Source: Candidatus Saccharimonadales bacterium
Lineage (GTDB): Bacteria > Patescibacteriota > Saccharimonadia > Saccharimonadales > DASZAF01
Length of the DNA: 64,000 nt
Assembly (NCBI GenBank): GCA_035945435.1
Contig: DASZAF010000016.1
Span: 359-64,358 of the forward strand
Direction: 5' to 3'
The position numbers and the translations under genes are program-made. The notes beneath the pieces were generated by a model. That model saw only the letters and a list, made by a program, of their open reading frames with translations. It ran no database searches and was not told the DNA's origin. This document shows, in pieces, positions 1-64,000 of the stretch. How positions within the stretch are numbered: position 1 is the first letter of the stretch; the number at the start of each line of letters is the position of its first letter.

Positions 1-469
1 TGCCAGCTGTTTTGCCTTTAATCTGCACTCCTCGATACTTCATAAAGTCAGCATCAAAATCTAGTGGGAAGTTGTCTTTAATTAAACGGGGAGTTTGCCG
101 AGCTAGATTAAACATCATAGTAACTGCCCACTCTGCTACGGCCTGAGTTGAGAAGTTCTTGATATTACAAATAGGTATGCCACGCTTATCGGCAGTGTCT
201 TTATCAATATATCCAAAGGCAGTTGAAGCAACTAAAATAGCTTTAAGATTAGGTATATTCTCATAGTCTTTACTTGTGAGCTTCCAACCAATGTAGTCAG
301 GGTTAAGACACAGCAAGCGTTCTTCATTACCAGCGAACAACTCTGGCGTTTCACTCAATGGTTTTACATCAGTTATAACAGTAAGGTCTGCTTTGCTTTC
401 AGCTAATTGTTCCTCAAGCTTTTCATCAACTAACTTTGTCCATAGAGGGTCAAATATAAATACTTTCAT
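1..469 (-). CDS. D-isomer-specific 2-hydroxyacid dehydrogenase family protein (N-terminal part only; the gene runs off the left edge)
   Basis: Not in the ORF track because it is truncated. Reverse-strand translation from the ATG at 469-467 gives MKVFIFDPLW...AILVASTAFGYIDKDTADKRGIPICNIKNFSTQAVAEWAVTMMFNLARQ...GVQIKGKTAG. This is typical of the catalytic-to-NAD-binding domain junction of D-2-hydroxyacid dehydrogenases. Confidence 0.6.
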   Translation of the reverse strand, partial: MKVFIFDPLWTKLVDEKLEEQLAESKADLTVITDVKPLSETPELFAGNEERLLCLNPDYIGWKLTSKDYENIPNLKAILVASTAFGYIDKDTADKRGIPICNIKNFSTQAVAEWAVTMMFNLARQTPRLIKDNFPLDFDADFMKYRGVQIKGKTAG

Positions 470-503
470 GGTCTAATAATACCTTATTTACCGCCTAAAA
501 TTG

Positions 504-523
504 TATAATACAGATAGTAGGAG
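504..523 (+). promoter_or_regulatory. Putative -10 box (TATAAT, 504-509) and Shine-Dalgarno (AGGAG, 519-523) for the DUF4236 gene
   Basis: The motif ttgTATAATa is followed by tAGGAGat, which lies 6 nt before the ATG at 530. Confidence 0.35.
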
Positions 524-529
524 ATATGT

Positions 530-1693
530 ATGTCATTGCGATACCGCAGGTCAATAAGACTAGCAAAGGGAGTAAAGCTTAATCTAACTAAAACTGGTGT
601 AGGCATGACTGTTGGCGGTAAAGGCGCACACTATTCTGTTCATAGTAGTGGACGTCGCACCGCTTCAGTGGGTATGCCAGGCACGGGACTTTACTACCAA
701 AAGCGAACTAGTAGCAAATCACGCGATGCCGTCACACCACGCACGACCACTGCACCACAGCCGAGTGTACATGCTACACCGGCACAGCAAAAACAAGCTA
801 ATGCGATAGGAAGTACAGATGACGCGCTAAAGGTGACAAGTGATAGCTACGCACTATTTCGTACACAACTTACTACTCTGCTTGAATGGCGTAAAGTAAA
901 ACGTGCTGAGGTTACAGAGGCAAAGTCACAGCTTAAAACATTGACTGCTCACTACAATCGAAGACGCGCAATGGTGTTGAAACGATTTTATGTTGACGCA
1001 GAAGCGGCGATGAACCAGCAAGCAGAGGTAGTAGCGTCACTTGAGCAAGAACTCAATGAGAAGTCCATGAGTTTGTCTTTTGCAAATAGTCCACAATTTG
1101 CCAGCACATGGACAGACTGTGTCACTACGTTTAATGAGCTAATGGGGAGCGAACGAGTCTGGGACATCACATACTCAACTGCCGTAAACAAGTTCAAAGA
1201 CCGGAGCGTTGCTAACAATAGCTTCAATCGTACTTTGATACAAGAAACTCCCGAGCCATTGGCATACATAAATAGTGATGTTGACTGCTTAGCATTACCT
1301 GGTGCCAATAATTCAAGTATCTACATTTATCCAACGTTTCTCTTAATCTTTAGGAGTTACCATGAGTTTGGCATCTTCGACTTGAAAGAGGTTCGCCCTG
1401 GAATACATTTGACCAAGTTTATCGAAAGCGAAGGAGTGCCAAAGGATACTGTTGTCGTAGGTCAAACTTGGTATAAGACCAACAAAGACGGTACCAAGGA
1501 CAAACGCTTCAACGGCAACTACCAGATACCCATAGTTCAGTATGGAGAGCTGCTATTTGAGAGTGCTAAGGGACTGCAAGAGTTCTATATGTTCAGCAAC
1601 ATTAAGGCGTTTGCTTCATTTTCAAAGGCGCTTGCAGCACACTACCAAGTAATCGCAAAAACAAAAACTCAAGCAACGGCTATAAGAAGCTAG
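530..1693 (+). CDS. DUF4236 domain-containing protein
   Basis: The N-terminus MSLRYRRSIRLAKGVKLNLTKTGVGMTVGGKGAHYSV matches the DUF4236 signature (basic R-x-x-K-G-V-x-L-N-L-S/T-K-x-G). The C-terminal 200 aa have no family I recognise. Confidence 0.6.
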   Translation: MSLRYRRSIRLAKGVKLNLTKTGVGMTVGGKGAHYSVHSSGRRTASVGMPGTGLYYQKRTSSKSRDAVTPRTTTAPQPSVHATPAQQKQANAIGSTDDALKVTSDSYALFRTQLTTLLEWRKVKRAEVTEAKSQLKTLTAHYNRRRAMVLKRFYVDAEAAMNQQAEVVASLEQELNEKSMSLSFANSPQFASTWTDCVTTFNELMGSERVWDITYSTAVNKFKDRSVANNSFNRTLIQETPEPLAYINSDVDCLALPGANNSSIYIYPTFLLIFRSYHEFGIFDLKEVRPGIHLTKFIESEGVPKDTVVVGQTWYKTNKDGTKDKRFNGNYQIPIVQYGELLFESAKGLQEFYMFSNIKAFASFSKALAAHYQVIAKTKTQATAIRS

Positions 1694-1750
1694 ACGCTAC
1701 TACAGTTGCTTAGCATTAGCCTTCTAAGTGAGGTTTATAATATATATGGT

Positions 1751-3112
1751 ATGAGCGCAAGGAAGAATAGTAAGAAATCTCAAAAAGCATACAAACCAAA
1801 GCCGCCAAAGGTAGGTACTGATGTTGGTGAAGAAGAGAAACGCTATAAAGCATTTACTGAGCTGGCTATAAAAGGCGGTGCTGAACTTCGTAAAAAACTC
1901 AAGTTAAGCGAAGATGCGTTCTCATTAGTCTATGGCCCTAATACTGGTAACCCCAAGAAATACTATCTTACGGGGGTTTTGAATGAAGTCGAAAAGGCCG
2001 GTATGGCCATGATGTATACGGCTGACTTTGTCGTAGAAAGCAAGAAAAAACCAGAGCCAGAAATAACTGACGCTACAGGTTATCGGATTGCGAACAATGC
2101 TATCCAAGTCAAGATTGATGAATTAACAGTTTCTGAGCGAAAGTTGACCGAAACGTTGGTTGACTTAGTGGGTTTTCGGCGCGCAGATGAGGCAGACTAT
2201 TATCGACATTACATCGTACTCCACGAATTAGATGCCAAGAAGAAAATCCAGAATGACATGCATGAGTTTTCAGGAGTGAAGAGTAAAAACCTTGCTTTCC
2301 AGATTGAAGAACTTGAAAAACAAGCTGATGCGCTAGCGGCCAAGCTTGACCCAGCAAAGTGCTGGTATGCCAAGAAGCGTCGTGGCGTTCTGACAAGGAA
2401 TATCAGCACGTTTAGCGAGCGATTTAAAGAAGTTTTCCCTTACATGAAAGAGTATGAACAGGCGACACTTTACACTTATGGCGCATCGTTTGGTAGACAA
2501 AGCGGGTTCCTGCATTCTGGTAAGCCAGTGGAGCGACGTAAGTTAACCCTTAATACTTTAGGTGCACACGTCGGTCGTATTGGCACTTTAGCACCGGGTG
2601 TTCTAACGGCTACAAAAGACCTAGGCCACTTAAACAACGTCAAAGGCATCTTAAAAACTATATCCGACGTAACAAAGAAGAATGATTACCCCATTAAGCT
2701 CTTCAGGCAAAAAACAAAGCCGAAAATAGTTGAGGGTGATTTTGTGGTAACAGTTTGGGGTAGCCTGGGTCAAGTTACAAAAGTTATCAAAAGTAAATAT
2801 GGTTATAAAAGCTTTCGAGTAAAGTACTTAACTGATATGCCCTTACCTGACATGCCGGTTGACGATTTTCCCGCTGAAAATGTTCGATTAGTCTACGCTA
2901 GGAAGCCACTCGTTGAGCAATTAAGGCAAGAAATACATAAGGCCACGCCCGAACTAAAACCTGGTACGAGAGAGCTAAACAAATTGATGACCGAGAGCGT
3001 TTTACACCTATGGAATAACGTCGGTCTCAAGGAGTTCACGCTTAACAACCCGAAAGCTGGTTATGAAAAAATTCAACAGGAAATTGATAGGATAAATTCT
3101 CCCAAGAAATAG
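1751..3112 (+). CDS. Hypothetical protein (453 aa, lysine-rich N-terminus)
   Basis: Long ORF. The ATG at 1751 (MSARKNSKK) is preferred over the TTG at 1706 given in the track. No recognisable domain. Confidence 0.45.
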   Translation: MSARKNSKKSQKAYKPKPPKVGTDVGEEEKRYKAFTELAIKGGAELRKKLKLSEDAFSLVYGPNTGNPKKYYLTGVLNEVEKAGMAMMYTADFVVESKKKPEPEITDATGYRIANNAIQVKIDELTVSERKLTETLVDLVGFRRADEADYYRHYIVLHELDAKKKIQNDMHEFSGVKSKNLAFQIEELEKQADALAAKLDPAKCWYAKKRRGVLTRNISTFSERFKEVFPYMKEYEQATLYTYGASFGRQSGFLHSGKPVERRKLTLNTLGAHVGRIGTLAPGVLTATKDLGHLNNVKGILKTISDVTKKNDYPIKLFRQKTKPKIVEGDFVVTVWGSLGQVTKVIKSKYGYKSFRVKYLTDMPLPDMPVDDFPAENVRLVYARKPLVEQLRQEIHKATPELKPGTRELNKLMTESVLHLWNNVGLKEFTLNNPKAGYEKIQQEIDRINSPKK

Positions 3113-3113
3113 G

Positions 3114-3410
3114 TTACTGACACTGCACTCCACCAACTCCTATTAAGTGCACAATAGACAGCCTAATCATATTTAATAATCCGTGGTCTACTAAGCAGTG
3201 CCCTGTAGCCTGCCTAACGCTGATTATTGACCATATGACGAGGCAGCCTACTAGAGCAAACCATGTAATAAGGTAAACTTTTGTGTCAATTCCTTCTGAA
3301 TGAGAAGGCTTTGAGCCGACTTTTGCCATGATAGTACTTATTAGAAGTGCGATAGCACCGCTAATAAAAACAGTCCCCCAAAATGTTAAGAACAGTACTA
3401 GCAATATCAT
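3114..3410 (-). CDS. Small membrane protein (98 aa, 2-3 predicted TM helices)
   Basis: Hydrophobic segments MILLVLFLTFWGTVFISGAIALLISTIM and VYLITWFALVGCLVIWSII. It lies downstream of the 76-aa membrane protein gene on the same strand. Confidence 0.4.
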   Translation of the reverse strand: MILLVLFLTFWGTVFISGAIALLISTIMAKVGSKPSHSEGIDTKVYLITWFALVGCLVIWSIISVRQATGHCLVDHGLLNMIRLSIVHLIGVGGVQCQ

Positions 3411-3459
3411 ATTATTCCAACCCTGCCTATTACTAGGGTCTGAGTGTATGTGGAGTTCT

Positions 3460-3690
3460 TCATGCTTTCTTACCTGACTGCTTGCGCTTGTTTAAAACCT
3501 TTTGTGCATACACGAGATACACGACAAGTCCAAAAATACTGCATAAAAATCCTATGAATTCCACAAGTAGCGCTTTCGGCATATCGACAGGCAATTTATT
3601 GCGCTTATAGGCTCTGTGGCAGTAAATCCAGAACAGTATAAATGCAATTGCTCCAATACTTTGACCAACTTGCTGTGCATTGCTTTCCAT
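3460..3690 (-). CDS. Small membrane protein (76 aa, 2 TM helices)
   Basis: A strong Shine-Dalgarno (GAGGAG) sits 5 nt upstream of the ATG at 3690. Two hydrophobic helices are present (IGAIAFILFWIY and FIGFLCSIFGLVVYLVY). Confidence 0.5.
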   Translation of the reverse strand: MESNAQQVGQSIGAIAFILFWIYCHRAYKRNKLPVDMPKALLVEFIGFLCSIFGLVVYLVYAQKVLNKRKQSGKKA

Positions 3691-3720
3691 TCAATCTCCT
3701 CTTGAATTTTCCTGCGGCCA

Positions 3721-3748
3721 AAAATAAAAAACGACACCGCAAGGTGTC
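3721..3748 (-). terminator. Intrinsic terminator (minus strand)
   Basis: On the minus strand the sequence reads GACACC-TTGC-GGTGTC followed by GTTTTTTATTTT. This is a perfect 6-bp GC-rich stem with a tetraloop and a U-run. Confidence 0.7.
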
Positions 3749-3853
3749 TAAAGCCATTCACAAGTCAGCTTTCGCCGAAATGCTTATGCGGTGCCGTTTC
3801 TCACGGCGAACCGCAATTAAATTGCGCTTCTGACTTGATAATGACTTTAGACG
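3722..3853 (-). ncRNA. Candidate structured RNA of about 130 nt (sRNA, or cis-regulatory leader of the two small membrane-protein genes)
   Basis: An extended -10 promoter lies just upstream. The helices are nested: 3746-3753/3845-3852, 3755-3758/3840-3843 and 3761-3768/3830-3837, enclosing hairpins 3771-3777/3804-3810 and 3812-3817/3821-3826. An intrinsic terminator follows. There is no ORF on this strand. Confidence 0.45.
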
Positions 3854-3859
3854 TTGGTA

Positions 3860-3868
3860 ATTATACCA
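3860..3868 (-). promoter_or_regulatory. Extended -10 promoter (TGgTATAAT on the minus strand)
   Basis: The reverse complement of 3860-3868 is TGGTATAAT. The predicted transcription start, about 7 nt downstream, coincides with the outer helix of the structured RNA. Confidence 0.45.
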
Positions 3869-3993
3869 TTTACCCCTGTAATCCCCAAGCATAAGCGTAA
3901 AAATAAAACCCCTAGTGCTTGCTGTCTAACCCCTTATACACGAAAATATAGGAACGGGTGTGGGCGAAAACAAGTATGAATATGGGAATGTAA

Positions 3994-4749
3994 ATGAACC
4001 TAAAAGCTCAAGTTAAACATATTGAAGGCAAAAGTTTAGCCTGGCGCAGGCTTGCCGTATTCTTTAGAGAAGAGTCAATCTATGAGCTAATCAAAACCCT
4101 GGGTATTTATTCGCGAAAAGGCTATTTTGAGTATGAGCTTAGGATTAGTAGTGGATACTATGACTGGACACAGGCTCGTCGGGATATACAGTTTCGCACA
4201 GATGTTTTTCAGCCGTCTCTTGGCTTTAAGGGGCTATATCAACAAGACCCCTATGGGTTACATGTTAAAGGCAAGTTACCACTCTCAGAGAAAGAAATAA
4301 ATGAAGTCGTAGAAAAACTGCCGCCTGATATAGCCGAAAAGTATTTATTATTCAGCCTGACAAATATCAATCAGGGCAAATTCATGAAGCTCATTTCTAA
4401 GTTACTAGATGAAAATAGTGCTGACGATGACATATTTTATCCACCAGTTCAGTATCGAGAACTGAAGGTTGATGGTGATGGAATTTATTATAAAAACAAG
4501 CCGTTTGAAATGGACTACCCCCATCGGCAAGCTATGCGTATTTTGATAGAAAAGAAAGGCAAACCTTGCGATTACGAAGATTTTAAGGACGATGACGCAG
4601 GGATTTTTATTAAAAGCATTAGAGAATACCCTAATATCAATCACACCATACGTAACCTTATCTATGAATTACGCGGTGAATTACTGATTAACACGGGTAA
4701 GCGACTTATCGAGAACCATGAAAAAGGTGGCTGGTATCTAGATATTTGA
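3994..4749 (+). CDS. Hypothetical protein with a possible C-terminal winged-helix (OmpR/PhoB-type) DNA-binding domain
   Basis: The C-terminus ...QAMRILIEKKGKPCDYEDF...INHTIRNLIYELRGELLINTGKRLIENHEKGGWYLDI resembles the trans_reg_C pattern (recognition helix plus a terminal beta-hairpin G-x-G-Y/W-x-L). The gene is monocistronic with its own terminator. Confidence 0.35.
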   Translation: MNLKAQVKHIEGKSLAWRRLAVFFREESIYELIKTLGIYSRKGYFEYELRISSGYYDWTQARRDIQFRTDVFQPSLGFKGLYQQDPYGLHVKGKLPLSEKEINEVVEKLPPDIAEKYLLFSLTNINQGKFMKLISKLLDENSADDDIFYPPVQYRELKVDGDGIYYKNKPFEMDYPHRQAMRILIEKKGKPCDYEDFKDDDAGIFIKSIREYPNINHTIRNLIYELRGELLINTGKRLIENHEKGGWYLDI

Positions 4750-4780
4750 CCGCAACTATTACTGACAACTGACTGACCCT

Positions 4781-4810
4781 ACACCCCTCATACTCAGGGG
4801 TGTTTTTAGT
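4781..4810 (+). terminator. Intrinsic terminator
   Basis: ACACCCCT-catactc-AGGGGTGT forms an 8-bp perfect stem and is followed by TTTTTAGTTT. Confidence 0.75.
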
Positions 4811-4819
4811 TTAAGGAGC

Positions 4820-5071
4820 ATGTCTATGGATATGGACGAACCAGTCATTAGAATACACGATTTGGGGCTTGCGGCTGCGCTGGTGAGCCACGACTTCAAG
4901 TTACATGCTACTGACCGTGACCAAAATGGCCGCCTCTACTTTATCTTTAGACAAACTGACAACCTAACTCAAGACATTGACGCATATTGGGCTGACACAC
5001 TCGTCGTTAAGGCGCGGACGTACTCAGACAATATCAAGATGCTTAAATCACGGATTTACGGAGAGCGGTAA
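4820..5071 (+). CDS. Hypothetical small protein (83 aa)
   Basis: The ORF has a Shine-Dalgarno (AAGGAG) upstream. No confident family assignment. Confidence 0.4.
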   Translation: MSMDMDEPVIRIHDLGLAAALVSHDFKLHATDRDQNGRLYFIFRQTDNLTQDIDAYWADTLVVKARTYSDNIKMLKSRIYGER

Positions 5072-5073
5072 CT

Positions 5074-5271
5074 ATGCGGCTCAGTGCAAGTTTAATAGCG
5101 AAGTTTCAGAAAAGGTACTTTGAGACCTTCGGTGAAGCTATTACGGCGGAACTCGCCGAATCGGAGCTGTTGAGTCTTGCCGAGCTGGTAGAGATTACGC
5201 GGAAGTTAGTCAAAGCAACCAATAAGGGAAATGGCAATGAAAAACAATCAAGCACCAAAAACCACAGTTGA
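5074..5271 (+). CDS. Hypothetical small helical protein (65 aa)
   Basis: The ORF starts 2 nt after the upstream stop, which suggests translational coupling. No recognised domain. Confidence 0.35.
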   Translation: MRLSASLIAKFQKRYFETFGEAITAELAESELLSLAELVEITRKLVKATNKGNGNEKQSSTKNHS

Positions 5272-6754
5272 CCAAATAATTGCTGCCTTGACGGAAAGTG
5301 CTGTTAAGCTTTTTCACGACCAGTACAATGAGCCGTATATTGCTTACGACGGCAACGGCAGTAACGTCAGCAAAGTTCATTCAAATATAGCCAAGCTATG
5401 GCTAGTTCACTATTGTCACACCCAGCTAGGCAAAGTTCCTAGCACTGATGCAGTCAACCGTGTGCTGGATACACTGGCGGCACGCGCCCACTTTGACGGT
5501 AAGCAGCATGCTCTGGAAGCTCGCAGCGTCTACAACAAAGAGGGCTTGTGGTACGACCTTGGTGGCAGTGCTGTACATGTCACGCCGGAACGGTGGGAAG
5601 TCATCGAGCAGCCGCCAATCATTTTTAGGCGCTTCTCACATCAAAAACCCCAGGTTGTACCACGGCGCGGCGGAGACCTACGAGCACTCTTAAAGTATGT
5701 CAATATAACCGACGAAGCCGAACAACTACTGTTTCTGGTCTACGTTGTGGCAGCATTTATACCTGACTACCCGCACCCACTCTTAATCCTGCATGGTATA
5801 CAAGGTGCTGGTAAAACTACGCCGATGATGATTATGAAAGACCTGATTGACCCGTCGTCGCTTAGAGAGGGTTTTTCACTGCCCAGCAAAGAGAGTGAAT
5901 TTGCCCAAATCGCCAACCATCATTACTTCTTATTCTTCGACAACCTTTCGACGATGCCCGAAGCGTTTTCTGATACCCTGGCCAGGGCGGTGACTGGCGG
6001 TAGTTTTAGTAAGCGCGGCCTGTACACCGATGACGACGATGTTATCTACCGCTTTCAAAGGACTATTGCCCTTAATAGCATCAACCAGGTGGTCTACAAA
6101 TCCGACCTGCTAGACCGCTCAATCCTTATACATTTAGAGCGCATTAGCGAGGATAAACGCAAGCCGTCCCAGCTTTTCTGGGCTGAGTTTGAGCATGACC
6201 TGCCAGACATACTGGGTGCAATCTTTGATGTATCAGTTAAGGCTCTCGCGTTGCGACCAAACGTTAAGCTCGACAAAGCAACCCGAATGGCCGACTTTTT
6301 ACACTGGGGCTATGCTATTGCAGAAGCAGCCGGATATAGCGGCAAGGCATTCGAGCAAGCTTACTACGCCAACATCGCCACCCAGCATGACGAAGCGATT
6401 GAGGCCAATCCAGTCGCTCAGGCAATCATGGAGTTTATTAAAGACCAGGCAACGTGGACGGGCACGCCATCCGAACTATACGCACTGCTCACCCCGATAG
6501 CGTTCAAACTGGGGGTTAGTAATAGCCGAGGCTGGCCAAAAGATGCACCACGGCTTGGCAGGGTGCTGGAAATCCTAACCCCAAACCTTGCTGCTAAGGG
6601 TATCGTGCTAGAGCGGTCACGCGCTCAACAACGACTAATAACCATAACTAATACTACTGTCGTTACTGTCGTTACTGACGTTACCCCTGTAATAAATGCC
6701 TCTGATGATGACGGTACGACGGCAACGACGGCACAATCGGAGTTTAAGATGTAA
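5231..6754 (+). CDS. P-loop NTPase, phage/plasmid SF3 (D5/P4-alpha-like) helicase family; putative replication protein of the element
   Basis: Walker A is LHGIQGAGKTT and Walker B-like is YFLFFDNLS. Next comes LARAVTGGSFSKRGLYTDDDDVIYRFQRTIALNSIN...DLLDRSILIHLERI. That pattern resembles the D5/P4-type block (lTGgD-x-i-x-R-x-lY...f-x-p...N...d-x-a-x-x-R). Confidence 0.55.
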   Translation: MAMKNNQAPKTTVDQIIAALTESAVKLFHDQYNEPYIAYDGNGSNVSKVHSNIAKLWLVHYCHTQLGKVPSTDAVNRVLDTLAARAHFDGKQHALEARSVYNKEGLWYDLGGSAVHVTPERWEVIEQPPIIFRRFSHQKPQVVPRRGGDLRALLKYVNITDEAEQLLFLVYVVAAFIPDYPHPLLILHGIQGAGKTTPMMIMKDLIDPSSLREGFSLPSKESEFAQIANHHYFLFFDNLSTMPEAFSDTLARAVTGGSFSKRGLYTDDDDVIYRFQRTIALNSINQVVYKSDLLDRSILIHLERISEDKRKPSQLFWAEFEHDLPDILGAIFDVSVKALALRPNVKLDKATRMADFLHWGYAIAEAAGYSGKAFEQAYYANIATQHDEAIEANPVAQAIMEFIKDQATWTGTPSELYALLTPIAFKLGVSNSRGWPKDAPRLGRVLEILTPNLAAKGIVLERSRAQQRLITITNTTVVTVVTDVTPVINASDDDGTTATTAQSEFKM

Positions 6755-6824
6755 CACATAATCAAGATAACAATAAGGGGAAAGATATTTAAGATGCTAG
6801 TCAATAATTTTAAGGAGGTTAGAG

Positions 6825-7091
6825 ATGGACAAATTAAACAATAAAACCGGTATTACTTTTCGCCTACAAGTCAAAGACTATAAGTTCAGAAGTGATGAAG
6901 GCAACACCTTCGATTTTGAAGATTGCACCGATTTGCATAGACTTTTTGCTTGGGCAATCGGCCATGTTGTAGATGAGTATGTATTTGAAGAACTACTTAA
7001 AGGTGATATTTCCAATATAACGATTGTGCTAAGCCCTGATAACTTAAAGGAGGAAGACTTTGTGACCGAAAATACAGGGTATAAGCTCTAA
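6825..7091 (+). CDS. Hypothetical protein (88 aa)
   Basis: The ORF is preceded by the Shine-Dalgarno AAGGAGG. No recognised domain. Confidence 0.4.
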   Translation: MDKLNNKTGITFRLQVKDYKFRSDEGNTFDFEDCTDLHRLFAWAIGHVVDEYVFEELLKGDISNITIVLSPDNLKEEDFVTENTGYKL

Positions 7092-7158
7092 CAATATGGA
7101 GATAGATATGTACGACAACACTTTAATAAGCTATAATATAAATGTTTTCACATCTGGT

Positions 7159-7184
7159 AGACACGCTGTTCGTGTTTTTATTTC
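7159..7184 (+). terminator. Intrinsic terminator-like hairpin
   Basis: agACACG-ctgtt-CGTGTtt is followed by TTTATTT. Confidence 0.45.
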
Positions 7185-7194
7185 TGCTCTTCAA

Positions 7195-7259
7195 GGGCAG
7201 CATGGTGCAGAAAGAAGCGAATAGCGACTGGATGTGAAAACAGCCATGCTGTCCTTTTT
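7195..7259 (+). promoter_or_regulatory. Long-range hairpin plus T-run immediately upstream of the recombinase gene (possible attenuator)
   Basis: GGGCAGCATGG (7195-7205) pairs with CCATGCTGTCC (7244-7254) over 11 bp, including one G-T pair, with a 38-nt loop. TTTTT follows at 7255-7259, 16 nt before the ATG at 7275. Confidence 0.35.
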
Positions 7260-7274
7260 GATAGGAATAAAACC

Positions 7275-8924
7275 ATGAACTACTCAGAACTAAAATTTGC
7301 CTTGTACGCCCGTAAGTCCACCGAGGACGAGGGTAAGCAGGTTCAGTCTATAGAAGACCAGATACACTATATGCGGCAAAAAGCTGATGACTGTGGTATA
7401 AAGCTAAAACGCAAAGACATTATCACCGAGGAGAAATCCGCTAAGGCACCTGGTAAACGGCCGAAGTTTTTGCAACTAATTGCTGACATCAAAGCCGGTA
7501 AGTACAACGCTATAACCTGCTGGCAGACCAACCGCCTGGCTCGTAACCCCGAAGAAGCGGGTATTATCCAACAACTACTGCAAGACGGAATTATCAAGTG
7601 TATTGTGACCAGTGACCGAACTTACTACCCCGAAGACAATGCTGTGGTGTTTGCTGTAGAGATGAGCATAGCCAATCAGTTTGTCCGCGACCTTATGAAG
7701 AATGTCCGCCGTGGCATGTATTCCAAAGCCGAAAAAGGCTGGTACCCTGGCAGGCCACCAATCGGCTACAAAAACGACCGTGAGGAGAAAATCATAATTG
7801 AAGACCCTGAGCGCTTTGATATGGTGCGCCGTATGTGGGACATGATGCTGACTGGTACCTACACCGTTAAGGCAATCGGTGAAATTGCCGATAAAGAATG
7901 GGGCTTACGCACTATCAAGCGCAAGAAAAGCGGCAATAAACCGCTGTCTTACAGTGGTGTTTATGATATGTTCCACAATCCCTTTTATAAAGGCGTCATA
8001 CGCTACGGTGGTACAGAAAACCCTGGCAAGCATACAGCAATGGTTACCGAGGAAGAATATGACCGCGTGCAAAGCCTTATACACACCAAACTACCGGAAC
8101 GGGCAAAGAATAAGGAGTACATCTTTGCTTTTCGTGGCATGCTTAAGTGCGGTGAGTGTGGCTGCTCTATAACACCGCAACATACCGTGACCACTAAGAA
8201 AAGCGGTGTTGTTCATGAGTACGACTATTACCGCTGCACACTCCGCCGCCGTGATTATAAATGCACCCAAAAGAAGTACCTAACCGAAGACAATCTCAAC
8301 GAGCAGATTAAGCAGGAGCTAAAGACGCGCACCATCATGCCACGCTTTTATGAGTTGGCAGTTATGGCTTTGCAAGAAATGAATGAAGATAAAATCACCA
8401 AGCAGATTAAGGTGAGCGAAACGCAGAACAAGGCCATTGTCACCAAAGAAACCGAAATCCGTGAGCTTGGCCGCATGCGCTACCGTGGCGAGTGTCCTGA
8501 TGATGAGTTCTACGCCTCTGAAAAGGATAAGCTTGACCAAGAACTCAAAGACCTCAAGAAAGCCCGTGAGAAAGCTGAAAAACGAGCTAATGACTGGCGA
8601 GCTGTAGCAGACGAAACTTTTAGCTTTGCCCGTTATGCCGAAGAAGACTTTAATAGCGACAGCCTTGAGAATAAACGGAAGGTCTTGGCAAAACTCGGTC
8701 AGAACCTCACGCTGCTAGATGGAAAAATCCATTTTACCCCTAATAAATACATGGTGCCGGTGCAACAGGCATATCCAGACCTTGCAGCCCGCTTAGAGGC
8801 CGTTAGAAACGCCCCACAACAGATACGAGAACGGGTTGAAGCAGAGGTCAAATCTGAATGGTACACCCGGCAGGATTCGAACCTACGACCTTCGGCTCCG
8901 CAAGCCGACGCTCTATCCAGCTGA
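7275..8924 (+). CDS. Large serine recombinase (resolvase/invertase N-domain, recombinase domain, zinc ribbon, coiled coil)
   Basis: The N-terminus KFALYARKSTEDEGKQVQSIEDQ carries the catalytic Ser motif. Also present are WQTNRLARN, a Cys-rich zinc ribbon (LKCGECGCSITPQ...YYRC) and a coiled coil. Codons 529-549 (8859-8921) are the antisense of tRNA-Arg. Confidence 0.9.
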   Translation: MNYSELKFALYARKSTEDEGKQVQSIEDQIHYMRQKADDCGIKLKRKDIITEEKSAKAPGKRPKFLQLIADIKAGKYNAITCWQTNRLARNPEEAGIIQQLLQDGIIKCIVTSDRTYYPEDNAVVFAVEMSIANQFVRDLMKNVRRGMYSKAEKGWYPGRPPIGYKNDREEKIIIEDPERFDMVRRMWDMMLTGTYTVKAIGEIADKEWGLRTIKRKKSGNKPLSYSGVYDMFHNPFYKGVIRYGGTENPGKHTAMVTEEEYDRVQSLIHTKLPERAKNKEYIFAFRGMLKCGECGCSITPQHTVTTKKSGVVHEYDYYRCTLRRRDYKCTQKKYLTEDNLNEQIKQELKTRTIMPRFYELAVMALQEMNEDKITKQIKVSETQNKAIVTKETEIRELGRMRYRGECPDDEFYASEKDKLDQELKDLKKAREKAEKRANDWRAVADETFSFARYAEEDFNSDSLENKRKVLAKLGQNLTLLDGKIHFTPNKYMVPVQQAYPDLAARLEAVRNAPQQIRERVEAEVKSEWYTRQDSNLRPSAPQADALSS

Positions 8925-8935
8925 GCTACGGGTGC
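8859..8935 (-). tRNA. tRNA-Arg (anticodon GCG), CCA encoded
   Basis: The minus strand reads GCACCCG-TA-GCTC-AGCTGGATA-GAGC-G-TCGGC-TTGCGGA-GCCGA-AGGTC-GTAGG-TTCGAAT-CCTGC-CGGGTGT-A-CCA. This folds into a cloverleaf with U33, G37 and a TTCGAAT T-loop. Confidence 0.85.
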
Positions 8936-9049
8936 ATATGGTGCAGTCAGACGCAGATGTCTGCTGCATGTCAGTAAAAGGTACTTCCCGCGTGAGGGCG
9001 GGACTGACAAGAATATATCACAGGTTACCCTAAAAAAACAGGGGTAGTA

Positions 9050-9742
9050 TTAGAAGCGGAGCTTGCGAGACAGTCGGTCGACTGCGTCGAACTTGTAGTT
9101 CTCCATGGGCAAGAAACGGCTCAGCACATCGACAATCTTCTCGCCCTGACCTTCCTCAAAGTAGATAGAGAGCATTGGTCTGAACCTGGCATTAGGACGG
9201 AGCAAGATGCTCCACAGGCCGCCATCCTTAACGATTCCGAATGAGTGGAAGTCGTTGAACTTATAGATTCTCTCACCAATATGAAGACCAGTCCCATCAA
9301 TTGCGTAATGGAGAACACGCGGTTTCCTAACGCCGACGACACCAATGGCCACACACATAATCGCTGAACCAATTGCCATAAACCAATCACGAAGGATAAA
9401 GACACTGAAGAGAAGAAGCGCCACTACAAAGACGCCGAAAACGACAAACCAACTGGCCGGTTTTTCGTGATCTATAAACTCTGAGGCCTCCCACGAAACT
9501 TTCTCCGCTTCAGTAAACGTAGGCTTGGAGATCGTAGGGGCTTCGTCGTCTTCATCGGCCGGGTCATCAGGCGTTAGCAGAGCTGCCGGCAGACCGTCAT
9601 GGCCGACCGGGGCCACCTCGTCATCCTGAGTAGGTGCGTCGTTGTGGGTCGCCGACGCATCAGTCGAGGCCGGTGCCATTTTGTCGTCACCACCCTCAGT
9701 ATCTTTCTCCCAGTAGCCGTGCTCATCTCCTGGTTGCTGCAT
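9050..9742 (-). CDS. Membrane protein with an acidic N-terminal region, two TM helices and a C-terminal bacterial PH-like domain
   Basis: The start was moved to the ATG at 9742 (MQQPGDEHGYW) because the track start at 9844 lies inside tRNA-Ser. The TM pair is WFVVFGVFVVALLLFSVFIL / AIGSAIMCVAIGVVGV. The tail resembles YdbS/bPH-type domains. Confidence 0.5.
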   Translation of the reverse strand: MQQPGDEHGYWEKDTEGGDDKMAPASTDASATHNDAPTQDDEVAPVGHDGLPAALLTPDDPADEDDEAPTISKPTFTEAEKVSWEASEFIDHEKPASWFVVFGVFVVALLLFSVFILRDWFMAIGSAIMCVAIGVVGVRKPRVLHYAIDGTGLHIGERIYKFNDFHSFGIVKDGGLWSILLRPNARFRPMLSIYFEEGQGEKIVDVLSRFLPMENYKFDAVDRLSRKLRF

Positions 9743-9812
9743 ATAGGTAAAGTATATCACTAATGCCGCGAACGCCGCATAGACGACACCATGACAGTTG
9801 ATTGCAAATGTA

Positions 9813-9905
9813 TGGCGGAGAGGGAGGGATTCGAACCCTCGCACCAGGTCACCCCAGTCTAACGATTTAGCAAACCGTCCCCTTCAGCCTCTTGGGTACC
9901 TCTCC
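9813..9905 (-). tRNA. tRNA-Ser (anticodon GCU), class II with a long variable arm, CCA encoded
   Basis: The minus strand reads GGAGAGG-TA-CCCAAGAGGCTGAAGGG-G-ACGGT-TTGCTAA-ATCGT-(21-nt variable arm)-GAGGG-TTCGAAT-CCCTC-CCTCTCC-G-CCA. Confidence 0.85.
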
Positions 9906-9971
9906 AAACATGGGTATTTTACTATAACTCTGCTCTCTTGGCGAACCGTGCGAATACAGATGTTATACGCG

Positions 9972-10059
<88 letters not shown>

Positions 10060-10068
10060 AGTGGCCAT

Positions 10069-10077
10069 ATTGTACCA
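10069..10077 (-). promoter_or_regulatory. Extended -10 promoter (TGgTACAAT) for the tRNA-Ser genes
   Basis: The reverse complement of 10069-10077 is TGGTACAAT, located 9 nt upstream of the tRNA 5' end at 10059. Confidence 0.4.
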
Positions 10078-10146
10078 TATTGCGCCCCTTATAGAGCTTG
10101 CCTTGAACCACATAATTGTGCTATCTTGACCTCTAACAGCCGTTTA

Positions 10147-10176
10147 TTGCAAAACATTGACAATTTTAGCTATAAT
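10147..10176 (+). promoter_or_regulatory. Putative sigma70-type promoter of the hsp20 gene
   Basis: TTGCAA (10147-10152), an 18-nt spacer, then TATAAT (10171-10176). A second TTGACA at 10157-10162 is too close to the -10 (8 nt) to serve as its -35. Confidence 0.4.
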
Positions 10177-10219
10177 GAAGTTGCAATAACCGCAGTTTCG
10201 GCGATAAGTGGAGGATACA

Positions 10220-10708
10220 ATGGCAAGAGGACAAAAACAGAAGGACGATCTGCTCCTAGACGAAGAGTTGGCTGCAGCGTTCTTGAACGATGACGACGCA
10301 GCCGCTGCCACTGATCAAGGACAGCCAGCTAGCGACGCAGCTCCAGTCCAAGCCGAATGGGAAGAGACAGAAGAGGAAGTAGTACCAGGCCAGCTTGCAG
10401 TTGATGTCTACGAAACCAAGGACAAGCTTGTTATCAAAGCACGGACAGCCGGTGTCGACAAGAAAGATCTCGACGTCAGCATTTCAGATGGCATTCTCAC
10501 AATTAGCGGCACTCTCTCAGCCGGCGACGAATCGTCAGCTGAAAACTACCATATTCAAGAGTGCTATTGGGGAGAGTTCCGTCGCTCTGTAACTCTGCCC
10601 GTGCCGGTGCAGGAAGATGGAGTCCAAGCCGAACTCAAAGACGGTGTCCTGACGATTACGTTCACGAAGATCAAGCAGGAGACTGCCCGTAAGATCGAAG
10701 TTCTATAG
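10220..10708 (+). CDS. Hsp20/alpha-crystallin family small heat-shock protein
   Basis: The alpha-crystallin domain reads LAVDVYETKDKLVIKARTAGVDKKDLDVSISDGILTISG...GEFRRSVTLPVPVQEDGVQAELKDGVLTITFTK. The ATG at 10220 follows the Shine-Dalgarno GGAGGA. The track start at 10208 (GTG) lies inside that Shine-Dalgarno. Confidence 0.9.
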   Translation: MARGQKQKDDLLLDEELAAAFLNDDDAAAATDQGQPASDAAPVQAEWEETEEEVVPGQLAVDVYETKDKLVIKARTAGVDKKDLDVSISDGILTISGTLSAGDESSAENYHIQECYWGEFRRSVTLPVPVQEDGVQAELKDGVLTITFTKIKQETARKIEVL

Positions 10709-10730
10709 ACCATAAAACCGTATCTCAAAA

Positions 10731-10755
10731 AGAACTCCTCCGGGGGTTCTTTTAT
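10731..10755 (+). terminator. Intrinsic terminator of hsp20
   Basis: AGAACTCC-tccg-GGGGTTCT forms an 8-bp stem with one G-T pair and is followed by TTTATATT. Confidence 0.6.
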
Positions 10756-10794
10756 ATTCAGCGCTTAGCGTAAAAGCAGGGGACATAGCAAAAG

Positions 10795-10828
10795 AAAAAG
10801 GAGAGCTGCTTATGCGCTCTCCTTTTAT
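10795..10828. terminator. Bidirectional intrinsic terminator between the convergent hsp20 and pilin genes
   Basis: AAAAA-GGAGAGC-tgcttatgc-GCTCTCC-TTTTAT has a perfect 7-bp stem, with an A-run on one side and a T-run on the other. Confidence 0.6.
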
Positions 10829-10844
10829 CAGCATCGATCTGGAG

Positions 10845-11285
10845 CTAGCTGTTGGCTGAAGCGGCAGCCGAGACGTTCCCAATGACGAAGTGGACGATAA
10901 TCTGGGCAAAGATGACGATAATCAATCCGACTACGGCGTAGATAATCGTGTTCTTGGCATTCCCAATCTGCCCCGAATCACCACCTGAGACGATGTATCT
11001 GAATCCTCCGATGATGATCATGACGACAGAGACGGCGCCGATGATGAATGAGAGGATGTTAATCGCGCTCTTTACGACTGAGTTAATGCCTGTGTTGTTG
11101 TTGCTCTCACAAGTACTTGTCCCCGAGGAGATGACACCGTTACAGACGCCACCTTGGATGGGGTTGTTACCGTTGAGTGCTGCGTATGTGGCAGTGGCGG
11201 GTACCAGCGAGACCACAAAGAGAGAAAGGAACGTTGCCATGCTGACGGCAATAATCGTTCTGAACTTTTTAACAGCATTTACCAT
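10845..11285 (-). CDS. T4SS pilin-like protein (TrbC/VirB2-like), paralog 1
   Basis: The protein has a signal peptide and a short Cys-containing exposed region. These are followed by the shared block INILSFIIGAVSVVMIIIGGFRYIVSGGDSGQIGNAKNTIIYAVVGLIIVIFAQIIV, which is helix, G-G-x-R-Y-x-x-S-G-G-D loop, helix. It has its own Shine-Dalgarno (AAAGGAG). Confidence 0.7.
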   Translation of the reverse strand: MVNAVKKFRTIIAVSMATFLSLFVVSLVPATATYAALNGNNPIQGGVCNGVISSGTSTCESNNNTGINSVVKSAINILSFIIGAVSVVMIIIGGFRYIVSGGDSGQIGNAKNTIIYAVVGLIIVIFAQIIVHFVIGNVSAAASANS

Positions 11286-11381
11286 ATCTTTAAAAGCTCC
11301 TTTGTTGCTGATTTTTCTTCATTATATATCACTAATGTTAGGTTTGCACTAGTCTAGATCTGATCGGTGTGTTAGCTATCG

Positions 11382-11789
11382 CTATTGGGTGACTTTGCCG
11401 ATGACGAAGAGAACGATGATTTGAGCAAAAAGAGTGATGGCAAGACCGACCATGGCGTAGATAATCGTGTTCTTGGCACTGGAGATGGCATTTGAGTCGC
11501 CACCCGAAAGAACATACCTCATGCCCCCGATTATGAGCATGATAACGGAGGCCGCGCCGACGATAAATGAGAGCAGATTGAGTGTATCCTTGATAAGCTG
11601 CGGCACCGACTGACCTTTTCCGACAGCACCAGTGTCGTTGAGGCCTTTTTGGGCATCGCCAACCGAATCAGCCAATACAGAATGAGTGCCACTTGGCAAC
11701 ACAATAAGAATCGCAGCCACGAGCAGACACGCTCCGGCAATCAGTCCTAGTCTTTGGTATGGTGAGAGCCTGGCAAGTGCGTTTCTCAT
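11382..11789 (-). CDS. T4SS pilin-like protein (TrbC/VirB2-like), paralog 2
   Basis: The shared block here is LNLLSFIVGAASVIMLIIGGMRYVLSGGDSNAISSAKNTIIYAMVGLAITLFAQIIV. An N-terminal TM/signal segment is present. Confidence 0.7.
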   Translation of the reverse strand: MRNALARLSPYQRLGLIAGACLLVAAILIVLPSGTHSVLADSVGDAQKGLNDTGAVGKGQSVPQLIKDTLNLLSFIVGAASVIMLIIGGMRYVLSGGDSNAISSAKNTIIYAMVGLAITLFAQIIVLFVIGKVTQ

Positions 11790-11851
11790 ATCTTTCCTCT
11801 ATCTCCGTGCCTTTCTATGCTGGTTATTATAGCTTATATCTTGTCACTGGA

Positions 11852-12280
11852 TCATAAATAACCCAGCACGAACTGGATGATGGCGGCCCCGAAGACAGCA
11901 ATTACCAGACCAGCCAAACCATAGATAATAGTATTCTTGCCGCTTTTAGTCCCTGACGGGTCACCGCCAGAGAGGACGTACCTCAAGCCACCGATTACCA
12001 TCATAAAGACCGAGATAACCGCAACGAAGTAGATAAAGACGCTCAGAAGAGTGGCGAGCACTCCGCCTTTACCGAGAATCCCGCCTCCTTTTTGTGCCTC
12101 ACAGACAGTTGCTCCAGGGTTGCTTTTACAGACACTCTGACCACCACCGGCGCCGAAGATGTCGAACGCATATGCAGGCGCCAAGCCTCCAAACTGCACA
12201 ACGGCAGTAACTGCCAGCACAAAAGTTATAGCCCAGGCTTTCAGGTTGAAGATTTGTCTTTGTAGATTCATATGTCTCAT
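11852..12280 (-). CDS. T4SS pilin-like protein (TrbC/VirB2-like), paralog 3
   Basis: The shared block here is VFIYFVAVISVFMMVIGGLRYVLSGGDPSGTKSGKNTIIYGLAGLVIAVFGAAII. A signal peptide ends in AYA. Confidence 0.7.
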   Translation of the reverse strand: MRHMNLQRQIFNLKAWAITFVLAVTAVVQFGGLAPAYAFDIFGAGGGQSVCKSNPGATVCEAQKGGGILGKGGVLATLLSVFIYFVAVISVFMMVIGGLRYVLSGGDPSGTKSGKNTIIYGLAGLVIAVFGAAIIQFVLGYL

Positions 12281-12291
12281 TCTATTCCCAC

Positions 12292-13044
12292 CTACAGTCC
12301 CGTGCCGAGCACAAAGCCAACTATAACCTGCGCGAAGAGTGCAAAGATAAGTCCAACTACTGCATATATAATTGTCTCTTTCGCTTGCTTAAGAGTGCCT
12401 GGGTCACCACCTGAACGGGTATAGGTGAGACCACCCCAAACAACCATGATGGCTGCCAGTACCGCTACGATCTGGAAGACAAGAGTCAAGATAAAAGCCA
12501 AAGTGCCGGCTTTGACGGCACCGGGGTTCGGCAGCCCGGAAGCCGCGTCAATCTTGGCTGCAAATTCACCGGCGATAAAGCCGATGATTCGAGCGGCCGT
12601 CACGGTAATGACAAGGCCAACAAGGGCATTCACGATAGTGTTACGGGCGTCGTTGATACTATTCGGCGAGCCAGCGCTGGTGGTATAGCGAATGGCGCCC
12701 CATATGACGAAGCCGACTGCTAAGATAGCGGAGAGTCGTAACAATATCTCAAAGACCGCAGCCACAATCAGCCAGATGCCGTCTGGTCCTGAGATAAAGG
12801 GCCTGCATTCCGTGCCTCCTCCATTGACGTTAACCTTGGTGCCTTGCAGGTATTCATACCAGGTCGGAAAAGCCAAAAAGCCAGTGTCTTGAGCAAGACT
12901 ACAAGGAGCGGGGTTGGTCATGTTGAAGAGAACATTAACCGGACTAGCTGCACGCGCAGGCATGACAACAACGAAGAGGCCCATCACCAGACCCAGGAGA
13001 CTGCCCGAGAGCATGATCCAAAGGCGAAATCGCATTGACATCAA
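12292..13044 (-). CDS. Tandem-duplicated (two-domain) T4SS pilin-like protein, paralog 4
   Basis: One 250-aa ORF contains two copies of the pilin block: ...VGFVIWGAIRYTTSAGSPNSINDARNTIVNALVGLVITV... and ...IMVVWGGLTYTRSGGDPGTLKQAKETIIYAVVGLIFALFAQVIV. Confidence 0.65.
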   Translation of the reverse strand: MMSMRFRLWIMLSGSLLGLVMGLFVVVMPARAASPVNVLFNMTNPAPCSLAQDTGFLAFPTWYEYLQGTKVNVNGGGTECRPFISGPDGIWLIVAAVFEILLRLSAILAVGFVIWGAIRYTTSAGSPNSINDARNTIVNALVGLVITVTAARIIGFIAGEFAAKIDAASGLPNPGAVKAGTLAFILTLVFQIVAVLAAIMVVWGGLTYTRSGGDPGTLKQAKETIIYAVVGLIFALFAQVIVGFVLGTGL

Positions 13045-13418
13045 CCGAGGCCTCCCGGTGATATGAAGTTCAAAATAATCAGACCGAAGATGTAGAGAAA
13101 GAGTGCAACGACAACATTCCAGATCTGCATCTTTGCTTGGCTTACGGTCTGTGAGTTTCCGCCAGCGGTTAAGTACTTAAGGCCAGCCACAGCCAAAAAG
13201 ACGACTAACAGGACGCCGATTCCGGCGGAGACAAACTGGACAGTGTCGTGGATAAGAAGTTGGAGATTACTAAGATCCTGCTGGTTAGGGTTTGGTGGTG
13301 GGGTCGCGGCAAAGACCGCACTCGGGAATAATACGTAGCCAGCCACCAGACTAAGCACGGCAGCCGAGGTGATATGTCGTTTTTTGTTTTGAACACTCAA
13401 TTTGGTAAAGACGTGCAT
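13041..13418 (-). CDS. T4SS pilin-like protein (TrbC/VirB2-like), paralog 5
   Basis: The ATG at 13418 (MHVFTKLSV...) is preferred over the track start at 13472. The block is VSAGIGVLLVVFLAVAGLKYLTAGGNSQTVSQAKMQIWNVVVALFLYIFGLIIL. The gene overlaps the start of paralog 4 by 4 nt. Confidence 0.6.
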   Translation of the reverse strand: MHVFTKLSVQNKKRHITSAAVLSLVAGYVLFPSAVFAATPPPNPNQQDLSNLQLLIHDTVQFVSAGIGVLLVVFLAVAGLKYLTAGGNSQTVSQAKMQIWNVVVALFLYIFGLIILNFISPGGLG

Positions 13419-13484
13419 CGTATAAGTATTCTTCTTGGCTATACTGTAATACAGAAGTGGGGATCGAGGCAAGAAAGCTCTCAG

Positions 13485-13507
13485 GGTCTGAAGGCGATTT
13501 TCAGACC
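13485..13507. promoter_or_regulatory. Perfect 8-bp inverted repeat (GGTCTGAA-N7-TTCAGACC) in the divergent pilin / VirB6 promoter region; candidate operator
   Basis: The arms are 13485-13492 and 13500-13507. No T-run follows on either strand, so it is not a terminator. Confidence 0.35.
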
Positions 13508-13526
13508 TCCAGATCTTAGAAAATAC

Positions 13527-13535
13527 TGATATACT
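13527..13535 (+). promoter_or_regulatory. Extended -10 promoter (TGaTATACT) of the T4SS operon; near-leaderless
   Basis: TGATATACT ends 10 nt before the ATG at 13546, with no Shine-Dalgarno in between. Confidence 0.4.
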
Positions 13536-13545
13536 ACATTACATA

Positions 13546-15114
13546 ATGTTGAAGCGTCGGTCAGGACTGTTTGGGTGTGCTCTGCTTCTAGTTAGCTCAC
13601 TTCTGATGGCCATTCTTCCCGCTCTGCCAATACATGCAGCCAACACATGCACATGGACGGGCAAAACCGCCATGACCTGCAATGGCACAAACGTTGGCCC
13701 AGGCACTATCTCCGGTGCAAACATGACCTTTCAGTACTCCGTCAGTGGTAGCGGCGTTGGCAACGCCTGTCGTGACTTTATAACAGTCAATAACTACAAG
13801 AAAGCCACTTCAGTCAGTATTCTCGAAGGTGTCGGCATTATTATGAATTCGAGGCTGGCTAGCACCGCGACCAACAATGGTATACAGCTTGCTGCCAACA
13901 ACACCTGCTTGAGCGGTGGCACATATAACTTGACGAATACCTGGGGCGGTGGCGGTACTCAGGGTGGAGGAAGCTGCAACCCGCCTACTTTTAACATCAA
14001 CAGTAACAACACGATCACTCTCGCTAAGGGTCCCTGTGCTGGCATTAGCAACACCTTTAACGAAGCGGGCCAATCGAACTACTATGTCGGCAGCATTAAT
14101 AAGGACGGCTGCCCCAATGATTACGTTTATTTCGATCCGGTTGCTAACTCTATAACCTACTACCAGGTGGCCAACATAACTGGTCAAGGCTCGCAAGGAG
14201 GCTTTACGAACCCCCTGCCAGCAGATCTCGGCAACTACCCTGGTACCTGTGCGGCGAACAATGGGGCCGTGGCTACCATCGGCCAGAATCAGGTGGGCGG
14301 GCAGCAGCAACAGCAAGTCTGTGAGACCCAGGGTGGCTTCATGGCAGACATTCTCTGTGGCCTTATTAATGCCCTGAACAAAGTAATCCAATGGCTCTAC
14401 AGCAACGTGCTGACGAGGCTTCAGTTCCAATTGCTCGAACCCGTCGCAGCCAGCGAAGACGGACTGACGGGCCTCTCGGGAGCTTCATATAATAGCGTTC
14501 ATGCTTCATGGCTGGTCGTTGTCCGGCTGGCCTCCACCCTAATGATCCTCGTCTTCCTGATCATGATCATCGGCCAGGCGGCCGGCAATTATATCGACGC
14601 CTATACAGCCAAGAAGCTGCTGCCTCGCATTGTTATCGCCTTCATTCTCATCAACCTGTCATGGTACATAGCAGGTTTTGCTATGGAGTTTTCTAACATC
14701 GTCGGTGATGGTGCCAAGGCGGTCATGCTAGCGCCGTTCAGCAGCCAAGCTGCACTCATCATCAGTCCGACGGCTGGAGCAGAACAGCTAGGCATACTAC
14801 TGGCGGCAACGGTAACGGCCACCCTCCTGGTTATCGCAGGACCGGGCCTCTTCGTCTTGGTCCCCATCGTGGCGGGTATATTAATCGCTGCGGCCATTGG
14901 CTTTTTCCTGGTCATTCTGCGACAAGGCTTCTTGATCGCCTGTACCGTTTTTGCCCCGGTAGCCATCGTCCTGTGGGTCCTACCCGGAACTAAATCGTGG
15001 TTTAACAAATATAGAGACCTGTTCGTGGGATTATTAATAATGTACCCACTCTTCCAAATCGTCATCGCCGTTGGCGCTTTGCTGGCATATGTAATAACGG
15101 CAGGTAACAGCTAA
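13546..15114 (+). CDS. VirB6/TrbL-like polytopic membrane protein with a Cys/Gly/Asn-rich extracellular N-domain
   Basis: The protein has a signal peptide and a soluble region of about 270 aa (CTWTGKTAMTCNG...). At least six TM helices follow, including ILRQGFLIACTVFAPVAIVLWVLPGTKSWFNKYRDLFVGLLIMYP, which is typical of TrbL/VirB6-family proteins. Confidence 0.6.
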   Translation: MLKRRSGLFGCALLLVSSLLMAILPALPIHAANTCTWTGKTAMTCNGTNVGPGTISGANMTFQYSVSGSGVGNACRDFITVNNYKKATSVSILEGVGIIMNSRLASTATNNGIQLAANNTCLSGGTYNLTNTWGGGGTQGGGSCNPPTFNINSNNTITLAKGPCAGISNTFNEAGQSNYYVGSINKDGCPNDYVYFDPVANSITYYQVANITGQGSQGGFTNPLPADLGNYPGTCAANNGAVATIGQNQVGGQQQQQVCETQGGFMADILCGLINALNKVIQWLYSNVLTRLQFQLLEPVAASEDGLTGLSGASYNSVHASWLVVVRLASTLMILVFLIMIIGQAAGNYIDAYTAKKLLPRIVIAFILINLSWYIAGFAMEFSNIVGDGAKAVMLAPFSSQAALIISPTAGAEQLGILLAATVTATLLVIAGPGLFVLVPIVAGILIAAAIGFFLVILRQGFLIACTVFAPVAIVLWVLPGTKSWFNKYRDLFVGLLIMYPLFQIVIAVGALLAYVITAGNS

Positions 15115-16607
15115 TGGCAGCTGGACTTGTATCGGACGTCGTCGCAGAGATCTGTATCTTTGCCCCATTCTTCTTACTGCCTCGTATCGCTGAGTCTAGC
15201 TTAGGTGCGTTTGGTAAGGTTGCCGGCATCGCCAATGCTCGCGGCCGTAGTCTGCATGGCAGGGCCCGCAAGGCAACTGCCGAGAAGACCAAGGAAGGAC
15301 TCAGAAAATCTGCTACCGGTGAACGGTATAAAGGTGTCGCCGGCAAGATCTTCAACAAGCCCGCCTTCATCGCCGGTAACGCTGCCTACGGTAAAGGAGC
15401 GGCTCGTTTTGCTCCGTTTGGCAAAAATGCTCAGATGCAACGAGTTGGCGCTATCTCGGCCGCCTCACAGCAAGCCGCCCGGGATATGCAGGCCCATGGT
15501 GTTTCTATGGATCCATTTTCAGCTCGCGAATTTGCCGCCTATGGCTATAACTCAAAGGCGCTCGAACAGCGCGCTCATCAGCTGATGGAAGGCGATGACT
15601 CATGGGTTAAGAATTCCGACGGCAGCTTTAAACTAAATGCAGCCGGTGAACGAATCAAGAATGCTGACGCCGTCTCTACCGGTAAAGCCTTAATGACCTA
15701 CCGCGCTTTTGCCGGACGTGGAGACGCCCGGTTGGCTGCCGCTCAGGTCTCAGCCGAAGCTGGCAAGCTGACCGACGAAGCCGCCTTTGGAGCCGGACGA
15801 CTACTCGGTACGGGTCGAAGCAATATGGCTCGTGACGCCTTTGTCGACTCGCTCTACCAGACCAATGCTCGCAAGGAGATGATGACCCAGTTCAGCCGTT
15901 CAACCGACTTCAACTGGGGTGCTGGTGACAACCAGCCGATGTATGCCGGTGCCGCGGCTGGTATGACTAAGGCTCAAGCTAAGGAAGTTGTCCACGCCAA
16001 CCGTATGCAGCGCTTCCACGACGACTTTGTCACCAACGGTAAGTTTAGCCAGGAAGACCTTCAGAGCATCAAGAATGCCGACAATGCCCGCGACTACGCT
16101 CAAGGTCTTATCGACTACACCCAGGAGCGCCACACTGAGATGACGAGAGCTCAAGATGCAATGGGTGCCGCTCAGAGCAAGATGGAGCGAGCTGCGAACA
16201 TCCTTAACAGTAGTACCGCTACAGAGGCCCAGAAGATAGAAGCTGGTAGACTTCGAGACTCGGCAGCCTCTCAGTTCAGAACAGCCCAGAAGAGCCAGGT
16301 TGTGGCTCAGCAGGCTGCCGAACGAGGGGCACAGAAGATTGGCTACATGACGTACCTCGGCGGTTACTTCCGAGAAGGCACAGGGGCAGCCATTCAAGGT
16401 CAGCTCACGAGCACCGTTCACCAGCCGACTGCGCCTGGCGAAGCACCATATAATGACACCGGCACCTTTATGCACTTCTTACGCGAGCAGTCACAGGCCG
16501 GCGCTCAAGGTAACGGTCGGAGCACACTAGAAGCCGAAGCCGCCAGACGGCGAGCAGCCGGAGGCGGACCTCAGCAGCACTTCTATGACCAGCCAGAAGG
16601 ACACTAA
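15114..16607 (+). CDS. Hypothetical Ala/Gln-rich helical protein (497 aa) in the T4SS operon
   Basis: The start overlaps the upstream stop (TAATG). One N-terminal hydrophobic segment is followed by a long, predicted helical, low-complexity region. No recognised family. Confidence 0.45.
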   Translation: MAAGLVSDVVAEICIFAPFFLLPRIAESSLGAFGKVAGIANARGRSLHGRARKATAEKTKEGLRKSATGERYKGVAGKIFNKPAFIAGNAAYGKGAARFAPFGKNAQMQRVGAISAASQQAARDMQAHGVSMDPFSAREFAAYGYNSKALEQRAHQLMEGDDSWVKNSDGSFKLNAAGERIKNADAVSTGKALMTYRAFAGRGDARLAAAQVSAEAGKLTDEAAFGAGRLLGTGRSNMARDAFVDSLYQTNARKEMMTQFSRSTDFNWGAGDNQPMYAGAAAGMTKAQAKEVVHANRMQRFHDDFVTNGKFSQEDLQSIKNADNARDYAQGLIDYTQERHTEMTRAQDAMGAAQSKMERAANILNSSTATEAQKIEAGRLRDSAASQFRTAQKSQVVAQQAAERGAQKIGYMTYLGGYFREGTGAAIQGQLTSTVHQPTAPGEAPYNDTGTFMHFLREQSQAGAQGNGRSTLEAEAARRRAAGGGPQQHFYDQPEGH

Positions 16608-16609
16608 TC

Positions 16610-17554
16610 ATGGCTCTCTATAAAGTCCCCCAGGACGTCGAGGCCGAAGATAAGATCGTCGGGCCATTTTCACTTAAACAGTTCATCTTTATCCTACTCT
16701 TCTTCGCCTCGGGCTGGTTCGCCTTTATCCTTAGCCGAATCGCTCTACCGTTTGGCTTTATCATGCTGCCGTTCCTCATCATCTTTGGGGTGCTTGGCTT
16801 CGTTATGCGTAAGGACCAGCCAGTTGAGGTCTATCTTGCCGCACTGGTTCGTTTTTATCTAAAGCCACACAAACGGATTTGGGATCAGGAAGGCTATGAG
16901 CAGCGGGTCATTATCACAGCTCCGAAAATAATTGAGAGGCGACGGACAAAAGATATTTCCCAAGAAGAGGTCCACTCACGTCTAAGTCGCTTGGCTAATG
17001 TCGTTGACAGTCGTGGTTGGTCGGCAAAAGGCCTGAACACCAAGCCGTCCGATCGTATCGCTAACCCGACCATAGCCAGTCCTAACCCTGACGCTGACGC
17101 GCCGGACATCATGGACGAGGGAACTGTGACGGCTCAGAAGTTCGATAACCTCATCCAACAGAGAACACAGGCCAATCGCCAGCAGGTGGTAAGCCAGATC
17201 CAGCAGGCAGCTGCAGCCTCGCCAACACCGCCATCCCAAATGCCAGCTGCCAACAACAAAGCCTTCAACGATGACGTCAACAACCTGCTCGATAGCATGG
17301 CGTCTACTCACTACAACCCATACCCGACCGATATCCACCAGACAGTAATAAAGCCGGGCGGAGATCGGGCGGCCGATCAAGCAGCGGTAGTCAAAGCAGC
17401 AACGGACGCCGCAAAAGCCGTCGCTCAACCTATGAAACCACAGGTATCACCTGCTATAATGCAGTTAGCGAATAACAATGACTTAACGGTGAGCGCGATT
17501 GCACGACATGCACACTCGCTTCCTACAGATGAAGTGGTGATCACCCTCCGTTAA
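16610..17554 (+). CDS. PrgI/VirB3-like membrane protein with a disordered C-terminal extension
   Basis: The N-terminus MALYKVPQDVEAEDKIVGPFSLKQFIFILLFFASGWFAFIL plus a second TM helix matches the PrgI (VirB3-like) N-terminal pattern. The gene sits directly upstream of the VirB4 genes. Confidence 0.6.
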   Translation: MALYKVPQDVEAEDKIVGPFSLKQFIFILLFFASGWFAFILSRIALPFGFIMLPFLIIFGVLGFVMRKDQPVEVYLAALVRFYLKPHKRIWDQEGYEQRVIITAPKIIERRRTKDISQEEVHSRLSRLANVVDSRGWSAKGLNTKPSDRIANPTIASPNPDADAPDIMDEGTVTAQKFDNLIQQRTQANRQQVVSQIQQAAAASPTPPSQMPAANNKAFNDDVNNLLDSMASTHYNPYPTDIHQTVIKPGGDRAADQAAVVKAATDAAKAVAQPMKPQVSPAIMQLANNNDLTVSAIARHAHSLPTDEVVITLR

Positions 17555-17564
17555 GCCGAGTAGG

Positions 17565-18617
17565 GTGGAGCAGCACTCATCGATGGAACCGACCAACACG
17601 AACCCGAACCAAGCACCATCAGCGACCGGAGGGGGCCCACAGCTCCCCAGTGTTGGTGGCGCTCCAGCTGCGCCTCAACAGCAGTCTTCGTATTATCCAG
17701 AGGCGATGTCGACCAGCTCATCGCCAGCACTCGGGCTTAATCTACCTCATCATCCCGACACCCAGTCACAGCCTCCTCTGCAACCACAGCCAGCTCCTCC
17801 ACAAGGCACGCCACCCCAACAACAGGAAGCCCACTTCCAGCAACCAGCCGCCCAGACGGGTGTGGCCAATCCGCAACAGAAGATGCAGACCCCACCAAGA
17901 AACCAAAACAGCACTCAGAATTTATTGGAGATCGCCGAGATACGCGACGGTATCGTCATCATGAATGATGGTAGCTTCAGGGCGGTCATCCTAGCCCGAT
18001 CGATTAACTTCGACTTGATGAGCGCCGGTGAGAAAGAGTCCGTCGAGTACGCCTACCAGAACTTCCTTAACTCTCTCTACTTCCCAGTGCAGATCGTCGT
18101 TCGATCCAGGAAAGTGGATATGCGACCATATCTCGAAAAACTCAATAGGATCCGGACTGAGCAGGACAATATGTTATTGGCGCTGCTCATGGAAGACTAT
18201 ATTTACTACGTCTCACAGCTGGTCGAACAGACCAACATCATGAGCAAGCAGTTCTATGTAGTCGTTCCGTACTTCAGCGAGATCAAAGCCGGACAAGTCG
18301 CCGCACAGACCAAGGGTTTCCTATCGGGGATCCTCGGTAGTAGCAAGCAGCAACTGATCATAAACGAGAGTGCCCTTGTTAAAGCTAAGACCGAACTCCA
18401 GAATCGTGTCCAGAGCGTTGTTAACGGTCTCCTGCAGCTCGGTGTCCAGGCCGTCCCACTTGACACACAGGAACTTATCGAACTTTACTACGACGTATAC
18501 AACCCCGATACTGCTACCAGGCAGCCGCTACCAGAGCTCAACAATATGGCAACGGTCGTCGTCACCAAAGGTGTAGGTAACGCTAAGCAGCCACACCTAG
18601 ACGGAGGCGCACGGTAA
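17565..18617 (+). CDS. T4SS-associated protein; Pro/Gln-rich N-terminus plus a domain resembling VirB4/TraC-type N-terminal regions
   Basis: The segment IAEIRDGIVIMNDGSFRAVILARSINFDLMSAGEKESVEYAYQNFLNSLYFPVQIVVRSRKVD resembles the N-terminal segment of Gram-positive VirB4-like proteins. The stop overlaps the VirB4 start (TAATG). An alternative start is the ATG at 17583. Confidence 0.4.
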   Translation: MEQHSSMEPTNTNPNQAPSATGGGPQLPSVGGAPAAPQQQSSYYPEAMSTSSSPALGLNLPHHPDTQSQPPLQPQPAPPQGTPPQQQEAHFQQPAAQTGVANPQQKMQTPPRNQNSTQNLLEIAEIRDGIVIMNDGSFRAVILARSINFDLMSAGEKESVEYAYQNFLNSLYFPVQIVVRSRKVDMRPYLEKLNRIRTEQDNMLLALLMEDYIYYVSQLVEQTNIMSKQFYVVVPYFSEIKAGQVAAQTKGFLSGILGSSKQQLIINESALVKAKTELQNRVQSVVNGLLQLGVQAVPLDTQELIELYYDVYNPDTATRQPLPELNNMATVVVTKGVGNAKQPHLDGGAR

Positions 18618-20650
18618 TGGCACTCTTCGGCGGCAAGAAGGTAAACCCAGTCGAACTGGCTGAACAGCAGCGACTTCGTGAACAGAATGAGGTCGAACAA
18701 GCCTTCCTCAAAGGCGTCACCGAGCTACGAGACTTCATAGCGCCGAGCTCACTCGAACTCGAGTCCGGCTTCTTCCGACTCGGTACGTATTATGCCCGCA
18801 GCTTCTATGTGTATGGTTACCCGAGACAGATCTTCACTGGCTGGCTCTCCTCAATTATCAATATGGACGAAGAGATCGATGTCTCAATGTTCATCTATCC
18901 AGTCGAAAGCCGCGTCGTACTCGACAACCTTCGCAAGAAAGTATCCCAGCTTGAAGCCGACCTGCAGTTAAACGCCGAGAAAGGACGAGTCCGCGATCCA
19001 GGGACCCAGGCAGCCATCCAAGACGCCGAGGAACTTCGCGACAAGCTCCAAGTAGGCGAAGAACGCTTCTTCCGATTTGGTCTCTACTTCACTATCTACT
19101 CAACATCACTCGACGAGCTTAACTTTATCCAGCATAAAGTCGAGACGGTTCTTGGTCAGCAGCTGGTCTACTCAAAGCCGGCTACAGTTCAGATGGAACA
19201 GGGTTTCAATTCGACAATTCCACAAGGTCTTGATCAGCTTCAAGTCCGCCGGAATATGAACACCGGAGCCCTGAGTACCAGCTTCCCATTCACCAGTGCA
19301 GACCTCACCCAAGAGAATGGCATTCTTTATGGCATCAACATGCACAATAACGGATTGGTTATCTTTGACCGTTTCACTCTAGAAAACGCCAATATGGTCG
19401 TCTTTGCCAAGTCAGGTGCCGGTAAGTCGTTTACCGTTAAACTCGAGGCACTACGAAGTATGATGATGGGGACTGAAGTGATTATCGTTGACCCCGAAAA
19501 TGAGTATCAGCGCCTTAGCGAAGCAGTCGGTGGCTCGTATATCCGCCTCTCACTCAACTCCGATACCCGGATTAACCCGTTTGACCTGCCACTGGTTGTC
19601 GATAGCGAAGAGGCAGACAACGCACTACGCTCCAACCTCATTACGCTCCACGGCCTGTTACGACTCATGATGGGTGGCGCCACTGCGGCCGCCTCAACAG
19701 CTGGGGGATACAGTGTCTCCGCGATTGGCCCTGTTCTCAGCCCGGTAGAAGAGGCCGACCTAGACCAAGCCTTAATCGACACTTACGCGAGAGCCGGTAT
19801 CACTAACGATCCGCTGACGCACAACACCACCCCACCGACTGTTAATGACCTCTACGATACCTTACTCCACATGCCTGGTACCGGGCCGCAGTTGGCTCAG
19901 AGATTGCGAAAATACACCTCAGGAACATTTGCCGGTATCTTCTCGCAGCAATCAAATGTCGACATCTCAAACAAGCTGGTCGTCTTTAACATCCGTGATC
20001 TTGAAGACGAGCTTCGCCCCGTCGCTATGTACATCGTTCTTAACCACATCTGGAATCGTACCAAGACAGACCGCAAGAAGCGCATGCTGGTCATTGACGA
20101 AGCCTGGCAGTTGATGAAGTATGAGGACTCTGCTAACTTTATGTTCTCACTCGCCAAGCGCGCTCGCAAATACTTCCTCGGCCTGACAACCATCAGCCAA
20201 GACGTTGAAGACTTTATGAGCTCGAAGATGGGACGTGCTATTGTTGCGAATGCATCGATGCAGATTCTCCTCAAACAGTCACCAACAGCAGTCGACATCC
20301 TAGCTGCCGTCTTCAAGCTGACTGAGGAAGAGCAGAAGCGGCTATCTCAATTCCCAGTCGGTCAGGGTCTACTCTTTGCCGGTCAAAATCACGTTCACGT
20401 CCAGATTGTTGCCTCACCGACCGAAACCTCACTGATTACTACCAATCCGGCCCAAATACAGCAGCAGACGGTCAATATTGCGCACCCGGGCCCAGTCGCT
20501 CCGGGCGCTACCAATCCTCCTGTACCACCGCAGCCAGCTGAACCGCAGTTCACATCGCCTAACGACGAGGTTCCCCGCGAGCCTCTTGCGTCCGTTGAAG
20601 CCCAACAGGGGGGAACATTAGAAGTTAACGGAGGGGCAGGTAGACCGTAG
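18617..20650 (+). CDS. virB4: VirB4-family T4SS ATPase
   Basis: The N-domain is FRLGTYYARSFYVYGYPRQIFTGWLSSII...DVSMFIYP. Walker A is VVFAKSGAGKSFTVK and Walker B is MLVIDEAWQLM. TTISQDVEDF follows. Confidence 0.9.
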   Translation: MALFGGKKVNPVELAEQQRLREQNEVEQAFLKGVTELRDFIAPSSLELESGFFRLGTYYARSFYVYGYPRQIFTGWLSSIINMDEEIDVSMFIYPVESRVVLDNLRKKVSQLEADLQLNAEKGRVRDPGTQAAIQDAEELRDKLQVGEERFFRFGLYFTIYSTSLDELNFIQHKVETVLGQQLVYSKPATVQMEQGFNSTIPQGLDQLQVRRNMNTGALSTSFPFTSADLTQENGILYGINMHNNGLVIFDRFTLENANMVVFAKSGAGKSFTVKLEALRSMMMGTEVIIVDPENEYQRLSEAVGGSYIRLSLNSDTRINPFDLPLVVDSEEADNALRSNLITLHGLLRLMMGGATAAASTAGGYSVSAIGPVLSPVEEADLDQALIDTYARAGITNDPLTHNTTPPTVNDLYDTLLHMPGTGPQLAQRLRKYTSGTFAGIFSQQSNVDISNKLVVFNIRDLEDELRPVAMYIVLNHIWNRTKTDRKKRMLVIDEAWQLMKYEDSANFMFSLAKRARKYFLGLTTISQDVEDFMSSKMGRAIVANASMQILLKQSPTAVDILAAVFKLTEEEQKRLSQFPVGQGLLFAGQNHVHVQIVASPTETSLITTNPAQIQQQTVNIAHPGPVAPGATNPPVPPQPAEPQFTSPNDEVPREPLASVEAQQGGTLEVNGGAGRP

Positions 20651-23502
20651 TGGTGGCGCTACAAAGCGAAGACTCCAGAACAGGCAATCGATCCCAGCGC
20701 CGACGACCAGCAGCTCGTACCGGTGCAGGACGCCCTCCGGCGAGACCTAGTGGTACTCGATCGGGAACTCCGCGCATGGGAGGTCCGGCCAATCTACCGA
20801 CCCTAGAAATGGGGGACGACGGGCTTACCCAGCAGCCAGGTGGTGGCGGTCAAATACTGACCCCTCAGCGCGAGGAGTCTAGTGAGTTTGAGCCGCCTAT
20901 TCAGACCGGAAGCAGTGAGCCAGAATATCCGGGCGATCAAAGTCATAGACAAAGCACTCTGCGTGACGCTGAAGCTGGCGTTGAGCAGCCACGCGATAAC
21001 GAAGGAGGCGGTCTTGGTAGCGTCGCAGCAGGTGAGGGGTCACTCGAAGCACCAGCTACTACGCAATCAAGCTTCAAGTACAAACCAGACGCAGACAGTC
21101 TCCAAGGTTCTGCTAAAAAGAAGCGGAAGAGAAAGGTCCTCTTTGGTATTATTGGTGTCTTTCTTGTCATCTTCTTTCTGGTCATCCTCGTCCAACTGTT
21201 TAAGGCCAAATATGAGGCCTTGATCATTGATGATGCCACCAAGATTGCTATCGACTATATGCTCGAGAAGCGGCTCAAACAGTATGTTAATGACTACTTC
21301 GCTCACGTTATCTTTCCTGAAGCCGCTTTCTGTCACGGAGATATTACTCCCGAATGTATCGACAGAGCTGATGGAGCGGGTCTCTTCAAATTACTAACCG
21401 CCAAAGGAAAACAGCTAGCCCTGAATAAGATCGAGAATAAGCTCTTGGTTGACCCTGACGGCAACAAATGGAGAATGGAGTTCGACGGCGCTAAGAAGCA
21501 GTGGAAGATCAGTTGTCCAGACTGTGGGGCAAACGGAACGGCAACGGTCGCCGAAAACGTGGCCGAGGACCCAGCTAAATTCGACCTCTTTTCGGAGGTA
21601 TATACCCGCAACCCGGTGACTGCTACCAGACTCATAATGGAACGGCTGAATGTCGGGGAGGATCGTGTTGGCTTCTTTACCAACCTATTGAAACGTATTT
21701 TCGTCTCTTGGAGGTACGGTACCTCCGGGTGTGTCTTTGCCTGCACAACACTAGAGAAACTCTATAATGCTAAGCTCGGCGTCACAGATAAGATAGCTGA
21801 GTATAAAGCGATGCTGCTTAGTATTATCAATGACCGCGTGATAGAACCGATCAAAATCGGAGCCACTCTACTCTTGGGATGCGTCCTCGACCTGAGCCTC
21901 TCGTGTCTCAACAAAGGCGGGCCCGAGCAGGATGAAGCACAGGAGGGTCAAGACGTCTTGGCGGAAGATGCCGTTGACGAGAGCGCGACAGTCGAAGCGC
22001 AGGCCTCAAAAGGGCTACTTGCAGCACTCAAAGAGAAAGTCACCGGCTACCTTGCTACGTTGATTGCCTATGCTCTTACCAAAGCAGGCTTTGACGTAAC
22101 CGCCAAGAACGTCACAGATGCGGTCCCATATGTTGGGCAGGTTATCTTGGCCATCCAGATAGCTCACTTCATTGGCAAACTCTCTACCATCCTGGGAGGT
22201 GGTGGTTTAGCCATTAGTCTGACGGGCGTTCCGTATCCCTATCAAAACCAAGTCCCACCGGCTACTCGTGATATCCCTATGAACCTCTGGAACGATGTCA
22301 TCAAGATTCCTCAGGCCGAACAAGCCAATAACTTACTCCAGGCAGCGGCCGCTGAACCAACGGCTGAGCTGAATGGTGGCATTGAGGCGGGTGCCTACGA
22401 CACCAACCAGATAATAGCCAGCAACGAACTGGCTGGATCAACTGCCGACGTTGGGCGAAGCAAGCTTTACGACTACATCGCCGGTGGTGAGTACGGGCAG
22501 ACTACGCCGGGCAATACCGGTGCCCAGACGTGTCGCGATGGTCACCCGGTGCCCTCTAATCAGCTCATGTGTAACGAGTTCAGACTTGACCAGGAACCAC
22601 CGCTCGTTCAAGCGATCCGCAATAATCCGATCCTTGAAATATTCCTCAACAGCCTCTCAGGCCTTCTCAATAATCCAGTTGTCAACGGACTCGACGCCAT
22701 TATCAACTTCGTCTTTAATCTCCTCGGCACCCTGATTGTCGACCTTCTTAAAGCCATCTATTCGCTGCTGAACTGGTCTTTGGGCAGATACAACCCCTTG
22801 CGTTATGCTGTTGACCTCCTTGGAGACATCTTCAAGCATTGTCTGCCATACGTCATGAAGTTCTTTGAAGTCGTCTTCCCGCCGATGATTGAAAGCTTGA
22901 CTGAGGTTATCCAGACGCCGTGGCGACTGTTCGATGCCGCTTATACCGGAGCCTCATACGCTAGCTACCAGCTGGCGACGGGTGGGATCGACACCAACGG
23001 CCAGCCGTACGGACTCGGCGGTTACGACCTCAACCAGCAACAATCCAACCAGCTTATCTCGGCAGCCAACGCTGATTACGCCGCCAATGAGGCAGCCCTG
23101 CCACTCGGTCAGAAGCTCTTCTCGATCACTGATCCAAACTCAATCCTAGCCAGGCTAACTATGTCCGCCCCGATTCCAACGAACGTTGCCGACTTTACTG
23201 CTACTCTCAACCCACTCAATATTTTCAGCATGCCATTTGCTGCCATATCCCAAGCTCCGGCCCATGCTCTTCTAGAATACCCGAGCCAGGACACCAACGG
23301 CGTTCCAACGGTTGGCTTCGCAGTAAACGACAAGGCCTGGACCTCGGACCCATTCATGGATCCTGACACCTGCACCGATAACCGGCAGACGAACGGAGTC
23401 AACGCCATCGGTGAGACCAACTACACAACCGGTGACATGTGTCTCATGGATGACGCGGTTGGTAATATATTCTTAAGCGGTAATGGAAACTCACCGAATT
23501 AA
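20650..23502 (+). CDS. Large hypothetical membrane-associated protein (950 aa) in the T4SS operon
   Basis: The GTG start overlaps the VirB4 stop. A disordered Arg/Gly/Pro N-terminus is followed by a TM helix (VLFGIIGVFLVIFFLVILVQLF) and several further hydrophobic segments. No recognised family. The true start is uncertain. Confidence 0.45.
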   Translation: MVALQSEDSRTGNRSQRRRPAARTGAGRPPARPSGTRSGTPRMGGPANLPTLEMGDDGLTQQPGGGGQILTPQREESSEFEPPIQTGSSEPEYPGDQSHRQSTLRDAEAGVEQPRDNEGGGLGSVAAGEGSLEAPATTQSSFKYKPDADSLQGSAKKKRKRKVLFGIIGVFLVIFFLVILVQLFKAKYEALIIDDATKIAIDYMLEKRLKQYVNDYFAHVIFPEAAFCHGDITPECIDRADGAGLFKLLTAKGKQLALNKIENKLLVDPDGNKWRMEFDGAKKQWKISCPDCGANGTATVAENVAEDPAKFDLFSEVYTRNPVTATRLIMERLNVGEDRVGFFTNLLKRIFVSWRYGTSGCVFACTTLEKLYNAKLGVTDKIAEYKAMLLSIINDRVIEPIKIGATLLLGCVLDLSLSCLNKGGPEQDEAQEGQDVLAEDAVDESATVEAQASKGLLAALKEKVTGYLATLIAYALTKAGFDVTAKNVTDAVPYVGQVILAIQIAHFIGKLSTILGGGGLAISLTGVPYPYQNQVPPATRDIPMNLWNDVIKIPQAEQANNLLQAAAAEPTAELNGGIEAGAYDTNQIIASNELAGSTADVGRSKLYDYIAGGEYGQTTPGNTGAQTCRDGHPVPSNQLMCNEFRLDQEPPLVQAIRNNPILEIFLNSLSGLLNNPVVNGLDAIINFVFNLLGTLIVDLLKAIYSLLNWSLGRYNPLRYAVDLLGDIFKHCLPYVMKFFEVVFPPMIESLTEVIQTPWRLFDAAYTGASYASYQLATGGIDTNGQPYGLGGYDLNQQQSNQLISAANADYAANEAALPLGQKLFSITDPNSILARLTMSAPIPTNVADFTATLNPLNIFSMPFAAISQAPAHALLEYPSQDTNGVPTVGFAVNDKAWTSDPFMDPDTCTDNRQTNGVNAIGETNYTTGDMCLMDDAVGNIFLSGNGNSPN

Positions 23503-25738
23503 TATGAGACAGCTCTTACAAATCACTGGCAAGGTCACGTTTATCGCCATACTCAGCGTTATGTTCAACCTCGTTACACTGTCCGGCATGGCGGGAGCAG
23601 CTCCGACTGGAGGAGGGGATAATGGCACGAGTCCATACTATAACACCAACACCCCCGAGGTATACGGCGGCTATCCATGGTATGCCCTGCCGTGTTTCAG
23701 CTCTACGGCCGGAAACACAACCTCAACACTTCAGATCAACAGCCAAGCCGCACAGGCCTTGGCGAAGAAGCTAAGCACCGGCAGTGTCAATATCGGATAC
23801 GCCATGTACGACTCGAGCGGCAACCTTGTTTCCAACTACAATGACACGTTTGAAAACTATGGAGCCTCTATCACCAAATCTATGATCCTCGTGGCCTACC
23901 TTACCCAAGTAGCCAATGGAACACTCAACCCCAATACGACCGAGAGCGACGGCATAAGTCTGGCGGCTAACGCCGACGCAATGATCCATATATCCGACGA
24001 TAACGATGCGAACGTCGTCTACCATGCACTTAAGAATCCGTCACAGTCAATTCAGAACGTAGCCAGCCAAGCAGGCATGACCGGTTTTAAATTCAACGAT
24101 TCAGCAGACACTCTCTACGACCTCGGCCAGTCGCAAATCACGGCTAATGACTTCGCTAAGTTCTTCTCTAAGATCGATACCATGATCCCATCATCACAAC
24201 AGCAGACTGGCCTCGATCTGCTCGCCAACGTCAGCCCTGTCACGGGTATTCTACAAGCCGGCATACCGGGTACCGTTTACTCAAAAGAGGGATGGAAAGG
24301 GGAGTCGAGCAGCAACACTGGTATTAGCACCCAGACAAACCCATATGGTGCAGAGGGAGTACCATACATCGTCAACCAAGCAGCTCAGTTCCAAAGTAAC
24401 GGCACGACCTACGGCCTTGCTTTTACAACTGCCGGCGTAGCCGACGAAGGTACTGGCGAACTAGATATCTTGGATATCACCAAGGCACTCTTAACGCCAT
24501 CCCAGAGTGGGACACCCGGTACACCAACAACCACCCCGAGCCCGACTGGCTCGAGCGGAGGTATTACACTGACCGGCGTACCACAGGCCTGGCAGCCGCT
24601 CTTCATTGATGCTGGGGAGAAATTCAACGTTCCACCGATTTGGCTGGCAGCCATCTTCTACACCGAGAATGGCAATAATTGGGCCGGCTCACCAACATCT
24701 ACAAACTGGCCGACCTCGCCGACAGGCGCCCAAGGACCAATGCAGTTCGAGCCCGGCTCATGGTCAGCTTATGGGACAGTTGCCAGTGGCACCGGCCTGC
24801 CCGCACGCCCCTCCAGTGTCGGCAATTCACCGGATATCAACTGGCCTCCAGATGCTGTTTTTGCAGCTGCAAAATACGGCTCACAGGGTCTTGGTCTATC
24901 CGGGACAGCTGCCCCAGGTGATCTTAATCAAGCATTTATCGCTCACACTATGATCTACGCCGCAGGTGGCTATAACGCCGGTTATGGCACGATGATACAG
25001 GCCACCAAGCAGTTTGGTGCAAATGCGCCCGTGGACGATCTTACTAAGCTTGGAGCGGGCTACTCACAGACCGTCGCCTACATGAAAAACGTCTACGCTC
25101 TCGTAACTTCTAAGTTCAGCCAGTCTGGTCAAGGACCTGGTGGGAGCAACTCGCCGTGCTCAAGTAGCACCGGCGTAACTGTTAGCAACAGCAACATCGT
25201 CAATGTTGCTCTTCAACAAGACGTAGCCTGGAATAGTAACCCAGGCTCTGACCACTCACTCTTCGTCAAATATACTGCTAATCAGTCATACCTGATCGGT
25301 GAATGGTGTGCAGCCTTTGTCAGCTGGGTTTATATGACCGCCGGTGTACCGCTCTCGGGAGGTGGCGGGCCGTCTTGGCTAATCGGTTCAGCGTTCGGCA
25401 TCATGCGCTACATGCAAACACACGGGATCTGGACCGCGAATGGAGCTAACGCGGCCGCACCACAACCGGGCGATGTCGTTGTCTTCTGTTTCCAAGGTTC
25501 GACATGCGGGACGTCAACCTCATTCGAAAGTCATATCGGTATCGTCGACCAAGTAGTTGGAAATGACCTCTATACAATCGAGGGGAATGCTGGGCTTAAC
25601 GCCTCAACAGCCGGTCTGGCTCCAGGATGCAAAGCGTTTGCAGGCAATATAGCTAGCGCCCCGCTTGGCGTTGGCTGTTCCGTTTATCCGGGATACCAAC
25701 ATCTTAGTTCAATCGTCGGTTGGGGTGGTCTTAAATGA
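23483..25738 (+). CDS. Secreted three-domain cell-wall hydrolase: serine beta-lactamase/PBP-like domain, lytic transglycosylase (SLT) and CHAP (VirB1/PrgK-like role)
   Basis: The protein has a signal peptide. The beta-lactamase-like part carries S-x-x-K (GASITKSM), a SDDN motif and KEG. The SLT-like part reads PIWLAAIFYTENGNNW...GAQGPMQFEPGSW. The CHAP part reads EWCAAFVSWVY...SHIGIV. An alternative start is the ATG at 23504. Confidence 0.8.
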   Translation: METHRINMRQLLQITGKVTFIAILSVMFNLVTLSGMAGAAPTGGGDNGTSPYYNTNTPEVYGGYPWYALPCFSSTAGNTTSTLQINSQAAQALAKKLSTGSVNIGYAMYDSSGNLVSNYNDTFENYGASITKSMILVAYLTQVANGTLNPNTTESDGISLAANADAMIHISDDNDANVVYHALKNPSQSIQNVASQAGMTGFKFNDSADTLYDLGQSQITANDFAKFFSKIDTMIPSSQQQTGLDLLANVSPVTGILQAGIPGTVYSKEGWKGESSSNTGISTQTNPYGAEGVPYIVNQAAQFQSNGTTYGLAFTTAGVADEGTGELDILDITKALLTPSQSGTPGTPTTTPSPTGSSGGITLTGVPQAWQPLFIDAGEKFNVPPIWLAAIFYTENGNNWAGSPTSTNWPTSPTGAQGPMQFEPGSWSAYGTVASGTGLPARPSSVGNSPDINWPPDAVFAAAKYGSQGLGLSGTAAPGDLNQAFIAHTMIYAAGGYNAGYGTMIQATKQFGANAPVDDLTKLGAGYSQTVAYMKNVYALVTSKFSQSGQGPGGSNSPCSSSTGVTVSNSNIVNVALQQDVAWNSNPGSDHSLFVKYTANQSYLIGEWCAAFVSWVYMTAGVPLSGGGGPSWLIGSAFGIMRYMQTHGIWTANGANAAAPQPGDVVVFCFQGSTCGTSTSFESHIGIVDQVVGNDLYTIEGNAGLNASTAGLAPGCKAFAGNIASAPLGVGCSVYPGYQHLSSIVGWGGLK

Positions 25739-25762
25739 TGCAAATAAAGGTAGACTACATAT

Positions 25763-26506
25763 ATGGACCCACAGTATAGACGTTATCTGCTTATGACCCT
25801 TGCCGGTGTAGTGGGCGTCTTTGTGCTCATCTTAATCGGCTACAGCCTTCGCAATGTCTTCCGCGGACCGTTTTATGTTGTCAGTACGGATCCCGCTAAC
25901 AAGGCAACCCTCGATATTGTCAGCCCAGTCTCTATCACATACAACATACCGGTTGCCTCATCAACTACCAAGAACTTCTCAATCTCCCCAAGTGTCAACG
26001 GAACTCTGTCTACAAAAGGGGACACGCTAACTTTCACTCCTAAAAACAACCTTAAATACCATGATCAGTACACGGTTATCGTCTCCAAGGCAACTTCGGC
26101 TAATGGGAAGTATACAATCGGCTCCTATAAACTCACTTTCACTGCAGGATACGTAAACTACAACCAGCTACCAAAGTCGCAGCAGCAAGCTTCAAACAAT
26201 GCGACGGATCTCCTATATAGGCAGTTCCCGATAACCAAATTCCTGCCATATCAAACAGTCCATTATTATATCGGCTTTAGCGGTGAGACTGACGGCAAGC
26301 TCGACCTTCAGATTCAACTCTTTGCTCTTTATATCAACAACAATGTGTCTATGTACCAACAGGATCTGCAGCAGTTCCAGAATGAGGCCCTGCAGTGGCT
26401 TCAAGGTAATGGTGTCAATACGTCGACTTTGAATATTACATGGAGCCCAGATCCAAATAACCCGGCAACCTACAGCAATCTACCCACTATGACTCCTGGG
26501 CCCTAA
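25763..26506 (+). CDS. Membrane-anchored protein with an Ig-like (SbsA_Ig-type) domain; last gene of the T4SS operon
   Basis: An N-terminal TM helix (LLMTLAGVVGVFVLILIGY) is followed by STDPANKATLDIVSPVSITYNIPV...FSISPSVNGTLSTKGDTLTFTPKNNLKYHDQYTVIV. Confidence 0.45.
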   Translation: MDPQYRRYLLMTLAGVVGVFVLILIGYSLRNVFRGPFYVVSTDPANKATLDIVSPVSITYNIPVASSTTKNFSISPSVNGTLSTKGDTLTFTPKNNLKYHDQYTVIVSKATSANGKYTIGSYKLTFTAGYVNYNQLPKSQQQASNNATDLLYRQFPITKFLPYQTVHYYIGFSGETDGKLDLQIQLFALYINNNVSMYQQDLQQFQNEALQWLQGNGVNTSTLNITWSPDPNNPATYSNLPTMTPGP

Positions 26507-26509
26507 GGT

Positions 26510-27589
26510 TTATCCTAGGTTGATGGTCTGACCCAGTCTATTCTTGGGTATACTCCCTTCAATACCCGACTCCGGAGTAGTAATGATCGTCTGCCACGGC
26601 GTTAGGTGATGCGACAAGGCCTTACGTCGAGTCGCATCCAGTTCCCCAAAGACATCATCAAGTAGAAGAAGTGGTGGCCGTGAACTTACCTCGTATAGCA
26701 ATGTAGCTTCAACAATCTTGAGCATCACAACAAGGGTTCGCAACTCTCCTCGCGAGGCATTGAAGTGAGCAGGTGAACCATCGAGGTCAATTGTAAAATC
26801 GTCGCGGTGAGGGCCAACTGAGGTAAATCCTCTCTCCTGATCCTTGCTTAGATTTGTTTCCAATTGATGCAGGAAGGCAGAAGCTAGAGTGACAACATCC
26901 CCTTTAACCGCTGTCTGGTGGTGAAGTTGAACCTTTGACGCCTTGTGACTCAGCTGGCTGTAAGCATCACTTGCTAGCTTGTTTACTCTATCAATTAGAT
27001 CCTGACGTTCGTTCATAATATGAGCTCCTAGCTCGCTCAGACGCACGTTCCAGACAAAGAGTTGGTCTTGTGGAGCAATATGGTCGTAAATGTCTTTCAG
27101 GAGTCTGTTACGCTGCGCCAGTGACCGTTTGTAACGCGTCAAGATTCGCTCATAAGTGGGGGAGAGCTGAGTAAGTAGTACGTCTAGAAAGAGTCGACGC
27201 TGATCTGGGGAGCCCGTTAAGAGCTGCATGTCCCGGGGTTCAAAAAGAACAACCGGAATACGAGTGTTGACGTTTAGTCGTTTGCTGACATCATTGATCC
27301 GAAATTCCTTGGTAGTCGTCTCTTTCTGAGGATCACGACGGATACGCAGACTACGTTCAACTGCCTGCTCGTCATTCGTCGCCAGATGCAACCAATCGGC
27401 ATCATGATGTATAAGGTTACTATCCTGCACGCGAAACGAGCTTCCATAAGAAGTAACATAGAGAGCCTCAAGAAGGTTCGTCTTACCGCTACCGTTCGGG
27501 CCGACAACCATATTAACCCCATCACTTAGGTCGAATGTGGTGTCTTTATATGAGCGAAAGTTCTTAAGATGAATCTTTCTGTACATCAC
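26510..27589 (-). CDS. recF: DNA replication and repair protein RecF
   Basis: The sequence LKNFRSYKD...VVGPNGSGKTNLLEALY (Walker A) and the C-terminal LLLLDDVFGELD are present, in the conserved dnaA-dnaN-recF order. Confidence 0.9.
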   Translation of the reverse strand: MMYRKIHLKNFRSYKDTTFDLSDGVNMVVGPNGSGKTNLLEALYVTSYGSSFRVQDSNLIHHDADWLHLATNDEQAVERSLRIRRDPQKETTTKEFRINDVSKRLNVNTRIPVVLFEPRDMQLLTGSPDQRRLFLDVLLTQLSPTYERILTRYKRSLAQRNRLLKDIYDHIAPQDQLFVWNVRLSELGAHIMNERQDLIDRVNKLASDAYSQLSHKASKVQLHHQTAVKGDVVTLASAFLHQLETNLSKDQERGFTSVGPHRDDFTIDLDGSPAHFNASRGELRTLVVMLKIVEATLLYEVSSRPPLLLLDDVFGELDATRRKALSHHLTPWQTIITTPESGIEGSIPKNRLGQTINLG

Positions 27590-27625
27590 AAGCTATTATC
27601 GTTCACTTTAACCAGTGACACAAAA

Positions 27626-28720
27626 CTAGCTCTTTAACGGCATAACAATGTGCTTATAGTCGACCTGCTTCGTGGCAGCTGTCAGAACACACGGTGATAG
27701 CTTGCCGTTGAAGGCAAACTTGACGGATTTCTCATCAATACAGCCAAGTGCTTCAAGGACGTAGCGTGAGTTAAGTGTCAGCCGGCCACTTCCTGTTACT
27801 TCGGCTTCTATGTTGGCGTCGTTTTCGCCAACCTGCGAAGCAACCGAGTGGATACTGACCGTCTTGGTTGTTTCGTCCACTTCAATCGTAATACTGCCAC
27901 CGCTATCCCGAGCAAAGAGCGAGGCGATCTTGGTGATACGAACCAGCTCTTCCTTGTCCAGTACCGCAGAGGTCTCATTGGTATCAGGTATTAACTGGCG
28001 GTAATCCGGGAATGTGCCGTCAATCAAACGGCTGACAATATCGATTTCACCAATACGAATGCGAACCTGTGTCTCGTCAAACCAGAACTCAACCTCTTCA
28101 ATGTCATCCGTTAAGACTCTCAGAACTTCCTGTAGCGTGTCTGCCGGAATAATCGACTGAAGTTGGGCGGAGCTTTCCACCAGTTGTCGTTCCGCCAGGC
28201 GATAGCCGTCTGTAGCTGCAAAGTAGAGTTTCCCGTTGTGAGTATGTGCGTAGACACCAGTCAGTACCGGACGAGTGTCGTCGCCCGAAACCACTAGAAC
28301 GGTCTGCTGAATTGCTCGCTTGGTGATGTGGGCGGGGAGAGTGATCTTATTCTGGTTACTCACCGATGGCAGACTTGGAAACTCATCCGCCACCATACCG
28401 TTGATAGTAGCGTTGTAGTTAGTTGTCTTGACGTGTAGTTTATGTTGATCCGAGATTAGTTCAACATTACCTTTGGGAAGATTACTGACAAGTTCAGTCA
28501 TAAGACGAGCAGGAACTGTTAGCGACCCCTCTTCCTCAATCTTGCCTCCGACATATTCCGTAACTGCTAATTCCAGATTGGTAGCTGCAAGGAGAAGTCT
28601 GTTTTGTTCGGTCTTTAAAAGGACGTTATTTAAGATGGGCAGGGGAGTCTTGCCGGAAGCAATGCGAGCAACTACTGATAGTGCTTTGCTTAGATTCTCT
28701 TGTGTAACTTGAAGGCGCAT
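27626..28720 (-). CDS. dnaN: DNA polymerase III beta subunit (sliding clamp)
   Basis: 364 aa, MRLQVTQENLSKALSVVARIASGKTPLPILNNVLLKTEQNRLLLAATNLE..., located directly downstream of dnaA. Confidence 0.92.
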   Translation of the reverse strand: MRLQVTQENLSKALSVVARIASGKTPLPILNNVLLKTEQNRLLLAATNLELAVTEYVGGKIEEEGSLTVPARLMTELVSNLPKGNVELISDQHKLHVKTTNYNATINGMVADEFPSLPSVSNQNKITLPAHITKRAIQQTVLVVSGDDTRPVLTGVYAHTHNGKLYFAATDGYRLAERQLVESSAQLQSIIPADTLQEVLRVLTDDIEEVEFWFDETQVRIRIGEIDIVSRLIDGTFPDYRQLIPDTNETSAVLDKEELVRITKIASLFARDSGGSITIEVDETTKTVSIHSVASQVGENDANIEAEVTGSGRLTLNSRYVLEALGCIDEKSVKFAFNGKLSPCVLTAATKQVDYKHIVMPLKS

Positions 28721-28999
28721 CTTTATTGGCTGATTCCTTTCTTCCTATTGTTATTTATATAAGTAGTAGAAGTAATAGTAGGGGGTGTTGATAATGTGTA
28801 CAAACGGCTTTTCAACAGATAGAAAATTGTCTCAAGTGTTGTGAATAGTCTGCGTAAAATAGGTGCGCAACTTGATGTCAGTGGGGGAGAGAATGGGGAA
28901 TACCAGGCTGGTTTGATAGCGAGTGCTTCTACCTGTGTATAAGACCGATTTGTTTGCACATGACTAGACACAGTTGAAGACACAGTTTGTGCACAGCTC
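28721..28999. other. oriC segment in the dnaA-dnaN spacer: AT-rich stretch plus DnaA-box-like 9-mers
   Basis: TGTGTATAA (28934-28942) is a perfect TTATNCACA box on the complementary strand. TGTGAATAg (28840-28848) and TGTtGATAA (28786-28794) each match 8 of 9 positions. An AT-rich run lies at 28741-28780 (candidate unwinding element). Confidence 0.55.
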
Positions 29000-30352
29000 C
29001 TAGACATAGAGGTGCTCCCTTAGTTCTGCTACAATTTGTCGCATTGAATAATCAAGAGCGATAACTTTCTCAATCTTTTCAATGGAGTGAATGGCTGTGG
29101 TGTGGTCTTTTCTGCCAAGCTCACCGGCGATCTTCGGAAAACTTAAATGGAGTTCGCTTCGAAGTAGATACATGGCTACTTGTCTTGGTAAGACGATGTG
29201 TTTGTCGCGTTTAGGGCCAATCATATCGGCCACGGGGATCTGAAAGTGTTTGGCCGTCTTCTCTACGACCTGCTTTGAGGTCAACCTTTGTGGTCTGTTG
29301 CGGTGCGTACCGAGTAGACCACTTGCTACCTGTACATCAGGAGCGACGCCGCGCATCTCGCAATATGCCAGCAACTGATTAAGACCACCTTCAAGTTCAC
29401 GAATGTTGGTCTGGAAGTTAGTGGCTAGAAACTCAATCGTGTCTCGGTCGAGCGTTACGTTATGAGAGTTGGCCTTTGACTGCAGAATGGCGCACCGGGT
29501 CTCGTAATCGGGTGTCTGGATATCTATCGCCATCCCCCATTCGAACCGACTTCGAAGACGCTCCTCTAAAGTGGGGATCGACTTAGGGGGTTTATCTGAA
29601 CTGATGATGATCTGTTTGTTGGCCTGGTGGAGGGCGTTAAAGGTGTGGAAGAACTCTTCCTGAGTCTTCTCCTTGCCGGCAATAAACTGCATGTCATCAA
29701 CGATTAAGACATCGACGTTTCGGTAACGATCGGCAAAGCTTTTCTTCTTGAAGCGAATTGCTTCGAGGAATTCGTTAACAAAGGTTTCGGAAGATATGTA
29801 GGTGACATGTGCGTCTGGGTTCTGCTCAGCGATGCCATTACCGACGGCCTGGATAAGGTGTGTCTTGCCAAGCCCGACCCCGCCGTAAATAAAGAGCGGG
29901 TTGTACTTCATACCCGGGTCGCTAACGACTGCTTGGCAGGCAGCATAGGCTAGTTCGTTGCTCGAGCCGACTATAAAAGTGTCAAAGACGTAGCGAGGAT
30001 TAAGCCCGACAGCTCTACTGTTGGGCTTAGAGCCTGAGGCGAGCGAGTTGGTGGGCAGGGAAACGACATCCTGTCCGGCACGGCCTTCATTCTTCTTCGT
30101 GTTTTTGCTGGATCGTATCTCGTAGGTGATACTTTTTACTTTGACTTCGTTCTTCTCGAGACTCTCTTTTATCTGTTTGTTGTATTTGACCTCGAGCTGT
30201 CTTTTGGCAAAGATGTTCGGCACCTCAATGGTGATATTGCCATTAGCGTCATCAATCAGTTCGGTATTTTTAAACCACGTCGTGAAGTTAGCACGAGATA
30301 CTGCAAGCTCGATTTCACCGAGAACACTCTGCCAAGTGGCACTCTTCGCCAA
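29000..30352 (-). CDS. dnaA: Chromosomal replication initiator protein DnaA
   Basis: The AAA+ core reads NPLFIYGGVGLGKTHLIQAVG...DVLIVDDMQFIAGKEKTQEEFFHTFN. The C-terminal DNA-binding domain reads GRKDHTTAIHSIEKI. The start is TTG with a GAGGGAGG Shine-Dalgarno. Confidence 0.95.
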   Translation of the reverse strand: MAKSATWQSVLGEIELAVSRANFTTWFKNTELIDDANGNITIEVPNIFAKRQLEVKYNKQIKESLEKNEVKVKSITYEIRSSKNTKKNEGRAGQDVVSLPTNSLASGSKPNSRAVGLNPRYVFDTFIVGSSNELAYAACQAVVSDPGMKYNPLFIYGGVGLGKTHLIQAVGNGIAEQNPDAHVTYISSETFVNEFLEAIRFKKKSFADRYRNVDVLIVDDMQFIAGKEKTQEEFFHTFNALHQANKQIIISSDKPPKSIPTLEERLRSRFEWGMAIDIQTPDYETRCAILQSKANSHNVTLDRDTIEFLATNFQTNIRELEGGLNQLLAYCEMRGVAPDVQVASGLLGTHRNRPQRLTSKQVVEKTAKHFQIPVADMIGPKRDKHIVLPRQVAMYLLRSELHLSFPKIAGELGRKDHTTAIHSIEKIEKVIALDYSMRQIVAELREHLYV

Positions 30353-30584
30353 TTCCTAACCTCCCTCGTACGGTTTTGATAGTCCTACTAAAACTATACT
30401 CAATGAGCCGACTTTTCCACAATCTATTTTAGTTACAAAAAACGAACAGCTAAGATGTTCGTTTATACACAGCCTTCAATTCTCCCCTGTAAACATGTGG
30501 ATAAGCTCTTGTCTAATGTGGAAAAGTTGTTAAAATAAACGACAGCTTATTTCTCTTTAGACCAGAGACTGAAAGGATTAATAA
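30353..30584. other. oriC segment between dnaA and rpmH: cluster of four DnaA boxes
   Basis: TTTTCCACA (30413-30421) and TTATACACA (30463-30471) are on the plus strand. TGTGGATAA (30496-30504) is a perfect TTATCCACA on the complementary strand. TGTGGAAAA lies at 30517-30525. Confidence 0.65.
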
Positions 30585-30722
30585 ATGCCAAAACGAACGT
30601 ACCAGCCGAAGAAACGACATCGCTCTCGCGTGCATGGCTTTCGTGCTCGCATGGCTTCACGTGCCGGACGACTTGTCCTCAAGAGCAGGCGCCTTAAGGG
30701 CCGCAAACGACTCTCCCATTAG
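30585..30722 (+). CDS. rpmH: 50S ribosomal protein L34
   Basis: Not in the ORF track (45 aa). Translation is [45 protein letters not shown], the classic L34 sequence, located upstream of rnpA. Confidence 0.95.
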
Positions 30723-30757
30723 GTCGAGGACCTAATGTGTTTATACTGTAGGTAGCT

Positions 30758-31105
30758 ATGTTAGAAGCGAGCTACAGATTTCATGGTCGGCGTAGTCTTG
30801 GGTTTCTCTTTAATCGTGGCAAGACGGTTCGATATGATGGCTTGAGCCTCAAGTTCGTCTATAACTCCCGTAGTATCAACTCACGCTGTGCTGTAGTGGT
30901 CGGGAGGAAAGTCACGAAGAAAGCACCTGTTCGTAATCGGATCCGGCGGCGAATCTTTGAGATCATCAGGTTGGAGTGGGATCACATAAAGCGGCCGTAC
31001 GATATTGCTTTCTTTGTCTTTGATGAGAGGGTGGCCGATATTCCTTATGACGAACTTCACGACCAAGTCGTCTCACTCTTAAAATCTGCCAACTTATACA
31101 CCTAG
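30758..31105 (+). CDS. rnpA: Ribonuclease P protein component
   Basis: 115 aa with the RNR motif region KKAPVRNRIRRRIFE, in the conserved rpmH-rnpA-yidC order. Confidence 0.85.
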   Translation: MLEASYRFHGRRSLGFLFNRGKTVRYDGLSLKFVYNSRSINSRCAVVVGRKVTKKAPVRNRIRRRIFEIIRLEWDHIKRPYDIAFFVFDERVADIPYDELHDQVVSLLKSANLYT

Positions 31106-31176
31106 TAATTTGGAGCGATATAAAAGGCTCTCGCCGCTTCACAACAGAGAAGTAATTATGCTACAATATCTCTAAT

Positions 31177-32235
31177 ATGCAAGGCATTGTCTACTTCCTG
31201 TTATTTGTTATCGTCTTTATTCTGGGCGGTAAGTACATATTCCCCATACTTGGTCATGCGATAATCGGCCTCTATCACGTTATCATTTCTATTACCCTCA
31301 ATATTCTGGCTGCTATCTACGCCATAATGCCAGGGCACGACTTCGGCGTCACAATAATCGTCTTCACCGTTCTTATTCGCCTTCTCATGTGGCCGCTTCT
31401 TAAGAAACAGATGCATCAGACGAAAGTTATGCGCAAGATTCAGCCTGAACTCAAGCGTGTCAAAGAGAAGGCCAAGGGTGATAAGCAACTTGAAGGCAAG
31501 CTGATGATGGAGCTCTATAAAGAACGAGGGATCAACCCGTTTGGAACGGTGGGGGTACTTGTGCTCCAGTTGCCGATAATTCTCGCTGTCTATCAAGTAC
31601 TTCGTCTTATTAGCGGTAATCCTCATGAATTGGTTGCTAAATCATACAACTTTGTTCGTCACATCGGTTACATGAAGAACGTGTCATCTAACATTCACCT
31701 TTTCCACGAAACTCTCTTTGGGCGAATCGATCTAAGCGTCCATGCACTTGGTAGTAATGGCAAAGTCTATATTCCTCTCATGTTCATTGCGCTCTTGGCA
31801 GCCGTCTTCCAGTATTTCCAGTCCAAGCAACTTATGCCGGTCGCGAAGGACAGTAAGTCATTAAAGCAGATCTTTAAGGATGCTGGCAGTGGCTCATCCA
31901 TCTCCGACCAGTCCGACATGACTACCGCTATGAATGGCATGATGGTCAAAATCTTTCCGCTATTCACCTTCTTCTTCGCCATCAGTGTGCAGGGCGGTTT
32001 AGCGCTCTATCTTCTCACAACCACACTTGTTGGCTGGGCCCAACAGAGCTACTTACTCAGCCGAGATGAGGAAGAGATGGAAAAGTCGGTTGAAACCAAG
32101 ACGTCAGTCGTTGCACGGGCTGAAAAGGCGCAAGAGGCTGAAGTTGTGAAGACCACTCCAAAGAAGAAGACTAAGAAGAGTAGTAAGAGCGCCACGCATG
32201 TTAAACGCGGTAAGACCACTAAGAGGAAGGGGTAG
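31177..32235 (+). CDS. yidC: Membrane protein insertase YidC (short Gram-positive type)
   Basis: The sequence GVTIIVFTVLIRLLMWPLLKKQMHQTKVMRKIQPELKRVKEK...LMMELYKERGINPFG is present, with multiple TM helices and a lysine-rich C-tail. Confidence 0.9.
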   Translation: MQGIVYFLLFVIVFILGGKYIFPILGHAIIGLYHVIISITLNILAAIYAIMPGHDFGVTIIVFTVLIRLLMWPLLKKQMHQTKVMRKIQPELKRVKEKAKGDKQLEGKLMMELYKERGINPFGTVGVLVLQLPIILAVYQVLRLISGNPHELVAKSYNFVRHIGYMKNVSSNIHLFHETLFGRIDLSVHALGSNGKVYIPLMFIALLAAVFQYFQSKQLMPVAKDSKSLKQIFKDAGSGSSISDQSDMTTAMNGMMVKIFPLFTFFFAISVQGGLALYLLTTTLVGWAQQSYLLSRDEEEMEKSVETKTSVVARAEKAQEAEVVKTTPKKKTKKSSKSATHVKRGKTTKRKG

Positions 32236-32238
32236 GTT

Positions 32239-32763
32239 ATGAACCAGGACGAAGCCATTACATTTGCCAAACAGTACCTAGAAAACCTTCTGAGCTTCTT
32301 TGGTCTTAATACGTCTGTTAACACCAGCTGCGACGACGAAGTTATCGAACTACAGATTCCCTCAACCCACCTGAACGGTTTTCTAATCGGTCAACATGGT
32401 GATACACTACGCTCTCTGCAATATCTTGTCAGTATGGCACTCAAGAATTCAAACGCCTCAATAGACAGGGTCAACATTGATGTAGCCGACTACAAGAAGC
32501 ACCGCGCTGAGCGATTGGCTACCCAAGTGCAAGACTGGTCTGAGCAAGTTCGCAGCAGCAAGCAAAAGATGGAATTGCGTCCGATGAGTCCAGCGGACAG
32601 GCGAGTCGTTCATCAGACCGTCGGAGAGTATAGTGACCTCAAAACTGAATCTGTCGGTGAAGGCCGGGATAGACGAGTTGTTATTCATCCTGCCGACCAG
32701 ACTGATCAAAAAGAACCAGCAAGCGAAGAACCTACAACTGAGGCAGTTCCTGAGGAGGAGTAG
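32239..32763 (+). CDS. jag: Jag/KhpB-type RNA-binding protein (KH plus R3H domains)
   Basis: The R3H region is MELRPMSPADRRVVHQTVGEYSDLKTESVGEGRDRRVVIHP. The gene is downstream of yidC. Confidence 0.8.
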   Translation: MNQDEAITFAKQYLENLLSFFGLNTSVNTSCDDEVIELQIPSTHLNGFLIGQHGDTLRSLQYLVSMALKNSNASIDRVNIDVADYKKHRAERLATQVQDWSEQVRSSKQKMELRPMSPADRRVVHQTVGEYSDLKTESVGEGRDRRVVIHPADQTDQKEPASEEPTTEAVPEEE

Positions 32764-33862
32764 TCTCTTCCTTTGCGACTAAGGCGTTCTTGTAGACTTC
32801 CAACGTCTGCTTGGCCATCTTCTTCCAAGAGTACTTGTCGTGGACTTTCTTGCCGGCAACTCGAAGCTGGTCACGTATCTTCGGGTTGCTAATTACGTAG
32901 TCTATGGCTGCCACCATGTCGTTGAAGTTGTGGGGGTCAAAGTAGTATGCACCATCTCCATAAATTTCTGGCAGACAGGTCGTATTACTACTAACAACTG
33001 GTGCGCCGTCTCCCATTGCCTCAAGGGCCGGTAACCCAAAACCTTCCATAAATGAAGCCAGGACGTAGGCAAGGCAGTGTTTGTGGAGCCATGCGACTTG
33101 TTCGTCAGGAATGAAGTCGGTAAAGTGAATCTGTTTATAGCCGAGGTCTTTGGCCCACTCCATATCAGCTTGACGCTGCTTATCGATTTTGCCAACAATA
33201 ACGAGCCAGAGATCAGGGTGGGTTTTTAGTAATGCTTGATGGGCTTTGATCAGGCCTCGGTTGTTCTTGTATGGCTCCGCTCTACCTAGGTACATGATAA
33301 ATTTATGCTTAGCCATTTTGGAATATTGTTTTTGCTTACTCTTAGATAGGTCGGTGCCTTCATAGGTAACTGTGATCTTGCTCGAAGGTATACCACTAAA
33401 GTTGATCAGGTCGTTCTTGGTGTAAATGCTAGTGGCGATAATATGGGTGCTTCGTTTTGCGACTCGTTTGAGTAGATATGCAAAGACTCGCTGTTTTACA
33501 AAGAGCTCGATCTTGCTCATGTCATTTGCGGTTATTCTGAGCAGGTTCAGGTCATGAACGGTTGTTACAGAGTTACCTTTATATAGGAGCGGCTGTTGAG
33601 GCATACAGAAGTGAACGAGGTTTGGTCGAAGCTTACGAAGTAGTTTGTTAAAGCCGAGCTGTTCGGCAAAGCTGTAATCCGCAAAGTCGGCTTCGACAAT
33701 CTGAAAATTTGGCTTATGCGGCTTGTAATAGTTGAGATCCTTGCGCCTCACCAAGATAAGAAAAGTGTCTGCCGTATCGAGCTGCTCAAGATAGAAAAGC
33801 AGTCGTTCGATATATCTACCAGTACCTGTGCTAATAATTCGAGCGTCTATGGCAATACGCAT
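32732..33862 (-). CDS. Glycosyltransferase family 4 (GT-B)
   Basis: The C-terminal GT1/GT4 signature is ASFMEGFGLPALEAMGDGAPVVSSNTTCLPEIYGDGAYYFDP. Confidence 0.8.
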   Translation of the reverse strand: MRIAIDARIISTGTGRYIERLLFYLEQLDTADTFLILVRRKDLNYYKPHKPNFQIVEADFADYSFAEQLGFNKLLRKLRPNLVHFCMPQQPLLYKGNSVTTVHDLNLLRITANDMSKIELFVKQRVFAYLLKRVAKRSTHIIATSIYTKNDLINFSGIPSSKITVTYEGTDLSKSKQKQYSKMAKHKFIMYLGRAEPYKNNRGLIKAHQALLKTHPDLWLVIVGKIDKQRQADMEWAKDLGYKQIHFTDFIPDEQVAWLHKHCLAYVLASFMEGFGLPALEAMGDGAPVVSSNTTCLPEIYGDGAYYFDPHNFNDMVAAIDYVISNPKIRDQLRVAGKKVHDKYSWKKMAKQTLEVYKNALVAKEETTPPQELPQL

Positions 33863-33925
33863 CAGACGGATACCTTATACATAGGCATAGTATATAATAC
33901 TCGTCGCCTTGTCTTGGAAAGGATG

Positions 33926-33939
33926 GTGACGTGCGTCAC
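33926..33939. promoter_or_regulatory. GTGA-N6-TCAC inverted repeat upstream of cyoA (CRP/FNR- or Rex-type operator candidate)
   Basis: The sequence gGTGACGTGCGTCACa has perfect 6-bp arms (GTGACG/CGTCAC). Its centre at 33932.5 is about 41.5 nt upstream of the start site predicted from the -10 at 33962-33967. Confidence 0.35.
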
Positions 33940-33958
33940 ACGACCCCCTTTAGAGCTG

Positions 33959-33967
33959 TGCTATAGT
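33959..33967 (+). promoter_or_regulatory. Extended -10 promoter (TGcTATAGT) of the cyo operon
   Basis: TGCTATAGT ends 14 nt before the cyoA ATG at 33982, with no Shine-Dalgarno in between. Confidence 0.4.
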
Positions 33968-33981
33968 GACTAATAACGGTT

Positions 33982-34926
33982 ATGGCAAAATCAAACGGGA
34001 GTCACACAAGAAAGGGCCTGAAATTACTGCTAATCACAGCCCTGATTGTCGTTGTCGTCTCTGCTCTCGCCTGGTATCTAGATCATCATACTGTTGCGGT
34101 TTTGCAGCCTGCAGGAGAAGTTGCCCGAAGAGAACGGGAGCTCATGATTATCGCCATCCTTCTTTCCGTTATCGTAGTAGTGCCAGTCTATATTATGGCA
34201 ATCTCCTTTGCCTGGCGATACCGCGAGGACAACCGAAAGATCAAAACTCGCAAGTACCAGCCAGATTGGGATCGTAGCCGCGTTTACGAGACTCTTTGGT
34301 GGGGTATCCCGATTATTATCATCGGCGCCCTCTCAGTTATAACCTGGGAAAGCTCTCACGCCCTTGATCCCTTCAAACCGCTGAGTTCTTCGGTGCCGGC
34401 CATACCTGTTGATGTTGTTGCACTCGACTGGAAGTGGCTATTTATCTATCCGAAGCAGCATATTGCCTCTGTAAACTTGCTTGAAATACCTAGCAATGTA
34501 CCAATTGACTTTGATGTTACCTCTGATACCGTTATGAACTCTTTCTGGATTCCGCGGCTCGGCGGGCAGATCTACGCCATGCCAGGTATGTCGACCCAAC
34601 TACACCTCATAGCTAACGAGACCGGGAGCTACTATGGTTCATCCGCGAATATTTCCGGCGTCGGCTTTGCGGGCATGAACTTCACAACTAAGTCGGTTAG
34701 CTGGTCGGACTTTAACGCTTGGGTGAAAAGAGCTCAAGCATCATCGAAGGTTTTAACGTCGGAGGCGTATAGCAAACTTGCTGAACCTAGCCAGAATAAC
34801 AAGGCCACCTACTACTCAGATGTCCCAAATAATTTGTATGATGATACTGTCATGAAATATATGTCGCCTCTTGATATGCCGACAATGCCTGCATCAGCCT
34901 CATCAACGGGGATGTACATGCAATGA
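33982..34926 (+). CDS. cyoA: Cytochrome bo3-type quinol oxidase subunit II
   Basis: SDTVMNSFWIPRLGGQIYAMPGMSTQLHLIANETGSYYGSSANISGVGFAGMNF aligns with CyoA. The CuA Cys/His ligands are absent, which indicates the quinol-oxidase type. Two N-terminal TM helices are present. Confidence 0.88.
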   Translation: MAKSNGSHTRKGLKLLLITALIVVVVSALAWYLDHHTVAVLQPAGEVARRERELMIIAILLSVIVVVPVYIMAISFAWRYREDNRKIKTRKYQPDWDRSRVYETLWWGIPIIIIGALSVITWESSHALDPFKPLSSSVPAIPVDVVALDWKWLFIYPKQHIASVNLLEIPSNVPIDFDVTSDTVMNSFWIPRLGGQIYAMPGMSTQLHLIANETGSYYGSSANISGVGFAGMNFTTKSVSWSDFNAWVKRAQASSKVLTSEAYSKLAEPSQNNKATYYSDVPNNLYDDTVMKYMSPLDMPTMPASASSTGMYMQ

Positions 34927-36935
34927 ACTGGCACATACTGACACTCTTCGGTGGTCTACTCGGCAAGCTCAACCTTAACCAGATACCACGCGATCCGATT
35001 ACTTTCGGTGCGGCCGCTTCTATTGTCGGTGGCTCGATCCTAGTCGTTATCTTGCTTACCTACTTCAAGAAATGGAAGTGGCTGTGGAATGAGTGGTTGA
35101 CGACGACGGACCATAAGAAGATTGGCACGATGTACCTAATAGTAGCTGGCCTGATGCTCGCACGGGGAGGTGTCGATGCTGTCATGATGCGCCTTCAGCA
35201 GGCAACGTCAGTGGGGGCCTCACACGGGATTATGTCTTCGAATATGTTCCAACAGGTCTTTTCTGCGCACGGTACAATCATGATCTTCTTCGTTGGTATG
35301 GGTTTCCTCTTCGGCATCGTCAATCTGGTTCTGCCTTTGCAGATAGGCTCACGTGATGTTGCTTTTCCCTTTATGAATGCCACAAGTTTCTGGCTCTTTG
35401 CAGCGGGCATGGTTTTGATCAACGTCTCGCTGGTTATCGGCTCATTCTCGGGAGCAGGTTGGCTAGCTTATCCGCCACTTAGTGAGTTAAAATTCAGCCC
35501 TGGCGTCGGCGTTGATTACTGGATATGGAGTCTGGAGATTGCCGGTGTTGGTAGCCTGCTTAGTGGTATCAACTTTATGACTACCATATTTAAGATGCGG
35601 GCACCGGGCATGACATTTAGAAGACTCCCGATGTTCGTCTGGAGTGTCATGGGGACTATGACACTTGTTATTTTTGCCTTTCCAATTCTAACTGTCACCT
35701 TGACCCTCCTATTTCTCGATAGAGCACTTGGGATGCATTTCTTTACAGCTGGTGGTGGAGGCAACGCCATGATGTATGTCAATCTCATCTGGGCCTGGGG
35801 GCATCCGGAGGTTTACATATTAGTTCTACCCGCCTTCGGAATCTATTCGGAAGTAGTGGCCACTTTCTCTAGGAAGCGACTTTTCGGGTATACCTCTATG
35901 GTCTGGGCAATCTGGGCAATCGTTCTCCTCTCGTTCTGCGTCTGGCTGCACCATTTCTTTACCATGGGCGCGGGTGCAGACGTTAACGCCGTCTTTGGTA
36001 TTGCTACTATGCTGATTGCGGTACCGACTGGTGTGAAGATCTTCAATTGGCTCTTCACAATGTATAGAGGAAGGATCCACTTTGCTTCACCGATGATTTG
36101 GTTTATGGGATTTGTCTTTCTCTTTACCATGGGCGGAGTGGCCGGAGTCCTTATGGCGGTGCCTCCGATCGACTTTCAGGTCCACAACAGTCTCTTCTTG
36201 GTTGCTCACTTTCATACCATGATTGTCAGTGGTGTGCTGTTTGGCTACTTTGCCGGCCTGACTTATTGGTTTCCTAAGTATTTCGGCTTCAAGTTGAATG
36301 AACGACTCGGTAAGTATGCGGCCTGGTGCTGGATAATCGGCTTTGTTTTGGCCTTCGGCCCGCTGTATATTCTCGGGCTTATGGGAGCGACACGACGCCT
36401 CGATCACTACGCGCTTTCAACGGGCTGGCAGCCCTTGTTCATAGTTGCGGGAATCGGCGTGGCTATTATCTGTCTAGGTGGTGCCTTTCAAGTCCTGCAG
36501 TTAATTGTCAGCTTCTTCCAGCGAGGGACGCACAAGGATCTAAGTGGTGACCCATGGAATGGTCGCACACTTGAGTGGTCAACACCTTCGCCCGTTCCCT
36601 TTTATAACTTTGCACTTATCCCAAATGTAACGGATAGAGATGCTTTCTGGGCTATGAAGCAGGCCAAGAAAGGGAAAGGCGAGGGGAACGAACCACCGTA
36701 TCGGCCGATACACGTGATGAAGAATACCCCGGCAGGCCTATTCATTGCCGCCTTTGCGTTTGCCGTTGGCTTCGGCGCTGTCTGGCATAGCTGGCTTCTT
36801 GTGGCGGCGGGCCTTATCGGTCTGGCCTTAACGATGATTATTCGTCTGAGCAACGATAGTATTGAGCGGACTGTCTCAGTGGCAGAGATCAAGCGCGTCG
36901 AGGCTAGCTATGTGGTTGAAGGAGAGAGTGTATGA
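34923..36935 (+). CDS. cyoB: Cytochrome bo3-type quinol oxidase subunit I (heme-copper oxidase)
   Basis: 670 aa, polytopic. The sequence contains HKKIGTMYLIVAGLMLARGG..., WAWGHPEVYILVLPAFG and HHFFTMG motifs. Confidence 0.93.
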   Translation: MNWHILTLFGGLLGKLNLNQIPRDPITFGAAASIVGGSILVVILLTYFKKWKWLWNEWLTTTDHKKIGTMYLIVAGLMLARGGVDAVMMRLQQATSVGASHGIMSSNMFQQVFSAHGTIMIFFVGMGFLFGIVNLVLPLQIGSRDVAFPFMNATSFWLFAAGMVLINVSLVIGSFSGAGWLAYPPLSELKFSPGVGVDYWIWSLEIAGVGSLLSGINFMTTIFKMRAPGMTFRRLPMFVWSVMGTMTLVIFAFPILTVTLTLLFLDRALGMHFFTAGGGGNAMMYVNLIWAWGHPEVYILVLPAFGIYSEVVATFSRKRLFGYTSMVWAIWAIVLLSFCVWLHHFFTMGAGADVNAVFGIATMLIAVPTGVKIFNWLFTMYRGRIHFASPMIWFMGFVFLFTMGGVAGVLMAVPPIDFQVHNSLFLVAHFHTMIVSGVLFGYFAGLTYWFPKYFGFKLNERLGKYAAWCWIIGFVLAFGPLYILGLMGATRRLDHYALSTGWQPLFIVAGIGVAIICLGGAFQVLQLIVSFFQRGTHKDLSGDPWNGRTLEWSTPSPVPFYNFALIPNVTDRDAFWAMKQAKKGKGEGNEPPYRPIHVMKNTPAGLFIAAFAFAVGFGAVWHSWLLVAAGLIGLALTMIIRLSNDSIERTVSVAEIKRVEASYVVEGESV

Positions 36936-37549
36936 GTGAAAGTGCTGCCACCATGGCTGTCGAGCAGTTGAATACCCGTGAAGAGCACCAGGAGGCGGAC
37001 TCACGCGCGACCTTCGGCTTCTGGGTCTATATCATGACCGACTGTGTCCTCTTTGCCAGCCTCTTTGCTGCCTTTGCCGTTCTGCGTAATAACACGTACG
37101 GCGGTCCTCCAGGCGGTCTATTATTCAGTCTCCCCTACATCTTGACGGAAACACTCGCCCTGTTAACTAGTAGCTTCACATGCGGACTAGGTATACTTGC
37201 CGCCAACCAAAAGAAGAAAAATCTGACCCTCTTCTGGTTTGGAGTTACCTTCCTGCTGGGCGCCTTCTTTGTTGGGCTTGAGCTACATGAGTTTGCCAAA
37301 CTGGTCCATGATGGTGACAGTTGGCGTCGAAGCGGCTTTCTCTCATCCTACTTTACGCTGGTGGCTACTCATGGCCTCCATGTGTCGATGGGCTTGCTCT
37401 GGATGATCGTCATGGGATTTCAGGTGGCTACCCGCGGGCTCGTCCGTTCGACAGTTCGTCGCCTGACATTGCTGAGCATGTTCTGGCACTTCTTGGATAT
37501 TGTCTGGATCTTCATCTTTACGATCGTGTATCTGCTGGGGGCCCTCTAA
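36932..37549 (+). CDS. cyoC: Cytochrome bo3-type quinol oxidase subunit III
   Basis: 205 aa with five TM helices. FGFWVYIMTDCVLFASLFA...HFLDIVWIFIF is typical of CyoC. Confidence 0.85.
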   Translation: MSESAATMAVEQLNTREEHQEADSRATFGFWVYIMTDCVLFASLFAAFAVLRNNTYGGPPGGLLFSLPYILTETLALLTSSFTCGLGILAANQKKKNLTLFWFGVTFLLGAFFVGLELHEFAKLVHDGDSWRRSGFLSSYFTLVATHGLHVSMGLLWMIVMGFQVATRGLVRSTVRRLTLLSMFWHFLDIVWIFIFTIVYLLGAL

Positions 37550-37550
37550 T

Positions 37551-37952
37551 ATGGATGAACAGAAACCACAACTTTTTAAGAAAGAACGTGCTACTTACCG
37601 GGGGAGTCTGGCTCTCTATGTAACCGGATTTATCTCGTCAGTTGTCTGTACTCTGGTGGCCTATATGCTGGTCTGGATCCACGTCAACTCGGGTCACGAA
37701 ACCTTCACTCATCCGTTCATCATCACCTGTATTGTTGCCTTGGCGCTCGTTCAGTTCTTCGTTCAACTCTACTTCTTCTTGCATCTTGGCCACGAAACCA
37801 AGCCTCGTTGGAAACTGTTGGTTCTTGCCTTCATGATATTGGTTGTTTTCATCTTGGTCTTTGGCAGCCTCTGGATCATGCACAATCTTAACTACAGAAT
37901 GACCCCTCAGCAGATGAATACGTATATGATCAACCAGAACGGCGGCCTATGA
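37551..37952 (+). CDS. cyoD: Cytochrome bo3-type quinol oxidase subunit IV
   Basis: The ATG at 37551 (MDEQKPQLF...) lies directly after the cyoC stop. The track start at 37500 is inside cyoC. Three TM helices are present, with the LALVQFFVQLYFFLHL motif. Confidence 0.8.
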   Translation: MDEQKPQLFKKERATYRGSLALYVTGFISSVVCTLVAYMLVWIHVNSGHETFTHPFIITCIVALALVQFFVQLYFFLHLGHETKPRWKLLVLAFMILVVFILVFGSLWIMHNLNYRMTPQQMNTYMINQNGGL

Positions 37953-38803
37953 GTCTACTCAAGGACTACTACGAGCTAGCCAAGCCAGAGCGAACCTATG
38001 CCAACATTATGACGGCTGGAGCAGGGTTCTTGCTGGCCTCTAGATGGCATATCAACTGGGCGCTACTAGTCTACCTACTGGTTGGTACGTCGCTAGTTAT
38101 CGGTTCAGCCTGTGTCGTCAATAACTACATTGACCGAGAGATAGACAAGAAGATGGCTCGGACAAAGAAGCGCCCGCTAGCTGTTGGTCGGATACCACTT
38201 TGGAACGCCATAACCTATGCCGTTATTCTTGGTGTTGTTGGCTTTGGCATCTTGGCTCTCTATGTCAACTGGCTGGTTGTTGCGATGGGGGTCATAGCCT
38301 ATATAGACTACGTTGTCCTATACGGCATTGCCAAGCGAAAATCAACCTACGGAACGATTGTCGGCAGTGTCTCTGGCTCTATGTCGATGGCAGCGGGTTA
38401 TGTGGCAGTCAGCGGTCGGATCGATGGAGCAGCAGTCTTACTATTTGCCATTATGACCCTCTGGCAGATGCCTCACTTTTACTCAATTGCCATGTACCGC
38501 CTCAAAGACTACACGGCGGCGGGGATCCCGGTTCTTCCGAGTAAAATCGGCATGCGGAATACTAAGATACGAATTATCTTGTATATCATTGCGTTCATGG
38601 TGGCCTCCATGCTTCTGACTGCGTTCGGCTATGCCAACGATATCTATTTCACTATCGCTGCGGCCGTCAGCGTCTATTGGCTTTGGCAGGGGTTGCAGAC
38701 TTTTGAGGCTGCCAAGGACGAACCTTGGGCTCGAAAGATGTTCTTCACCTCGCTAACAGTTTTGACTGTCCTCTGTCTAGGGATAGCCATAGGGTCAATC
38801 TAG
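37949..38803 (+). CDS. cyoE: Heme O synthase (protoheme IX farnesyltransferase)
   Basis: UbiA-family motif NNYIDREIDKKMARTKKRPLA in a polytopic protein, located downstream of cyoD. Confidence 0.88.
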   Translation: MSLLKDYYELAKPERTYANIMTAGAGFLLASRWHINWALLVYLLVGTSLVIGSACVVNNYIDREIDKKMARTKKRPLAVGRIPLWNAITYAVILGVVGFGILALYVNWLVVAMGVIAYIDYVVLYGIAKRKSTYGTIVGSVSGSMSMAAGYVAVSGRIDGAAVLLFAIMTLWQMPHFYSIAMYRLKDYTAAGIPVLPSKIGMRNTKIRIILYIIAFMVASMLLTAFGYANDIYFTIAAAVSVYWLWQGLQTFEAAKDEPWARKMFFTSLTVLTVLCLGIAIGSI

Positions 38804-38812
38804 ACTATAATA

Positions 38813-39622
38813 GTGTCAGTGAAAAAACTCATGCAACGCTACAGGTATTCGGTGATCCTGTTACGCGAATTAGTCGTGACTGACTTCAAGCTTCGCTATC
38901 AAGGATCATTTCTTGGTTATCTCTGGACGCTTGTCAAACCGCTGGCCATCTTTATTATCATGTACACCGTCTTCGTACGGTTCTTAAAGTTTAACTTCCA
39001 CGTTCCACACACTGCAGTCTATCTCTTTATCGGAATTGTCCTGTGGGGTTTCTTTACGGAAGTTACTACCGGCTGTACGACATCCATCTTTGGGCAAGGA
39101 GAGCTGCTTCGGAGCATTCACTTCCCACGTTACGTGATCGTCATGGCTGTCTCCATCAACGCCCTCATCAACCTGCTCTTTAACTTTGTAGTGGTGGCCA
39201 TCTTCATGATTGTTAGCAAAGACGCCATCTCCCTGCATATCTTGATGGCCCTACCGCTCTTACTTGAGCTGTATGTTCTTGGCCTGGCTATTGGCTTTAT
39301 TCTAGCTACTCTCTATGTCCGCCTCCGTGACGTTAACTATATCTGGGAAGTTGCTCTCCAAGCCCTCTTTTATGCCATCCCCATTCTCTATCCAATTGCT
39401 CGAGTCCCTGAGAAATGGGCTAAGTGGTTGCTGTTGAATCCAGGCGCACAGATCATCCAGGGAGCACGCTACTATATCGTCACAACCAAGAGCCCGACGA
39501 TCGATAACTACTGGAGTAGCCCCTTTATTCGCCTAGCCCCAGTCATGTTAGTTATCCTCATTGCGATTTTCGCTGGGCTCTACTTTAAGAAGCGATCAAA
39601 ATACTTTGCGGAGGAAGTCTAG
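38813..39622 (+). CDS. wzm: ABC-2 type polysaccharide/teichoic-acid export permease (Wzm/TagG-like)
   Basis: LVVTDFKLRYQGSFLGYLWTLVKPLAIFIIMYTVF plus six TM helices. The start is ambiguous (GTG 38813, GTG 38819 or ATG 38831). Confidence 0.85.
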   Translation: MSVKKLMQRYRYSVILLRELVVTDFKLRYQGSFLGYLWTLVKPLAIFIIMYTVFVRFLKFNFHVPHTAVYLFIGIVLWGFFTEVTTGCTTSIFGQGELLRSIHFPRYVIVMAVSINALINLLFNFVVVAIFMIVSKDAISLHILMALPLLLELYVLGLAIGFILATLYVRLRDVNYIWEVALQALFYAIPILYPIARVPEKWAKWLLLNPGAQIIQGARYYIVTTKSPTIDNYWSSPFIRLAPVMLVILIAIFAGLYFKKRSKYFAEEV

Positions 39623-40843
39623 ATGGACGATCAAAGCAAACCACCAGTCGTTGTTAAGGTTGATCGAGTCTCCAAGAACTTTGCTCTGCCGCATGAGCAG
39701 GCCAACTCAACAAAGATGCTCTTCACCCATATATTTAACAGCCGTGCTTTTCGCCGGACTGAAGTACAGCATGCCCTCAAAGACGTCTCGTTTGAAGTTC
39801 GGAAAGGTGAGTTCTTTGGAGTGGTGGGTCGTAATGGTAGCGGTAAGAGCACTCTCTTGAAGATGATGGCCGGCATCTACCAGCCAACCTCAGGCAGCAT
39901 TACAACGACTGGAAAACTGGTGCCATTTATCGAACTTGGTGTCGGCTTCAACGGTGAGCTAACTGGACGCGAGAACGTCTTTCTCAACGGTGCCTTACTC
40001 GGCTTTTCGCGTAAGCAGACAGAGTCTCATTACAAAGAGATTGTCGAATTTGCTGAGCTCGAGAAGTTCATGGATCAGAAGTTGAAGAACTACTCGTCAG
40101 GAATGAAGGTACGCCTGGCCTTCGCCTGCGCAACGATGTCTCAGGCCGATATTTTGGTAGTCGACGAGGTCCTAGCCGTCGGGGATGCCGACTTCCAGCG
40201 CAAATGTTTTGACTACTTCAAACAGATCAAACGGGGAGATACTACAGTTATCTTTGTTAGCCATGACATGAATGCTATCAAAGAGTTCTGTGATCGCGCA
40301 GTCCTGATTGAGAAAAGTAAACTCGAATATGAAGGTGATCCGAAGGATATTGCCCGTGAGTACGCAATGCTCTTCATGGAAAACTACAAGGGCTTTGTCG
40401 GCCAAGGTGACAACAAACGGTGGGGCAACGGAGACGCAGTCGTCAAAGATGTCACTCTCACGCAACATGGCGATGAGATCATCGTCTCAGCTGACGTTCT
40501 GGCCCGCAAAAATCTCGACAGCATTATCTACGGCATTCATGTTTTCTCAGCCGACGGCCGAGAATTAACAGCGATGAATAATAGGATGATTAATCTGCCC
40601 GATATAAGCGATATTAAGGCCAAGAGCCGCTTTAAGATTACCTGGAAGATGCTCAACATTTTCAATGACGGCAACTATTCTATGACACTTGTGCTTGGTG
40701 ACTCTGCCAATAATATTCTCGATTGGTACAACGAGGCTGCGACCTTTACGATCAAGCGTGCCGAGCGTTCGACGACTCCTATAATGCCACCAGTAAGCGC
40801 CAAGGTCACTAAAAAAGAGGCGACCGCCGCAAAGAGTCATTGA
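39623..40843 (+). CDS. wzt: ABC polysaccharide exporter ATP-binding protein (Wzt/TagH-like) with a C-terminal beta-sandwich-like extension
   Basis: Walker A is GVVGRNGSGKSTLLK, the signature is YSSGMKVRLAFA and Walker B is ILVVDEVLAVGD. About 160 extra C-terminal residues follow (GDAVVKDVTLTQHGDEI...NEAATFTIK). Confidence 0.88.
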   Translation: MDDQSKPPVVVKVDRVSKNFALPHEQANSTKMLFTHIFNSRAFRRTEVQHALKDVSFEVRKGEFFGVVGRNGSGKSTLLKMMAGIYQPTSGSITTTGKLVPFIELGVGFNGELTGRENVFLNGALLGFSRKQTESHYKEIVEFAELEKFMDQKLKNYSSGMKVRLAFACATMSQADILVVDEVLAVGDADFQRKCFDYFKQIKRGDTTVIFVSHDMNAIKEFCDRAVLIEKSKLEYEGDPKDIAREYAMLFMENYKGFVGQGDNKRWGNGDAVVKDVTLTQHGDEIIVSADVLARKNLDSIIYGIHVFSADGRELTAMNNRMINLPDISDIKAKSRFKITWKMLNIFNDGNYSMTLVLGDSANNILDWYNEAATFTIKRAERSTTPIMPPVSAKVTKKEATAAKSH

Positions 40844-40847
40844 AGCT

Positions 40848-42011
40848 ATGGCAACGACTAAAACCAAGCTGTTTATTGAGGCAATTCCTCTCACCAGAGA
40901 GAGACTGCATGGCGTGGCCCACTCGCTTCTTGGTACTGCCAGTACTATCGCTAACGATTCTGACTTCAAAGAACACTATGAGATCATCTTAGTTGCCCCG
41001 AAACAAGGTCTATCCAGACTTGATAGGTTCCCAGAGCTTAAGGACTGTCGTCGAATTGCTTTACCGTTTAAGACTCGCGTCTTCAATGGCTTGGTCAAAT
41101 ACGGTCTACTGCCGCCCATGGATCAGTTGCTTGGCCGTGGCATCTATCTCTTTGGTGACTTCAAAAACTGGCCACTTACCAAACGCTCAGTAGCACTGAC
41201 TTATATCCACGACATTTCCCATGTTCTCTTTCCTGAGTTTGTCGAGCCCAAGAATCAGAGGATGCTGCAGCGAAATACTCCGCGCTTCATCAGACAGACC
41301 GACTACATCATTACAGTCAGCGAAAACTCCAAGCGAGAGATAGCAGAGCATTATCATATCGACCCGGCCCGTATCCTAGTCCTCTACAATGGCGTTGATA
41401 GAAAGCTCTACCGTCCCTACAGCAGCAAAGAGATCGTAAAAGTTAAGAAGATTTACGGTATCACCAAGCCCTATTTCTTATATGTCGGCAATATTGAACC
41501 TCGCAAAAATCTGGTACGACTCGTGGAAGCATTCGAAAAGCTTCCGAAGACAATGAGCCTTGTTTTAATTGGTGGTAGCGGGTGGCTTGACGATCCGGTC
41601 ACTCGGGCTGTCACAAAGGCACGGCGTCGCGGTGTATCTATTGTTAAGCCAACGTCGTATGTCTCTGATGAAGAGATTGCAGTTTTGACGAGTGGAGCGA
41701 CAGCCTTCGTCCATCCATCTCTTCATGAAGGGTTCGGCATGGATCCTGTTCAAGGCATGGCAGCGGGCGTACCCGTGCTAGCTTCCGATATACCCGTACT
41801 TCGAGAGGTTCTTGGTGACGGCGCTACCTATTTCGATCCTACTGACACTGAGGCTATCACTGAGGCCCTGCAGTCAGCACTCAAACTGACCGATGCACAG
41901 AAAGAGAAGAGAGCCAAGAAGAGCATGAAGCGCTCAGATCTCTACGCGTGGGGGCTAAGTGCTAAGAAGTTATACGATTTTCTGAAGACCAGAAAACAGT
42001 CTACCCGATGA
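40848..42011 (+). CDS. Glycosyltransferase family 4
   Basis: The signature is HPSLHEGFGMDPVQGMAAGVPVLASDIPVLREVLGDGATYFDP. Confidence 0.8.
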   Translation: MATTKTKLFIEAIPLTRERLHGVAHSLLGTASTIANDSDFKEHYEIILVAPKQGLSRLDRFPELKDCRRIALPFKTRVFNGLVKYGLLPPMDQLLGRGIYLFGDFKNWPLTKRSVALTYIHDISHVLFPEFVEPKNQRMLQRNTPRFIRQTDYIITVSENSKREIAEHYHIDPARILVLYNGVDRKLYRPYSSKEIVKVKKIYGITKPYFLYVGNIEPRKNLVRLVEAFEKLPKTMSLVLIGGSGWLDDPVTRAVTKARRRGVSIVKPTSYVSDEEIAVLTSGATAFVHPSLHEGFGMDPVQGMAAGVPVLASDIPVLREVLGDGATYFDPTDTEAITEALQSALKLTDAQKEKRAKKSMKRSDLYAWGLSAKKLYDFLKTRKQSTR

Positions 42012-42123
42012 ATATTCTGGTTGTGCCAAAACAGCAAAACTATGTTAGAATCTCGTCAGCTAGAGGGGTGGTGGGTACAGGCTATCTGCGAGTATTTTCT
42101 AGCGCATTTATACCAATCTAAGC

Positions 42124-42132
42124 TGATATAAT
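42124..42132 (+). promoter_or_regulatory. Extended -10 promoter (TGaTATAAT), near-leaderless
   Basis: TGATATAAT ends 10 nt before the ATG at 42143, with no Shine-Dalgarno. Confidence 0.45.
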
Positions 42133-42142
42133 TGGGACAACC

Positions 42143-43474
42143 ATGAGAATTTTGTTTGTGACAATCGATGCCGAAGAGAGTATGCGCGGCATCGGGGCGA
42201 TTATGAAGAATCTTATTCGGGCAGCCAGGGAAGATGGCCATGAGGTTGGTCTGCTCACGGGCATTCCGTACAAGCATGCATATGAGGGCAACAAAGAACT
42301 TCGCGACCGTGTCGAGCATATTCACCTTCAACATTACTTGCTCGAGGGGCGCAAGAGCTTTCGATACATGATCAAGGGTGGTTATCGAAGACGTACTGCC
42401 ATAAAGATGATGTTGAAGCTCAAGTTCTTGGAGCATTCGTTGATGAAGGTCCGTCCAGAACTACTTTCTGGCAAGAAGACGTTAGCGCACGAGCTAGACT
42501 TCATCATCCGAGCTCCATTCGCCTATCAGTTTATTGCCCGTAATAAAGCCCGGGTCAGCCGCATGATTGTCGGTCGGATCGCAAGAGCTTACGACGTAGA
42601 TGTTGTCTATGCTGTTTCGCCAACGATTCTGCGCAGTAAAGATCTTGGTCACAGGACCAAGCTGGTCACCTTTGTGCATGACATCATGCCACTTGAGCTG
42701 ATCGAAGACCCGGCAGATAACGGAACCCAGGTTCGTTTCGCCCGTCAGGTTGAAACAGCCCTCAAACACTCTGATTTAGTCCAAGTCAACTCAAAGAACA
42801 CGGCCGAAAAACTAAAGCCGTTCAAGCCTCGCTGTAAGGTTGATGTTGTCTATGGTGTAGTCTCGAGTGTTCCCGAAGACCTTTCAGACAGTGCGATACT
42901 CGAAATGAAGAACCTTCAACCACAGAACTATCTACTCTATGCTACAGGCATTGAAAAACGGAAGAATGTTGGCGGATTGCTCGAGGCCTACGCCATCGCT
43001 TATGATCGCATAAGGAAGCCGCTGGTCATTATCGGTGCACCGGCATTTGGGGTTGAGGATATCGTTGAGATCTACGAATCGTTGCCCGGCCATATTCAAG
43101 ACAACGTTCTCTTCACCGGCTTCATTAGCGAGGAAGACAAGTTTACGCTCTATAAGAACGCTCTCATCTTTACTTTTCCGAGCTTCTCGGAGGGCTTCAG
43201 TATTACTGTCCTTGAAGCTATGAGCTATGGCATACCCGTTCTAACCAGCCGAGGTGGTGCGCTACCAGAGACGGCAGCTGACGCAGCCTTATACGTTGAG
43301 AATCCATATGATATCCACGAGATTGCCGAAAAGATGGTGGAGCTGGCGAACAATCGAGCGCTGCGTACACGGCTGTCAGAGCTTGGCAGAGAGAGGCAGA
43401 GGCAGTTTACATTTAAACATTTCAAAGATAAGGTAGGCGATTCACTGAAGAGGCTTGAAAAGGAGGGTAAGTAG
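42143..43474 (+). CDS. Glycosyltransferase family 4
   Basis: The signature is FPSFSEGFSITVLEAMSYGIPVLTSRGGALPETAADAALYVENP. Confidence 0.8.
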   Translation: MRILFVTIDAEESMRGIGAIMKNLIRAAREDGHEVGLLTGIPYKHAYEGNKELRDRVEHIHLQHYLLEGRKSFRYMIKGGYRRRTAIKMMLKLKFLEHSLMKVRPELLSGKKTLAHELDFIIRAPFAYQFIARNKARVSRMIVGRIARAYDVDVVYAVSPTILRSKDLGHRTKLVTFVHDIMPLELIEDPADNGTQVRFARQVETALKHSDLVQVNSKNTAEKLKPFKPRCKVDVVYGVVSSVPEDLSDSAILEMKNLQPQNYLLYATGIEKRKNVGGLLEAYAIAYDRIRKPLVIIGAPAFGVEDIVEIYESLPGHIQDNVLFTGFISEEDKFTLYKNALIFTFPSFSEGFSITVLEAMSYGIPVLTSRGGALPETAADAALYVENPYDIHEIAEKMVELANNRALRTRLSELGRERQRQFTFKHFKDKVGDSLKRLEKEGK

Positions 43475-43478
43475 GTAA

Positions 43479-44417
43479 ATGGTTCCAGGAAGAGGGAAAA
43501 AGGGGTTTAACGCAGTAGACTTTATCAAGAACGCTCGGCACAAATCTGCTCCGTCTCCGGCAGACGAGTCAGCGGCTAAGATGGATGAGTCACTCTATTT
43601 CATCCATATGATCAAGAATGGTGCCACGGTTGCGACCGGTGAGCATGAGGCGCTCACTAGAATCTTTACTGGCCAGAAGATGTATGTTGATACGAGAGAC
43701 ATCTCACTAGCGCCACACCTGATGCTGGATGGCGTATGGGAAGAGAGTTTCACTAAGATCTTTCGTCGTTATCTTAAGCCTGACTCGGTTTTCTTTGATG
43801 TTGGTGCTAACTTCGGCTATTTTGGCCTCGTCGCTGGCACCGAGATAACCTCTGAGGGTAGTATCCACTTCTTTGAGCCAAACCCCTTGCTGGCGGCTTA
43901 CATAAAGAGGACTGTTTCAATCAACGGTATGTGGGGACGGTCGAAAGTCGTTCAAAAAGCAGTCGGTGCTTCCAGGGCAAAGTTGGCTCTGACTGTGCCT
44001 GGCGACTACTTCGGAAGCGCTAGTATGGTTATCGACGAACAGGTTGTTGCGGCATTTGTCGATAAAAAAGAACTTCGTTCGTTCAAGGTTGACCAAGTTT
44101 CGCTCGATGACTATGTTGAGGAGGCTGGACTCAAGAAAGTCGACGTCATGAAAATAGACGTCGAAGGTTATGAAGAGAGCGTCTATCGGGGCATGAATCA
44201 AACGATCAAGAAGAACCCTGATCTCGTTGTTTTTCTCGAGTTCACGGCGGGAAGTTATAAGGATCCCAAGGGATTTTTTAAACAGATCAAGAGGGACTTT
44301 AAGAATGTCTATCTCTGCGACGAGGTCCTCAAGCCAGTCGAAACAATCTCAGATCTTGATGAGACTATCAAGAAAGATGGTTTTGCAATGATTGCCTTCT
44401 CAAATATCAACCTTTAG
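43479..44417 (+). CDS. FkbM-family SAM-dependent methyltransferase
   Basis: SVFFDVGANFGYFGLVAG (motif I) is followed by VDVMKIDVEGYEESVYRGM, which is typical of FkbM-type methyltransferases. Confidence 0.75.
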   Translation: MVPGRGKKGFNAVDFIKNARHKSAPSPADESAAKMDESLYFIHMIKNGATVATGEHEALTRIFTGQKMYVDTRDISLAPHLMLDGVWEESFTKIFRRYLKPDSVFFDVGANFGYFGLVAGTEITSEGSIHFFEPNPLLAAYIKRTVSINGMWGRSKVVQKAVGASRAKLALTVPGDYFGSASMVIDEQVVAAFVDKKELRSFKVDQVSLDDYVEEAGLKKVDVMKIDVEGYEESVYRGMNQTIKKNPDLVVFLEFTAGSYKDPKGFFKQIKRDFKNVYLCDEVLKPVETISDLDETIKKDGFAMIAFSNINL

Positions 44418-44433
44418 ATTAAGAATCCTTAAT

Positions 44434-45168
44434 CTAGTCAGTATCGATCATTGCTTTTCCTGACTGTTTATGGCCGATCCAATCACCTGCTGTGTTTTTC
44501 TGGCCATAACTTGGTCCGCGATAGGCCCTGTTTGGGTCTTTTGCCTCCAACCCTTTTTTCAGAAGATCGTCACGGATAAAAAATGCGTTGACGCCTCTAC
44601 TCTCGCAGTATACAAGGCTATAACCTTTCGATTTAGCAATGTGATACATAGCCAGGAGACTACCGCCAAAGTAGTTGGTTGTGTCCCAGTAGTGTTTGGG
44701 ATCATACTTTATGGTTTTGGCCTGCCATGGCGGGATCGAAGCGTTGTATTCAGTCACCACCAAGCGGGGTCGGTAGCTGTTACTGAGACTCTTCCAGATC
44801 CAATAGTCGTTACTATCGATATCGATACAAAGAAAATCGAGATCATTTGGGACTGAGTACTTCTTGAAAAGGCGATTGATGTTCTCAGCTGTAACGAATT
44901 CTTTCTTAATCTCGGGTGAGTTATCATCTCGGCCATCCATCTGCAGAATCTGCCACCCAGACTCTTTGAGGAGGCGAGAGTTACATTCTACGCCATCTTC
45001 AACACCGAACTCAACGCCAAACCTACTTTCTGTCCCGGTACGATGAAGCAGCTCAGCGATAATACCGTCCTCGCCGTTCTGGGAGTAGACACTCTCCTCA
45101 AAGGGCTCGAGGTATCCTGGCCAGTACTTCCGCAGCAGTCTCTTCTGTTTCTGGGTTGATCTAAACAT
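44434..45168 (-). CDS. Hypothetical protein, FkbM-related methyltransferase-like fold
   Basis: The N-terminal YSQNGEDGIIAELL...FGVEFGVEDGVECNSRLL pattern recurs in uncharacterised methyltransferase-like proteins of glycan loci. Weak assignment. Confidence 0.35.
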   Translation of the reverse strand: MFRSTQKQKRLLRKYWPGYLEPFEESVYSQNGEDGIIAELLHRTGTESRFGVEFGVEDGVECNSRLLKESGWQILQMDGRDDNSPEIKKEFVTAENINRLFKKYSVPNDLDFLCIDIDSNDYWIWKSLSNSYRPRLVVTEYNASIPPWQAKTIKYDPKHYWDTTNYFGGSLLAMYHIAKSKGYSLVYCESRGVNAFFIRDDLLKKGLEAKDPNRAYRGPSYGQKNTAGDWIGHKQSGKAMIDTD

Positions 45169-45217
45169 GAACCTAAGTATAAGTTAATGATTAACGCACG
45201 AGAATAGTTCGGCCTGT

Positions 45218-47806
45218 CTAATTGACGATCACGTTAAAGTAGCCGAGACCGCCGATATTCCAGTTACTAGCACCTTCTAGAATCGGCTGTAACCATTCCT
45301 GATAGGTGCCGGCTGAGGTGCCAGACGGCACTTTGAAGTCGAAGCTGAACTTGACGATTTGGCCAGGTTGAACTTGATGCTGATTAGACGTTAGTGTCGC
45401 GCCATCAGACTGATAGACGGCTGCGAAACCCGTTGTCGGCCGGTTATTATCAGTCCATGTTGATGAGTCGTAGAACGGGCTCGGGTTGTTAATCGGGTTC
45501 GTCATAGCCATCACGAGCGGTGCGACACCAGGTGGGCTCGAGGTCTGGTCGTAGAGCGTGTCGTTTCCAGTGTTCTTATATTCAATCGTGACCGTGGAAG
45601 AGCTGCCAGGTGCTACAGAAGGATAGCCGCTAAAGTTATAGAACGACATGCTCCGGCTGTCTTGTTGTACAGTCACATTAGAGAATCCGTTACCACCTGT
45701 CATAACTCCTGGCCACGATGGGAAGTATGGCGCAAACCATTCTTGATAGGTGCCCGGGTTCTCGTTGGTGCCGGCCGTCCAGGTAATGTTAAACTGCACA
45801 TATTGCCCGGGCAGGACTTCATGTTGGTTAGAAGAGAGAGTTGAGTCGTCGCTGTTATAGACCGCCCCGAACGTGTTTGCTAGTGTGCCTGGCGACGGCC
45901 ATGTCCAGCTAAAGTCACTCGGTCGGTTATTGGGTCCCAGTGTTGCGAGAGTGACAGGGTCAACGCCAGTCGGTGCGCTAGTGCTGTCATACCAAGTCGC
46001 ATTACCAGTGTTTTGGTATTGGATCCATTCAGTTGATTGGCTACCAGGCATGAGATTCGGGTAATTCTGCATCTTCGTGAACTGGGCACTGTAGGTTGTC
46101 GGTTGGACAGTCACGTTGAAGAATCCATTACCACCCATCAGTGGGTTGACGTTATTCTCGACAACAGGCTGGACCCACTCCTGGTACGTTCCGGGGCTAG
46201 CCCAGACGGGTATTGTAAAGGTAAGGTTGAACTTTACAATCTGGGTCGGAGCAACTTGGTTCTGGTTTGAGGCAAGGGTACTGCCGTCGGAGTTATAGAC
46301 TGCCGCAAAACCAGTTGACGGGATGCTTGTGCTCGTCCATGCGGCGCTGAACGGGCTCGACCGTCCTTGCGGTGTCGTCTCGAGATCAACGTACGTGCCG
46401 CCTGAGGCCGCAGTCAGATTGTTCCAGGTGGTGTTACCGGTATTTTGGTATTCAATCCACTCCGAAGTCGATGAACCGGCTTGGGCTGATGGGTATCCTG
46501 ACATGTTGTAGTAAGACGCTGCGTAGGTTGAGAGAACGCCTATATAGAAGTAGCCGATGCCACCTGTGTTCCAGTTGCTGGCCCCCTCAAGGGCAGGTTG
46601 TAACCATTGAGTGTATGTGCCAACGGCTGTGTTGTTTGGTACCGAGAAGTCAAAGCTGAACTTGATTATCTGTCCTGGTTGGGCGACGTGCTGATTAGAG
46701 GCAAGAGTGGTTCCGTCTGAATTATAGACTGCTGCAAAACCGGTTGTCGGTCGCGTGTTATTGGTCCAGGTGCTGGAATCATAGAATGGACTCGGGTTGT
46801 TGATCGGGTTGGTCGTTGCAAGGACGAGAGGAGCAGTTCCGCCGGGTGCCGAAGTCTGATCGTATAAAGGATCAGTCCCTGTATTCTGATACTCAATCCA
46901 AACGGTACCGGTCGCACCGTCCTTTATATATGGGTACCCGCTAAAGTTATAGAATGTGGTCTGGTATGATGGCGCGTACGTGCTACCCCACCAGCTGACA
47001 AATGAGTCGACGAAGTTATAGCTCCCGCTATAGTAGTCACCGCAACACCCATATTGGGGAAGGCCGTAGAGGCCTTGAGGGTTGTTGTATACGTGCGGCG
47101 TGTAGCAGTAGAGCGACGAAGTCGAAGCATTCGGCAGAATGAAGTTGTTATAGTTGACTCCGTTGCCATCAAACCACGTGACATGACTACCTGGCACAAG
47201 AGCGCCTGAATAGAAGTTGGTGCTGCTGTTGCAGGCGTAGTTCAGATTTGAGTTCCACCAAGTGTTATCACCGTTAGCCCGCTCGTAGTTAAAGCGGAGC
47301 TGCCAGGTGGCGTTATCTACTTGGGTGAAGAAGCCCGGAAAACTACAGCCTCCGGAGTCAGGGCAGCCGTAACCCATAGCATAGTTGAGCTGCGAAGCGG
47401 TCGGATTCGGCGTTGTTACAAGTGACTGCTCTTTTTGGAGTGTGGCTAAGATTACCTGGGGGTTAATGCCGTAAGCTTGGCCGGCGTCATAGATGATCTT
47501 TGAGTCCGGCTCAGTCTGGCCGCAACTGTAGTACTGGGCCTCATAGGAGTAGGTTGGGTCAGATGTGCTGCCGCAGTTCTCAACGTCAGTCAGATTAGCA
47601 AGGCCACTCCCCTGAGCTCCTAGAAAAGATTGAATCTGGGAGGCGTTCATCGAGGTGTTATTGCGGAAGATTGAGTCGTCGATAAGGTATCTCGACCAGT
47701 TATCGTCAGATAAAGCATGTGCGTGAGGAGATGAAAACCCAAGTAGAGATAACACTGCGGCTACTGCTACAAGGCTTGTTATGAGTATGTACTTCTTCTT
47801 GGTCAT
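45218..47806 (-). CDS. Large secreted protein: Cys/aromatic-rich N-domain with a YGINPQVILATLQKEQSL motif, plus four tandem repeats of about 145 aa
   Basis: The protein has a signal peptide (…PHAHA-LS). The N-domain of about 280 aa resembles cell-wall or glycan hydrolase-associated domains. Four repeats share Y-x-N-x-S-G-Y-P...EYQNTGN...FAAVYNSDG-x-TL-x-SNQ...PGTYQEW. Confidence 0.6.
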   Translation of the reverse strand: MTKKKYILITSLVAVAAVLSLLGFSSPHAHALSDDNWSRYLIDDSIFRNNTSMNASQIQSFLGAQGSGLANLTDVENCGSTSDPTYSYEAQYYSCGQTEPDSKIIYDAGQAYGINPQVILATLQKEQSLVTTPNPTASQLNYAMGYGCPDSGGCSFPGFFTQVDNATWQLRFNYERANGDNTWWNSNLNYACNSSTNFYSGALVPGSHVTWFDGNGVNYNNFILPNASTSSLYCYTPHVYNNPQGLYGLPQYGCCGDYYSGSYNFVDSFVSWWGSTYAPSYQTTFYNFSGYPYIKDGATGTVWIEYQNTGTDPLYDQTSAPGGTAPLVLATTNPINNPSPFYDSSTWTNNTRPTTGFAAVYNSDGTTLASNQHVAQPGQIIKFSFDFSVPNNTAVGTYTQWLQPALEGASNWNTGGIGYFYIGVLSTYAASYYNMSGYPSAQAGSSTSEWIEYQNTGNTTWNNLTAASGGTYVDLETTPQGRSSPFSAAWTSTSIPSTGFAAVYNSDGSTLASNQNQVAPTQIVKFNLTFTIPVWASPGTYQEWVQPVVENNVNPLMGGNGFFNVTVQPTTYSAQFTKMQNYPNLMPGSQSTEWIQYQNTGNATWYDSTSAPTGVDPVTLATLGPNNRPSDFSWTWPSPGTLANTFGAVYNSDDSTLSSNQHEVLPGQYVQFNITWTAGTNENPGTYQEWFAPYFPSWPGVMTGGNGFSNVTVQQDSRSMSFYNFSGYPSVAPGSSSTVTIEYKNTGNDTLYDQTSSPPGVAPLVMAMTNPINNPSPFYDSSTWTDNNRPTTGFAAVYQSDGATLTSNQHQVQPGQIVKFSFDFKVPSGTSAGTYQEWLQPILEGASNWNIGGLGYFNVIVN
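45221..46972 (-). repeat. Four tandem coding repeats (about 430-440 nt each) inside the 862-aa gene
   Basis: Repeat boundaries fall at about aa 279, 426, 569 and 716. Repeats 1 and 4 share long near-identical stretches (NPINNPSPFYDSSTWT-x-N-x-RPTTGFAAVY...PGQI-x-KFSFDF). Confidence 0.7.
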
Positions 47807-47811
47807 CTAAT

Positions 47812-48384
47812 TTAAAACTTAACTGGTATTACAACCTCGTTAATCTGCCTGCCGTTCAGCTGATTATTGGCGGTATTGTAGACGTCGAGTTGCCCACCGC
47901 TGGCATAAGGAGTGAACTGTACCGTAGCCGTGAAGTTACTGTTCACAACGCTGATTGATCCTTGTGAGATCATGCCTGCTTGGTTATCGATCAGCGTGTA
48001 GAAGACAGGCCCGGCCGAGGCACTACCTACTATTGTATCACCGGAGTGAAACGTGCCGTTGGCCGAGGGTAGTTTCACGGTTACGAGTCCGTTTGAGGAC
48101 GTTGACCACTCGCTGGGATCTGTCGGGACGTTGTTGACAGAAGCACCATGCAGGTCTGTACCGGTGCCTTGTTGCACAATCGAGGATGGCTCAGGGCTCT
48201 TCGGCTTGTCTGTAGTTACAGGTGAGTGGTAGCTTGGCTTGCCGGGCGCACGAACAACCGGCGAAGAGTGTAGGAGGTGAATAGTGCCAGTTATCTCGAG
48301 TACTCCTAAAACAAGAACCGCCGCAACGATAACACCACTGGCGACCAGCAGCTTAGGTTTAAGGGTGCCTGTCTTCTTTTTCAT
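47812..48384 (-). CDS. Membrane-anchored protein with a C-terminal Gmad2-type Ig-like domain
   Basis: An N-terminal TM helix (LLVASGVIVAAVLVLGVL) and a Pro/Ser linker are followed by VTVKLPSANGTFHSGDTIVGSASAGPVFYTLIDNQAGMISQG...QLDVYNT...VVIPVKF. Confidence 0.45.
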   Translation of the reverse strand: MKKKTGTLKPKLLVASGVIVAAVLVLGVLEITGTIHLLHSSPVVRAPGKPSYHSPVTTDKPKSPEPSSIVQQGTGTDLHGASVNNVPTDPSEWSTSSNGLVTVKLPSANGTFHSGDTIVGSASAGPVFYTLIDNQAGMISQGSISVVNSNFTATVQFTPYASGGQLDVYNTANNQLNGRQINEVVIPVKF

Positions 48385-48452
48385 TTTTGTTTTGTGGCCT
48401 TTTTATCAAAATAACATCAAAAACTGCTTACGTAAACTATCAGATTACAATA

Positions 48453-48863
48453 CTACAACGGCTCCCCTTTAGATGAGGTTTTGAAGACAAGTCGTTTGTA
48501 GACTAAAAAATTCCAGCATGTGGTTATAGCTAAAGCTATGGTACGGCTCAAGATAATATAGCGACCAGGGAAGAGGCTCACTATGACGACTGTCAGCGAG
48601 TAGTTGAAGGCAACGAGTACGGCATACCAGACTATCTGCTTAGAGATGGCGCGGATCTCTTTCTGGTAGTCCTGGAAAGCAACCAGCTTTTGTAGAAGGA
48701 AGGAGATTAGCAGACCTACCCAAAAAGAGGCGCTAGCCGCAAGTGCTCTCGTCGTATGAAGACCGGCGTACAAACCAACAAGTATGGCGATGTCTATGAT
48801 ATAGGTGAGGCCGCCGATGAAGACGTATCTAAAGAGGGGTCGTTTAAGAGCTTTATCTAGCAT
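48453..48863 (-). CDS. GtrA-family membrane protein
   Basis: LFRYVFIGGLTYIIDIAILVGLY..., four TM helices and the C-terminal WNFLVYKRLVF motif. Confidence 0.8.
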   Translation of the reverse strand: MLDKALKRPLFRYVFIGGLTYIIDIAILVGLYAGLHTTRALAASASFWVGLLISFLLQKLVAFQDYQKEIRAISKQIVWYAVLVAFNYSLTVVIVSLFPGRYIILSRTIALAITTCWNFLVYKRLVFKTSSKGEPL

Positions 48864-48881
48864 ATGATTAGGGTATCATAG

Positions 48882-49844
48882 CTACTTCGGTAGGATAGAC
48901 TTTGTTTCGTCGATAATATAAAGTGGCCGGTTCTGGGTCTCGGTGTGGATACGAGATATATAAAGGGCAATAATGCCCTGCGAACTAAGGACGATGCCTA
49001 CCAGGAAAACAAGTAGGATACCCAGCATACCGGTACCGGTCACCTTCAGGTGCATGGGATCTCCCATGATCAGCTGTTCGACGATAACGAAGATGCCAAA
49101 GAGAAAAGCAATAAACGTAAAGATCGAACCGATGATGCTGAGTAAGTATAGCGGCGCCAGACTCAGTGAGATGAAGCTGTTCGTAAAGAGCTGGATTAGC
49201 ATCGAGACGTTATAGCTGGCCTTACCATGCATTCTAGGGTTGGCTACAAACTCAATAATGTCTTTATCAAAGCCGACCCAATCAATGAGACCACGAGTGA
49301 TGCGATTGCGTTCCGTTAATCGTTTAAATTCTTTCTGGACATCTTGGTCGATAAGACGGAAGTCGGTAGCTCCTGGTGTCAGACTCGTCCCGGACGTAGT
49401 GTTGAAGAGACTATAGAAGATCTTTGAGCCGTAGCGTTTTACAAGCCCTTCCTTCTGATTAGCTTTGCGGACTCCAATGATAACTTTGGCGCCACCGCGC
49501 CACTTCTTCAGGAAGTCATGGATGAGCTGAGGCGGATGCTGGCCATCAGCGTCGATCATAACGATGGCCTTCCCGCGGGCAACGTGGATGCCTGCCGTCG
49601 TTGCGGTCTCTTTACCAAAGTGGCGTGAGAAGCTGACGAGCCTTACTCGTGGATCCTTCTTGGCTAGCTTGCGTATCTCCTCAACTGTCCCGTCTGAGCT
49701 GCCGTCATTTATATATATGAGCTCATAGGTCAGGCCACGTTCTCGAGTCAGCTCTTTAGTGAGCTGTTTGTAGAAAGGTGCTGTATTCTTCTCCTCATTG
49801 TACGAGGGAACAATAACCGATAGTTGCACGGAGCTCGTTTTCAT
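48882..49844 (-). CDS. GT2 polyprenyl-phosphate glycosyltransferase (GtrB/ArnC/DPM1-like) with C-terminal TM helices
   Basis: The ATG at 49844 (MKTSSVQLSVIVPSYNEEKN) is preferred, because the track start at 49937 would overlap the divergent gene. YINDGSSDGT, IDADGQHPP and two C-terminal TM helices are present. Confidence 0.8.
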   Translation of the reverse strand: MKTSSVQLSVIVPSYNEEKNTAPFYKQLTKELTRERGLTYELIYINDGSSDGTVEEIRKLAKKDPRVRLVSFSRHFGKETATTAGIHVARGKAIVMIDADGQHPPQLIHDFLKKWRGGAKVIIGVRKANQKEGLVKRYGSKIFYSLFNTTSGTSLTPGATDFRLIDQDVQKEFKRLTERNRITRGLIDWVGFDKDIIEFVANPRMHGKASYNVSMLIQLFTNSFISLSLAPLYLLSIIGSIFTFIAFLFGIFVIVEQLIMGDPMHLKVTGTGMLGILLVFLVGIVLSSQGIIALYISRIHTETQNRPLYIIDETKSILPK

Positions 49845-49859
49845 GTACTTATAGTACAG

Positions 49860-49865
49860 TATAAT
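49860..49865 (+). promoter_or_regulatory. -10 box (TATAAT) 7 nt upstream of the ATG at 49873 (leaderless transcript predicted)
   Basis: The 28-bp divergent spacer reads GTACTTATAGTACAGTATAATATGCCAC-ATG. Confidence 0.4.
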
Positions 49866-49872
49866 ATGCCAC

Positions 49873-50913
49873 ATGATAGTTGTCATCTTCGCAGGTGGCT
49901 CGGGCACTCGTCTCTGGCCACTCTCTACAAACAACAACCCTAAACAGCTGCTGGAACTCTACGGAGATAAATCTCCGGTTCAGACGACCTATGAGCGAGC
50001 CAAATCTCTCAGCGATGATATCTACTTCGTCCCAGAGACACGCCTGACTAAATCAATCCAAGCCCAACTACCAGGTCTTCCCAAAGACCATTTTGTGGTG
50101 GAGCCTGGCCTGAAGGGTACAGTCAACTGCGTGTTGGCTGCTCTGGCCCACGTCACACCTAACCACGACCACGATGAGCCGATTGCTTTCATACACGCCG
50201 ATCATTTCATACGTGACCGCAAAGGGTTTGTCAAATCGTTTAAGACTGCTGAGAAGGTAACGAATGCAACGAAAGAGATTGTCTTGGTTGGCATCGAACC
50301 AACCTATCCGGCTACAGGATTCGAATATATCCAGAAGAATGGCGACACGGACGCTGAAGGTCTCGCCTATAATGTGCTGACTTTCAAGACCAGACCACCA
50401 TACGAGATAGCCCAGGAATACCTTAAGAGCGGGGATTACCTGTGGAACGCCGGCTACTTCATTGCTTCACTCAACACTTTCCTGCAGCAGATGAGCGACT
50501 ACACCCCAAATCTGAAAAAGGCATACGACAGATTGCTTGCAGCGAAGTCGAGAAAGGAGTTCGAAGAGATATATCTTGGGCTAGAGAGCGACACTATTGA
50601 CTTCGGTCTCATCCAAAAGGTTAAGCATCTCATGGTCGTCCCGGCTTCATTCGACTGGGTGGACGTCGGATCTTTTAAGGATCTCTATTCGGTCAGTGAG
50701 CACGACAAAAAGGGTAACCACACTAAGGGACCGAATATAGAACTCGACAACGTTGAAAACTCCTACATTCGCAATGAAGAGGACAAACCAATAGCCGTGA
50801 TAGGCCTAGATAACATAGTCGTCGTCAATAGCCCCAACGGCGTCTTGGTGGCTCGCAAGGATCTTTCGCAAAATGTGGGTAAGATTGCCAAAAAAGTTCA
50901 GGCTCTCGATTAA
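49873..50913 (+). CDS. Sugar-1-phosphate nucleotidyltransferase (mannose-1-phosphate guanylyltransferase-like)
   Basis: The N-terminus MIVVIFAGGSGTRLWPLS is the canonical NTP-transferase motif of ManC/CpsB-type enzymes. Confidence 0.8.
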   Translation: MIVVIFAGGSGTRLWPLSTNNNPKQLLELYGDKSPVQTTYERAKSLSDDIYFVPETRLTKSIQAQLPGLPKDHFVVEPGLKGTVNCVLAALAHVTPNHDHDEPIAFIHADHFIRDRKGFVKSFKTAEKVTNATKEIVLVGIEPTYPATGFEYIQKNGDTDAEGLAYNVLTFKTRPPYEIAQEYLKSGDYLWNAGYFIASLNTFLQQMSDYTPNLKKAYDRLLAAKSRKEFEEIYLGLESDTIDFGLIQKVKHLMVVPASFDWVDVGSFKDLYSVSEHDKKGNHTKGPNIELDNVENSYIRNEEDKPIAVIGLDNIVVVNSPNGVLVARKDLSQNVGKIAKKVQALD

Positions 50914-52022
50914 GCTGGTTTCTTCCGATGGCTGGCAACAAATTTGTGAATGTTCTTTTGGAACTGTTCTTCTGAAAACTTCTCGGCCTGCTTCTGTAAT
51001 TTTGCTGCCGAAAAAGACATAGTCTCAAACTTCTTGATTGCCTTACAGAGCGAGGAAACAGTCTGCTCTTTGAAGAAGAGTCCAGTAACTCCGTCAATCA
51101 TGGTGTCGAGTGCCCCGTCTTTTTCGTAGGCAATGACCGGTGTGCCTGCTGCTAAGGCCTCAACGAGCACAATCCCAAAGTCCTCAACTTGCGGCCAGAG
51201 GAGTGCTTTGGCCCCTTGGAAGTATTTGGTAATCTCCTGGTCATCAGGACCGACGACGAACTCAATGGTGGGTCCAGCTATCTTCACGAGTTTCTCGTGT
51301 TCAGTCCCATCCCCTACGACTATCAGCCGGCGACCGAGTCTGTTGCAGGCCTCGATGGCTATGTCGAAGCGTTTGTAGGTGTTTTGGCGTCCGCTAACTA
51401 AGTAGTAATCACCCTTTTTGACTGGTCTCTCGGGCTTGAAGCGCCTGATATCTACCGGAGGAAAGATGACGGTCGAGTCGCGATGATAGTACTTCTTGAT
51501 TCGCTTCTGGACTGCATGAGAGTTTGCGATAAAGTAGTCGACACCCTGGACCGATCGCATGTCTAGGTGCCTCATCCATTTTACGAATGGGGGGATGAGT
51601 GGACGTATAAACGGGTCAAGGTTACCAAAGCCCGGGTTACGCCGGTACTCTTCATAGTGGCTCCAATAGTAGCGAGTTGGTGTGTGGCAGTAGCAGATAT
51701 GAACGGCATCTTTTCTGACTCTTACGGCCTTGGCCTCTGCGCTTGCCGAGGAGATAACAACATCGTAGTCTTTTAGGTCAATCTGTCGGAAGGAGTGTGC
51801 CCGGACAACTGGCAGTAGCTGGTGTCGTCTACGTATCGGTTTGGGTAGCTTTTGGATATAGGTCGTTCGAACATCCAGGTTGTTAAACATGTAGAGAAGG
51901 CTAGTTGGTTCAAAAGCCGAAACGAAGATCGGTGCATCTGGGTACGCTTCATGAAGGGCGAAGAGAACTCGTTCAGCTCCTCCGATGTTTGTTAACCAAT
52001 CATAGGTCAGAGCGATCTTCAC
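50910..52022 (-). CDS. Glycosyltransferase family 4
   Basis: The signature is EDFGIVLVEALAAGTPVIAYEKDGALDTMIDGVTGLFF. Confidence 0.8.
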   Translation of the reverse strand: MKIALTYDWLTNIGGAERVLFALHEAYPDAPIFVSAFEPTSLLYMFNNLDVRTTYIQKLPKPIRRRHQLLPVVRAHSFRQIDLKDYDVVISSASAEAKAVRVRKDAVHICYCHTPTRYYWSHYEEYRRNPGFGNLDPFIRPLIPPFVKWMRHLDMRSVQGVDYFIANSHAVQKRIKKYYHRDSTVIFPPVDIRRFKPERPVKKGDYYLVSGRQNTYKRFDIAIEACNRLGRRLIVVGDGTEHEKLVKIAGPTIEFVVGPDDQEITKYFQGAKALLWPQVEDFGIVLVEALAAGTPVIAYEKDGALDTMIDGVTGLFFKEQTVSSLCKAIKKFETMSFSAAKLQKQAEKFSEEQFQKNIHKFVASHRKKPA

Positions 52023-53449
52023 CTTAAGACTCCGCTTTTAGTAAAGACAACCCTGACGGTCTTGATGAGAATAAGCATATCAAGCCAGAAGCTCCAGTTC
52101 TGGACGTAGTAAAGTTCTAGTTCGATGCGCTGTTCGAAGGTTAGACTGTTCCGTCCTGAGACCTGCCACAGACCCGTGATGCCAGTCCGTACACTGAAAA
52201 GAAGTGGACTGGTCTTGTAGTGAACAATCTCCTGCGGCATGAAGGCTCGTGGGCCGACGAGACTCATCTCTCCTTTTAGAACGTTCCAGAGTTGAGGTAA
52301 TTCATCGAGACTTGTCCTCCTCAGGAAACGTCCCACTTTGGTTACACGGGGGTCGTTCTCTACCTTGCGGTATTTCTCTAGCTCTTCGATAAGGTCAGGC
52401 CGGTCCATCTTGCGGAAGGCCTCGATGTCTGACATGCCTGAGTACCGTGGAGTCATGCTGCGGAATTTGTAGAAGTCAAAACGATGGCCAAAGCGAGTCA
52501 CGCGCTTCTGGGTGTAAAAGACTGGTCCGCCATCGTTGAGTTTAATAGCAAGGGCTATCAACAGAAAGACAGGAGAGAGTACGATCAATCCTATGAAGCT
52601 GGCGACAGTGTCAAAAAGTCGTTTGGCGATCCGCCCCCAACCATTAAGGGGAGTAGGTCTGACGCTGACGGCTGGTAACCCGTGGTATAGCTCGACACTG
52701 TTTGAACTCGTATAAAACTCACTATGCGTTGGGATGAACTTGTAGGCTATATGTTCTTGCTGGGCGGTCTGCAGTATCAAGGTATTAGTTTTGTCGTTAT
52801 ACCACTCAGTCTGGATGATGGTATCGATACCAAGATGATCTATCTCGGCTAATGCCCTAGTTAGGCTACGGAAGTGTTTCACTCCATGCCTGAGGAAGTA
52901 CTGCTTGTTGCCGACCGTAGCTTCGATCTTGTGCCCCGTGTGGCGGCTGTCGCTAAGAACCACACCCAGCTCTTGAGTCGCCTCGCCATCACCTATCAGC
53001 ATGACGTGGGTCAAACCCCAGCCATAACGGAAGACTGTAGTTCTGACAATCCCCATTATTTCGCGCTCGATCAACAGCAAAGCAAAACCAATGAGGGTGG
53101 CATAGACGGGAACGATATGGGCGGGGAAGACGGCCTGTTCGCTGAAGTACTGGTAACCGATAACAAAGAGGATACCGACGATAGAACCAACCAGAAGTCG
53201 CACTGCTTGGCTCATTCGGTTTTCAAATACGGGTTTTGTATAAAGGCCAAGAAAAGCAAAGAGAATCAACCAAAATGGGAGGAGGGCAAGAGTTAGGCGA
53301 AGGTACTGTAGGGCGTATACGTGAGCGGCAAGTGGGGCGTGACTGACCTTGACACGCAATATATAGGCAACTGTAAAAGCAAGTACTAGTACGAAGAAAT
53401 CGCCACCAACAAGCAAGAGACGATATATTTGCGACCAGCGTTCATTCAT
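52019..53449 (-). CDS. Polyprenyl-phosphate hexose-1-phosphate transferase (WbaP/EpsL-type initiating sugar transferase)
   Basis: KRLFDTVASFIGLIVLSPVFLLIALAIKL...GPVFYTQKRVTRFGHRFDFYKFRSM...DELPQLWNVLKGEMSLVGPRA, preceded by N-terminal TM helices. Confidence 0.88.
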   Translation of the reverse strand: MNERWSQIYRLLLVGGDFFVLVLAFTVAYILRVKVSHAPLAAHVYALQYLRLTLALLPFWLILFAFLGLYTKPVFENRMSQAVRLLVGSIVGILFVIGYQYFSEQAVFPAHIVPVYATLIGFALLLIEREIMGIVRTTVFRYGWGLTHVMLIGDGEATQELGVVLSDSRHTGHKIEATVGNKQYFLRHGVKHFRSLTRALAEIDHLGIDTIIQTEWYNDKTNTLILQTAQQEHIAYKFIPTHSEFYTSSNSVELYHGLPAVSVRPTPLNGWGRIAKRLFDTVASFIGLIVLSPVFLLIALAIKLNDGGPVFYTQKRVTRFGHRFDFYKFRSMTPRYSGMSDIEAFRKMDRPDLIEELEKYRKVENDPRVTKVGRFLRRTSLDELPQLWNVLKGEMSLVGPRAFMPQEIVHYKTSPLLFSVRTGITGLWQVSGRNSLTFEQRIELELYYVQNWSFWLDMLILIKTVRVVFTKSGVLR

Positions 53450-53603
53450 TGTCTGTTATTTTAGAGCGAATAATGTAAATAGGCTAGTGCGCAGATGTTA
53501 GGTGTAGCGTCAACTTCATTATGTCTTGGTGAGCATTTGTCTAGACGCCCATAGTTTATAGGCCGCTAGAGTGGCATCTGGCGCGTGTATACTGATAGGC
53601 GAG

Positions 53604-55001
53604 ATGACTGACACATCTGCCGTCCACATCCCGTACATAAAGCGGCCGTTCTTGTTACTCAAGGATATCTTCACCCCTCTTAGTTTTGTCGAGCGATTTC
53701 TGCTAGTCAGCTGGCTACTGGTCATTGCCCTGATGCCATTCGATGCGCTTCTGACCTCCTGGGCCGGTTCGGTCTTTGGCCACACCTTGGTGGTCAAGTC
53801 CTGGAAAGAGATACTCATCGCTCTCGATACCTTGGTGGGATCTCTTTACCTCTATCGCCGGAAGCTGTTTAAGAGTTTTTACACCGACAAGATTGTCCTA
53901 CTGATCGTTGCTTACACGCTTCTAAACCTGCTCTTATGGGCAGCACTTCACCCGGCACCAAAGGCGGCCATCGCCTCTCTCCTGATGAACGTCCGTTACC
54001 TCGTCTTTCTGCCGTTCGGTTGGCTGCTTCTGACATTCGTCGAACGAAAGAAACTTGCTCGACTGACTCTATATGTAGTCCTAGGCTGCGCTGTTATAGT
54101 TGGCCTCTTCGCGTTGTTGGAGATGACAGTCCTACCCAAGAACTTCTTAACTCACTTTGGCTACGGCTTTGGGCAGACGGTTGTCAGCCCGTATACGACT
54201 CTGAATAACAACCAGGCCGTCATTCGTCTACAGTCGACACTTCGTGGCCCGAATCCGTTCGGGGCGTACTTGGTTATCGTTACGTTGCTGCTCGCGATGC
54301 TTTGGCGAAAAAGACGCAAGTTCTTCCTAAGCGTTCTCTTTGCTGTTTCACTCGTTTTGCTCTATAAGTCATACTCTCGAAGCGCCGCTCTTGGCATGGC
54401 AGCCGCCGTCGCGGTCTACCTCTGGCTGAGTATCTCCAATCAGAGAGTGCGCCAATGGATCTTTGGCATCGGTGCTGTGATCATAGCTGCAGGTGTTGTC
54501 GCTGTGCTCATCCTGCTGCCCCACTCAAACTTCCTACAGGCAAACATTCTCCACGCCAGGAAGAACCAGACTAATATTAACTCGACGACGGCCCACTTTA
54601 ACGCTGTAACCACCACCGTTAAGGCGATCAGTCATAAACCTCTCGGCTATGGCCCGGGTAGCTATGGTCCAGGATCGTTCTACAGTAAAGTCCCCCAGAT
54701 TCCGGAGAACTACTACTTAGATATCGCTGCTGAGACGGGTGTCTTGGGGCTCCTGCTCTTTCTGGCTATCAATGTTCTGGTAGCCCGACGACTCTGGTTT
54801 CAGCATCGGCAACTTTGGCCTCGTGCGCTACTAGCCGTCTTTGTCGGTATGTTCGTTATCAACTTAGTCCTAGAAGGCTGGTCGGACGATCCGACTGCCC
54901 TACTGTGGTGGGGTTTGGCTGGGCTTTGGACTGCGCCAGTCTTTGTAGCCTCTCCTAACAAGAAAACTCGACGCTCCCTAAATACTTCAAACCGTCGTTG
55001 A
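53604..55001 (+). CDS. O-antigen ligase/polymerase-like (Wzy_C domain) polytopic membrane protein
   Basis: More than 10 TM helices, with LYKSYSRSAALGMAAAV (O-antigen-ligase loop). The ATG at 53604 is chosen because a TATACT -10 (53588-53593) lies 10 nt upstream. The track start is 53571. Confidence 0.7.
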   Translation: MTDTSAVHIPYIKRPFLLLKDIFTPLSFVERFLLVSWLLVIALMPFDALLTSWAGSVFGHTLVVKSWKEILIALDTLVGSLYLYRRKLFKSFYTDKIVLLIVAYTLLNLLLWAALHPAPKAAIASLLMNVRYLVFLPFGWLLLTFVERKKLARLTLYVVLGCAVIVGLFALLEMTVLPKNFLTHFGYGFGQTVVSPYTTLNNNQAVIRLQSTLRGPNPFGAYLVIVTLLLAMLWRKRRKFFLSVLFAVSLVLLYKSYSRSAALGMAAAVAVYLWLSISNQRVRQWIFGIGAVIIAAGVVAVLILLPHSNFLQANILHARKNQTNINSTTAHFNAVTTTVKAISHKPLGYGPGSYGPGSFYSKVPQIPENYYLDIAAETGVLGLLLFLAINVLVARRLWFQHRQLWPRALLAVFVGMFVINLVLEGWSDDPTALLWWGLAGLWTAPVFVASPNKKTRRSLNTSNRR

Positions 55002-55655
55002 CTGTAAGTCTCGTGAGCTCCAAGAAGAGACGTTCGGGTGAGCGGTCGCGTAAGCCAGGCGAAGAGCCTGGTTACCCATCTCAAACTGCGGGAACCAGCC
55101 GAGCTGTGGTTCCCCAACGCTGACATCAAACTCATCAGCCGGTCTGTCAGCTAGGTAGGCCCAACCTCGAGAAGGGTCGACACCCACAGCGCCAGTAAGC
55201 TGTGTCCATGGGGAGAGAGTGGGGTCGCCCTGAACCTTGAATGCTTCGCGAATTGAATACATGGCGATAATCCTATGGGCTTTTGCTGAGTCAGCCTCTA
55301 CTAGGGAGTCATTGAGGAAGTAGCACGTGTTGAATCCAAGTCGTACGCTGTCAGGTGTTCTAGTTACGACGCTCGGATCGGTATTGAAATCGTTGCTCAG
55401 TGCCAACCTGCCGGCATCAACGCCATCAACTTTTACAAAGAAGCAGGCAACCCAATCACCCAATGCTCTCTGTGCTTGACGATATGACCTAACCTCCAGT
55501 ACCCCCGGCAAAAAGCTAACAACTGCAGGATTTAGACTGGCCTCGTTGAGCAGTTGTATATAGCGCCGTACATCGAGAGGGTTTCGAGGCTGGATCCGTT
55601 CAATCTCGATTCGCATCCTATCGGTGACTCTACCACTTGTGATCAGAGTCACCAA
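54987..55655 (-). CDS. Hypothetical protein (222 aa)
   Basis: Long ORF. Its 3' end overlaps the convergent ligase-like gene by 15 nt. No confident family. Confidence 0.4.
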   Translation of the reverse strand: MVTLITSGRVTDRMRIEIERIQPRNPLDVRRYIQLLNEASLNPAVVSFLPGVLEVRSYRQAQRALGDWVACFFVKVDGVDAGRLALSNDFNTDPSVVTRTPDSVRLGFNTCYFLNDSLVEADSAKAHRIIAMYSIREAFKVQGDPTLSPWTQLTGAVGVDPSRGWAYLADRPADEFDVSVGEPQLGWFPQFEMGNQALRLAYATAHPNVSSWSSRDLQSTTV

Positions 55656-55667
55656 GCATAACGGGGG

Positions 55668-56222
55668 TTAGTCTCCTTTTGGGCCGTGTGTAGCTAAGAG
55701 CCGTTTTTGCCTGCCATACTCCCGGCTGGTCAGGTAAACAATCAGGCAGTCGAAGAGCGTCAGCAGTGTCAACGTAATCGAGAAGCGGACAAATGTAATC
55801 CTATAGATCTGGTAGACGATAAAGCCGATCGTCAAAACGACAAGGCCTATATAGGCCCAGAGGCGATCTCTCAAAATTTCAATAACCAGCACGACCTTTG
55901 AGAGACCATGTGCCAACAGGTATATAGCCCCGAACAGCAGGGCAGAGTGTGTTGCGTAGTGGACGCTATGCAGGATGTGATTAGCTAAAAAGTCCTTTGG
56001 GTCCTCACTGAGTTCTTCTTGAGTAACGAAGTGGATCAGATGGTTAACGTCACTCGGTCGGACAAAGAGCAGAACTAGTCCGCCGATGGTCTCGATAATT
56101 CCATCCAAGGCCTTGAGCAAGATGCTGATAACAAAGACCTTATCCAGATCGTTACGGATCTTAAAAGTAGGCATATGCATACTTTGATTGTACCTCGCGA
56201 CCACTAAAAGGGAAGTTGACAT
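55668..56222 (-). CDS. DUF2127-family membrane protein
   Basis: ISILLKALDGIIETIGGLVLLF and four TM helices, typical of DUF2127. Confidence 0.6.
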   Translation of the reverse strand: MSTSLLVVARYNQSMHMPTFKIRNDLDKVFVISILLKALDGIIETIGGLVLLFVRPSDVNHLIHFVTQEELSEDPKDFLANHILHSVHYATHSALLFGAIYLLAHGLSKVVLVIEILRDRLWAYIGLVVLTIGFIVYQIYRITFVRFSITLTLLTLFDCLIVYLTSREYGRQKRLLATHGPKGD

Positions 56223-56288
56223 TTTTGCACATTCGTGCTAGAATAACAATATCTACAACAAAAGATAAACACAGGTAAAAACAAAAAA

Positions 56289-56432
56289 ATGAGTGTCGAA
56301 GACAGAATTCTACGTTTTCAGGAGCGGATCAAGAACCGTCTTGAAGAGATCGAAGCCATGGAAAATGACAACCGCATCGCTCTCGTCCCGGTCGTCGGCC
56401 TCGACCAATCCGAGCTTAGTAACGATCGATAG
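56289..56432 (+). CDS. Possible small ORF (47 aa, helical)
   Basis: MSVEDRILRFQERIKNRLEEIEAMENDNRIALVPVVGLDQSELSNDR lies in an otherwise empty 250-bp gap. No Shine-Dalgarno was recognised. Confidence 0.2.
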   Translation: MSVEDRILRFQERIKNRLEEIEAMENDNRIALVPVVGLDQSELSNDR

Positions 56433-56478
56433 AGACGCCCGATCGCCTTTCTAGGCCAGCTGTGGTTGAATAGAGACT

Positions 56479-56937
56479 ATGAGTAGAGCAGTGGCCGAGC
56501 ACCCGTCCGCGCTGGTGCGTCTACACAGAGAGCTGAAAGAGTGGGTTGTTATCCCCTATCTTCTCGAGGGACAGATCTACTTTTGGAGTGGCTACCTCGT
56601 ATTCGTTCTCTGCTACCACTTTCTTGGTTTCCGGCTCTTTCCCTCGACAGCAATTCAGTATGTTTTTGGCTTGATCATCAACTTCATCCTGGTGCGTTAC
56701 TGGGTCTTTGCCAAACAGGCTCGACGTGATCATCTCAAAGCTGGGATTATAAAGTACGGTCTCTATCTGGCCCTTAACTACTTTGTCACCTACTTCCTGC
56801 TTAAGGGTATGCAAGACTATCTGGATATCACACCATATATTGGCCAGTTCATTGCGGCAGGGTTTATGACGTTCTGGAATTACTTCAATTACCGAACCTG
56901 GGTCTTTAAAGGCCCAACACGCATACATCACAATTGA
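56479..56937 (+). CDS. GtrA-family membrane protein
   Basis: YVFGLIINFILVRYWVF... and the C-terminal FWNYFNYRTWVF motif, with four TM helices. Confidence 0.75.
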   Translation: MSRAVAEHPSALVRLHRELKEWVVIPYLLEGQIYFWSGYLVFVLCYHFLGFRLFPSTAIQYVFGLIINFILVRYWVFAKQARRDHLKAGIIKYGLYLALNYFVTYFLLKGMQDYLDITPYIGQFIAAGFMTFWNYFNYRTWVFKGPTRIHHN

Positions 56938-56975
56938 TTCGGCAGATAATAGGGGTTATCATAAGCATATTCATC

Positions 56976-57446
56976 ATGACTCCTAGCGAAATGCGACCCA
57001 GCAAAAAACAACGTGAGCTCCTCGATTTTATCGAGAATTTCATAAACGAACACGGATATGGGCCGAGTTATCGGGAGATAATGAGGGGAATGGGTTATAA
57101 GTCTGTTTCAACCGTAGCTATCCATATCGATAATCTAATCTCTAAAGAATGCCTCAGAAAGCGGACGCGCTCAGCTCGCTCGCTTGAAGTTATGAGACAG
57201 AGCGCAGAGGTGCCAGTACAGTCATCCGCCAAAGCTTCTCCTGAGAAATGGCTCGTCGGGCAAGTCGATAAGAGGTTTCAGGCAGTTGAGAAGTCTGCCA
57301 AAAAAGTCGAAGAGGAAGCCTTGAATGATCTCTACGTTCTCGTCGGAACACTGCACATACTAGGTATGAAAGAGCATGCCGAGAGCGCCAAGTCACGCCT
57401 CATGGCTCTAAAAGAAAAGGTCAGTGCTCCTGTTGAAGCAAATTGA
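56976..57446 (+). CDS. LexA N-terminal DNA-binding domain protein lacking the S24 peptidase domain
   Basis: SKKQRELLDFIENFINEHGYGPSYREIMRGMGYKSVSTVAIHIDNLISKECLRK is the LexA winged-helix domain. The remainder is a short helical tail with no Ala-Gly cleavage site and no Ser/Lys peptidase domain. Confidence 0.7.
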   Translation: MTPSEMRPSKKQRELLDFIENFINEHGYGPSYREIMRGMGYKSVSTVAIHIDNLISKECLRKRTRSARSLEVMRQSAEVPVQSSAKASPEKWLVGQVDKRFQAVEKSAKKVEEEALNDLYVLVGTLHILGMKEHAESAKSRLMALKEKVSAPVEAN

Positions 57447-57482
57447 CCACCCTCGTTAATACAGATATAATAACCTGCGTAT

Positions 57483-57557
57483 TCCGGGGTAGCTCAATGG
57501 TAGAGCGTTCGACTGTTAATCGAATGGTTGCGAGTTCGAGTCTCGCCCCCGGAGCCA
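57483..57557 (+). tRNA. tRNA-Asn (anticodon GUU), CCA encoded
   Basis: The sequence reads TCCGGGG-TA-GCTC-AATGGTA-GAGC-G-TTCGA-CTGTTAA-TCGAA-TGGTT-GCGAG-TTCGAGT-CTCGC-CCCCGGA-G-CCA. Confidence 0.88.
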
Positions 57558-57564
57558 ATTTACT

Positions 57565-57876
57565 TCATTTAGACTTCGATTGCTTACTTAGTACCCACTG
57601 CACCGACGGGCTTATCGACTTATCTGTACGATGGATGCAGCCTAGCCAGCAACATGGTCTGCGCATACCTTCTTTAAGTTCAGAAACAACTCGCCTGACG
57701 TGTTCATCTCTGGTTTTTTGCTGCTTGACAGTTACTGTCCAGCAGATCCATTCATTACGCGCCAACGGTGTTATATCCTCCCATCTTTCCAATGCAGACT
57801 TGTCAGATAACAGAGCCTTGCGTAAGTCGGCCGGCATTTTGTGTACAGTACCACCGGATATCTCGTGTTTTGCCAT
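57565..57876 (-). CDS. YdeI/OmpD-associated family protein
   Basis: WEDITPLARNEWICWTVTVKQQKTRDEHVRRVVSELKEGMRRPCCW matches the YdeI-family C-terminal pattern. Confidence 0.65.
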   Translation of the reverse strand: MAKHEISGGTVHKMPADLRKALLSDKSALERWEDITPLARNEWICWTVTVKQQKTRDEHVRRVVSELKEGMRRPCCWLGCIHRTDKSISPSVQWVLSKQSKSK

Positions 57877-57904
57877 AGATATATTTTACCCCAGCTAAAC
57901 TATC

Positions 57905-60145
57905 CTACGACCAACCTCCGGAGCGTATACCAATAAGAATAGGTTTGAGGTTGGCATTTGCTAGCCCGGTAAGGGTTGTGGCGTTGCTTGGCAATGGACC
58001 TGAAGTTGTCCCAGACATGATAACTGACATGTTGCCTGATGCGGACTGCTTGTTGAATGTATCTGTAGTGTTGTCGATCCAAAGAGCGAGCCAGTAGACG
58101 CCCTTATCGATATTGATGTTACCACTCGTGAAAGCGGGCGTAAGTGTGCTAGATGAAGTGGCAAGGCTGGTGGCCGTTGCGGCAGCATGAGCTAGCAGAG
58201 TTTTCGGACCACCGTTTGTCCCGTCGCTCTTATAGATCCCGACATCATAGTGGCCTGCTCCGCCTGACGCAAACCTGACCCTAACACCAGTCAACGTAAC
58301 CGGTGCTGGTACAGTTACAGCGACGAGATATGCTGTATTGACTGCACCGGCAGCTGAACTGCTGGTCTGAGCTATCTCCCCGTCGTAGATGGCTAGTGGT
58401 GTGACTGGTGGAGTCGCATTCAGACTGTACCAATTCGTTCCGTCAGTCACGAGCTGGACTACATCATAGTTGGTTATCAGCACCTTACTGCTAGCGCCGT
58501 CTATGGTTCCGCTTGAAGGAGTGATCGTAATGTTGTTTGTTGCTGCTGTCCCGGATATGTCCTTAATCACTAAGACGCGGCTTGCCATATTGGCGGGGTT
58601 GGGGATGGTGATCGTTATGGCGGCGGATTGGTTGCATAGAATATCAGTATCGGTCGGAAGTGCAGAGTAACTCGAAGTAGTGGTGGTGACTCCGCTGAAA
58701 CCAGGGTTGTAGCCAAGAAAGTCAACACTACCAGAGTTAAGGGATATATAACCACTGGTTCCTGCCAGCAAGTTATTTCCGAGAATCGTGTTATTGGTGA
58801 ATGGCCCGCCGGACTCACCTATCGCGTAGCTATAATGCACTGGCGCAGCGGTATTGTCGAATTTGTTACCTATGATCGTGTTGTTTGAAGAGCCGATCTG
58901 GATTCCGAACTGAACGGTATTCGTTGACGGAGAGCCGAGCTGGTTGTCGGCGAAAATGTGGTTGCCGCCGTTTATGGTGATAGCCTGATTTCTGACCTGG
59001 TCGAAACGGTTACCAACAACACGACAAGGACCACTGTTTGATAGACGGATTGCTTCAGTACTATAAGTACCGCCTTTCCCGAAGATATTGCCGCTAACAT
59101 TCATATAACCGCTGCCGCAACGCAGATGCATCGCTGTTGTGTCTTGCGGTGAAAAGGCAGGTTGTGCAGCGGCTGTCGCAGCTCCCGCCCATTTAAAGCG
59201 GTTCTCAATGATATCGTTCGCCTCACAGTTGGTGGCAAAGATATTGGCGTTACCAACGTCAAAGACGCATCTAGATATCTGATTATCATAACCAAAATTA
59301 TTCCCTGGTCCTGTGTTATCACCGTCTAGTAGGATCGCCCAGTTCGGACAGCCTTGGATAAAGACGTCACGGATATATGAATACCTGACTCCATACCAGT
59401 GGATACCATTGCCTTGTCCGGCAGTCGTTCCTGACATATTTGTGCAGTTAATTGAGAGCTGTTCAATTCCGATGTAGTTTCTGACGTAGCCGCTTGTTCC
59501 TGCCGTAGAAGGGATTGCAGTTGCAATAACATCGAAGTTGGCACCTGATTTCGGTTCGATAACAGTGTCCCAGCCTGATCCGCGAAGCAGTATAGAGTCG
59601 CCCGTTATCGTTATGCTTGAACCTGTCGCATAAGTGCCGGCTGGGAAGAAGACAACACCGCCACCTGCCGCCTGAGCTGCGGCTATGGCATTATTAATTG
59701 CTGTCGAGTCGTCGGAGACACCGTTACCAGTGGCTCCGAATCCCATGACGTTAAAAACTGTTGGAATTGCACTTGTCTGCGGGCTCAGTTGTGTCCAGTT
59801 TGTGCCAGAAAACGCCGCGCCTGAGTTATGGGAAGTGGCACAGATGAAGAAGCCACCGTTGTAGCTGACTGCATTGTCGACATTGTAATTGGTGTTTGTC
59901 TGCCAGGCTCCTCTAAAGTTAACGTTGGCCGATAAGTTTCCGAGTTGAGAAGCAGGGATCTGGCCCGAGCCATCTAAGGTGGCGATTCCATTTGCGGCGC
60001 CTGAAGATTGCGTCGTCAAACCGCCGGCCTTGGTAATAGCGCTCGTTTGGAGGGTGCCGTCTGAATTAAGGGAGACCTCAAGAAAGCTGTTAAGGACATT
60101 CCCCCAAGTTCCGTTATCACCACCAGGGTTTGGCAGGCGAGTCAC
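57905..60145 (-). CDS. Right-handed beta-helix protein of the pectate-lyase superfamily (tailspike/depolymerase-like)
   Basis: The GTG start follows a TATAAT promoter. The N-terminus is MTRLPNPGGDNGTWGNVLNSFL. FNVMGFGATGNGVSDDSTAINNAIAAAQAAGGGVVFFPAGTY is a Pectate_lyase_3-type motif. Repetitive G/N-rich beta-helix rungs and a C-terminal jelly-roll-like region follow. Confidence 0.7.
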   Translation of the reverse strand: MTRLPNPGGDNGTWGNVLNSFLEVSLNSDGTLQTSAITKAGGLTTQSSGAANGIATLDGSGQIPASQLGNLSANVNFRGAWQTNTNYNVDNAVSYNGGFFICATSHNSGAAFSGTNWTQLSPQTSAIPTVFNVMGFGATGNGVSDDSTAINNAIAAAQAAGGGVVFFPAGTYATGSSITITGDSILLRGSGWDTVIEPKSGANFDVIATAIPSTAGTSGYVRNYIGIEQLSINCTNMSGTTAGQGNGIHWYGVRYSYIRDVFIQGCPNWAILLDGDNTGPGNNFGYDNQISRCVFDVGNANIFATNCEANDIIENRFKWAGAATAAAQPAFSPQDTTAMHLRCGSGYMNVSGNIFGKGGTYSTEAIRLSNSGPCRVVGNRFDQVRNQAITINGGNHIFADNQLGSPSTNTVQFGIQIGSSNNTIIGNKFDNTAAPVHYSYAIGESGGPFTNNTILGNNLLAGTSGYISLNSGSVDFLGYNPGFSGVTTTTSSYSALPTDTDILCNQSAAITITIPNPANMASRVLVIKDISGTAATNNITITPSSGTIDGASSKVLITNYDVVQLVTDGTNWYSLNATPPVTPLAIYDGEIAQTSSSAAGAVNTAYLVAVTVPAPVTLTGVRVRFASGGAGHYDVGIYKSDGTNGGPKTLLAHAAATATSLATSSSTLTPAFTSGNINIDKGVYWLALWIDNTTDTFNKQSASGNMSVIMSGTTSGPLPSNATTLTGLANANLKPILIGIRSGGWS

Positions 60146-60258
60146 TTCTATCTTTCCCTTTCAGACCTTAAGCATTTATATTATACCTCGAGCACGTCGG
60201 ACTTGGTACGTCGGACTGTATATGGTAAAGGATCAGTCACTAGCTCGTAGATCTGGTT

Positions 60259-64000: not shown

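Follow-up and report, generated by a model that had tools for sequence, protein, structure and literature searches.

In SSV1-type fuselloviruses, the attachment site attP lies inside the integrase gene, and in the mycobacteriophages with integration-dependent immunity it is likewise located within a gene. Recombination at attP in these systems alters the coding of the element, and the proteins of the free and integrated forms differ; the recombinases are of the tyrosine type, and the integrase gene is split or the repressor is truncated. Staphylococcal SCC elements are small, non-conjugative and non-viral, pair large serine recombinases (LSRs), namely Ccr, with a D5/SF3-type helicase (Cch/CCPol), and target the very 3' end of a conserved housekeeping gene, which stays functional. 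The integration of serine recombinases at tRNA genes has been called rare, the cited examples being phiRSM1 (tRNA-Ser) and eight Mycobacterium AICEs (tRNA-Leu) (PMC3218068). Cargo elements at tRNA genes of streamlined genomes are represented by the tycheposons of Prochlorococcus, of which 27 out of 937 use an LSR (bioRxiv 10.1101/2020.12.28.424599).

In the window, i.e. the whole 64,000-nt stretch of Candidatus Saccharimonadales DNA that was analyzed, positions 1 or 530 to 8867 very probably represent the integrase-proximal part, at least 8.3–8.9 kb long, of an integrated mobile element belonging to a Patescibacteria-wide family of small (~6–10 kb) elements with their own replication protein. 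The family is large, occurs across CPR/Patescibacteria and is apparently not described in the literature searched. A sequence-only reading of the window had proposed an integrated element at tRNA-Arg, neither conjugative nor viral, that carries a replication gene and an LSR; this part of the interpretation stands, but its left boundary and the divergent orientation of its membrane-protein ORFs do not. The assertion that mobile elements are rarely documented in CPR/Saccharibacteria-like genomes disagrees with the 120 Saccharibacteria prophages already listed (PMC10746230), and the description of a serine recombinase at a tRNA gene as doubly unusual is correct as to rarity but overlooks the precedents (PMC3218068).

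All ORFs named in the sequence-only reading, including the small ORF overlapping the 507-aa ORF, were recovered by ORF calling in the window: those of the DUF4236 protein, the 468-aa protein, the membrane proteins, the 251-aa protein, the DUF5659 protein, the 65-aa protein, the 507-aa protein and the LSR. Profile searches of the element ORFs gave no matches to capsid, tail or conjugation genes, as had been claimed, and no recombination directionality factor (RDF) or transfer function was identified in the element. Sliding G+C and tetranucleotide profiles agreed with the lower G+C content reported for the region and showed it to be atypical for the window. Most element genes have a G+C content of 37–47% (49.8% in the 507-aa gene), versus a mean of 49.9% (sd 2.7, 1-kb windows) in the rest of the window, and the tetranucleotide distance to the rest of the window is 24–28 (arbitrary units) for the element and 10–19 elsewhere.

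The leftward part of the element is represented by cargo, which differs between family members. The gene for the DUF4236 protein (387 aa; 530–1693, plus strand; PF14020, E 8e-21; phrog_17982, E 9e-65) was missing from all other LSR loci fetched. The gene for a 468-aa protein of no known family (453 aa from the first ATG; 1706–3112, plus strand) was also missing from other fetched LSR loci; its product had no significant match in any library, and the sole weak, sub-threshold Pfam match was DUF5677 (E 0.032). In the cargo of relatives, genes for a reverse transcriptase, a probable restriction-modification system, a toxin-antitoxin pair and an Hsp70-like/AAA pair were found. Two small membrane-protein ORFs (3114–3690), of 98 aa (3114–3410) and 76 aa (3460–3690), are both located on the minus strand, in tandem and not divergently, and form a leftward operon downstream of a structured RNA motif, the 76-aa ORF beginning 27 nt past its terminator.

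The family core has the order RNA motif, 251-aa protein, DUF5659 protein, 65-aa ORF, D5/SF3 helicase, small ORF and LSR. All core genes, including that of the 549-aa LSR, are intact in the window copy. The RNA motif (3718–3870, minus strand) has its own -10 box and intrinsic terminator and a minimum free energy of -54.5 kcal/mol (z -6.3); its DNA is ~84% identical to that of elements with LSR proteins of only ~45% identity. Its covariance model, R1, recovered 13 copies, every one inside LSR elements; 29 of 37 base pairs covary, and no match was found in Rfam. This covarying motif is part of the conserved core and is a candidate new RNA class specific to LSR elements. The first gene of the rightward core operon (3994–4749, plus strand) encodes a conserved 251-aa protein with homologues at the equivalent position in 9 loci (28–30% identity) and without a Pfam match, which may be a winged-helix regulator; the terminator noted after this gene corresponds to a terminator-like hairpin at 4781–4803. 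It is followed by the gene for the DUF5659 protein (4820–5071, plus strand; PF18903, E 6e-9), the commonest companion gene of the LSR, with tblastn matches in 47 fetched loci, and by a 65-aa ORF (5074–5271, plus strand), which overlaps the start of the helicase gene and is 95% identical in locus L001 and 51–59% identical in L002, L003 and L100–L106.

The 507-aa protein (5231–6754, plus strand) is, judging by its predicted fold (AlphaFold pLDDT 85.3), a D5/SF3-type replicative helicase, in agreement with the SF3/D5-like assignment made from the letters. The top Foldseek matches of the model were ASFV PrimPol, the C-terminal region of NrS-1, SCCmec Cch, the SaPI5 primase-helicase and MPXV E5 (E ~1e-6 to 1e-7). 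The Walker A motif is GIQGAGKTT, and the residues of the pattern G-x-Q-G-x-G-K-x-T (G189, Q191, G192, G194, K195 and T197) are invariant. The Prim-Pol domain is absent from the window protein; homologues with 85–88% identity are 750-aa Prim-Pol/PriCT_1 fusions (PF09250/PF08708), and those with 30% identity are encoded by small plasmids and by a Microbacterium phage in which the annotation is primase/helicase. Modules are shuffled within the family: locus L100 pairs an 88%-identical helicase domain with an Asn-type LSR. Downstream of the helicase gene are an 88-aa ORF unique to the window element (6825–7091, plus strand) and a 42-aa ORF (7096–7224, plus strand), homologous to the small ORF overlapping the LSR start codon in relatives (blastp identity 40–54% to L001_62, L002_83, L003_55 and L100_63), whose product might be an accessory or directionality factor.

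The LSR gene (7275–8924, plus strand) encodes the integrated, tRNA-tailed form of the 549-aa protein, with the domains Resolvase (PF00239, E 2e-16), Recombinase (PF07508, E 1e-8) and Zn_ribbon_recom (PF13408, E 6e-12) and a match to the phrog_95 integrase (E 1e-66). The motif Y-A-R13-K-S15 and the residues R87 and R90 are invariant in 28 family members, as are the zinc-ribbon cysteines C292, C295, C321 and C330 in the family alignment, while the residue before R87 is N in the window copy and D, N or S across the family. The recombinase had been described as touching tRNA-Arg. The two are indeed adjacent, but the ORF overlaps 66 of the 77 nt of the tRNA gene on the antisense strand, and its final 22 codons are read from the antisense strand of tRNA-Arg(GCG). 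The tRNA gene (8859–8935, minus strand; ARAGORN; Rfam, 68.9 bits) is the integration target and is intact, with a G1.U72 wobble pair.

The overlap is typical of the family. In 69 of 81 loci (the window and 80 GTDB loci), which represent numerous Patescibacteria lineages, the LSR ORF ends within a tRNA gene of the opposite strand; twelve tRNA types are overlapped in this way, and in 67 of the 69 overlaps the CCA of the tRNA is read as an invariant in-frame Trp codon (TGG). The protein tails of more than 100 homologues repeat the pattern. The G1.U72 pair was found in every LSR-adjacent tRNA-Arg(NCG) with a readable 1–72 pair (17 of 18; L003 was left out, as the 5' end of its tRNA was called one base off). 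U72 is also present at three further occupied or remnant sites, and C72 in three of four unoccupied ones.

In relatives, attL was located in 13 loci, and 18 attL/attP junctions were found in all; the elements thus delimited are 6.2–10.3 kb long. In their attL, a 6–9 bp core, located at the 3' tip of the tRNA, precedes a conserved arm. In the window, the attR core TGGTACACC (8859–8867, no strand) corresponds, in antisense, to CCA, the discriminator base and the final five acceptor-stem bases; the same 9-mer is the common attL/attR core in L006, L012, L014, L029 and L040, and likewise at 12 metagenome attL sites. Read in the LSR frame, the P' arm has no stop codon for 15–24 codons, and all its reverse frames are interrupted by stops; its substitutions concentrate at third codon positions (34/30/101 at the three positions in the Asn type, 155/112/219 in the Arg type). 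In relatives, the arm encodes the native C-terminal peptide of the LSR. An arm that continues the LSR reading frame places attP within the LSR gene, so that integration would exchange the C-terminal tail. Junctions in the attP configuration were found in L107, L031 and several protein tails; no circular contig was recovered, and the ends of L107 do not overlap. At least six unrelated host flanks adjoin an identical 36-nt element end, which demonstrates mobility.

LSRs generally act on short attP and attB sites with a 2-bp crossover, and an RDF determines the direction of the reaction. In the proposed mechanism, the LSR would recombine attP, within its own 3' coding region, with an attB composed of the tRNA 3' tip and the downstream terminator region, the crossover probably falling within CCA, the discriminator or positions 71–72. 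Integration would keep the tRNA intact and exchange the last 15–24 LSR codons for antisense-tRNA codons, and the excised circle would replicate via the helicase, which is a Prim-Pol-helicase fusion in some relatives. With attP inside its ORF, the LSR of the free element would end in a conserved helix-like peptide, x-[IVL]-x-[ED]-V-x-T-x-[IL], and that of the integrated form in antisense-tRNA residues. It is conceivable, and is proposed here tentatively, that the tail exchange is a built-in sensor of the integration state. The exchange might tune directionality, for example through a change, at the extreme C-terminus, of the surface that binds the RDF or the coiled coil, or might affect protein stability. 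Such a tail would be the serine-integrase counterpart of integration-dependent switches. In a related possibility, if position 72 were part of the crossover dinucleotide, one base of the tRNA would determine whether its gene is open to targeting.

The left end of the window copy is less clearly defined. No attL, second core copy or orphan remnant of the native tail was found between 358 nt left of the window and position 8858. The additional 358 nt come from the 100% identical contig L099, which extends further left without a junction and in which the dehydrogenase ORF is intact over at least 275 aa. The window contains the N-terminal part of this 2-hydroxyacid dehydrogenase-like gene (1–469, minus strand; PF00389/PF02826 in homologues), which is either cargo or host flank; its G+C content is 38.8%, and the low-G+C zone thus continues left of ~500. 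A left boundary at ~470–530, as in the sequence-only reading, is therefore unsupported, and the attL of the window copy either lies just beyond the window or has been lost. No strict empty site, i.e. the same species without the element, was obtained, and the first genome scan gave no relatives of the flanking gene. The relative L098 has a 91% identical tRNA-Arg(GCG) without an adjoining LSR element, and a dehydrogenase fragment in inverted orientation near a matching Hsp20/pilin neighbourhood. The L098 locus is itself rearranged and scarred.

Loss of attL would make the region a stranded remnant, which integrated at tRNA-Arg and was converted by a later rearrangement near 470–530 into an immobile island with an intact LSR. 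The absence of attL and an orphan tail throughout the window and L099 is consistent with this, the family often shows decayed elements and scars (e.g. L109, L119 and L098), and the opposite orientation of the dehydrogenase gene near the matching Hsp20/pilin genes of L098 suggests an inversion or rearrangement at this spot. Nevertheless, the intactness of all core genes and of the 549-aa LSR makes this explanation somewhat unlikely, as does the visible length of only 9.2 kb left of the tRNA, given that elements of relatives reach 10.3 kb; moreover, the dehydrogenase gene, with the lowest G+C content in the window, could be cargo. An element extending exactly from ~470 to 8858 is unlikely; its attL would lie in the 60-nt gap that separates the dehydrogenase gene from that of the DUF4236 protein, with the crossover at TGG 469–471. 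The dehydrogenase gene adjoins the same host genes in L098, and the flank 'tactttcaTGG' resembles the T-rich host arms of relatives' attL, e.g. 'cactttcatTGG' in L111, but the sequence after TGG (TCTAATAATACC...) has neither the DNA nor the peptide motif of any verified P' arm. ATGGT is common to 467–471 and 8857–8861, yet chance alone would give a 5-nt match roughly once per kb, and several random sites exceed the ~10 of 26 that this site scores against the attR window. Low G+C persists further left, and the dehydrogenase ribosome-binding region would fall inside the element.

A satellite of the PICI/SaPI type, for which a helper phage in the same host would provide induction and packaging, would have the observed size, the core of integrase and primase/helicase and the fold resemblance to the SaPI5 primase-helicase; in addition, the DUF4236 cargo protein has a match among phage protein families, and phages and prophages of Saccharibacteria exist (PMC10746230). 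However, searches of the window and of the inspected relatives recovered no genes for terS, capsid remodelling, packaging or phage interference, and IMG/VR gave only distant LSR relatives (≤35% identity) and no hit in the attL pattern search, so that this origin appears unlikely. A housekeeping or regulatory recombinase of the host (invertase or resolvase), located beside the tRNA by chance and unrelated to any mobile element, would account for the weak PHROG match to a DNA invertase and for the missing attL. This is extremely improbable in view of the complete three-domain LSR architecture, the linkage to variable cargo and replication genes and the patchy distribution, and it is effectively refuted by the defined attL sites of relatives, the identical element end at different flanks and the many different tRNA targets. 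An integrated element of the Patescibacteria-wide family remains the preferred explanation.

This is apparently a major family in a phylum of tiny genomes, for which few vehicles of gene exchange are known. Its serine integrases occupy tRNA tips, normally the territory of tyrosine integrases, and have diversified over at least 12 tRNA types. The attP embedded in the ORF is a natural experiment on how the LSR C-terminus affects directionality. Saccharibacteria and other Patescibacteria are genetically hard to manipulate, and LSRs directed to short, conserved tRNA tips could be used in them as integration tools.

Among the known systems, SCC elements share with the window element the general type, the pairing of LSR and helicase and the insertion into a gene end that keeps its function; they differ in the target (rlmH instead of a tRNA tip) and host phylum, and the window element has a single LSR, the ORF of which spans attP. 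The LSR scored 46–85 bits with the NCBIfam CcrA/B/C models versus cut-offs of 700–900 (CcrC, 85 vs. 900), and the helicase matched SCCmec Cch (5dgk) with E 7e-7 and TM ~0.39, no better than other D5-like helicases. SaPIs and PICIs are similar in size range, in the combination of an integrase with a primase-helicase replication initiator (the SaPI5 fold match) and in variable cargo, but SaPIs use tyrosine integrases, and no PHROG or Pfam structural or packaging matches (terS, cpm, ppi and similar), nor helper-interference genes, were found in the window element. A classical tRNA island of the Islander type was rejected: the sole recombinase is of the serine type, and neither a displaced tRNA 3' fragment nor any other tRNA fragment is present in 1–8858. 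Relatives repeat just the 6–9 bp core, and no longer tRNA fragment, at the far end.

Tycheposons also combine cargo at tRNA genes of streamlined genomes with site-specific integrases and primase/helicase modules, but overwhelmingly use tyrosine recombinases and differ in gene families and host phylum (bioRxiv 10.1101/2020.12.28.424599). AICEs and phiRSM1 share the integration of a serine recombinase at a tRNA gene (PMC3218068). In addition, replication genes of the Prim-Pol type are frequent in AICEs, and Streptomyces plasmids carry homologues of the window helicase; AICEs differ in the FtsK/SpoIIIE-type Tra gene for conjugation, a domain absent from all ORFs of the window element, and the phiRSM enzyme is small, resolvase-like and encoded by a filamentous phage. 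An attP embedded in an ORF is not reported for AICEs and phiRSM1 (PMC3218068). Compared with the SSV1-type and mycobacteriophage systems, the window element has a serine integrase that exchanges only its last 15–24 residues. Serine-recombinase integration at tRNA genes is rare but already known.

All ORFs named by the sequence-only reading, which proposed an integrated element at about 470-8935, are present in the window. They include the gene for a DUF4236 protein (530-1693; PF14020, with phrog_17982 matched over the full length), a family-less 468-aa ORF (1706-3112), two small membrane ORFs (3114-3410 and 3460-3690), a 251-aa ORF (3994-4749) followed by a terminator-like hairpin (4781-4803), a DUF5659 ORF (4820-5071), a 65-aa ORF (5074-5271) overlapping the 507-aa helicase ORF (5231-6754), small ORFs of 88 and 42 aa, and the gene for the 549-aa large serine recombinase (LSR; 7275-8924), which contains Resolvase, Recombinase and zinc-ribbon domains. 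The tRNA-Arg(GCG) gene is located on the minus strand at 8859-8935 (Rfam, 68.9 bits). The two membrane ORFs, described earlier as divergent, both sit on the minus strand. The lower G+C content was confirmed, with 37-47% for most genes of the element versus 49.9 +/- 2.7% across the remaining window, but the helicase gene, unlike these, has 49.8%; in the profile across the window, tetranucleotide usage is most deviant in the first 6 kb. No capsid, tail or conjugation genes were detected, in agreement with the same reading, and neither were packaging or known defence genes. Searches of the cargo and small proteins against Pfam, NCBIfam, PADLOC and PHROGs gave nothing informative except DUF4236 and DUF5659. 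Four tandem paralogous small membrane proteins with the common motif G-G-x-R-Y-x-x-S-G-G-D are encoded on the minus strand at 10845-13044, and PF18895 (T4SS_pilin) was found in genes at the corresponding position of L098, a locus of a relative.

The LSR gene was described as touching the tRNA-Arg gene; the adjacency is real, but the ORF enters the tRNA gene by 66 nt on the opposite strand, and hence its last 22 residues (WYTRQDSNLRPSAPQADALSS) are encoded by antisense tRNA, with TGG (antisense of CCA) read as Trp and the T-loop read as D-S-N. Tails similar to W-[YL]-x-R-x-D-S-N-x-R-P end nearly all of the top 120 LSR homologues. A profile scan with one genome per species gave 80 LSR loci, labelled as Saccharibacteria, Magasanik-, Falkow-, Uhr-, Adler-, Woese-, Berkel-, Peri- and Curtissbacteria, Paceibacterota and others. 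In 69 of the 81 loci (the window and these 80) the LSR ORF overlaps a minus-strand tRNA by 12-129 nt, and in 67 of the 69 the ORF reads the CCA-antisense TGG in frame. Target tRNAs are Arg (isoacceptors GCG, CCG and TCG among the LSR-linked genes of relatives), Asn, His, Gln, Trp, Glu, Leu, Ser, Ile, Met and Asp; in the window tRNA-Arg the anticodon encoded in the genome is GCG, not the ACG usual in bacteria. Most loci lacking the overlap are cut by a contig end or have a tRNA-Asn gene with an interruption in its anticodon loop. In L011 (~2130-2300), L054 (~11600-11800) and L061 (~11590-11800) the LSR abuts a tRNA-Asn diverging exactly at the anticodon loop and giving no detection by ARAGORN, which fits the group I introns described in Patescibacteria tRNA-Asn (PMC13011429).

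Residues W529 (window numbering), R13, S15, R87, R90 and four zinc-ribbon cysteines are invariant across the family alignment, and the window recombinase, for which truncation or inactivity had been considered, is not truncated by alignment and carries no visible inactivating change. The right end of the element is pinned to a 9-bp core, attR, at 8859-8867. Searching the contig index for an exact copy of the LSR gave no record. Several loci with a CPR-type LSR (L033, L034, L037, L048, L054, L058, L059, L068 and L078) stem from records, including an 886-kb ‘chromosome’ (OZ246416.1), titled ‘uncultured Gammaproteobacteria bacterium’; given genome size and content, these labels look wrong.

The distal junction, attL, is located in relatives 6.2-10.3 kb upstream of the tRNA. 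In elements with tRNA-Arg as the target (Arg-type), attL comprises TGGTACACC followed after 9-10 nt by GAAGTTCAAAC (L006, L007, L008, L012, L014, L029, L040 and L073), and in Asn-type elements TGGCTC followed after ~6 nt by GATAGAGGA.GTTATAACC (L010, L013, L016, L023, L024 and L028); the common core is 9 nt in the former and 6 nt in the latter. To the left of the cores lies unrelated host sequence, usually with a terminator hairpin ~12 nt off. The stretch following the core, the P' arm, is open from TGG for 15-24 codons at 18 sites and spells W-[YL]-x-x-[IVL]-x-[ED]-V-x-T-x-[IL] at 16 of them, with the exception of L014 and L033, while every reverse frame contains stop codons. Pairwise substitutions by codon position are in excess at the third position (34/30/101 in Asn-type and 155/112/219 in Arg-type arms). 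The same peptide forms the C-terminus of a minority of LSR homologues without a tRNA-like tail (P0043, P0048, P0083 and P0108), and on L107, the contig of one such native-tail LSR, the LSR continues into TGGTACACC and then GCGATAAAGGAAGTTCAAAC, with no tRNA; no terminal overlap was found in a check of this contig for circularity. The coding of the P' arm in the LSR frame, the native-tail homologues and the L107 junction together show that attP, the site of the element before integration, is located within the 3' end of the LSR gene. The window LSR is the integrated, tRNA-tailed form. Crossover should fall within the common core, i.e., CCA, the discriminator base and the beginning of the 3' strand of the acceptor stem; a dyad-symmetry scan for it gave no clear centre.

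A 24-nt repeat in L033 and a 27-nt fragment in L098 were rejected as attL of the LSR because no P' arm lies on their right sides; both are tRNA pseudo-fragments. In L001/L004 (19195-19250), an orphan fragment coding for an LSR C-terminus, with core and P' arm (ending ...EVKSWYAFLNDVRTLIWEDIP and stop), is located 7.5 kb from tRNA-Arg, on its far side, in a patch of ~40% G+C.

A wobble pair G1.U72 (antisense TGGTACACC) was found in all readable LSR-adjacent tRNA-Arg(NCG) genes (17 of 18, the 5' end of the eighteenth, in L003, being called one base off), as well as in three further occupied or remnant sites, namely, the window, L109 and L119. The pair is G1-C72 in the unoccupied tRNA-Arg genes of L098, L083 and L062, although U72 occurs in a single unoccupied gene, that of L073; the attB sequence, i.e., the host site before integration, of the C72 variant would be TGGTGCACC. 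Since the A is present in both attL and attR, attB carried it before integration. Position 72 may therefore fall inside the dinucleotide at which crossover occurs or serve as an important base for recognition, and it may decide which tRNA genes are targets.

In the proposed mechanism, the LSR would recombine attP of its own gene with the tRNA tip and the downstream terminator region. For the window, the predicted attP junction is ...AAATCTGAA-TGGTACACC joined to the P' arm, and the predicted attB junction is the terminator flank joined to TGGTACACCCGGCAGG. Integration would trade the native C-terminal peptide for antisense-tRNA residues, with orphan tail codons left at attL, and the tRNA would stay whole because only its last few bases are swapped, for identical ones. 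In many relatives, the last ~40 nt of LSR coding carry a hairpin and an A-run (L006, ~11560-11600; L029, ~11580-11618; L007; L040), which, read on the tRNA strand, represent an intrinsic terminator ~12 nt past CCA; in these relatives it would stand in for the host terminator displaced to attL. This terminator is absent from the 3' coding region of the window LSR. Excision would give back the native LSR tail, and the excised circle would replicate via the helicase. Possible routes of transfer between cells are natural transformation, vesicles, a helper phage or a pilus/T4SS-like apparatus of the host.

Several observations give evidence of mobility of the family. An exact-pattern scan of metagenome contigs yielded 12 additional attL sites. 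A 36-nt element end (CTAGTTAAAGAAGTTCAAACCATCATTACAAGTAAT) recurs unchanged next to at least six flanks that are unrelated to each other (L029, L110, L111, L112, L113 and L116), and where the sequence sufficed, an LSR was present at the expected distance from attL, giving elements of ~8.0 kb (L112) and ~6.5 kb (L117). Two attL-type sites, each with core and coding P' arm, are located 0.4-2.3 kb apart in four loci (L006, at 1584 and 3878; L023, at 1845 and 2269; L028, at 616 and 1674; L029, at 2609 and 3654), and some LSRs on large contigs have the attP configuration (L031, P0083 and P0106). Both observations agree with a hot spot where elements accumulate in tandem and decay, the paired sites suggesting that new elements enter at the tRNA while older tandem copies degenerate. 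Lineages also exchange modules: the helicase of L100, 88% identical to the window protein over the matching region, is coupled at tRNA-Asn to an Asn-type LSR of a clade ~47% identical to the window LSR. In IMG/VR, the scans gave LSRs of at most 35% identity, all distant, and nothing matching the attL pattern.

The left boundary of the window copy, previously placed at ~470-530, was not supported, and no left end is visible in the window: no second core, P' DNA motif or orphan tail peptide was found from -358 to 8858, where the 358 nt beyond the window come from L099 (a Logan contig that matches window 1-7682 at 100% identity). Similarity at 467-471 is represented by ATGGT alone, which is at chance level, and tRNA repeats, direct or inverted, are absent from the window. 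The gene at 1-469 encodes a 2-hydroxyacid dehydrogenase homologue, intact over at least 275 aa in L099; its G+C content, 38.8%, is the lowest in the window, and its homologues are few, often split and located in non-syntenic variable regions. According to one of two readings, attL lies just past the window and the dehydrogenase is cargo of an element of at least 9.2 kb, a size that would stay inside the family range. According to the other, a rearrangement took away attL and stranded the element. With the dehydrogenase flank as an anchor for locus comparison, L098 alone was informative, and it is rearranged, a dehydrogenase fragment being located near the same 240-aa/Hsp20/pilin neighbourhood in the opposite orientation.

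The L098 locus is also the nearest thing to an unoccupied site, with a tRNA-Arg(GCG) 91% identical to that of the window, no LSR element and short tRNA fragments on either side (4850-4878, 5049-5125 and 5228-5250 for the intact gene and flanking copies). A strict empty site in the same species was not found among the genomes scanned, the scan with the 238-aa flanking protein giving 271 pattern matches and 0 relatives. The L098 copies comprise 27 nt of the tRNA 3' end, preceded by GAA as at the window LSR end, and 23 nt of the tRNA 5' end plus flank; a gene for an IS1595-type transposase is located near the tRNA.

The 507-aa protein has no sequence match in Pfam or NCBIfam, and a search of PDB by sequence gave none that was meaningful, so that its assignment as a helicase needed the predicted fold. 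It corresponds to the helicase part of 750-aa Prim-Pol/PriCT_1 fusions (85-88% identity); homologues with 30% identity are encoded by small plasmids of Methylobacterium, Methanothrix, Streptomyces and Stanieria, as well as by Microbacterium phage Zeta1847, whose gene carries the annotation primase/helicase. The structural model (pLDDT 85, 44 sequences) matches ASFV PrimPol, the C-terminal region of NrS-1, Cch of SCCmec, the SaPI5 primase-helicase and MPXV E5. Given the Prim-Pol fusions, the plasmid and phage homologues and these matches of the predicted fold, the earlier description of the protein as SF3/D5-like holds.

The LSR is most widely accompanied by the DUF5659 protein, which occurs in 47 of the fetched loci; conservation extends to the 65-aa ORF, the 251-aa protein and a small ORF (42 aa in the window) that directly precedes the LSR. 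Going by resemblance of its C-terminal part alone, the 251-aa protein may be a winged-helix protein. The DUF4236 and 468-aa proteins and the 98-aa and 88-aa ORFs are unique to the window copy, and the 76-aa ORF has one weak match only, in L100. Cargo of related elements (L100, 3059-3997; L101, 363-5831; L031, 12162-20583; L001, 29-680 and 2978-3856) includes genes of a reverse transcriptase, an Hsp70-like protein with an AAA ATPase, a FitA/PIN toxin-antitoxin pair, an aldo-keto reductase and, judging by gene sizes alone, probably a type I restriction-modification operon.

A structured RNA motif of ~150 nt is located on the minus strand at 3718-3870, between divergent operons. It has its own -10 box and an intrinsic terminator, folds with -54.5 kcal/mol (z = -6.3) and is ~84% identical to that of elements whose LSR proteins share only ~45%. 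A covariance model detected 13 copies, all within LSR elements (among them L002, 5603-5757; L021, 4799-4947; L101, 6986-7133; L016, 3769-3921; L024, 6606-6755; L023, 8170-8322; L012, 5657-5812, and L014, 6067-6224, both on the plus strand; L100, L028, L026 and L035); no match was found in Rfam. Compensatory changes occur in 29 of 37 pairs in an alignment fitted to the model, and in 10 of 38 in an independent six-sequence alignment. A pairing obtained with RNAalifold from six sequences, involving the terminator, was set aside for the single-sequence minimum free energy structure because covariation supports the latter far better. An alternative, anti-terminator-like structure, in which an internal segment pairs with the terminator's 3' half, was also predicted and may form. 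The motif invariably precedes the leftward operon, 7-40 nt before its first ORF, and the family of this ORF varies. Together, these features point to a small RNA specific to the elements or a leader that attenuates transcription, and away from a metabolite riboswitch tied to a single gene family.

The window element is a real integrated element and belongs to a large Patescibacteria family of tRNA-tip serine-integrase elements. This family is apparently new to description: in a search of open-access papers and bioRxiv, no account of it or of other serine-recombinase elements at tRNA genes in CPR/Saccharibacteria was found. Gene-embedded attP is known from tyrosine systems, namely, the SSV1 integrase and the integration-dependent immunity of mycobacteriophages. 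The integration-dependent exchange of the LSR tail may have a regulatory role; a function is plausible, since in the phiC31 integrase the surface that binds the RDF is formed in part by the extreme C-terminus (bioRxiv 10.1101/2025.05.02.651858). Serine recombinases rarely integrate at tRNA genes, the described cases being phiRSM1 (tRNA-Ser) and eight Mycobacterium AICEs (tRNA-Leu), and Prim-Pol replication modules were noted in AICEs (PMC3218068). Among tycheposons, an LSR is used by a few. With its LSR paired with a helicase of Cch-like fold and its insertion at the extreme 3' terminus of a housekeeping gene, the window element is reminiscent of SCC elements, but it differs from them in its target and in its LSR, which is not a Ccr orthologue.

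Follow-up and report, generated by a model that had tools for sequence, protein, structure and literature searches.

Transcriptional ON riboswitches of the fluoride/crcB and ZTP/pfl type use a pseudoknot that competes with a terminator, and the T-box, PyrR, and trp-type attenuators are classical leaders in which a macromolecule binds and a terminator alternates with an antiterminator. Among mobile elements, lambda PR'-6S RNA-tR' combines a strong promoter with a short terminated RNA before an operon, the expression of which needs passage of the terminator (Q), and the P4 CI and P1 c4 antisense RNAs are immunity RNAs of satellites and phages, in which complementary repeats govern premature termination. 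Patescibacteria, the Saccharibacteria among them, are epibionts of ultrasmall size. One candidate cis-regulatory RNA, the lysM-TM7 motif upstream of lysM genes, has been reported from TM7/Saccharibacteria only (Weinberg et al. 2017, PMC5737381).

The RNA analyzed here is encoded on the minus strand of a 64,000-nt stretch of a Candidatus Saccharimonadales genome (GCA_035945435.1, contig DASZAF010000016.1; henceforth called the window) and runs from a promoter to a terminator (3852→~3724, ~125 nt). Like the fluoride/crcB and ZTP/pfl riboswitches, it is a 5' leader in which a long-range helix, with its 3' strand common to an intrinsic terminator, closes a compact, aptamer-like fold, and its folded state would, as we infer, permit read-through. 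It matches neither family in sequence or structure, however, has an unusually long P1 helix (~20 bp) and no known ligand, and is followed by varied mobile-element cargo instead of genes of one pathway. With T-box, PyrR, and trp-type leaders it shares nested, promoter-proximal alternative pairings (loop-tail helix versus terminator, and possibly UGCGGU/ACCGCA versus loop-tail helix), but it has no leader peptide, and neither a match to the Rfam T-box model nor a UGGN bulge in the alignment nor a specifier loop was found. The position directly ahead of a mobile-element operon and the promoter-proximal terminator resemble lambda PR'-6S RNA-tR', whereas the RNA itself is elaborate, covarying, and able to pair with the terminator, and no Q-like protein was identified among the neighbors. 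As in P4 CI and P1 c4, a small RNA would stem from the leader of a mobile-element operon and carries repeated complementary segments; here, however, the pairing is intramolecular, and the Rfam C4 family did not match. The lysM-TM7 motif has the same phylum restriction and is likewise a predicted 5' UTR element, but it is a different RNA, located ahead of lysM genes, and no Rfam family (which should include lysM-TM7) matched the region of the leader RNA at E ≤ 10.

Scanning the whole window against Rfam 15 (4227 models, gathering thresholds) returned four tRNAs and nothing at the leader RNA. In the region 3400–4100, a relaxed scan (E ≤ 10) gave two chance matches only, CRISPR-DR45 (19 bits) and MIR6201 (16 bits), in agreement with the first-pass annotation, which had been unable to place the RNA in a known riboswitch class. 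T-box, RAT, ANTAR, and guanidine-type RNAs were rejected, with no model match and their defining motifs absent. BLAST of positions 3100–4000 against E. coli genomes, phages, and plasmids retrieved nothing similar, a pattern scan of viral contigs did not find the leader RNA, and literature searches on RNA motifs, riboswitches, and structured RNAs of Saccharibacteria/Patescibacteria and on DUF5659 turned up no account of it.

Conserved fold of the leader RNA

The comparison was started from the 76-aa small membrane protein encoded by the first gene behind the leader RNA, for which only six close homologues were found, each of them behind a copy of the RNA. Altogether, 42 distinct homologues of the RNA were gathered, and all named genomes among them are Candidatus Saccharibacteria or Patescibacteria. 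Samples containing the element include SRR12347822 and JGI 3300056800-3300056869. The covariance model R1 matched the whole RNA in a single copy within the window (3724..3852, minus strand; 137.1 bits, E = 9e-31, model positions 1–129). The minimum free energy (MFE) of the leader RNA was -54.5 kcal/mol versus -31.9 ± 3.6 kcal/mol in 200 dinucleotide shuffles (z = -6.2). Between islands, the RNA is 80–86% identical and the flanking genes at most 68%, making the leader the best conserved DNA between them; it is under strong purifying selection. Islands that were found via a protein of only 52–56% identity kept the invariant RNA core (116–141 bits).

Transcription would be driven by an extended -10 element (TGGTATAAT, 3860..3868, minus strand, read 3868→3860), followed by the 7-nt spacer UACCAAC and then G3852, at or just upstream of which transcription probably starts; the first-pass annotation had placed the first helix about 7 nt behind this promoter. 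A TAnnnT hexamer was present 4–9 nt 5' of the first P1 base in all 42 homologues (6–7 nt in 39 of them), with a perfect TATAAT as -10 box in 28 and TG at -15/-14 in 30. Given its near-consensus sequence, this promoter is presumably constitutive.

The overall fold was modeled as a three-way junction consisting of P1 (~20 bp, with a conserved internal loop), a small P2, and P3 with a 26-nt loop. The three-segment outer helix and two inner hairpins that the annotation had drawn were present as such and carried compensatory changes in the 42 homologues. P1 is formed by the strands 3830..3852 and 3746..3768 (minus strand), which constitute one inverted repeat of 23 nt with 87% complementarity (repeat finder): GUCUAAAG (3852–3845) pairs with CUUUAGAC (3753–3746) in the outer segment, CAUU (3843–3840) with AAUG (3758–3755) in the middle segment, and CAAGUCAG (3837–3830) with CUGACUUG (3768–3761) in the inner segment. 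Family-wide, both sides changed in 15 of 20 P1 pairs, and 98.5–98.6% of the cells were paired. The last three nucleotides of the P1 3' strand (3748–3746, GAC) double as the base of the terminator. Within the P1 internal loop, the sequence GUGAAUGG of the 3' strand is nearly invariant and the strand opposite variable. No consensus of a kink-turn, sarcin-ricin, or 11-nt receptor motif fitted this loop by eye; a leader peptide was rejected, the only conserved AUG (in GUGAAUGG) being without a ribosome-binding site and replaced by ACG in locus L022.

The P2 hairpin (CGCAAU-UUA-AUUGCG, 3812..3826, minus strand; 3826–3821/3817–3812) changed on both sides in four of five modeled pairs and is wholly replaced by GUGC-UUCG-GUAC in locus L041. 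P3 (3771..3810, minus strand; 3810–3804/3777–3771) encloses the 26-nt loop; its inner closing pair is G-C in 27, A-U in 8, G-U in 1, and unpaired in 6 sequences, and the remaining pairs are near invariant. The single-sequence MFE favors another inner fold (UGCGGU/ACCGCA plus GCCGU/ACGGC), which was rejected as the conserved fold, as it is without compensatory support and its inner pairs break in 12–19 sequences; it is possible that it acts as a transient competitor. Pairing of CAUUU in the 3' part of the P3 loop with GAAUG in P1 was likewise rejected, being lost in locus L016.

Across P1, P2, P3, and the long-range pseudoknot, 97.8% of the cells were paired, and both-side changes occurred in 22 of 43 pairs (42 sequences). 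None of five pairing measures was reached in any of 500 shuffles, and sliding the registers by 1–3 columns lowered the pairing to 29–47%. The helices are hence kept by compensatory changes in independent homologues, which is the general test for a conserved structured RNA. The pairing was also strand-asymmetric, with 127 G·U cells versus 8 A·C cells, and thus occurs at the RNA level rather than in duplex DNA. By these comparative measures, the leader RNA is a genuine folded RNA that was not described before and, among the homologues collected, is restricted to mobile DNA islands of epibiotic Saccharibacteria.

Loop-tail helix and terminator

The RNA ends in a predicted intrinsic terminator, i.e., a G+C-rich hairpin (GACACC-UUGC-GGUGUC, 3733..3748, minus strand, followed by GUUUUUUAUU) directly before a U-run (UUUUUUAUUUUU, 3720..3731, minus strand). 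A pattern scan recovered this hairpin exactly where the annotation had drawn it (3748–3733), including the three nucleotides (3746–3748) common to the outer helix. In the alignment, a run of at least four U was present in 40 of 42 homologues. None of the six hairpin pairs varies in any of the 42 sequences, and covariation therefore cannot confirm the hairpin. Just past the U-run lies GGCCGCAGG (3711..3719, minus strand), a partial repeat of the P3-loop motif; variants (CCGCAGG, CACCGCA, or GGCACC) occupy this site in about two thirds of the homologues, despite differing downstream genes.

A long-range helix joins the P3 loop to this tail. The loop segment ACGGCACCGCA (3787..3797, minus strand) is the inverted repeat of 3741–3731 and pairs over 11 bp with UGCGGUGUCGU (3731..3741, minus strand), which overlaps the terminator loop and comprises the terminator 3' half and two flanking bases. 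This pseudoknot helix was paired in 99.3% of the cells across the 42 sequences, with 17 cells changed on both sides versus 5.5 ± 1.5 in shuffles (reached in 0 of 500). ACGGCACCGCA is near invariant, with variation confined to its first two bases: the pair 3797/3731 is A-U in 25, G-C in 15, and other in 2 sequences, and 3796/3732 is C-G in 39, U-A in 2, and U-G in 1. These two pairs lie outside both search patterns, and the outer one (3797/3731) switched state at least eight times on a neighbor-joining tree. The remaining nine of the 11 pairs are in segments fixed by one search pattern or the other, so that their invariance stems partly from ascertainment; the three loci found through the protein agree with the invariant segments.

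The pseudoknot 3' strand (3741–3731) includes the entire 3' arm of the terminator (3738–3733, 6 nt in common), and the two structures are therefore mutually exclusive. Both this 6-nt overlap and the 3-nt overlap of P1 with the terminator 5' arm are invariant. The partial competition between P1 and the terminator that had been proposed earlier is thus real, but the stronger competitor, the helix between the P3 loop and the terminator 3' half, had been missed. Nearest-neighbor energies, which leave out the cost of the pseudoknot, were -8.0 kcal/mol for the terminator hairpin, -19.9 kcal/mol for the loop-tail duplex, and -14.6 versus -20.0 kcal/mol for P2 plus P3 and the alternative inner fold. 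With four 5' bases more or fewer, the MFE structure switched from full P1 to the terminator or back, and the competing folds are near-isoenergetic in these models. Mutually exclusive terminator/antiterminator pairings are accordingly present in the sequence, with the loop-tail helix predicted to be the one that gives read-through.

The reading we favor, and hold to be probable, is that the leader RNA is a cis-acting, riboswitch-like transcription-attenuation leader of the cargo operon, in which the pseudoknot competes with the terminator. An RNA started at the extended -10 promoter would fold into the P1/P2/P3 junction. If UGCGGUGUCGU paired locally with GACACC, the terminator hairpin would form ahead of the U-run and the ~125-nt RNA would be released; if it paired with ACGGCACCGCA in the P3 loop, the 11-bp pseudoknot would remove the terminator, allowing read-through into the membrane-protein genes and further cargo. 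Full closure of P1 would take three more terminator bases, and P1 and the pseudoknot would hence jointly oppose the terminator. The helices including the pseudoknot (by covariation), the overlap of pseudoknot and terminator, the conserved promoter, the U-run, and the adjacent gene are supported directly by the sequence comparison; that transcription does stop at the terminator, that the pseudoknot averts this, and that something shifts the balance are steps which we infer.

Downstream genes and alternative explanations

In the window, the RNA is followed by a Shine-Dalgarno sequence (GAGGAG, 3696..3701, minus strand, read from the sequence), the gene of the 76-aa protein (3460..3690, minus strand, ATG at 3690; called as an ORF with homologues), and, as second operon gene, a 98-aa membrane protein (3114..3410, minus strand, ORF list), all as annotated before. 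The accompanying statement that this strand holds no ORF of at least 60 aa did not stand, as a 69-aa GTG ORF (3552–3761, minus strand) begins inside the RNA; this mechanical ORF crosses the 76-aa gene in another reading frame. An ORF walk called the first gene in 34 loci, in which a co-oriented start codon with Shine-Dalgarno sequence was located 18–54 nt past the modeled RNA end; several loci without a called first gene end within ~130 nt of the RNA, and locus L044 has no convincing downstream ORF. No -10-like box was found between the RNA end and the first gene in the 34 loci, and gaps of 18–54 nt leave no room for a second promoter, i.e., a co-oriented gene without a promoter of its own follows the RNA in each of them. 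With promoter, terminator, and close co-oriented gene conserved, the layout of a riboswitch or attenuator leader, or of an sRNA, that had been recognized in the single sequence extends to the family.

The first gene in most loci encodes a protein of 50–160 aa with one to four predicted membrane helices, again a small membrane protein as in the window, and these proteins belong to many unrelated families. Other downstream genes encode type III restriction-modification, a RAMA-domain methylase, a type IV secretion pilin, AAA and STAND ATPases, and unknowns. The genes do not form a coherent set that points to one metabolite or ion, and a gene set giving no metabolite hint is unusual for a riboswitch. 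Among the genes on the island of the window are those of a P-loop replication-type protein and a serine recombinase; the leader RNA lies between the core and cargo modules, and the integration site (a tRNA-Arg) is at the opposite end of the island. In about one third of the loci, no tested island core gene, the replication protein included, was located within the 5–8 kb fetched; the RNA lies behind a tRNA-Leu and ahead of a DNA methylase gene in locus L040, and ahead of a pilin gene in locus L047. Hence, the effector would in our view be a host factor, small molecule, or ion rather than an island protein, and it would bind the junction or the pseudoknot.

One sub-case of the attenuator reading has a macromolecular effector: a protein of the mobile element or of the host would control the leader, or processive antitermination would do so. 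The RNA would then be a loading or recognition site and the terminator would silence the cargo until the factor arrives, resembling lambda PR'-6S RNA-tR' with Q, or put/EAR-type RNAs. The occurrence in mobile-element contexts only, heading accessory or defence and transfer genes, is consistent with this, as are an integrase leader of like architecture in the same islands and the conserved strand GUGAAUGG, which looks like a candidate binding site. The loci without tested island proteins nearby argue against it, and Pfam and PHROGs searches of the neighbor genes gave no candidate RNA-binding or antiterminator protein; we regard such control as possible but doubtful.

Somewhat less probable, in our view, is a stand-alone sRNA, for which transcription would always end at the U-run, the ~125-nt RNA would adopt the pseudoknot with its 3' end protected, and downstream genes would be expressed by leak. 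Such an RNA would act in trans, e.g., via the invariant single-stranded loop CGGCACCGCAUAAGCA or a bound protein. Its own strong promoter and canonical terminator agree with this explanation, and so do the conservation of the loop far beyond pairing needs, the diversity of the genes behind the RNA, and locus L044. Moreover, the long-range helix directly abuts the U-run and could itself promote termination, in which case both folds would terminate and there would be no switch. On the other side stand the 34 loci with a Shine-Dalgarno gene close downstream and no other evident promoter, the lack of a known trans target, and the invariant 3-nt and 6-nt terminator overlaps, which are more in keeping with a switch than with a simple transcript end.

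A type I toxin-antitoxin-like module, in which small hydrophobic toxins would be kept untranslated by the structured 5' region or the terminated RNA, was suggested by the size and membrane helices of most first gene products and is improbable: these proteins come from many unrelated families, the first gene product is sometimes soluble or large (the methylase in L040, 161 aa in L050, 172 aa in L023), a promoter scan of 3000–4800 detected no antisense promoter opposite the 76-aa gene (one weak plus-strand match, 3835–3864, lies inside the RNA region), and the sequence points to regulation at the level of transcription. The weakest alternative, raised in the first-pass annotation, reads the 107-bp imperfect palindrome between core and cargo modules as a DNA element (replication origin, single-strand origin, or recombination site for the neighboring helicase/recombinase) of an island that has a replication-type protein and a serine recombinase; the strand-specific wobble, covariation reaching the pseudoknot and the small internal hairpins, a promoter at fixed distance with terminator and U-run behind, the lack of iterons (repeat finder), loci such as L040 and L047 without tested replication protein or recombinase in the sequence fetched, and an integration site at the island's other end render it very improbable.

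A second leader and relevance for Saccharibacteria

A second covarying structured leader (7131–7274) lies ahead of the integrase gene in these islands and has an architecture like that of the cargo leader, i.e., a loop-tail helix and then a U-run, which suggests a shared regulatory logic; no conserved complementarity was detected between the two leader RNAs. More speculatively, and in our estimate unlikely, the islands might run their life cycle on this pair of dedicated leaders, the decision point of each being a helix of an apical loop with the 3' tail beside a U-run, and with the cargo leader representing a new riboswitch class for a host-derived or physiological signal, e.g., host attachment or state. 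If so, it would be the first time that a regulatory RNA switch was found to be specific to the Candidate Phyla Radiation.

For this family of serine-recombinase islands, the leader RNA also serves as a sharp sequence marker in genomes and metagenomes of Saccharibacteria. A 2024 perspective (PMC11665869) described Patescibacteria as understudied, with an inducible expression system still to be developed, and named riboswitches as promising candidates for such expression; according to the same paper, some Saccharibacteria strains are reported to be naturally transformable. Should the choice between terminator and pseudoknot hold true, the leader RNA would be a possible part for genetic tools in these bacteria and would offer a handle on the control of defence, transfer, and membrane-protein genes by their mobile elements. 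It would also be a candidate orphan riboswitch, the ligand of which might point to a signal that matters for the epibiotic way of life.

Fold and homologues of the proposed leader RNA

On the minus strand, an extended −10 promoter element read from the sequence (TGGTATAAT, 3868-3860) is followed 7 bases later by the first RNA base, G3852. The RNA is closed by a helix of three segments (P1; 3852-3845/3753-3746, 3843-3840/3758-3755, and 3837-3830/3768-3761), which a repeat finder reported jointly as one 23-nt inverted repeat with 87% complementarity, and contains the hairpin P2 (3826-3821/3817-3812) and the helix P3 (3810-3804/3777-3771). A terminator was located by pattern scan (GACACC-UUGC-GGUGUC, 3748-3733, followed by GUUUUUUAUU), after which come the Shine-Dalgarno sequence GAGGAG (3701-3696) and the ATG at 3690 of a 76-aa ORF followed by a 98-aa ORF, both encoding small membrane proteins. 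The first-pass annotation had described these helices, the terminator, and the genes behind it, and its observation was confirmed; inexact was its statement that this strand holds no ORF of 60 aa or more, as a mechanically called 69-aa GTG ORF (3552-3761) begins within the RNA. The minimum free energy (MFE) of the RNA strand was −54.5 kcal/mol versus −31.9 ± 3.6 kcal/mol for shuffles (z = −6.2).

Searches of the whole window against Rfam 15 at gathering thresholds returned four tRNAs only, and searches around the element at E ≤ 10 returned two chance matches only, in line with the earlier failure to assign the RNA to a known riboswitch class. BLAST against E. coli genomes, phages, and plasmids gave no match, and literature searches yielded no description of the element; the sole TM7-specific cis-regulatory candidate found there, the lysM-TM7 motif, is a different RNA.

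Homologues were gathered in four steps, giving 42 distinct full-length sequences. Only six relatives exist for the 76-aa protein, and their contigs carry the same RNA upstream. A conserved-core pattern retrieved 24 true copies from metagenomes, and an independent terminator-based pattern retrieved 19 copies from genomes, 18 of them labelled Candidatus Saccharibacteria, Saccharimonadia, Saccharimonadales or Microsaccharimonas and one labelled “Patescibacteria group bacterium.” Islands reached solely via a DUF5659 protein with 52-56% identity also contained the RNA (116-141 bits) with an identical invariant core, and the covariance model R1 found a single copy in the window (3724-3852, 137 bits). 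No other DNA is as well conserved between islands as the RNA (80-86% identity versus ≤68% for flanking genes). The family is confined to mobile elements of Saccharibacteria. One copy (L029:2123-2252) is truncated at its 5′ end, lacking the promoter as well as the outer-P1 5′ strand, and the ORF adjoining the break resembles, by eye, an IS30-type transposase.

Pair counts were taken from the model-based alignment A4 (42 sequences) for P1, P2, P3, and the long-range helix described below taken together. Paired cells amounted to 97.8%, and both-side changes occurred in 22 of 43 pairs, so that the helices first proposed are borne out by compensatory changes among homologues. The observed pairing values were reached by none of 500 shuffles, and sliding the registers by 1-3 columns lowered pairing to 29-47%. 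The bulk of the covariation sits in P1; P2 is wholly replaced in divergent members (GUGC-UUCG-GUAC in locus L041), and the inner closing pair of P3 is G-C in 27 sequences and A-U in 8. G·U/U·G occupied 127 cells versus 8 for A·C/C·A, which makes the structure a property of the transcript and not of a duplex palindrome. An alternative inner fold preferred in single-sequence MFE prediction (−20.0 kcal/mol versus −14.6 kcal/mol for P2 and P3, nearest-neighbour model) was rejected as the conserved fold, having no compensatory support and being broken in many sequences.

Within the P1 internal loop (3754-3760, in 3746-3768), the 3′ strand GUGAAUGG is almost invariant, also in homologues, and the opposite strand is variable (UCAUUAUC, UCACAAC, UCAGAAC, and others), which suggests a tertiary contact or a putative binding site on the 3′ strand. 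This loop matches no canonical kink-turn and no sarcin-ricin motif.

A long-range helix competing with the terminator

Overlooked in the first-pass annotation was the complementarity of ACGGCACCGCA in the 26-nt P3 loop (3797-3787) to UGCGGUGUCGU (3741-3731), i.e., to three terminator-loop bases, the whole terminator 3′ arm, and the two bases preceding the U-run. This loop-tail helix crosses P1 and P3 and hence forms a pseudoknot. It is 99.3% paired across the 42 sequences, with both-side changes in 17 cells versus 5.5 ± 1.5 in shuffles (17 reached by 0 of 500). Its two outer pairs, which fall outside both search patterns, covary: 3797/3731 is A-U in 25, G-C in 15, and other in 2 sequences, with at least 8 state changes on a neighbour-joining tree built without the columns of this helix, and 3796/3732 is C-G in 39, U-A in 2, and U-G in 1.

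The long-range helix and the terminator hairpin, all six pairs of which are invariant, cannot coexist. The partial competition between P1 and the terminator noted earlier is likewise present, GAC (3748-3746) being common to P1 and the terminator 5′ arm. In the nearest-neighbour model, with the cost of the pseudoknot ignored, the terminator hairpin has −8.0 kcal/mol and the loop-tail duplex −19.9 kcal/mol. Four extra 5′ bases switch the MFE structure between full P1 and a state in which P1 is shortened by 3 bp and the terminator forms, so the competing states are close in energy. Nucleation of the loop-tail helix on U3741-C3739 is also possible before the terminator 3′ arm is transcribed.

Just past the U-run (3711-3719), the P3-loop motif is partly repeated (GGCCGCAGG; in other loci CACCGCA or CGGCACC). 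Such a repeat occupies the corresponding position in about two thirds of homologues despite differing downstream genes; in read-through transcripts, it could base-pair with UGCGG from the terminator region.

Promoter, downstream genes, and island setting

A TAnnnT box precedes the first P1 base by 4-9 nt in all 42 sequences (6-7 nt in 39), being a perfect TATAAT in 28 and preceded by TG in 30, and the U-run is present in 40 of 42. In the 34 loci whose first gene was called by ORF walk (several others end no more than about 130 nt past the RNA), a co-oriented start codon with Shine-Dalgarno sequence lies 18-54 nt past the modelled RNA end, leaving no space for a second promoter. The first gene mostly codes for a small protein predicted to have one to four membrane helices; these proteins fall into many unrelated families. 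Farther downstream are a type III restriction-modification pair (L018), a DNA methylase with RAMA domain (L040), a type IV secretion pilin (L047), AAA and STAND ATPases (L056, L025), a 1289-aa helicase-like protein (L002), and many unknowns.

Serine-recombinase islands with a common core make up about two thirds of the loci; about one third contained no tested core protein inside the 5-8 kb fetched. In the window, the island is a low-GC region (1-8935; 42-45% versus about 50% in the remainder) whose left end falls before the window start. Its large serine recombinase gene (7275-8924, plus strand) reaches 66 nt into tRNA-Arg(GCG) (8859-8935, minus strand), the tRNA sequence forming the end of the reading frame, which indicates integration at that tRNA gene; related islands adjoin smpB instead. 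Other island genes encode a 507-aa P-loop protein, a 65-aa protein, a DUF5659 protein, and, divergent from the RNA, a 251-aa protein, with the two small membrane proteins on the RNA's side. Converging on the RNA operon are genes for a 387-aa DUF4236 protein (530-1693, plus strand; PHROG 17982) and a 468-aa protein faintly matching DUF5677 (1706-3112, plus strand), both island cargo.

Upstream of the RNA promoter, an inverted repeat (CAAGCAyNAG ... CTNATGCTTG, 3889-3925) conserved in recombinase-island loci probably serves the divergent promoters as an operator. The stretch GCATAAGC is common to its half-site and the P3 loop (3782-3789), which may be coincidence or reflect a common putative binding site.

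Attenuator anatomy, rival readings, and a second leader

Judged from sequence, the element is built like a transcription attenuator: a near-consensus promoter, presumably constitutive, precedes a folded, sensor-like domain, next comes a terminator competing with the covarying long-range helix and with the P1 end, and behind it lie genes lacking their own promoter. A cis-acting switch is the most likely function and, on balance, a probable one. Since the RNA is found away from the island core as well, its putative effector is more likely to be a host factor or a small molecule/ion than an island protein; the heterogeneous cargo offers no ligand clue. The main rival, a free small RNA, draws on the long-range helix stopping exactly at the U-run, such that both foldings might terminate, and is considered rather unlikely next to the arrangement in cis. 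The DNA origin once offered as an alternative is excluded by the strand asymmetry of pairing, the pseudoknot, the promoter at a fixed place, and occurrence of the element without a tested replication protein nearby. With covariation, cis arrangement, and the negative Rfam 15 result, the original interpretation as a structured leader RNA is supported, and the element represents a new, well supported RNA family, a putative terminator/antiterminator leader and orphan riboswitch candidate.

A second structured leader (7131-7274, plus strand; −10 box GCTATAAT at 7131-7138) lies directly 5′ of the recombinase gene. Its fold of about 135 nt has a long 5′-3′ helix (GUUUUCACAUCUGG / CUGGAUGUGAAAAC; MFE z = −4.0) and no Rfam match. 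A GC-rich helix between apical region and 3′ tail is followed by UUUU, a Shine-Dalgarno sequence, and ATG 7275; by eye, apical GGGCGGCUYGG pairs with CCRAGCCGYCC immediately before UUUU and the ribosome-binding site. This leader is 92% identical between islands with recombinases only 46% identical and also precedes the recombinase gene in L002, L014, L023, L025, L036, L037, L038, L043, L048, L055, and L056. Compensatory changes accompany its recurrence in eleven islands, with both-side changes in 16 of 33 predicted pairs. The loop-tail architecture, seen by eye in this second leader, is alike in both RNAs, which suggests a common RNA-based control logic in these mobile elements.

Follow-up and report, generated by a model that had tools for sequence, protein, structure and literature searches.

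The attB site of phage Mx8 overlaps tRNA-Asp genes. The attP of this phage lies within the coding sequence of its tyrosine integrase (IntP/IntX), and integration gives the gene a new 3' end, by which the C-terminus is altered and the properties of the protein are changed (PMC6070905; Tojo et al. 1996 via PMC4383910). The archaeal SSV-type fusellovirus integrases, also tyrosine recombinases with tRNA targets, are encoded by a gene that extends across attP (PMC4383910). An attP inside the integrase gene, with a changed C-terminus, is already known from these two cases, both of them tyrosine recombinases. In Islander-class islands an attP of ~250 bp contains a long tDNA fragment and the crossover takes place in the anticodon loop, the T loop or the T/acceptor junction, and tyrosine integrases alone were stated to be known to target tRNA genes (PMC4383910). 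Known large serine integrases insert within protein-coding genes or intergenic sites, and the reviews describe the target as disrupted (PMC5704250). The enzymes of phiC31, Bxb1, A118/LI and SPbeta (SprA) share with the one described here a resolvase catalytic domain, a recombinase domain and a zinc ribbon with a long coiled-coil insert, and little identity between attL and attR. In the canonical large serine integrases, attP is not known to lie within the integrase ORF. Integration-dependent immunity of mycobacteriophages, described by Broussard et al. in 2013, reportedly has attP inside the repressor gene, so that integration changes the C-terminus of the repressor.

We analysed a stretch of 64,000 nucleotides from Candidatus Saccharimonadales bacterium (contig DASZAF010000016.1), referred to below as the window, in which a serine recombinase gene runs into the antisense strand of tRNA-Arg(GCG). 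Positions 7275-8935 are probably the attR of a small integrative element with its own serine recombinase, an attP in the 3' end of the integrase gene and a C-terminal tail that is swapped upon integration. The closest analogue of this system is Mx8 IntP: in both, attP is inside the integrase ORF and the C-terminus is altered on integration, which for the window is deduced from its nearest relatives, L001 and L002. The Mx8 enzyme, however, belongs to the tyrosine recombinases, its attP is large and it comes from a single phage, whereas here a serine recombinase with 6-9 bp of shared sequence exchanges at the CCA and discriminator in hundreds of CPR species. In the SSV type, integration splits the integrase gene in two, while here the exchange is limited to the final ~15-30 codons and leaves the catalytic and DNA-binding domains untouched. 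Integration-dependent immunity is alike in that attP lies within a gene and integration alters the C-terminus of a phage protein, but it involves a repressor gene and a tyrosine integrase; here it is the recombinase itself, not a repressor, that is crossed by attP. With Islander-class islands the locus shares a target on the 3' side of a tRNA gene that is restored on insertion, an integrase beside the intact tRNA, and tandem arrays. It differs from them in the 6-9 bp duplication at the extreme 3' end and in the recombinase family, since the sole recombinase is of the serine family and the displaced tDNA fragment is absent from the window and amounts to TGG plus 3-6 nt in relatives. What appears to be new here is that serine-integrase chemistry, the targeting of a tRNA and the placing of attP inside the enzyme's own gene come together.

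The integrase gene and the tRNA gene it enters

In the ORF listing of the window, an intact large serine recombinase of 549 aa is encoded at 7275..8924 (+), in what would be its attR form. It contains the Resolvase (PF00239, residues 9-155, 2e-16), Recombinase (PF07508, 181-270) and Zn_ribbon_recom (PF13408, 286-350) domains and matches PHROG 95 'integrase' at 1e-66; the closest solved structure is the SPbeta integrase (9dxh), and an alignment to the A118 integrase was also obtained. The R13-K14-S15 motif, which holds the presumed catalytic serine, is invariant among 35 family members, and the AlphaFold model of a homologue (P0083) has long antiparallel helices at 360-407 and 414-464. The protein therefore has a resolvase-type catalytic domain with a conserved serine, followed by a recombinase domain and a zinc ribbon with a coiled-coil insert. 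No recombination directionality factor could be recognised; the small ORFs beside the integrase gave no family matches in Pfam or PHROG.

The tRNA-Arg(GCG) gene was located by ARAGORN at 8859..8935 (-). It is 77 nt long, encodes its CCA, has a G1.U72 wobble atop the acceptor stem and constitutes the B' side of the target. Codon 529 of the recombinase ((8859-7275)/3 = 528) is TGG at 8859-8861, the exact complement of the tRNA-encoded CCA, and the stop codon is at 8922-8924, which gives an overlap of 66 nt, stop codon counted. On the TGG codon and the stop at 8924 the earlier note was borne out by the ORF list, ARAGORN and the sequence. Its description of the read-through, across the acceptor, the T arm and the anticodon stem, was correct as far as it went but too short: the overlap crosses the 3' strand of the acceptor, the T arm, the variable loop and the entire anticodon arm and reaches the D arm. 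The ORF product ends with ...VKSEWYTRQDSNLRPSAPQADALSS before the stop, and its last part, WYTRQDSNLRPSAPQADALSS (8859..8924, +), is a translation of the antisense tRNA; judged from the sequence, the ORF list and the homologues, it would be an integration-specific tail. The note had also placed the end of conservation near 8740. This did not hold, because in the family alignment F487, P489, K491, Y492, P495 and V510 near the C-terminus are conserved at >=90% and W529 is invariant. The anticodon GCG, remarked on as uncommon, is indeed present but not special to the locus: the 39 tRNA-Arg genes at the fetched CPR loci comprise 11 with GCG and 0 with ACG.

An open frame of 22 codons arises by chance at ~(61/64)^22 = 0.35 and is unremarkable by itself. 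The overlap is considered non-random because it recurs across the family and not because of a single open frame. Among the 120 best homologues, with identities of 46-85%, 107 have a C-terminal W..[DEG][SL]N peptide, which is the translation of the antisense acceptor and T arm. Of 85 recombinase ORFs at the fetched loci, 64 terminate within a tRNA gene read antisense, and in nearly all of these TGG and CCA coincide in frame. Orthologues that stop before the tRNA, which the earlier note had named as speaking against its proposal, are thus not what is seen; read-through is the rule of the family. The tRNAs hit cover 12 amino-acid specificities: Arg (GCG, CCG, TCG), Asn, His, Trp, Glu, Ile, Asp, Ser, Gln, Leu, Tyr and Pro. 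When each species was represented by one genome, at least 585 relatives were obtained, nearly all from CPR/Patescibacteria MAGs. The nearest ones occupy a different isoacceptor, L002 (85% identity) and L001 (77%) both being at tRNA-Arg(CCG).

The right-hand part of the integrated mobile element occupies 1..8858 (+), as judged from a GC shift (~40-45% over 1-5000 vs 49-56% right of the tRNA) and from a gene order common to relatives. Apart from the integrase, this part encodes proteins with DUF4236 and DUF5659, along with ORFs that have no annotation. The order DUF5659, a protein of about 65 aa, one of 355-505 aa, a small ORF and the integrase is common to L001 and L002, and the gene order of the window's element is also present on a Logan contig (L086) from another sample. 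Right of the tRNA, a terminator-like hairpin at 8986..9003 (-), belonging to an upstream host gene (9050..9844, -), marks host DNA. The left end of the element is outside the window: the window contains no duplicate of the tRNA 3' end, and no attL-type site was found in 1..8858 by core, P' motif or tail-peptide patterns. Exact matching of the recombinase found no record beyond the window, and contig L086, reached via a neighbouring ORF, added only 358 nt with a 2-hydroxyacid-dehydrogenase-like gene and no attL.

Attachment sites and the tRNA terminator

Both junctions were located in 11 relatives, including L001 and L002. Their attL consists of the host flank, then TGG plus 3-6 nt matching the tRNA end, and finally the P' arm, which is conserved; it lies 3.5-11 kb upstream of the integrase. 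The element size between the junctions is 3.5-11.1 kb. Identity between attL and attR is limited to 6-9 bp, namely TGG, the discriminator and 2-5 nt. The shared core is TGGTAC in L001 and L002, TGGCTCC in L010, TGGGGT in L018 and L074, TGGCAGG in L042, TGGGGTG in L052, TGGCTC in L067, TGGTACCG in L061 and TGGTACACC in L006, which has the same tRNA-Arg(GCG) target as the window. In the 8 relatives other than L001, L002 and L006 the identity block spans 6-8 bp. Since attL and attR disagree at the bases directly left of TGG and the identity is only 6-9 bp, strand exchange is placed inside TGGNNN, though not to one dinucleotide; short att sites without long identity are as expected of serine integrases. 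In all 11 relatives the core lies within the ORF/tRNA overlap and not outside it, the case that the earlier note had named as decisive against its proposal.

For the window's own element, the predicted core is TGGTAC(ACC) at 8859..8867 (unstranded), the complement of CCA, the discriminator and the first acceptor bases, as in the attL/attR identity blocks of the relatives, and strand exchange would take place within its first 6 bp. The P arm, by comparison with the attR and attP junctions of relatives, would correspond to the last integrase codons before W529 (8834..8858, +). The attL is expected to read as the host flank followed by TGGTACACC and GTAGTGAAGCAAGTCAGAGA....

The P arms of L033 and L035 are identical up to TGGGGT, beyond which P' follows in L033 and tRNA-His in L035. 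P' stands directly after the integrase in seven places (L033, L053, L057, L096, L093, L094 and the IMG/VR contig L003). In the tandem arrays L096 and L033/L076 a newer element is inserted between the older integrase and the tRNA, which shows the junction beside the tRNA to be where new copies go in. Neither a free attP form by exact search of IMG/VR nor a circular attP molecule was recovered: the 8 sites from the metagenome scan are all attL, the resolvable attP-type junctions are tandem arrays, and the short contigs L093 and L094, which have attP-type tails, showed no terminal overlap. Two other readings of the sites were discarded. A crossover at +8/+9, hinted at by symmetry between the P motif and the P' motif, falls on bases at which attL and attR disagree in 7 of the 11 pairs. 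The weak AAATCT likeness of the B and P arms was not retained as a recognition motif, several B arms being decayed 3' ends of older integrases left over from tandem insertion.

In most relatives a GC-rich hairpin is present in the last ~45 nt of the integrase gene before TGG. On the tRNA strand it starts 8-16 nt past the CCA and is followed by a T-run. A strict terminator rule was satisfied at 35 of 64 loci, compared with 32 of 640 control windows. The stem covaries, with 77.6% of cells paired vs 55.5% in shuffles and a covariation score of 0.503 vs 0.185 in shuffles (0 of 500 reached 0.503); slid controls scored 0.12-0.23. It appears from these sequences that in most members the element supplies a replacement terminator for the tRNA from its own coding sequence. 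This predicted terminator inside the 3' end of the integrase would limit antisense read-through in most relatives. The hairpin is absent before TGG in the window's element and in L001; read-through from the tRNA in the window would therefore be antisense to the integrase.

The two C-terminal tails

The attP and the C-terminus of the excised form were rebuilt by placing the P arm of attR in front of the P' arm of attL. Because the core is inside the overlap, the tail past W-x(-x) is encoded by the tRNA when the element is integrated and by P' when it is excised. The translation across attP that the earlier note had called for could be run on the 11 relatives, and in these the reconstructed attP and the attR forms encode different tails. 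Its proposal that the C-terminus differs between the two states thus holds where both junctions are at hand, while the excised-form tail of the window's element is extrapolated from relatives, because its own attL was not found. The integrated-form tail is 3-43 aa long, its sequence dictated by the tRNA hit; WGG and WQGR, each followed by a stop, are examples, and in the window it is 21 aa, ending in ...ALSS. The excised-form tail is 15-30 aa long and has a conserved W-x-x-[VI]-[VI]-x-[DEQ]-V-R-T... sequence, in which variation is chiefly at third codon positions; it reads, up to the stop, WYTVVKQVRDLILADCDAFISV in L001, WYTVVKQVRDLILADCNAELALT in L002, WQDVVRDVRTIIQQRKGYIYIPTLV in L042 and WGHIVEVVRTAIANMPPCSFIPDYQS in L074. 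The P'-read tail in the nearest relatives is WYTVVKQVRDLILADC..., and for the window's element a tail ...KSE-WYTVVKQVRDLI... is predicted from L001, L002 and L006.

Substitutions in this stretch were counted by codon position. L001, L002 and 8 attL sites from metagenomes have the same 29-nt P' sequence, TGGTACACCGTAGTGAAGCAAGTCAGAGA, and the integrase frame is open for 18-27 codons at all ten P' sites, though at attL no gene covers that stretch. At these 10 Arg-group sites, counted only past the 26 nt used in selecting the sites, the pairwise differences are spread over the three codon positions as 52:32:135, with 107 synonymous vs 59 non-synonymous codon pairs. The same bias is seen in close pairs of other subfamilies, with 0:1:5, 1:1:4 and 4:5:11. 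The bias fades with divergence (58:50:78 overall), and distant pairs are saturated. A [YS]-[IF]-x-[IV]-P motif recurs ~20 aa past the W, 55-70 nt from the core, in elements on His, Trp and Leu tRNAs, and the frame is open for at least 12 codons in 22 of 22 genuine sites scanned. Taken together, these patterns are moderate evidence for translation of the excised-form tail and for purifying selection on it. Part of its conservation must nevertheless be accounted for by the P' DNA site and not by the peptide.

Alternative explanations and the meaning of the tail

The alternative nearest to the proposed architecture accepts it in full and takes the tail swap as neutral: attP would overlap the gene for compactness, both tails would be dispensable, and the conservation would be that of P' as a DNA binding site. 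For the integrated form this agrees with the data, since a tail of 3 to 43 aa with no common sequence is clearly not selected. For the excised form it draws on the first ~8 codons past the W, whose DNA is at the same time the conserved P' motif, GGATGTTCGAACC or an equivalent, on the weak codon bias in distant pairs and on the AlphaFold model of an attP-form homologue, in which the tail is placed without confidence (pLDDT 38-68 past residue 517). It does not readily explain why changes past about +27 nt, outside a typical 25-bp half-site, are mostly at third positions (the 52:32:135 and 107 vs 59 counts above), why the frame stays open at every genuine site, or why elements on His, Trp and Leu tRNAs have the [YS]-[IF]-x-[IV]-P motif in common so far from the core. 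We regard a neutral swap as possible, though less likely than not.

Two further explanations dispute the architecture itself. If the locus were a classical tRNA island, with a long copy of the tRNA 3' half and a crossover deep in the tRNA (T or anticodon loop), the tail would be encoded by the element and be the same in both states. Such is the rule for tyrosine-integrase islands (PMC4383910), and a 21-nt T-arm-like repeat in L001 (3834-3854) could be taken for attL; that fragment, however, is without the CCA/acceptor end, and the true attL is 77 nt rightward, at 3931. As the enzyme is a serine and not a tyrosine recombinase, the window has no second tRNA 3' copy and the junctions of 11 relatives share only 6-9 bp, this explanation seems highly improbable. 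Equally improbable is a resident, immobile host gene beside the tRNA, whose overlap would be unrelated to recombination. In its favour, the excised form was not directly observed. Against it, close relatives sit at different tRNAs (Arg GCG, CCG and TCG, Asn, His, Trp and others), their cargo varies, as does the distance from attL to attR (3.5-11 kb), the same tRNA can have tandem copies or decayed remnants beside it, the GC content shifts at the tRNA, related genes are present on IMG/VR viral contigs, and the same genome has a tRNA-Asn that is unoccupied.

We therefore return to the self-embedded attP as the preferred reading. In this model the element was inserted at the 3' tip of tRNA-Arg(GCG) by its own large serine recombinase. 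The attP would be part of the integrase gene's 3' end, with the final ~25-45 nt before the invariant Trp codon as its P arm, and the strands would be exchanged inside TGGNNN, the 6 bp that correspond to CCA, the discriminator and two bases of the acceptor. Since exchange is confined to TGGNNN, the tRNA would be rebuilt with just 6-9 bp of shared sequence, unlike in tyrosine-integrase islands with their long tRNA fragment. From the circular element the integrase would be made with the conserved tail of 15-30 aa read from the P' arm; from the integrated element the same enzyme would be made with the P' tail exchanged for the antisense-tRNA translation. The excised-form protein would then be the native enzyme, and the prophage form, by analogy to Mx8 IntP, would have altered activity or stability that favours stable residence. 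In addition, the integrase may be down-regulated further, as the 3' end of its mRNA would be complementary to a tRNA that is abundant. It is possible, and put forward tentatively, that the tail serves as a built-in state sensor: the circular form would be competent for integration, the prophage form would differ in directionality, activity or stability and have an mRNA antisense to the tRNA, and a tRNA terminator would have evolved in the element's own coding sequence. If this is true, it would make this the first clade of serine integrases to have specialised in tRNA genes, and would provide a ready-made set of short-site integrases for CPR bacteria.

The literature searched (serine recombinases with tRNA targets; Saccharibacteria/CPR) contains no description of this clade, an absence that is not proof of novelty. 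A serine-integrase clade at tRNA genes of 12 specificities, in at least 585 species genomes, contradicts the published generalisation that only tyrosine integrases target such genes (PMC4383910). It also carries a caveat for annotation: these integrases are called with spurious tRNA-derived C-termini, and the tails in databases vary by integration state. We know of few genetic tools for CPR/Patescibacteria, including Saccharibacteria. Short-site integrases with predictable tRNA targets are candidates for such tools. For the family itself, the locus indicates how an essential tRNA gene can be used undamaged by a recombinase that needs few shared bp, with exchange at the CCA/discriminator tip and, in most members, a new tRNA terminator. 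It offers a natural case of a serine integrase whose C-terminus is rewritten by its own reaction, in which the role of the tail in directionality or stability is directly testable.

Acceptor end of the target tRNAs

Position 72 was compared between the tRNA-Arg gene of the window (8859-8935) and the occupied tRNAs, i.e. those carrying an element at their 3' end, of the fetched loci with relatives of the integrase (L001, L002, L006, L045, L055, L085, L061, L011, L012, L013, L036, L042 and L063). U72 stands opposite G1 in all seven occupied tRNA-Arg genes, giving the core TGGTAC, and the 13 unoccupied tRNA-Arg genes (GCG, CCG or TCG) of the same loci all have C72. The G1.U72 pair was also observed in occupied Leu, Glu and Trp tRNAs. 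The A of the core is likewise present in the attL copies, at the other end of the element, and the target tRNAs of the homologous integrases P0053 and P0006 have TGGTGC. Given these two observations, U72 fits choice of the target and a change imposed by the element equally well.

Of the 172 tRNA genes in the full set of fetched loci, only 100 have an encoded CCA, and nearly all occupied target tRNAs have it. This bias fits a recombination core that includes TGG.

The earlier note had remarked on the anticodon GCG, rather than ACG, as uncommon. The GCG stands, but it is not uncommon for the lineage: the 39 tRNA-Arg genes in the fetched CPR loci comprise 11 GCG, 6 CCG, 3 TCG, 18 TCT and 1 CCT, with no ACG. 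tRNA-Arg(GCG) is thus the norm for the lineage and no local peculiarity. A motif scan of the 64-kb window gave no match to tadA. To the right of the tRNA-Arg gene, on the minus strand, lie two neighbouring tRNA-Ser genes (9813-9905 and 9972-10059; anticodons GCT and TGA), whose 29-nt 3' ends are identical (repeat family D5), and a tandem set of three paralogous ORFs, each about 135-146 aa long (10845-12385), which have hydrophobic C-terminal halves and share an 88-nt repeat family with 61-76% identity.

Hairpin within the integrase 3' coding end

In relatives, the 3' coding end of the integrase contains a covarying GC-rich hairpin followed, on the tRNA strand, by a T-run, within the last 45 nt or so before the TGG (L002, L006, L012, L023, L045, L055 and others). 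It was found in 35 of 64 loci, versus 5% of control windows; the window itself (8790-8858) is without it. By its sequence, this hairpin with its T-run looks like an intrinsic terminator for the tRNA embedded in the antisense gene. The T-run is an A-run on the coding strand, and hence the conserved 'MKK/RKK' peptide.

Tandem elements and remnants

Elements accumulate in tandem, newer ones being inserted between the older integrase and the tRNA (L096:10001-20037; L033 with L076 on one contig; L006:2736 and 3878; L042:491 and 3083; L061:222 and 901; L010:616 and 1674). The older copies are displaced from the tRNA and decaying, and leave behind multiple attL-type sites and integrase 3'-end remnants, which then act as the host-side half-site (B arm). 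A minimal element, about 3.5 kb from attL to attR (L074:8030-11575), contains the integrase, an ORF of about 200 aa and, on the opposite strand, one cargo ORF of about 180 aa. L001 also has a stray 21-nt fragment resembling a tRNA T-arm and acceptor (GCCCAAAAGGATTCGAACCCC, 3834-3854). This fragment, possibly left over from an old element, is separated from the true attL by 77 nt on the outer side and immediately precedes the start of an aldo-keto reductase gene.

Hosts and a candidate empty target

The locus titles (e.g. L071, OZ246416.1; L073; L057; L053) assign several genomes with this CPR-type integrase beside a tRNA to Gammaproteobacteria, Methanosarcinaceae, Nitrospinota or Chitinophagales. 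A chromosome titled 'Gammaproteobacteria' is only 886 kb. Such entries are probably CPR sequences that were given a wrong label or binned wrongly, not true hosts. Among the Saccharibacteria relatives, tRNA-Asn(GTT) is the most frequent target (12 loci). Therefore, the unoccupied, CCA-encoding tRNA-Asn(GTT) gene of the window (57483-57557, plus strand) is a potential empty attB within the same genome.
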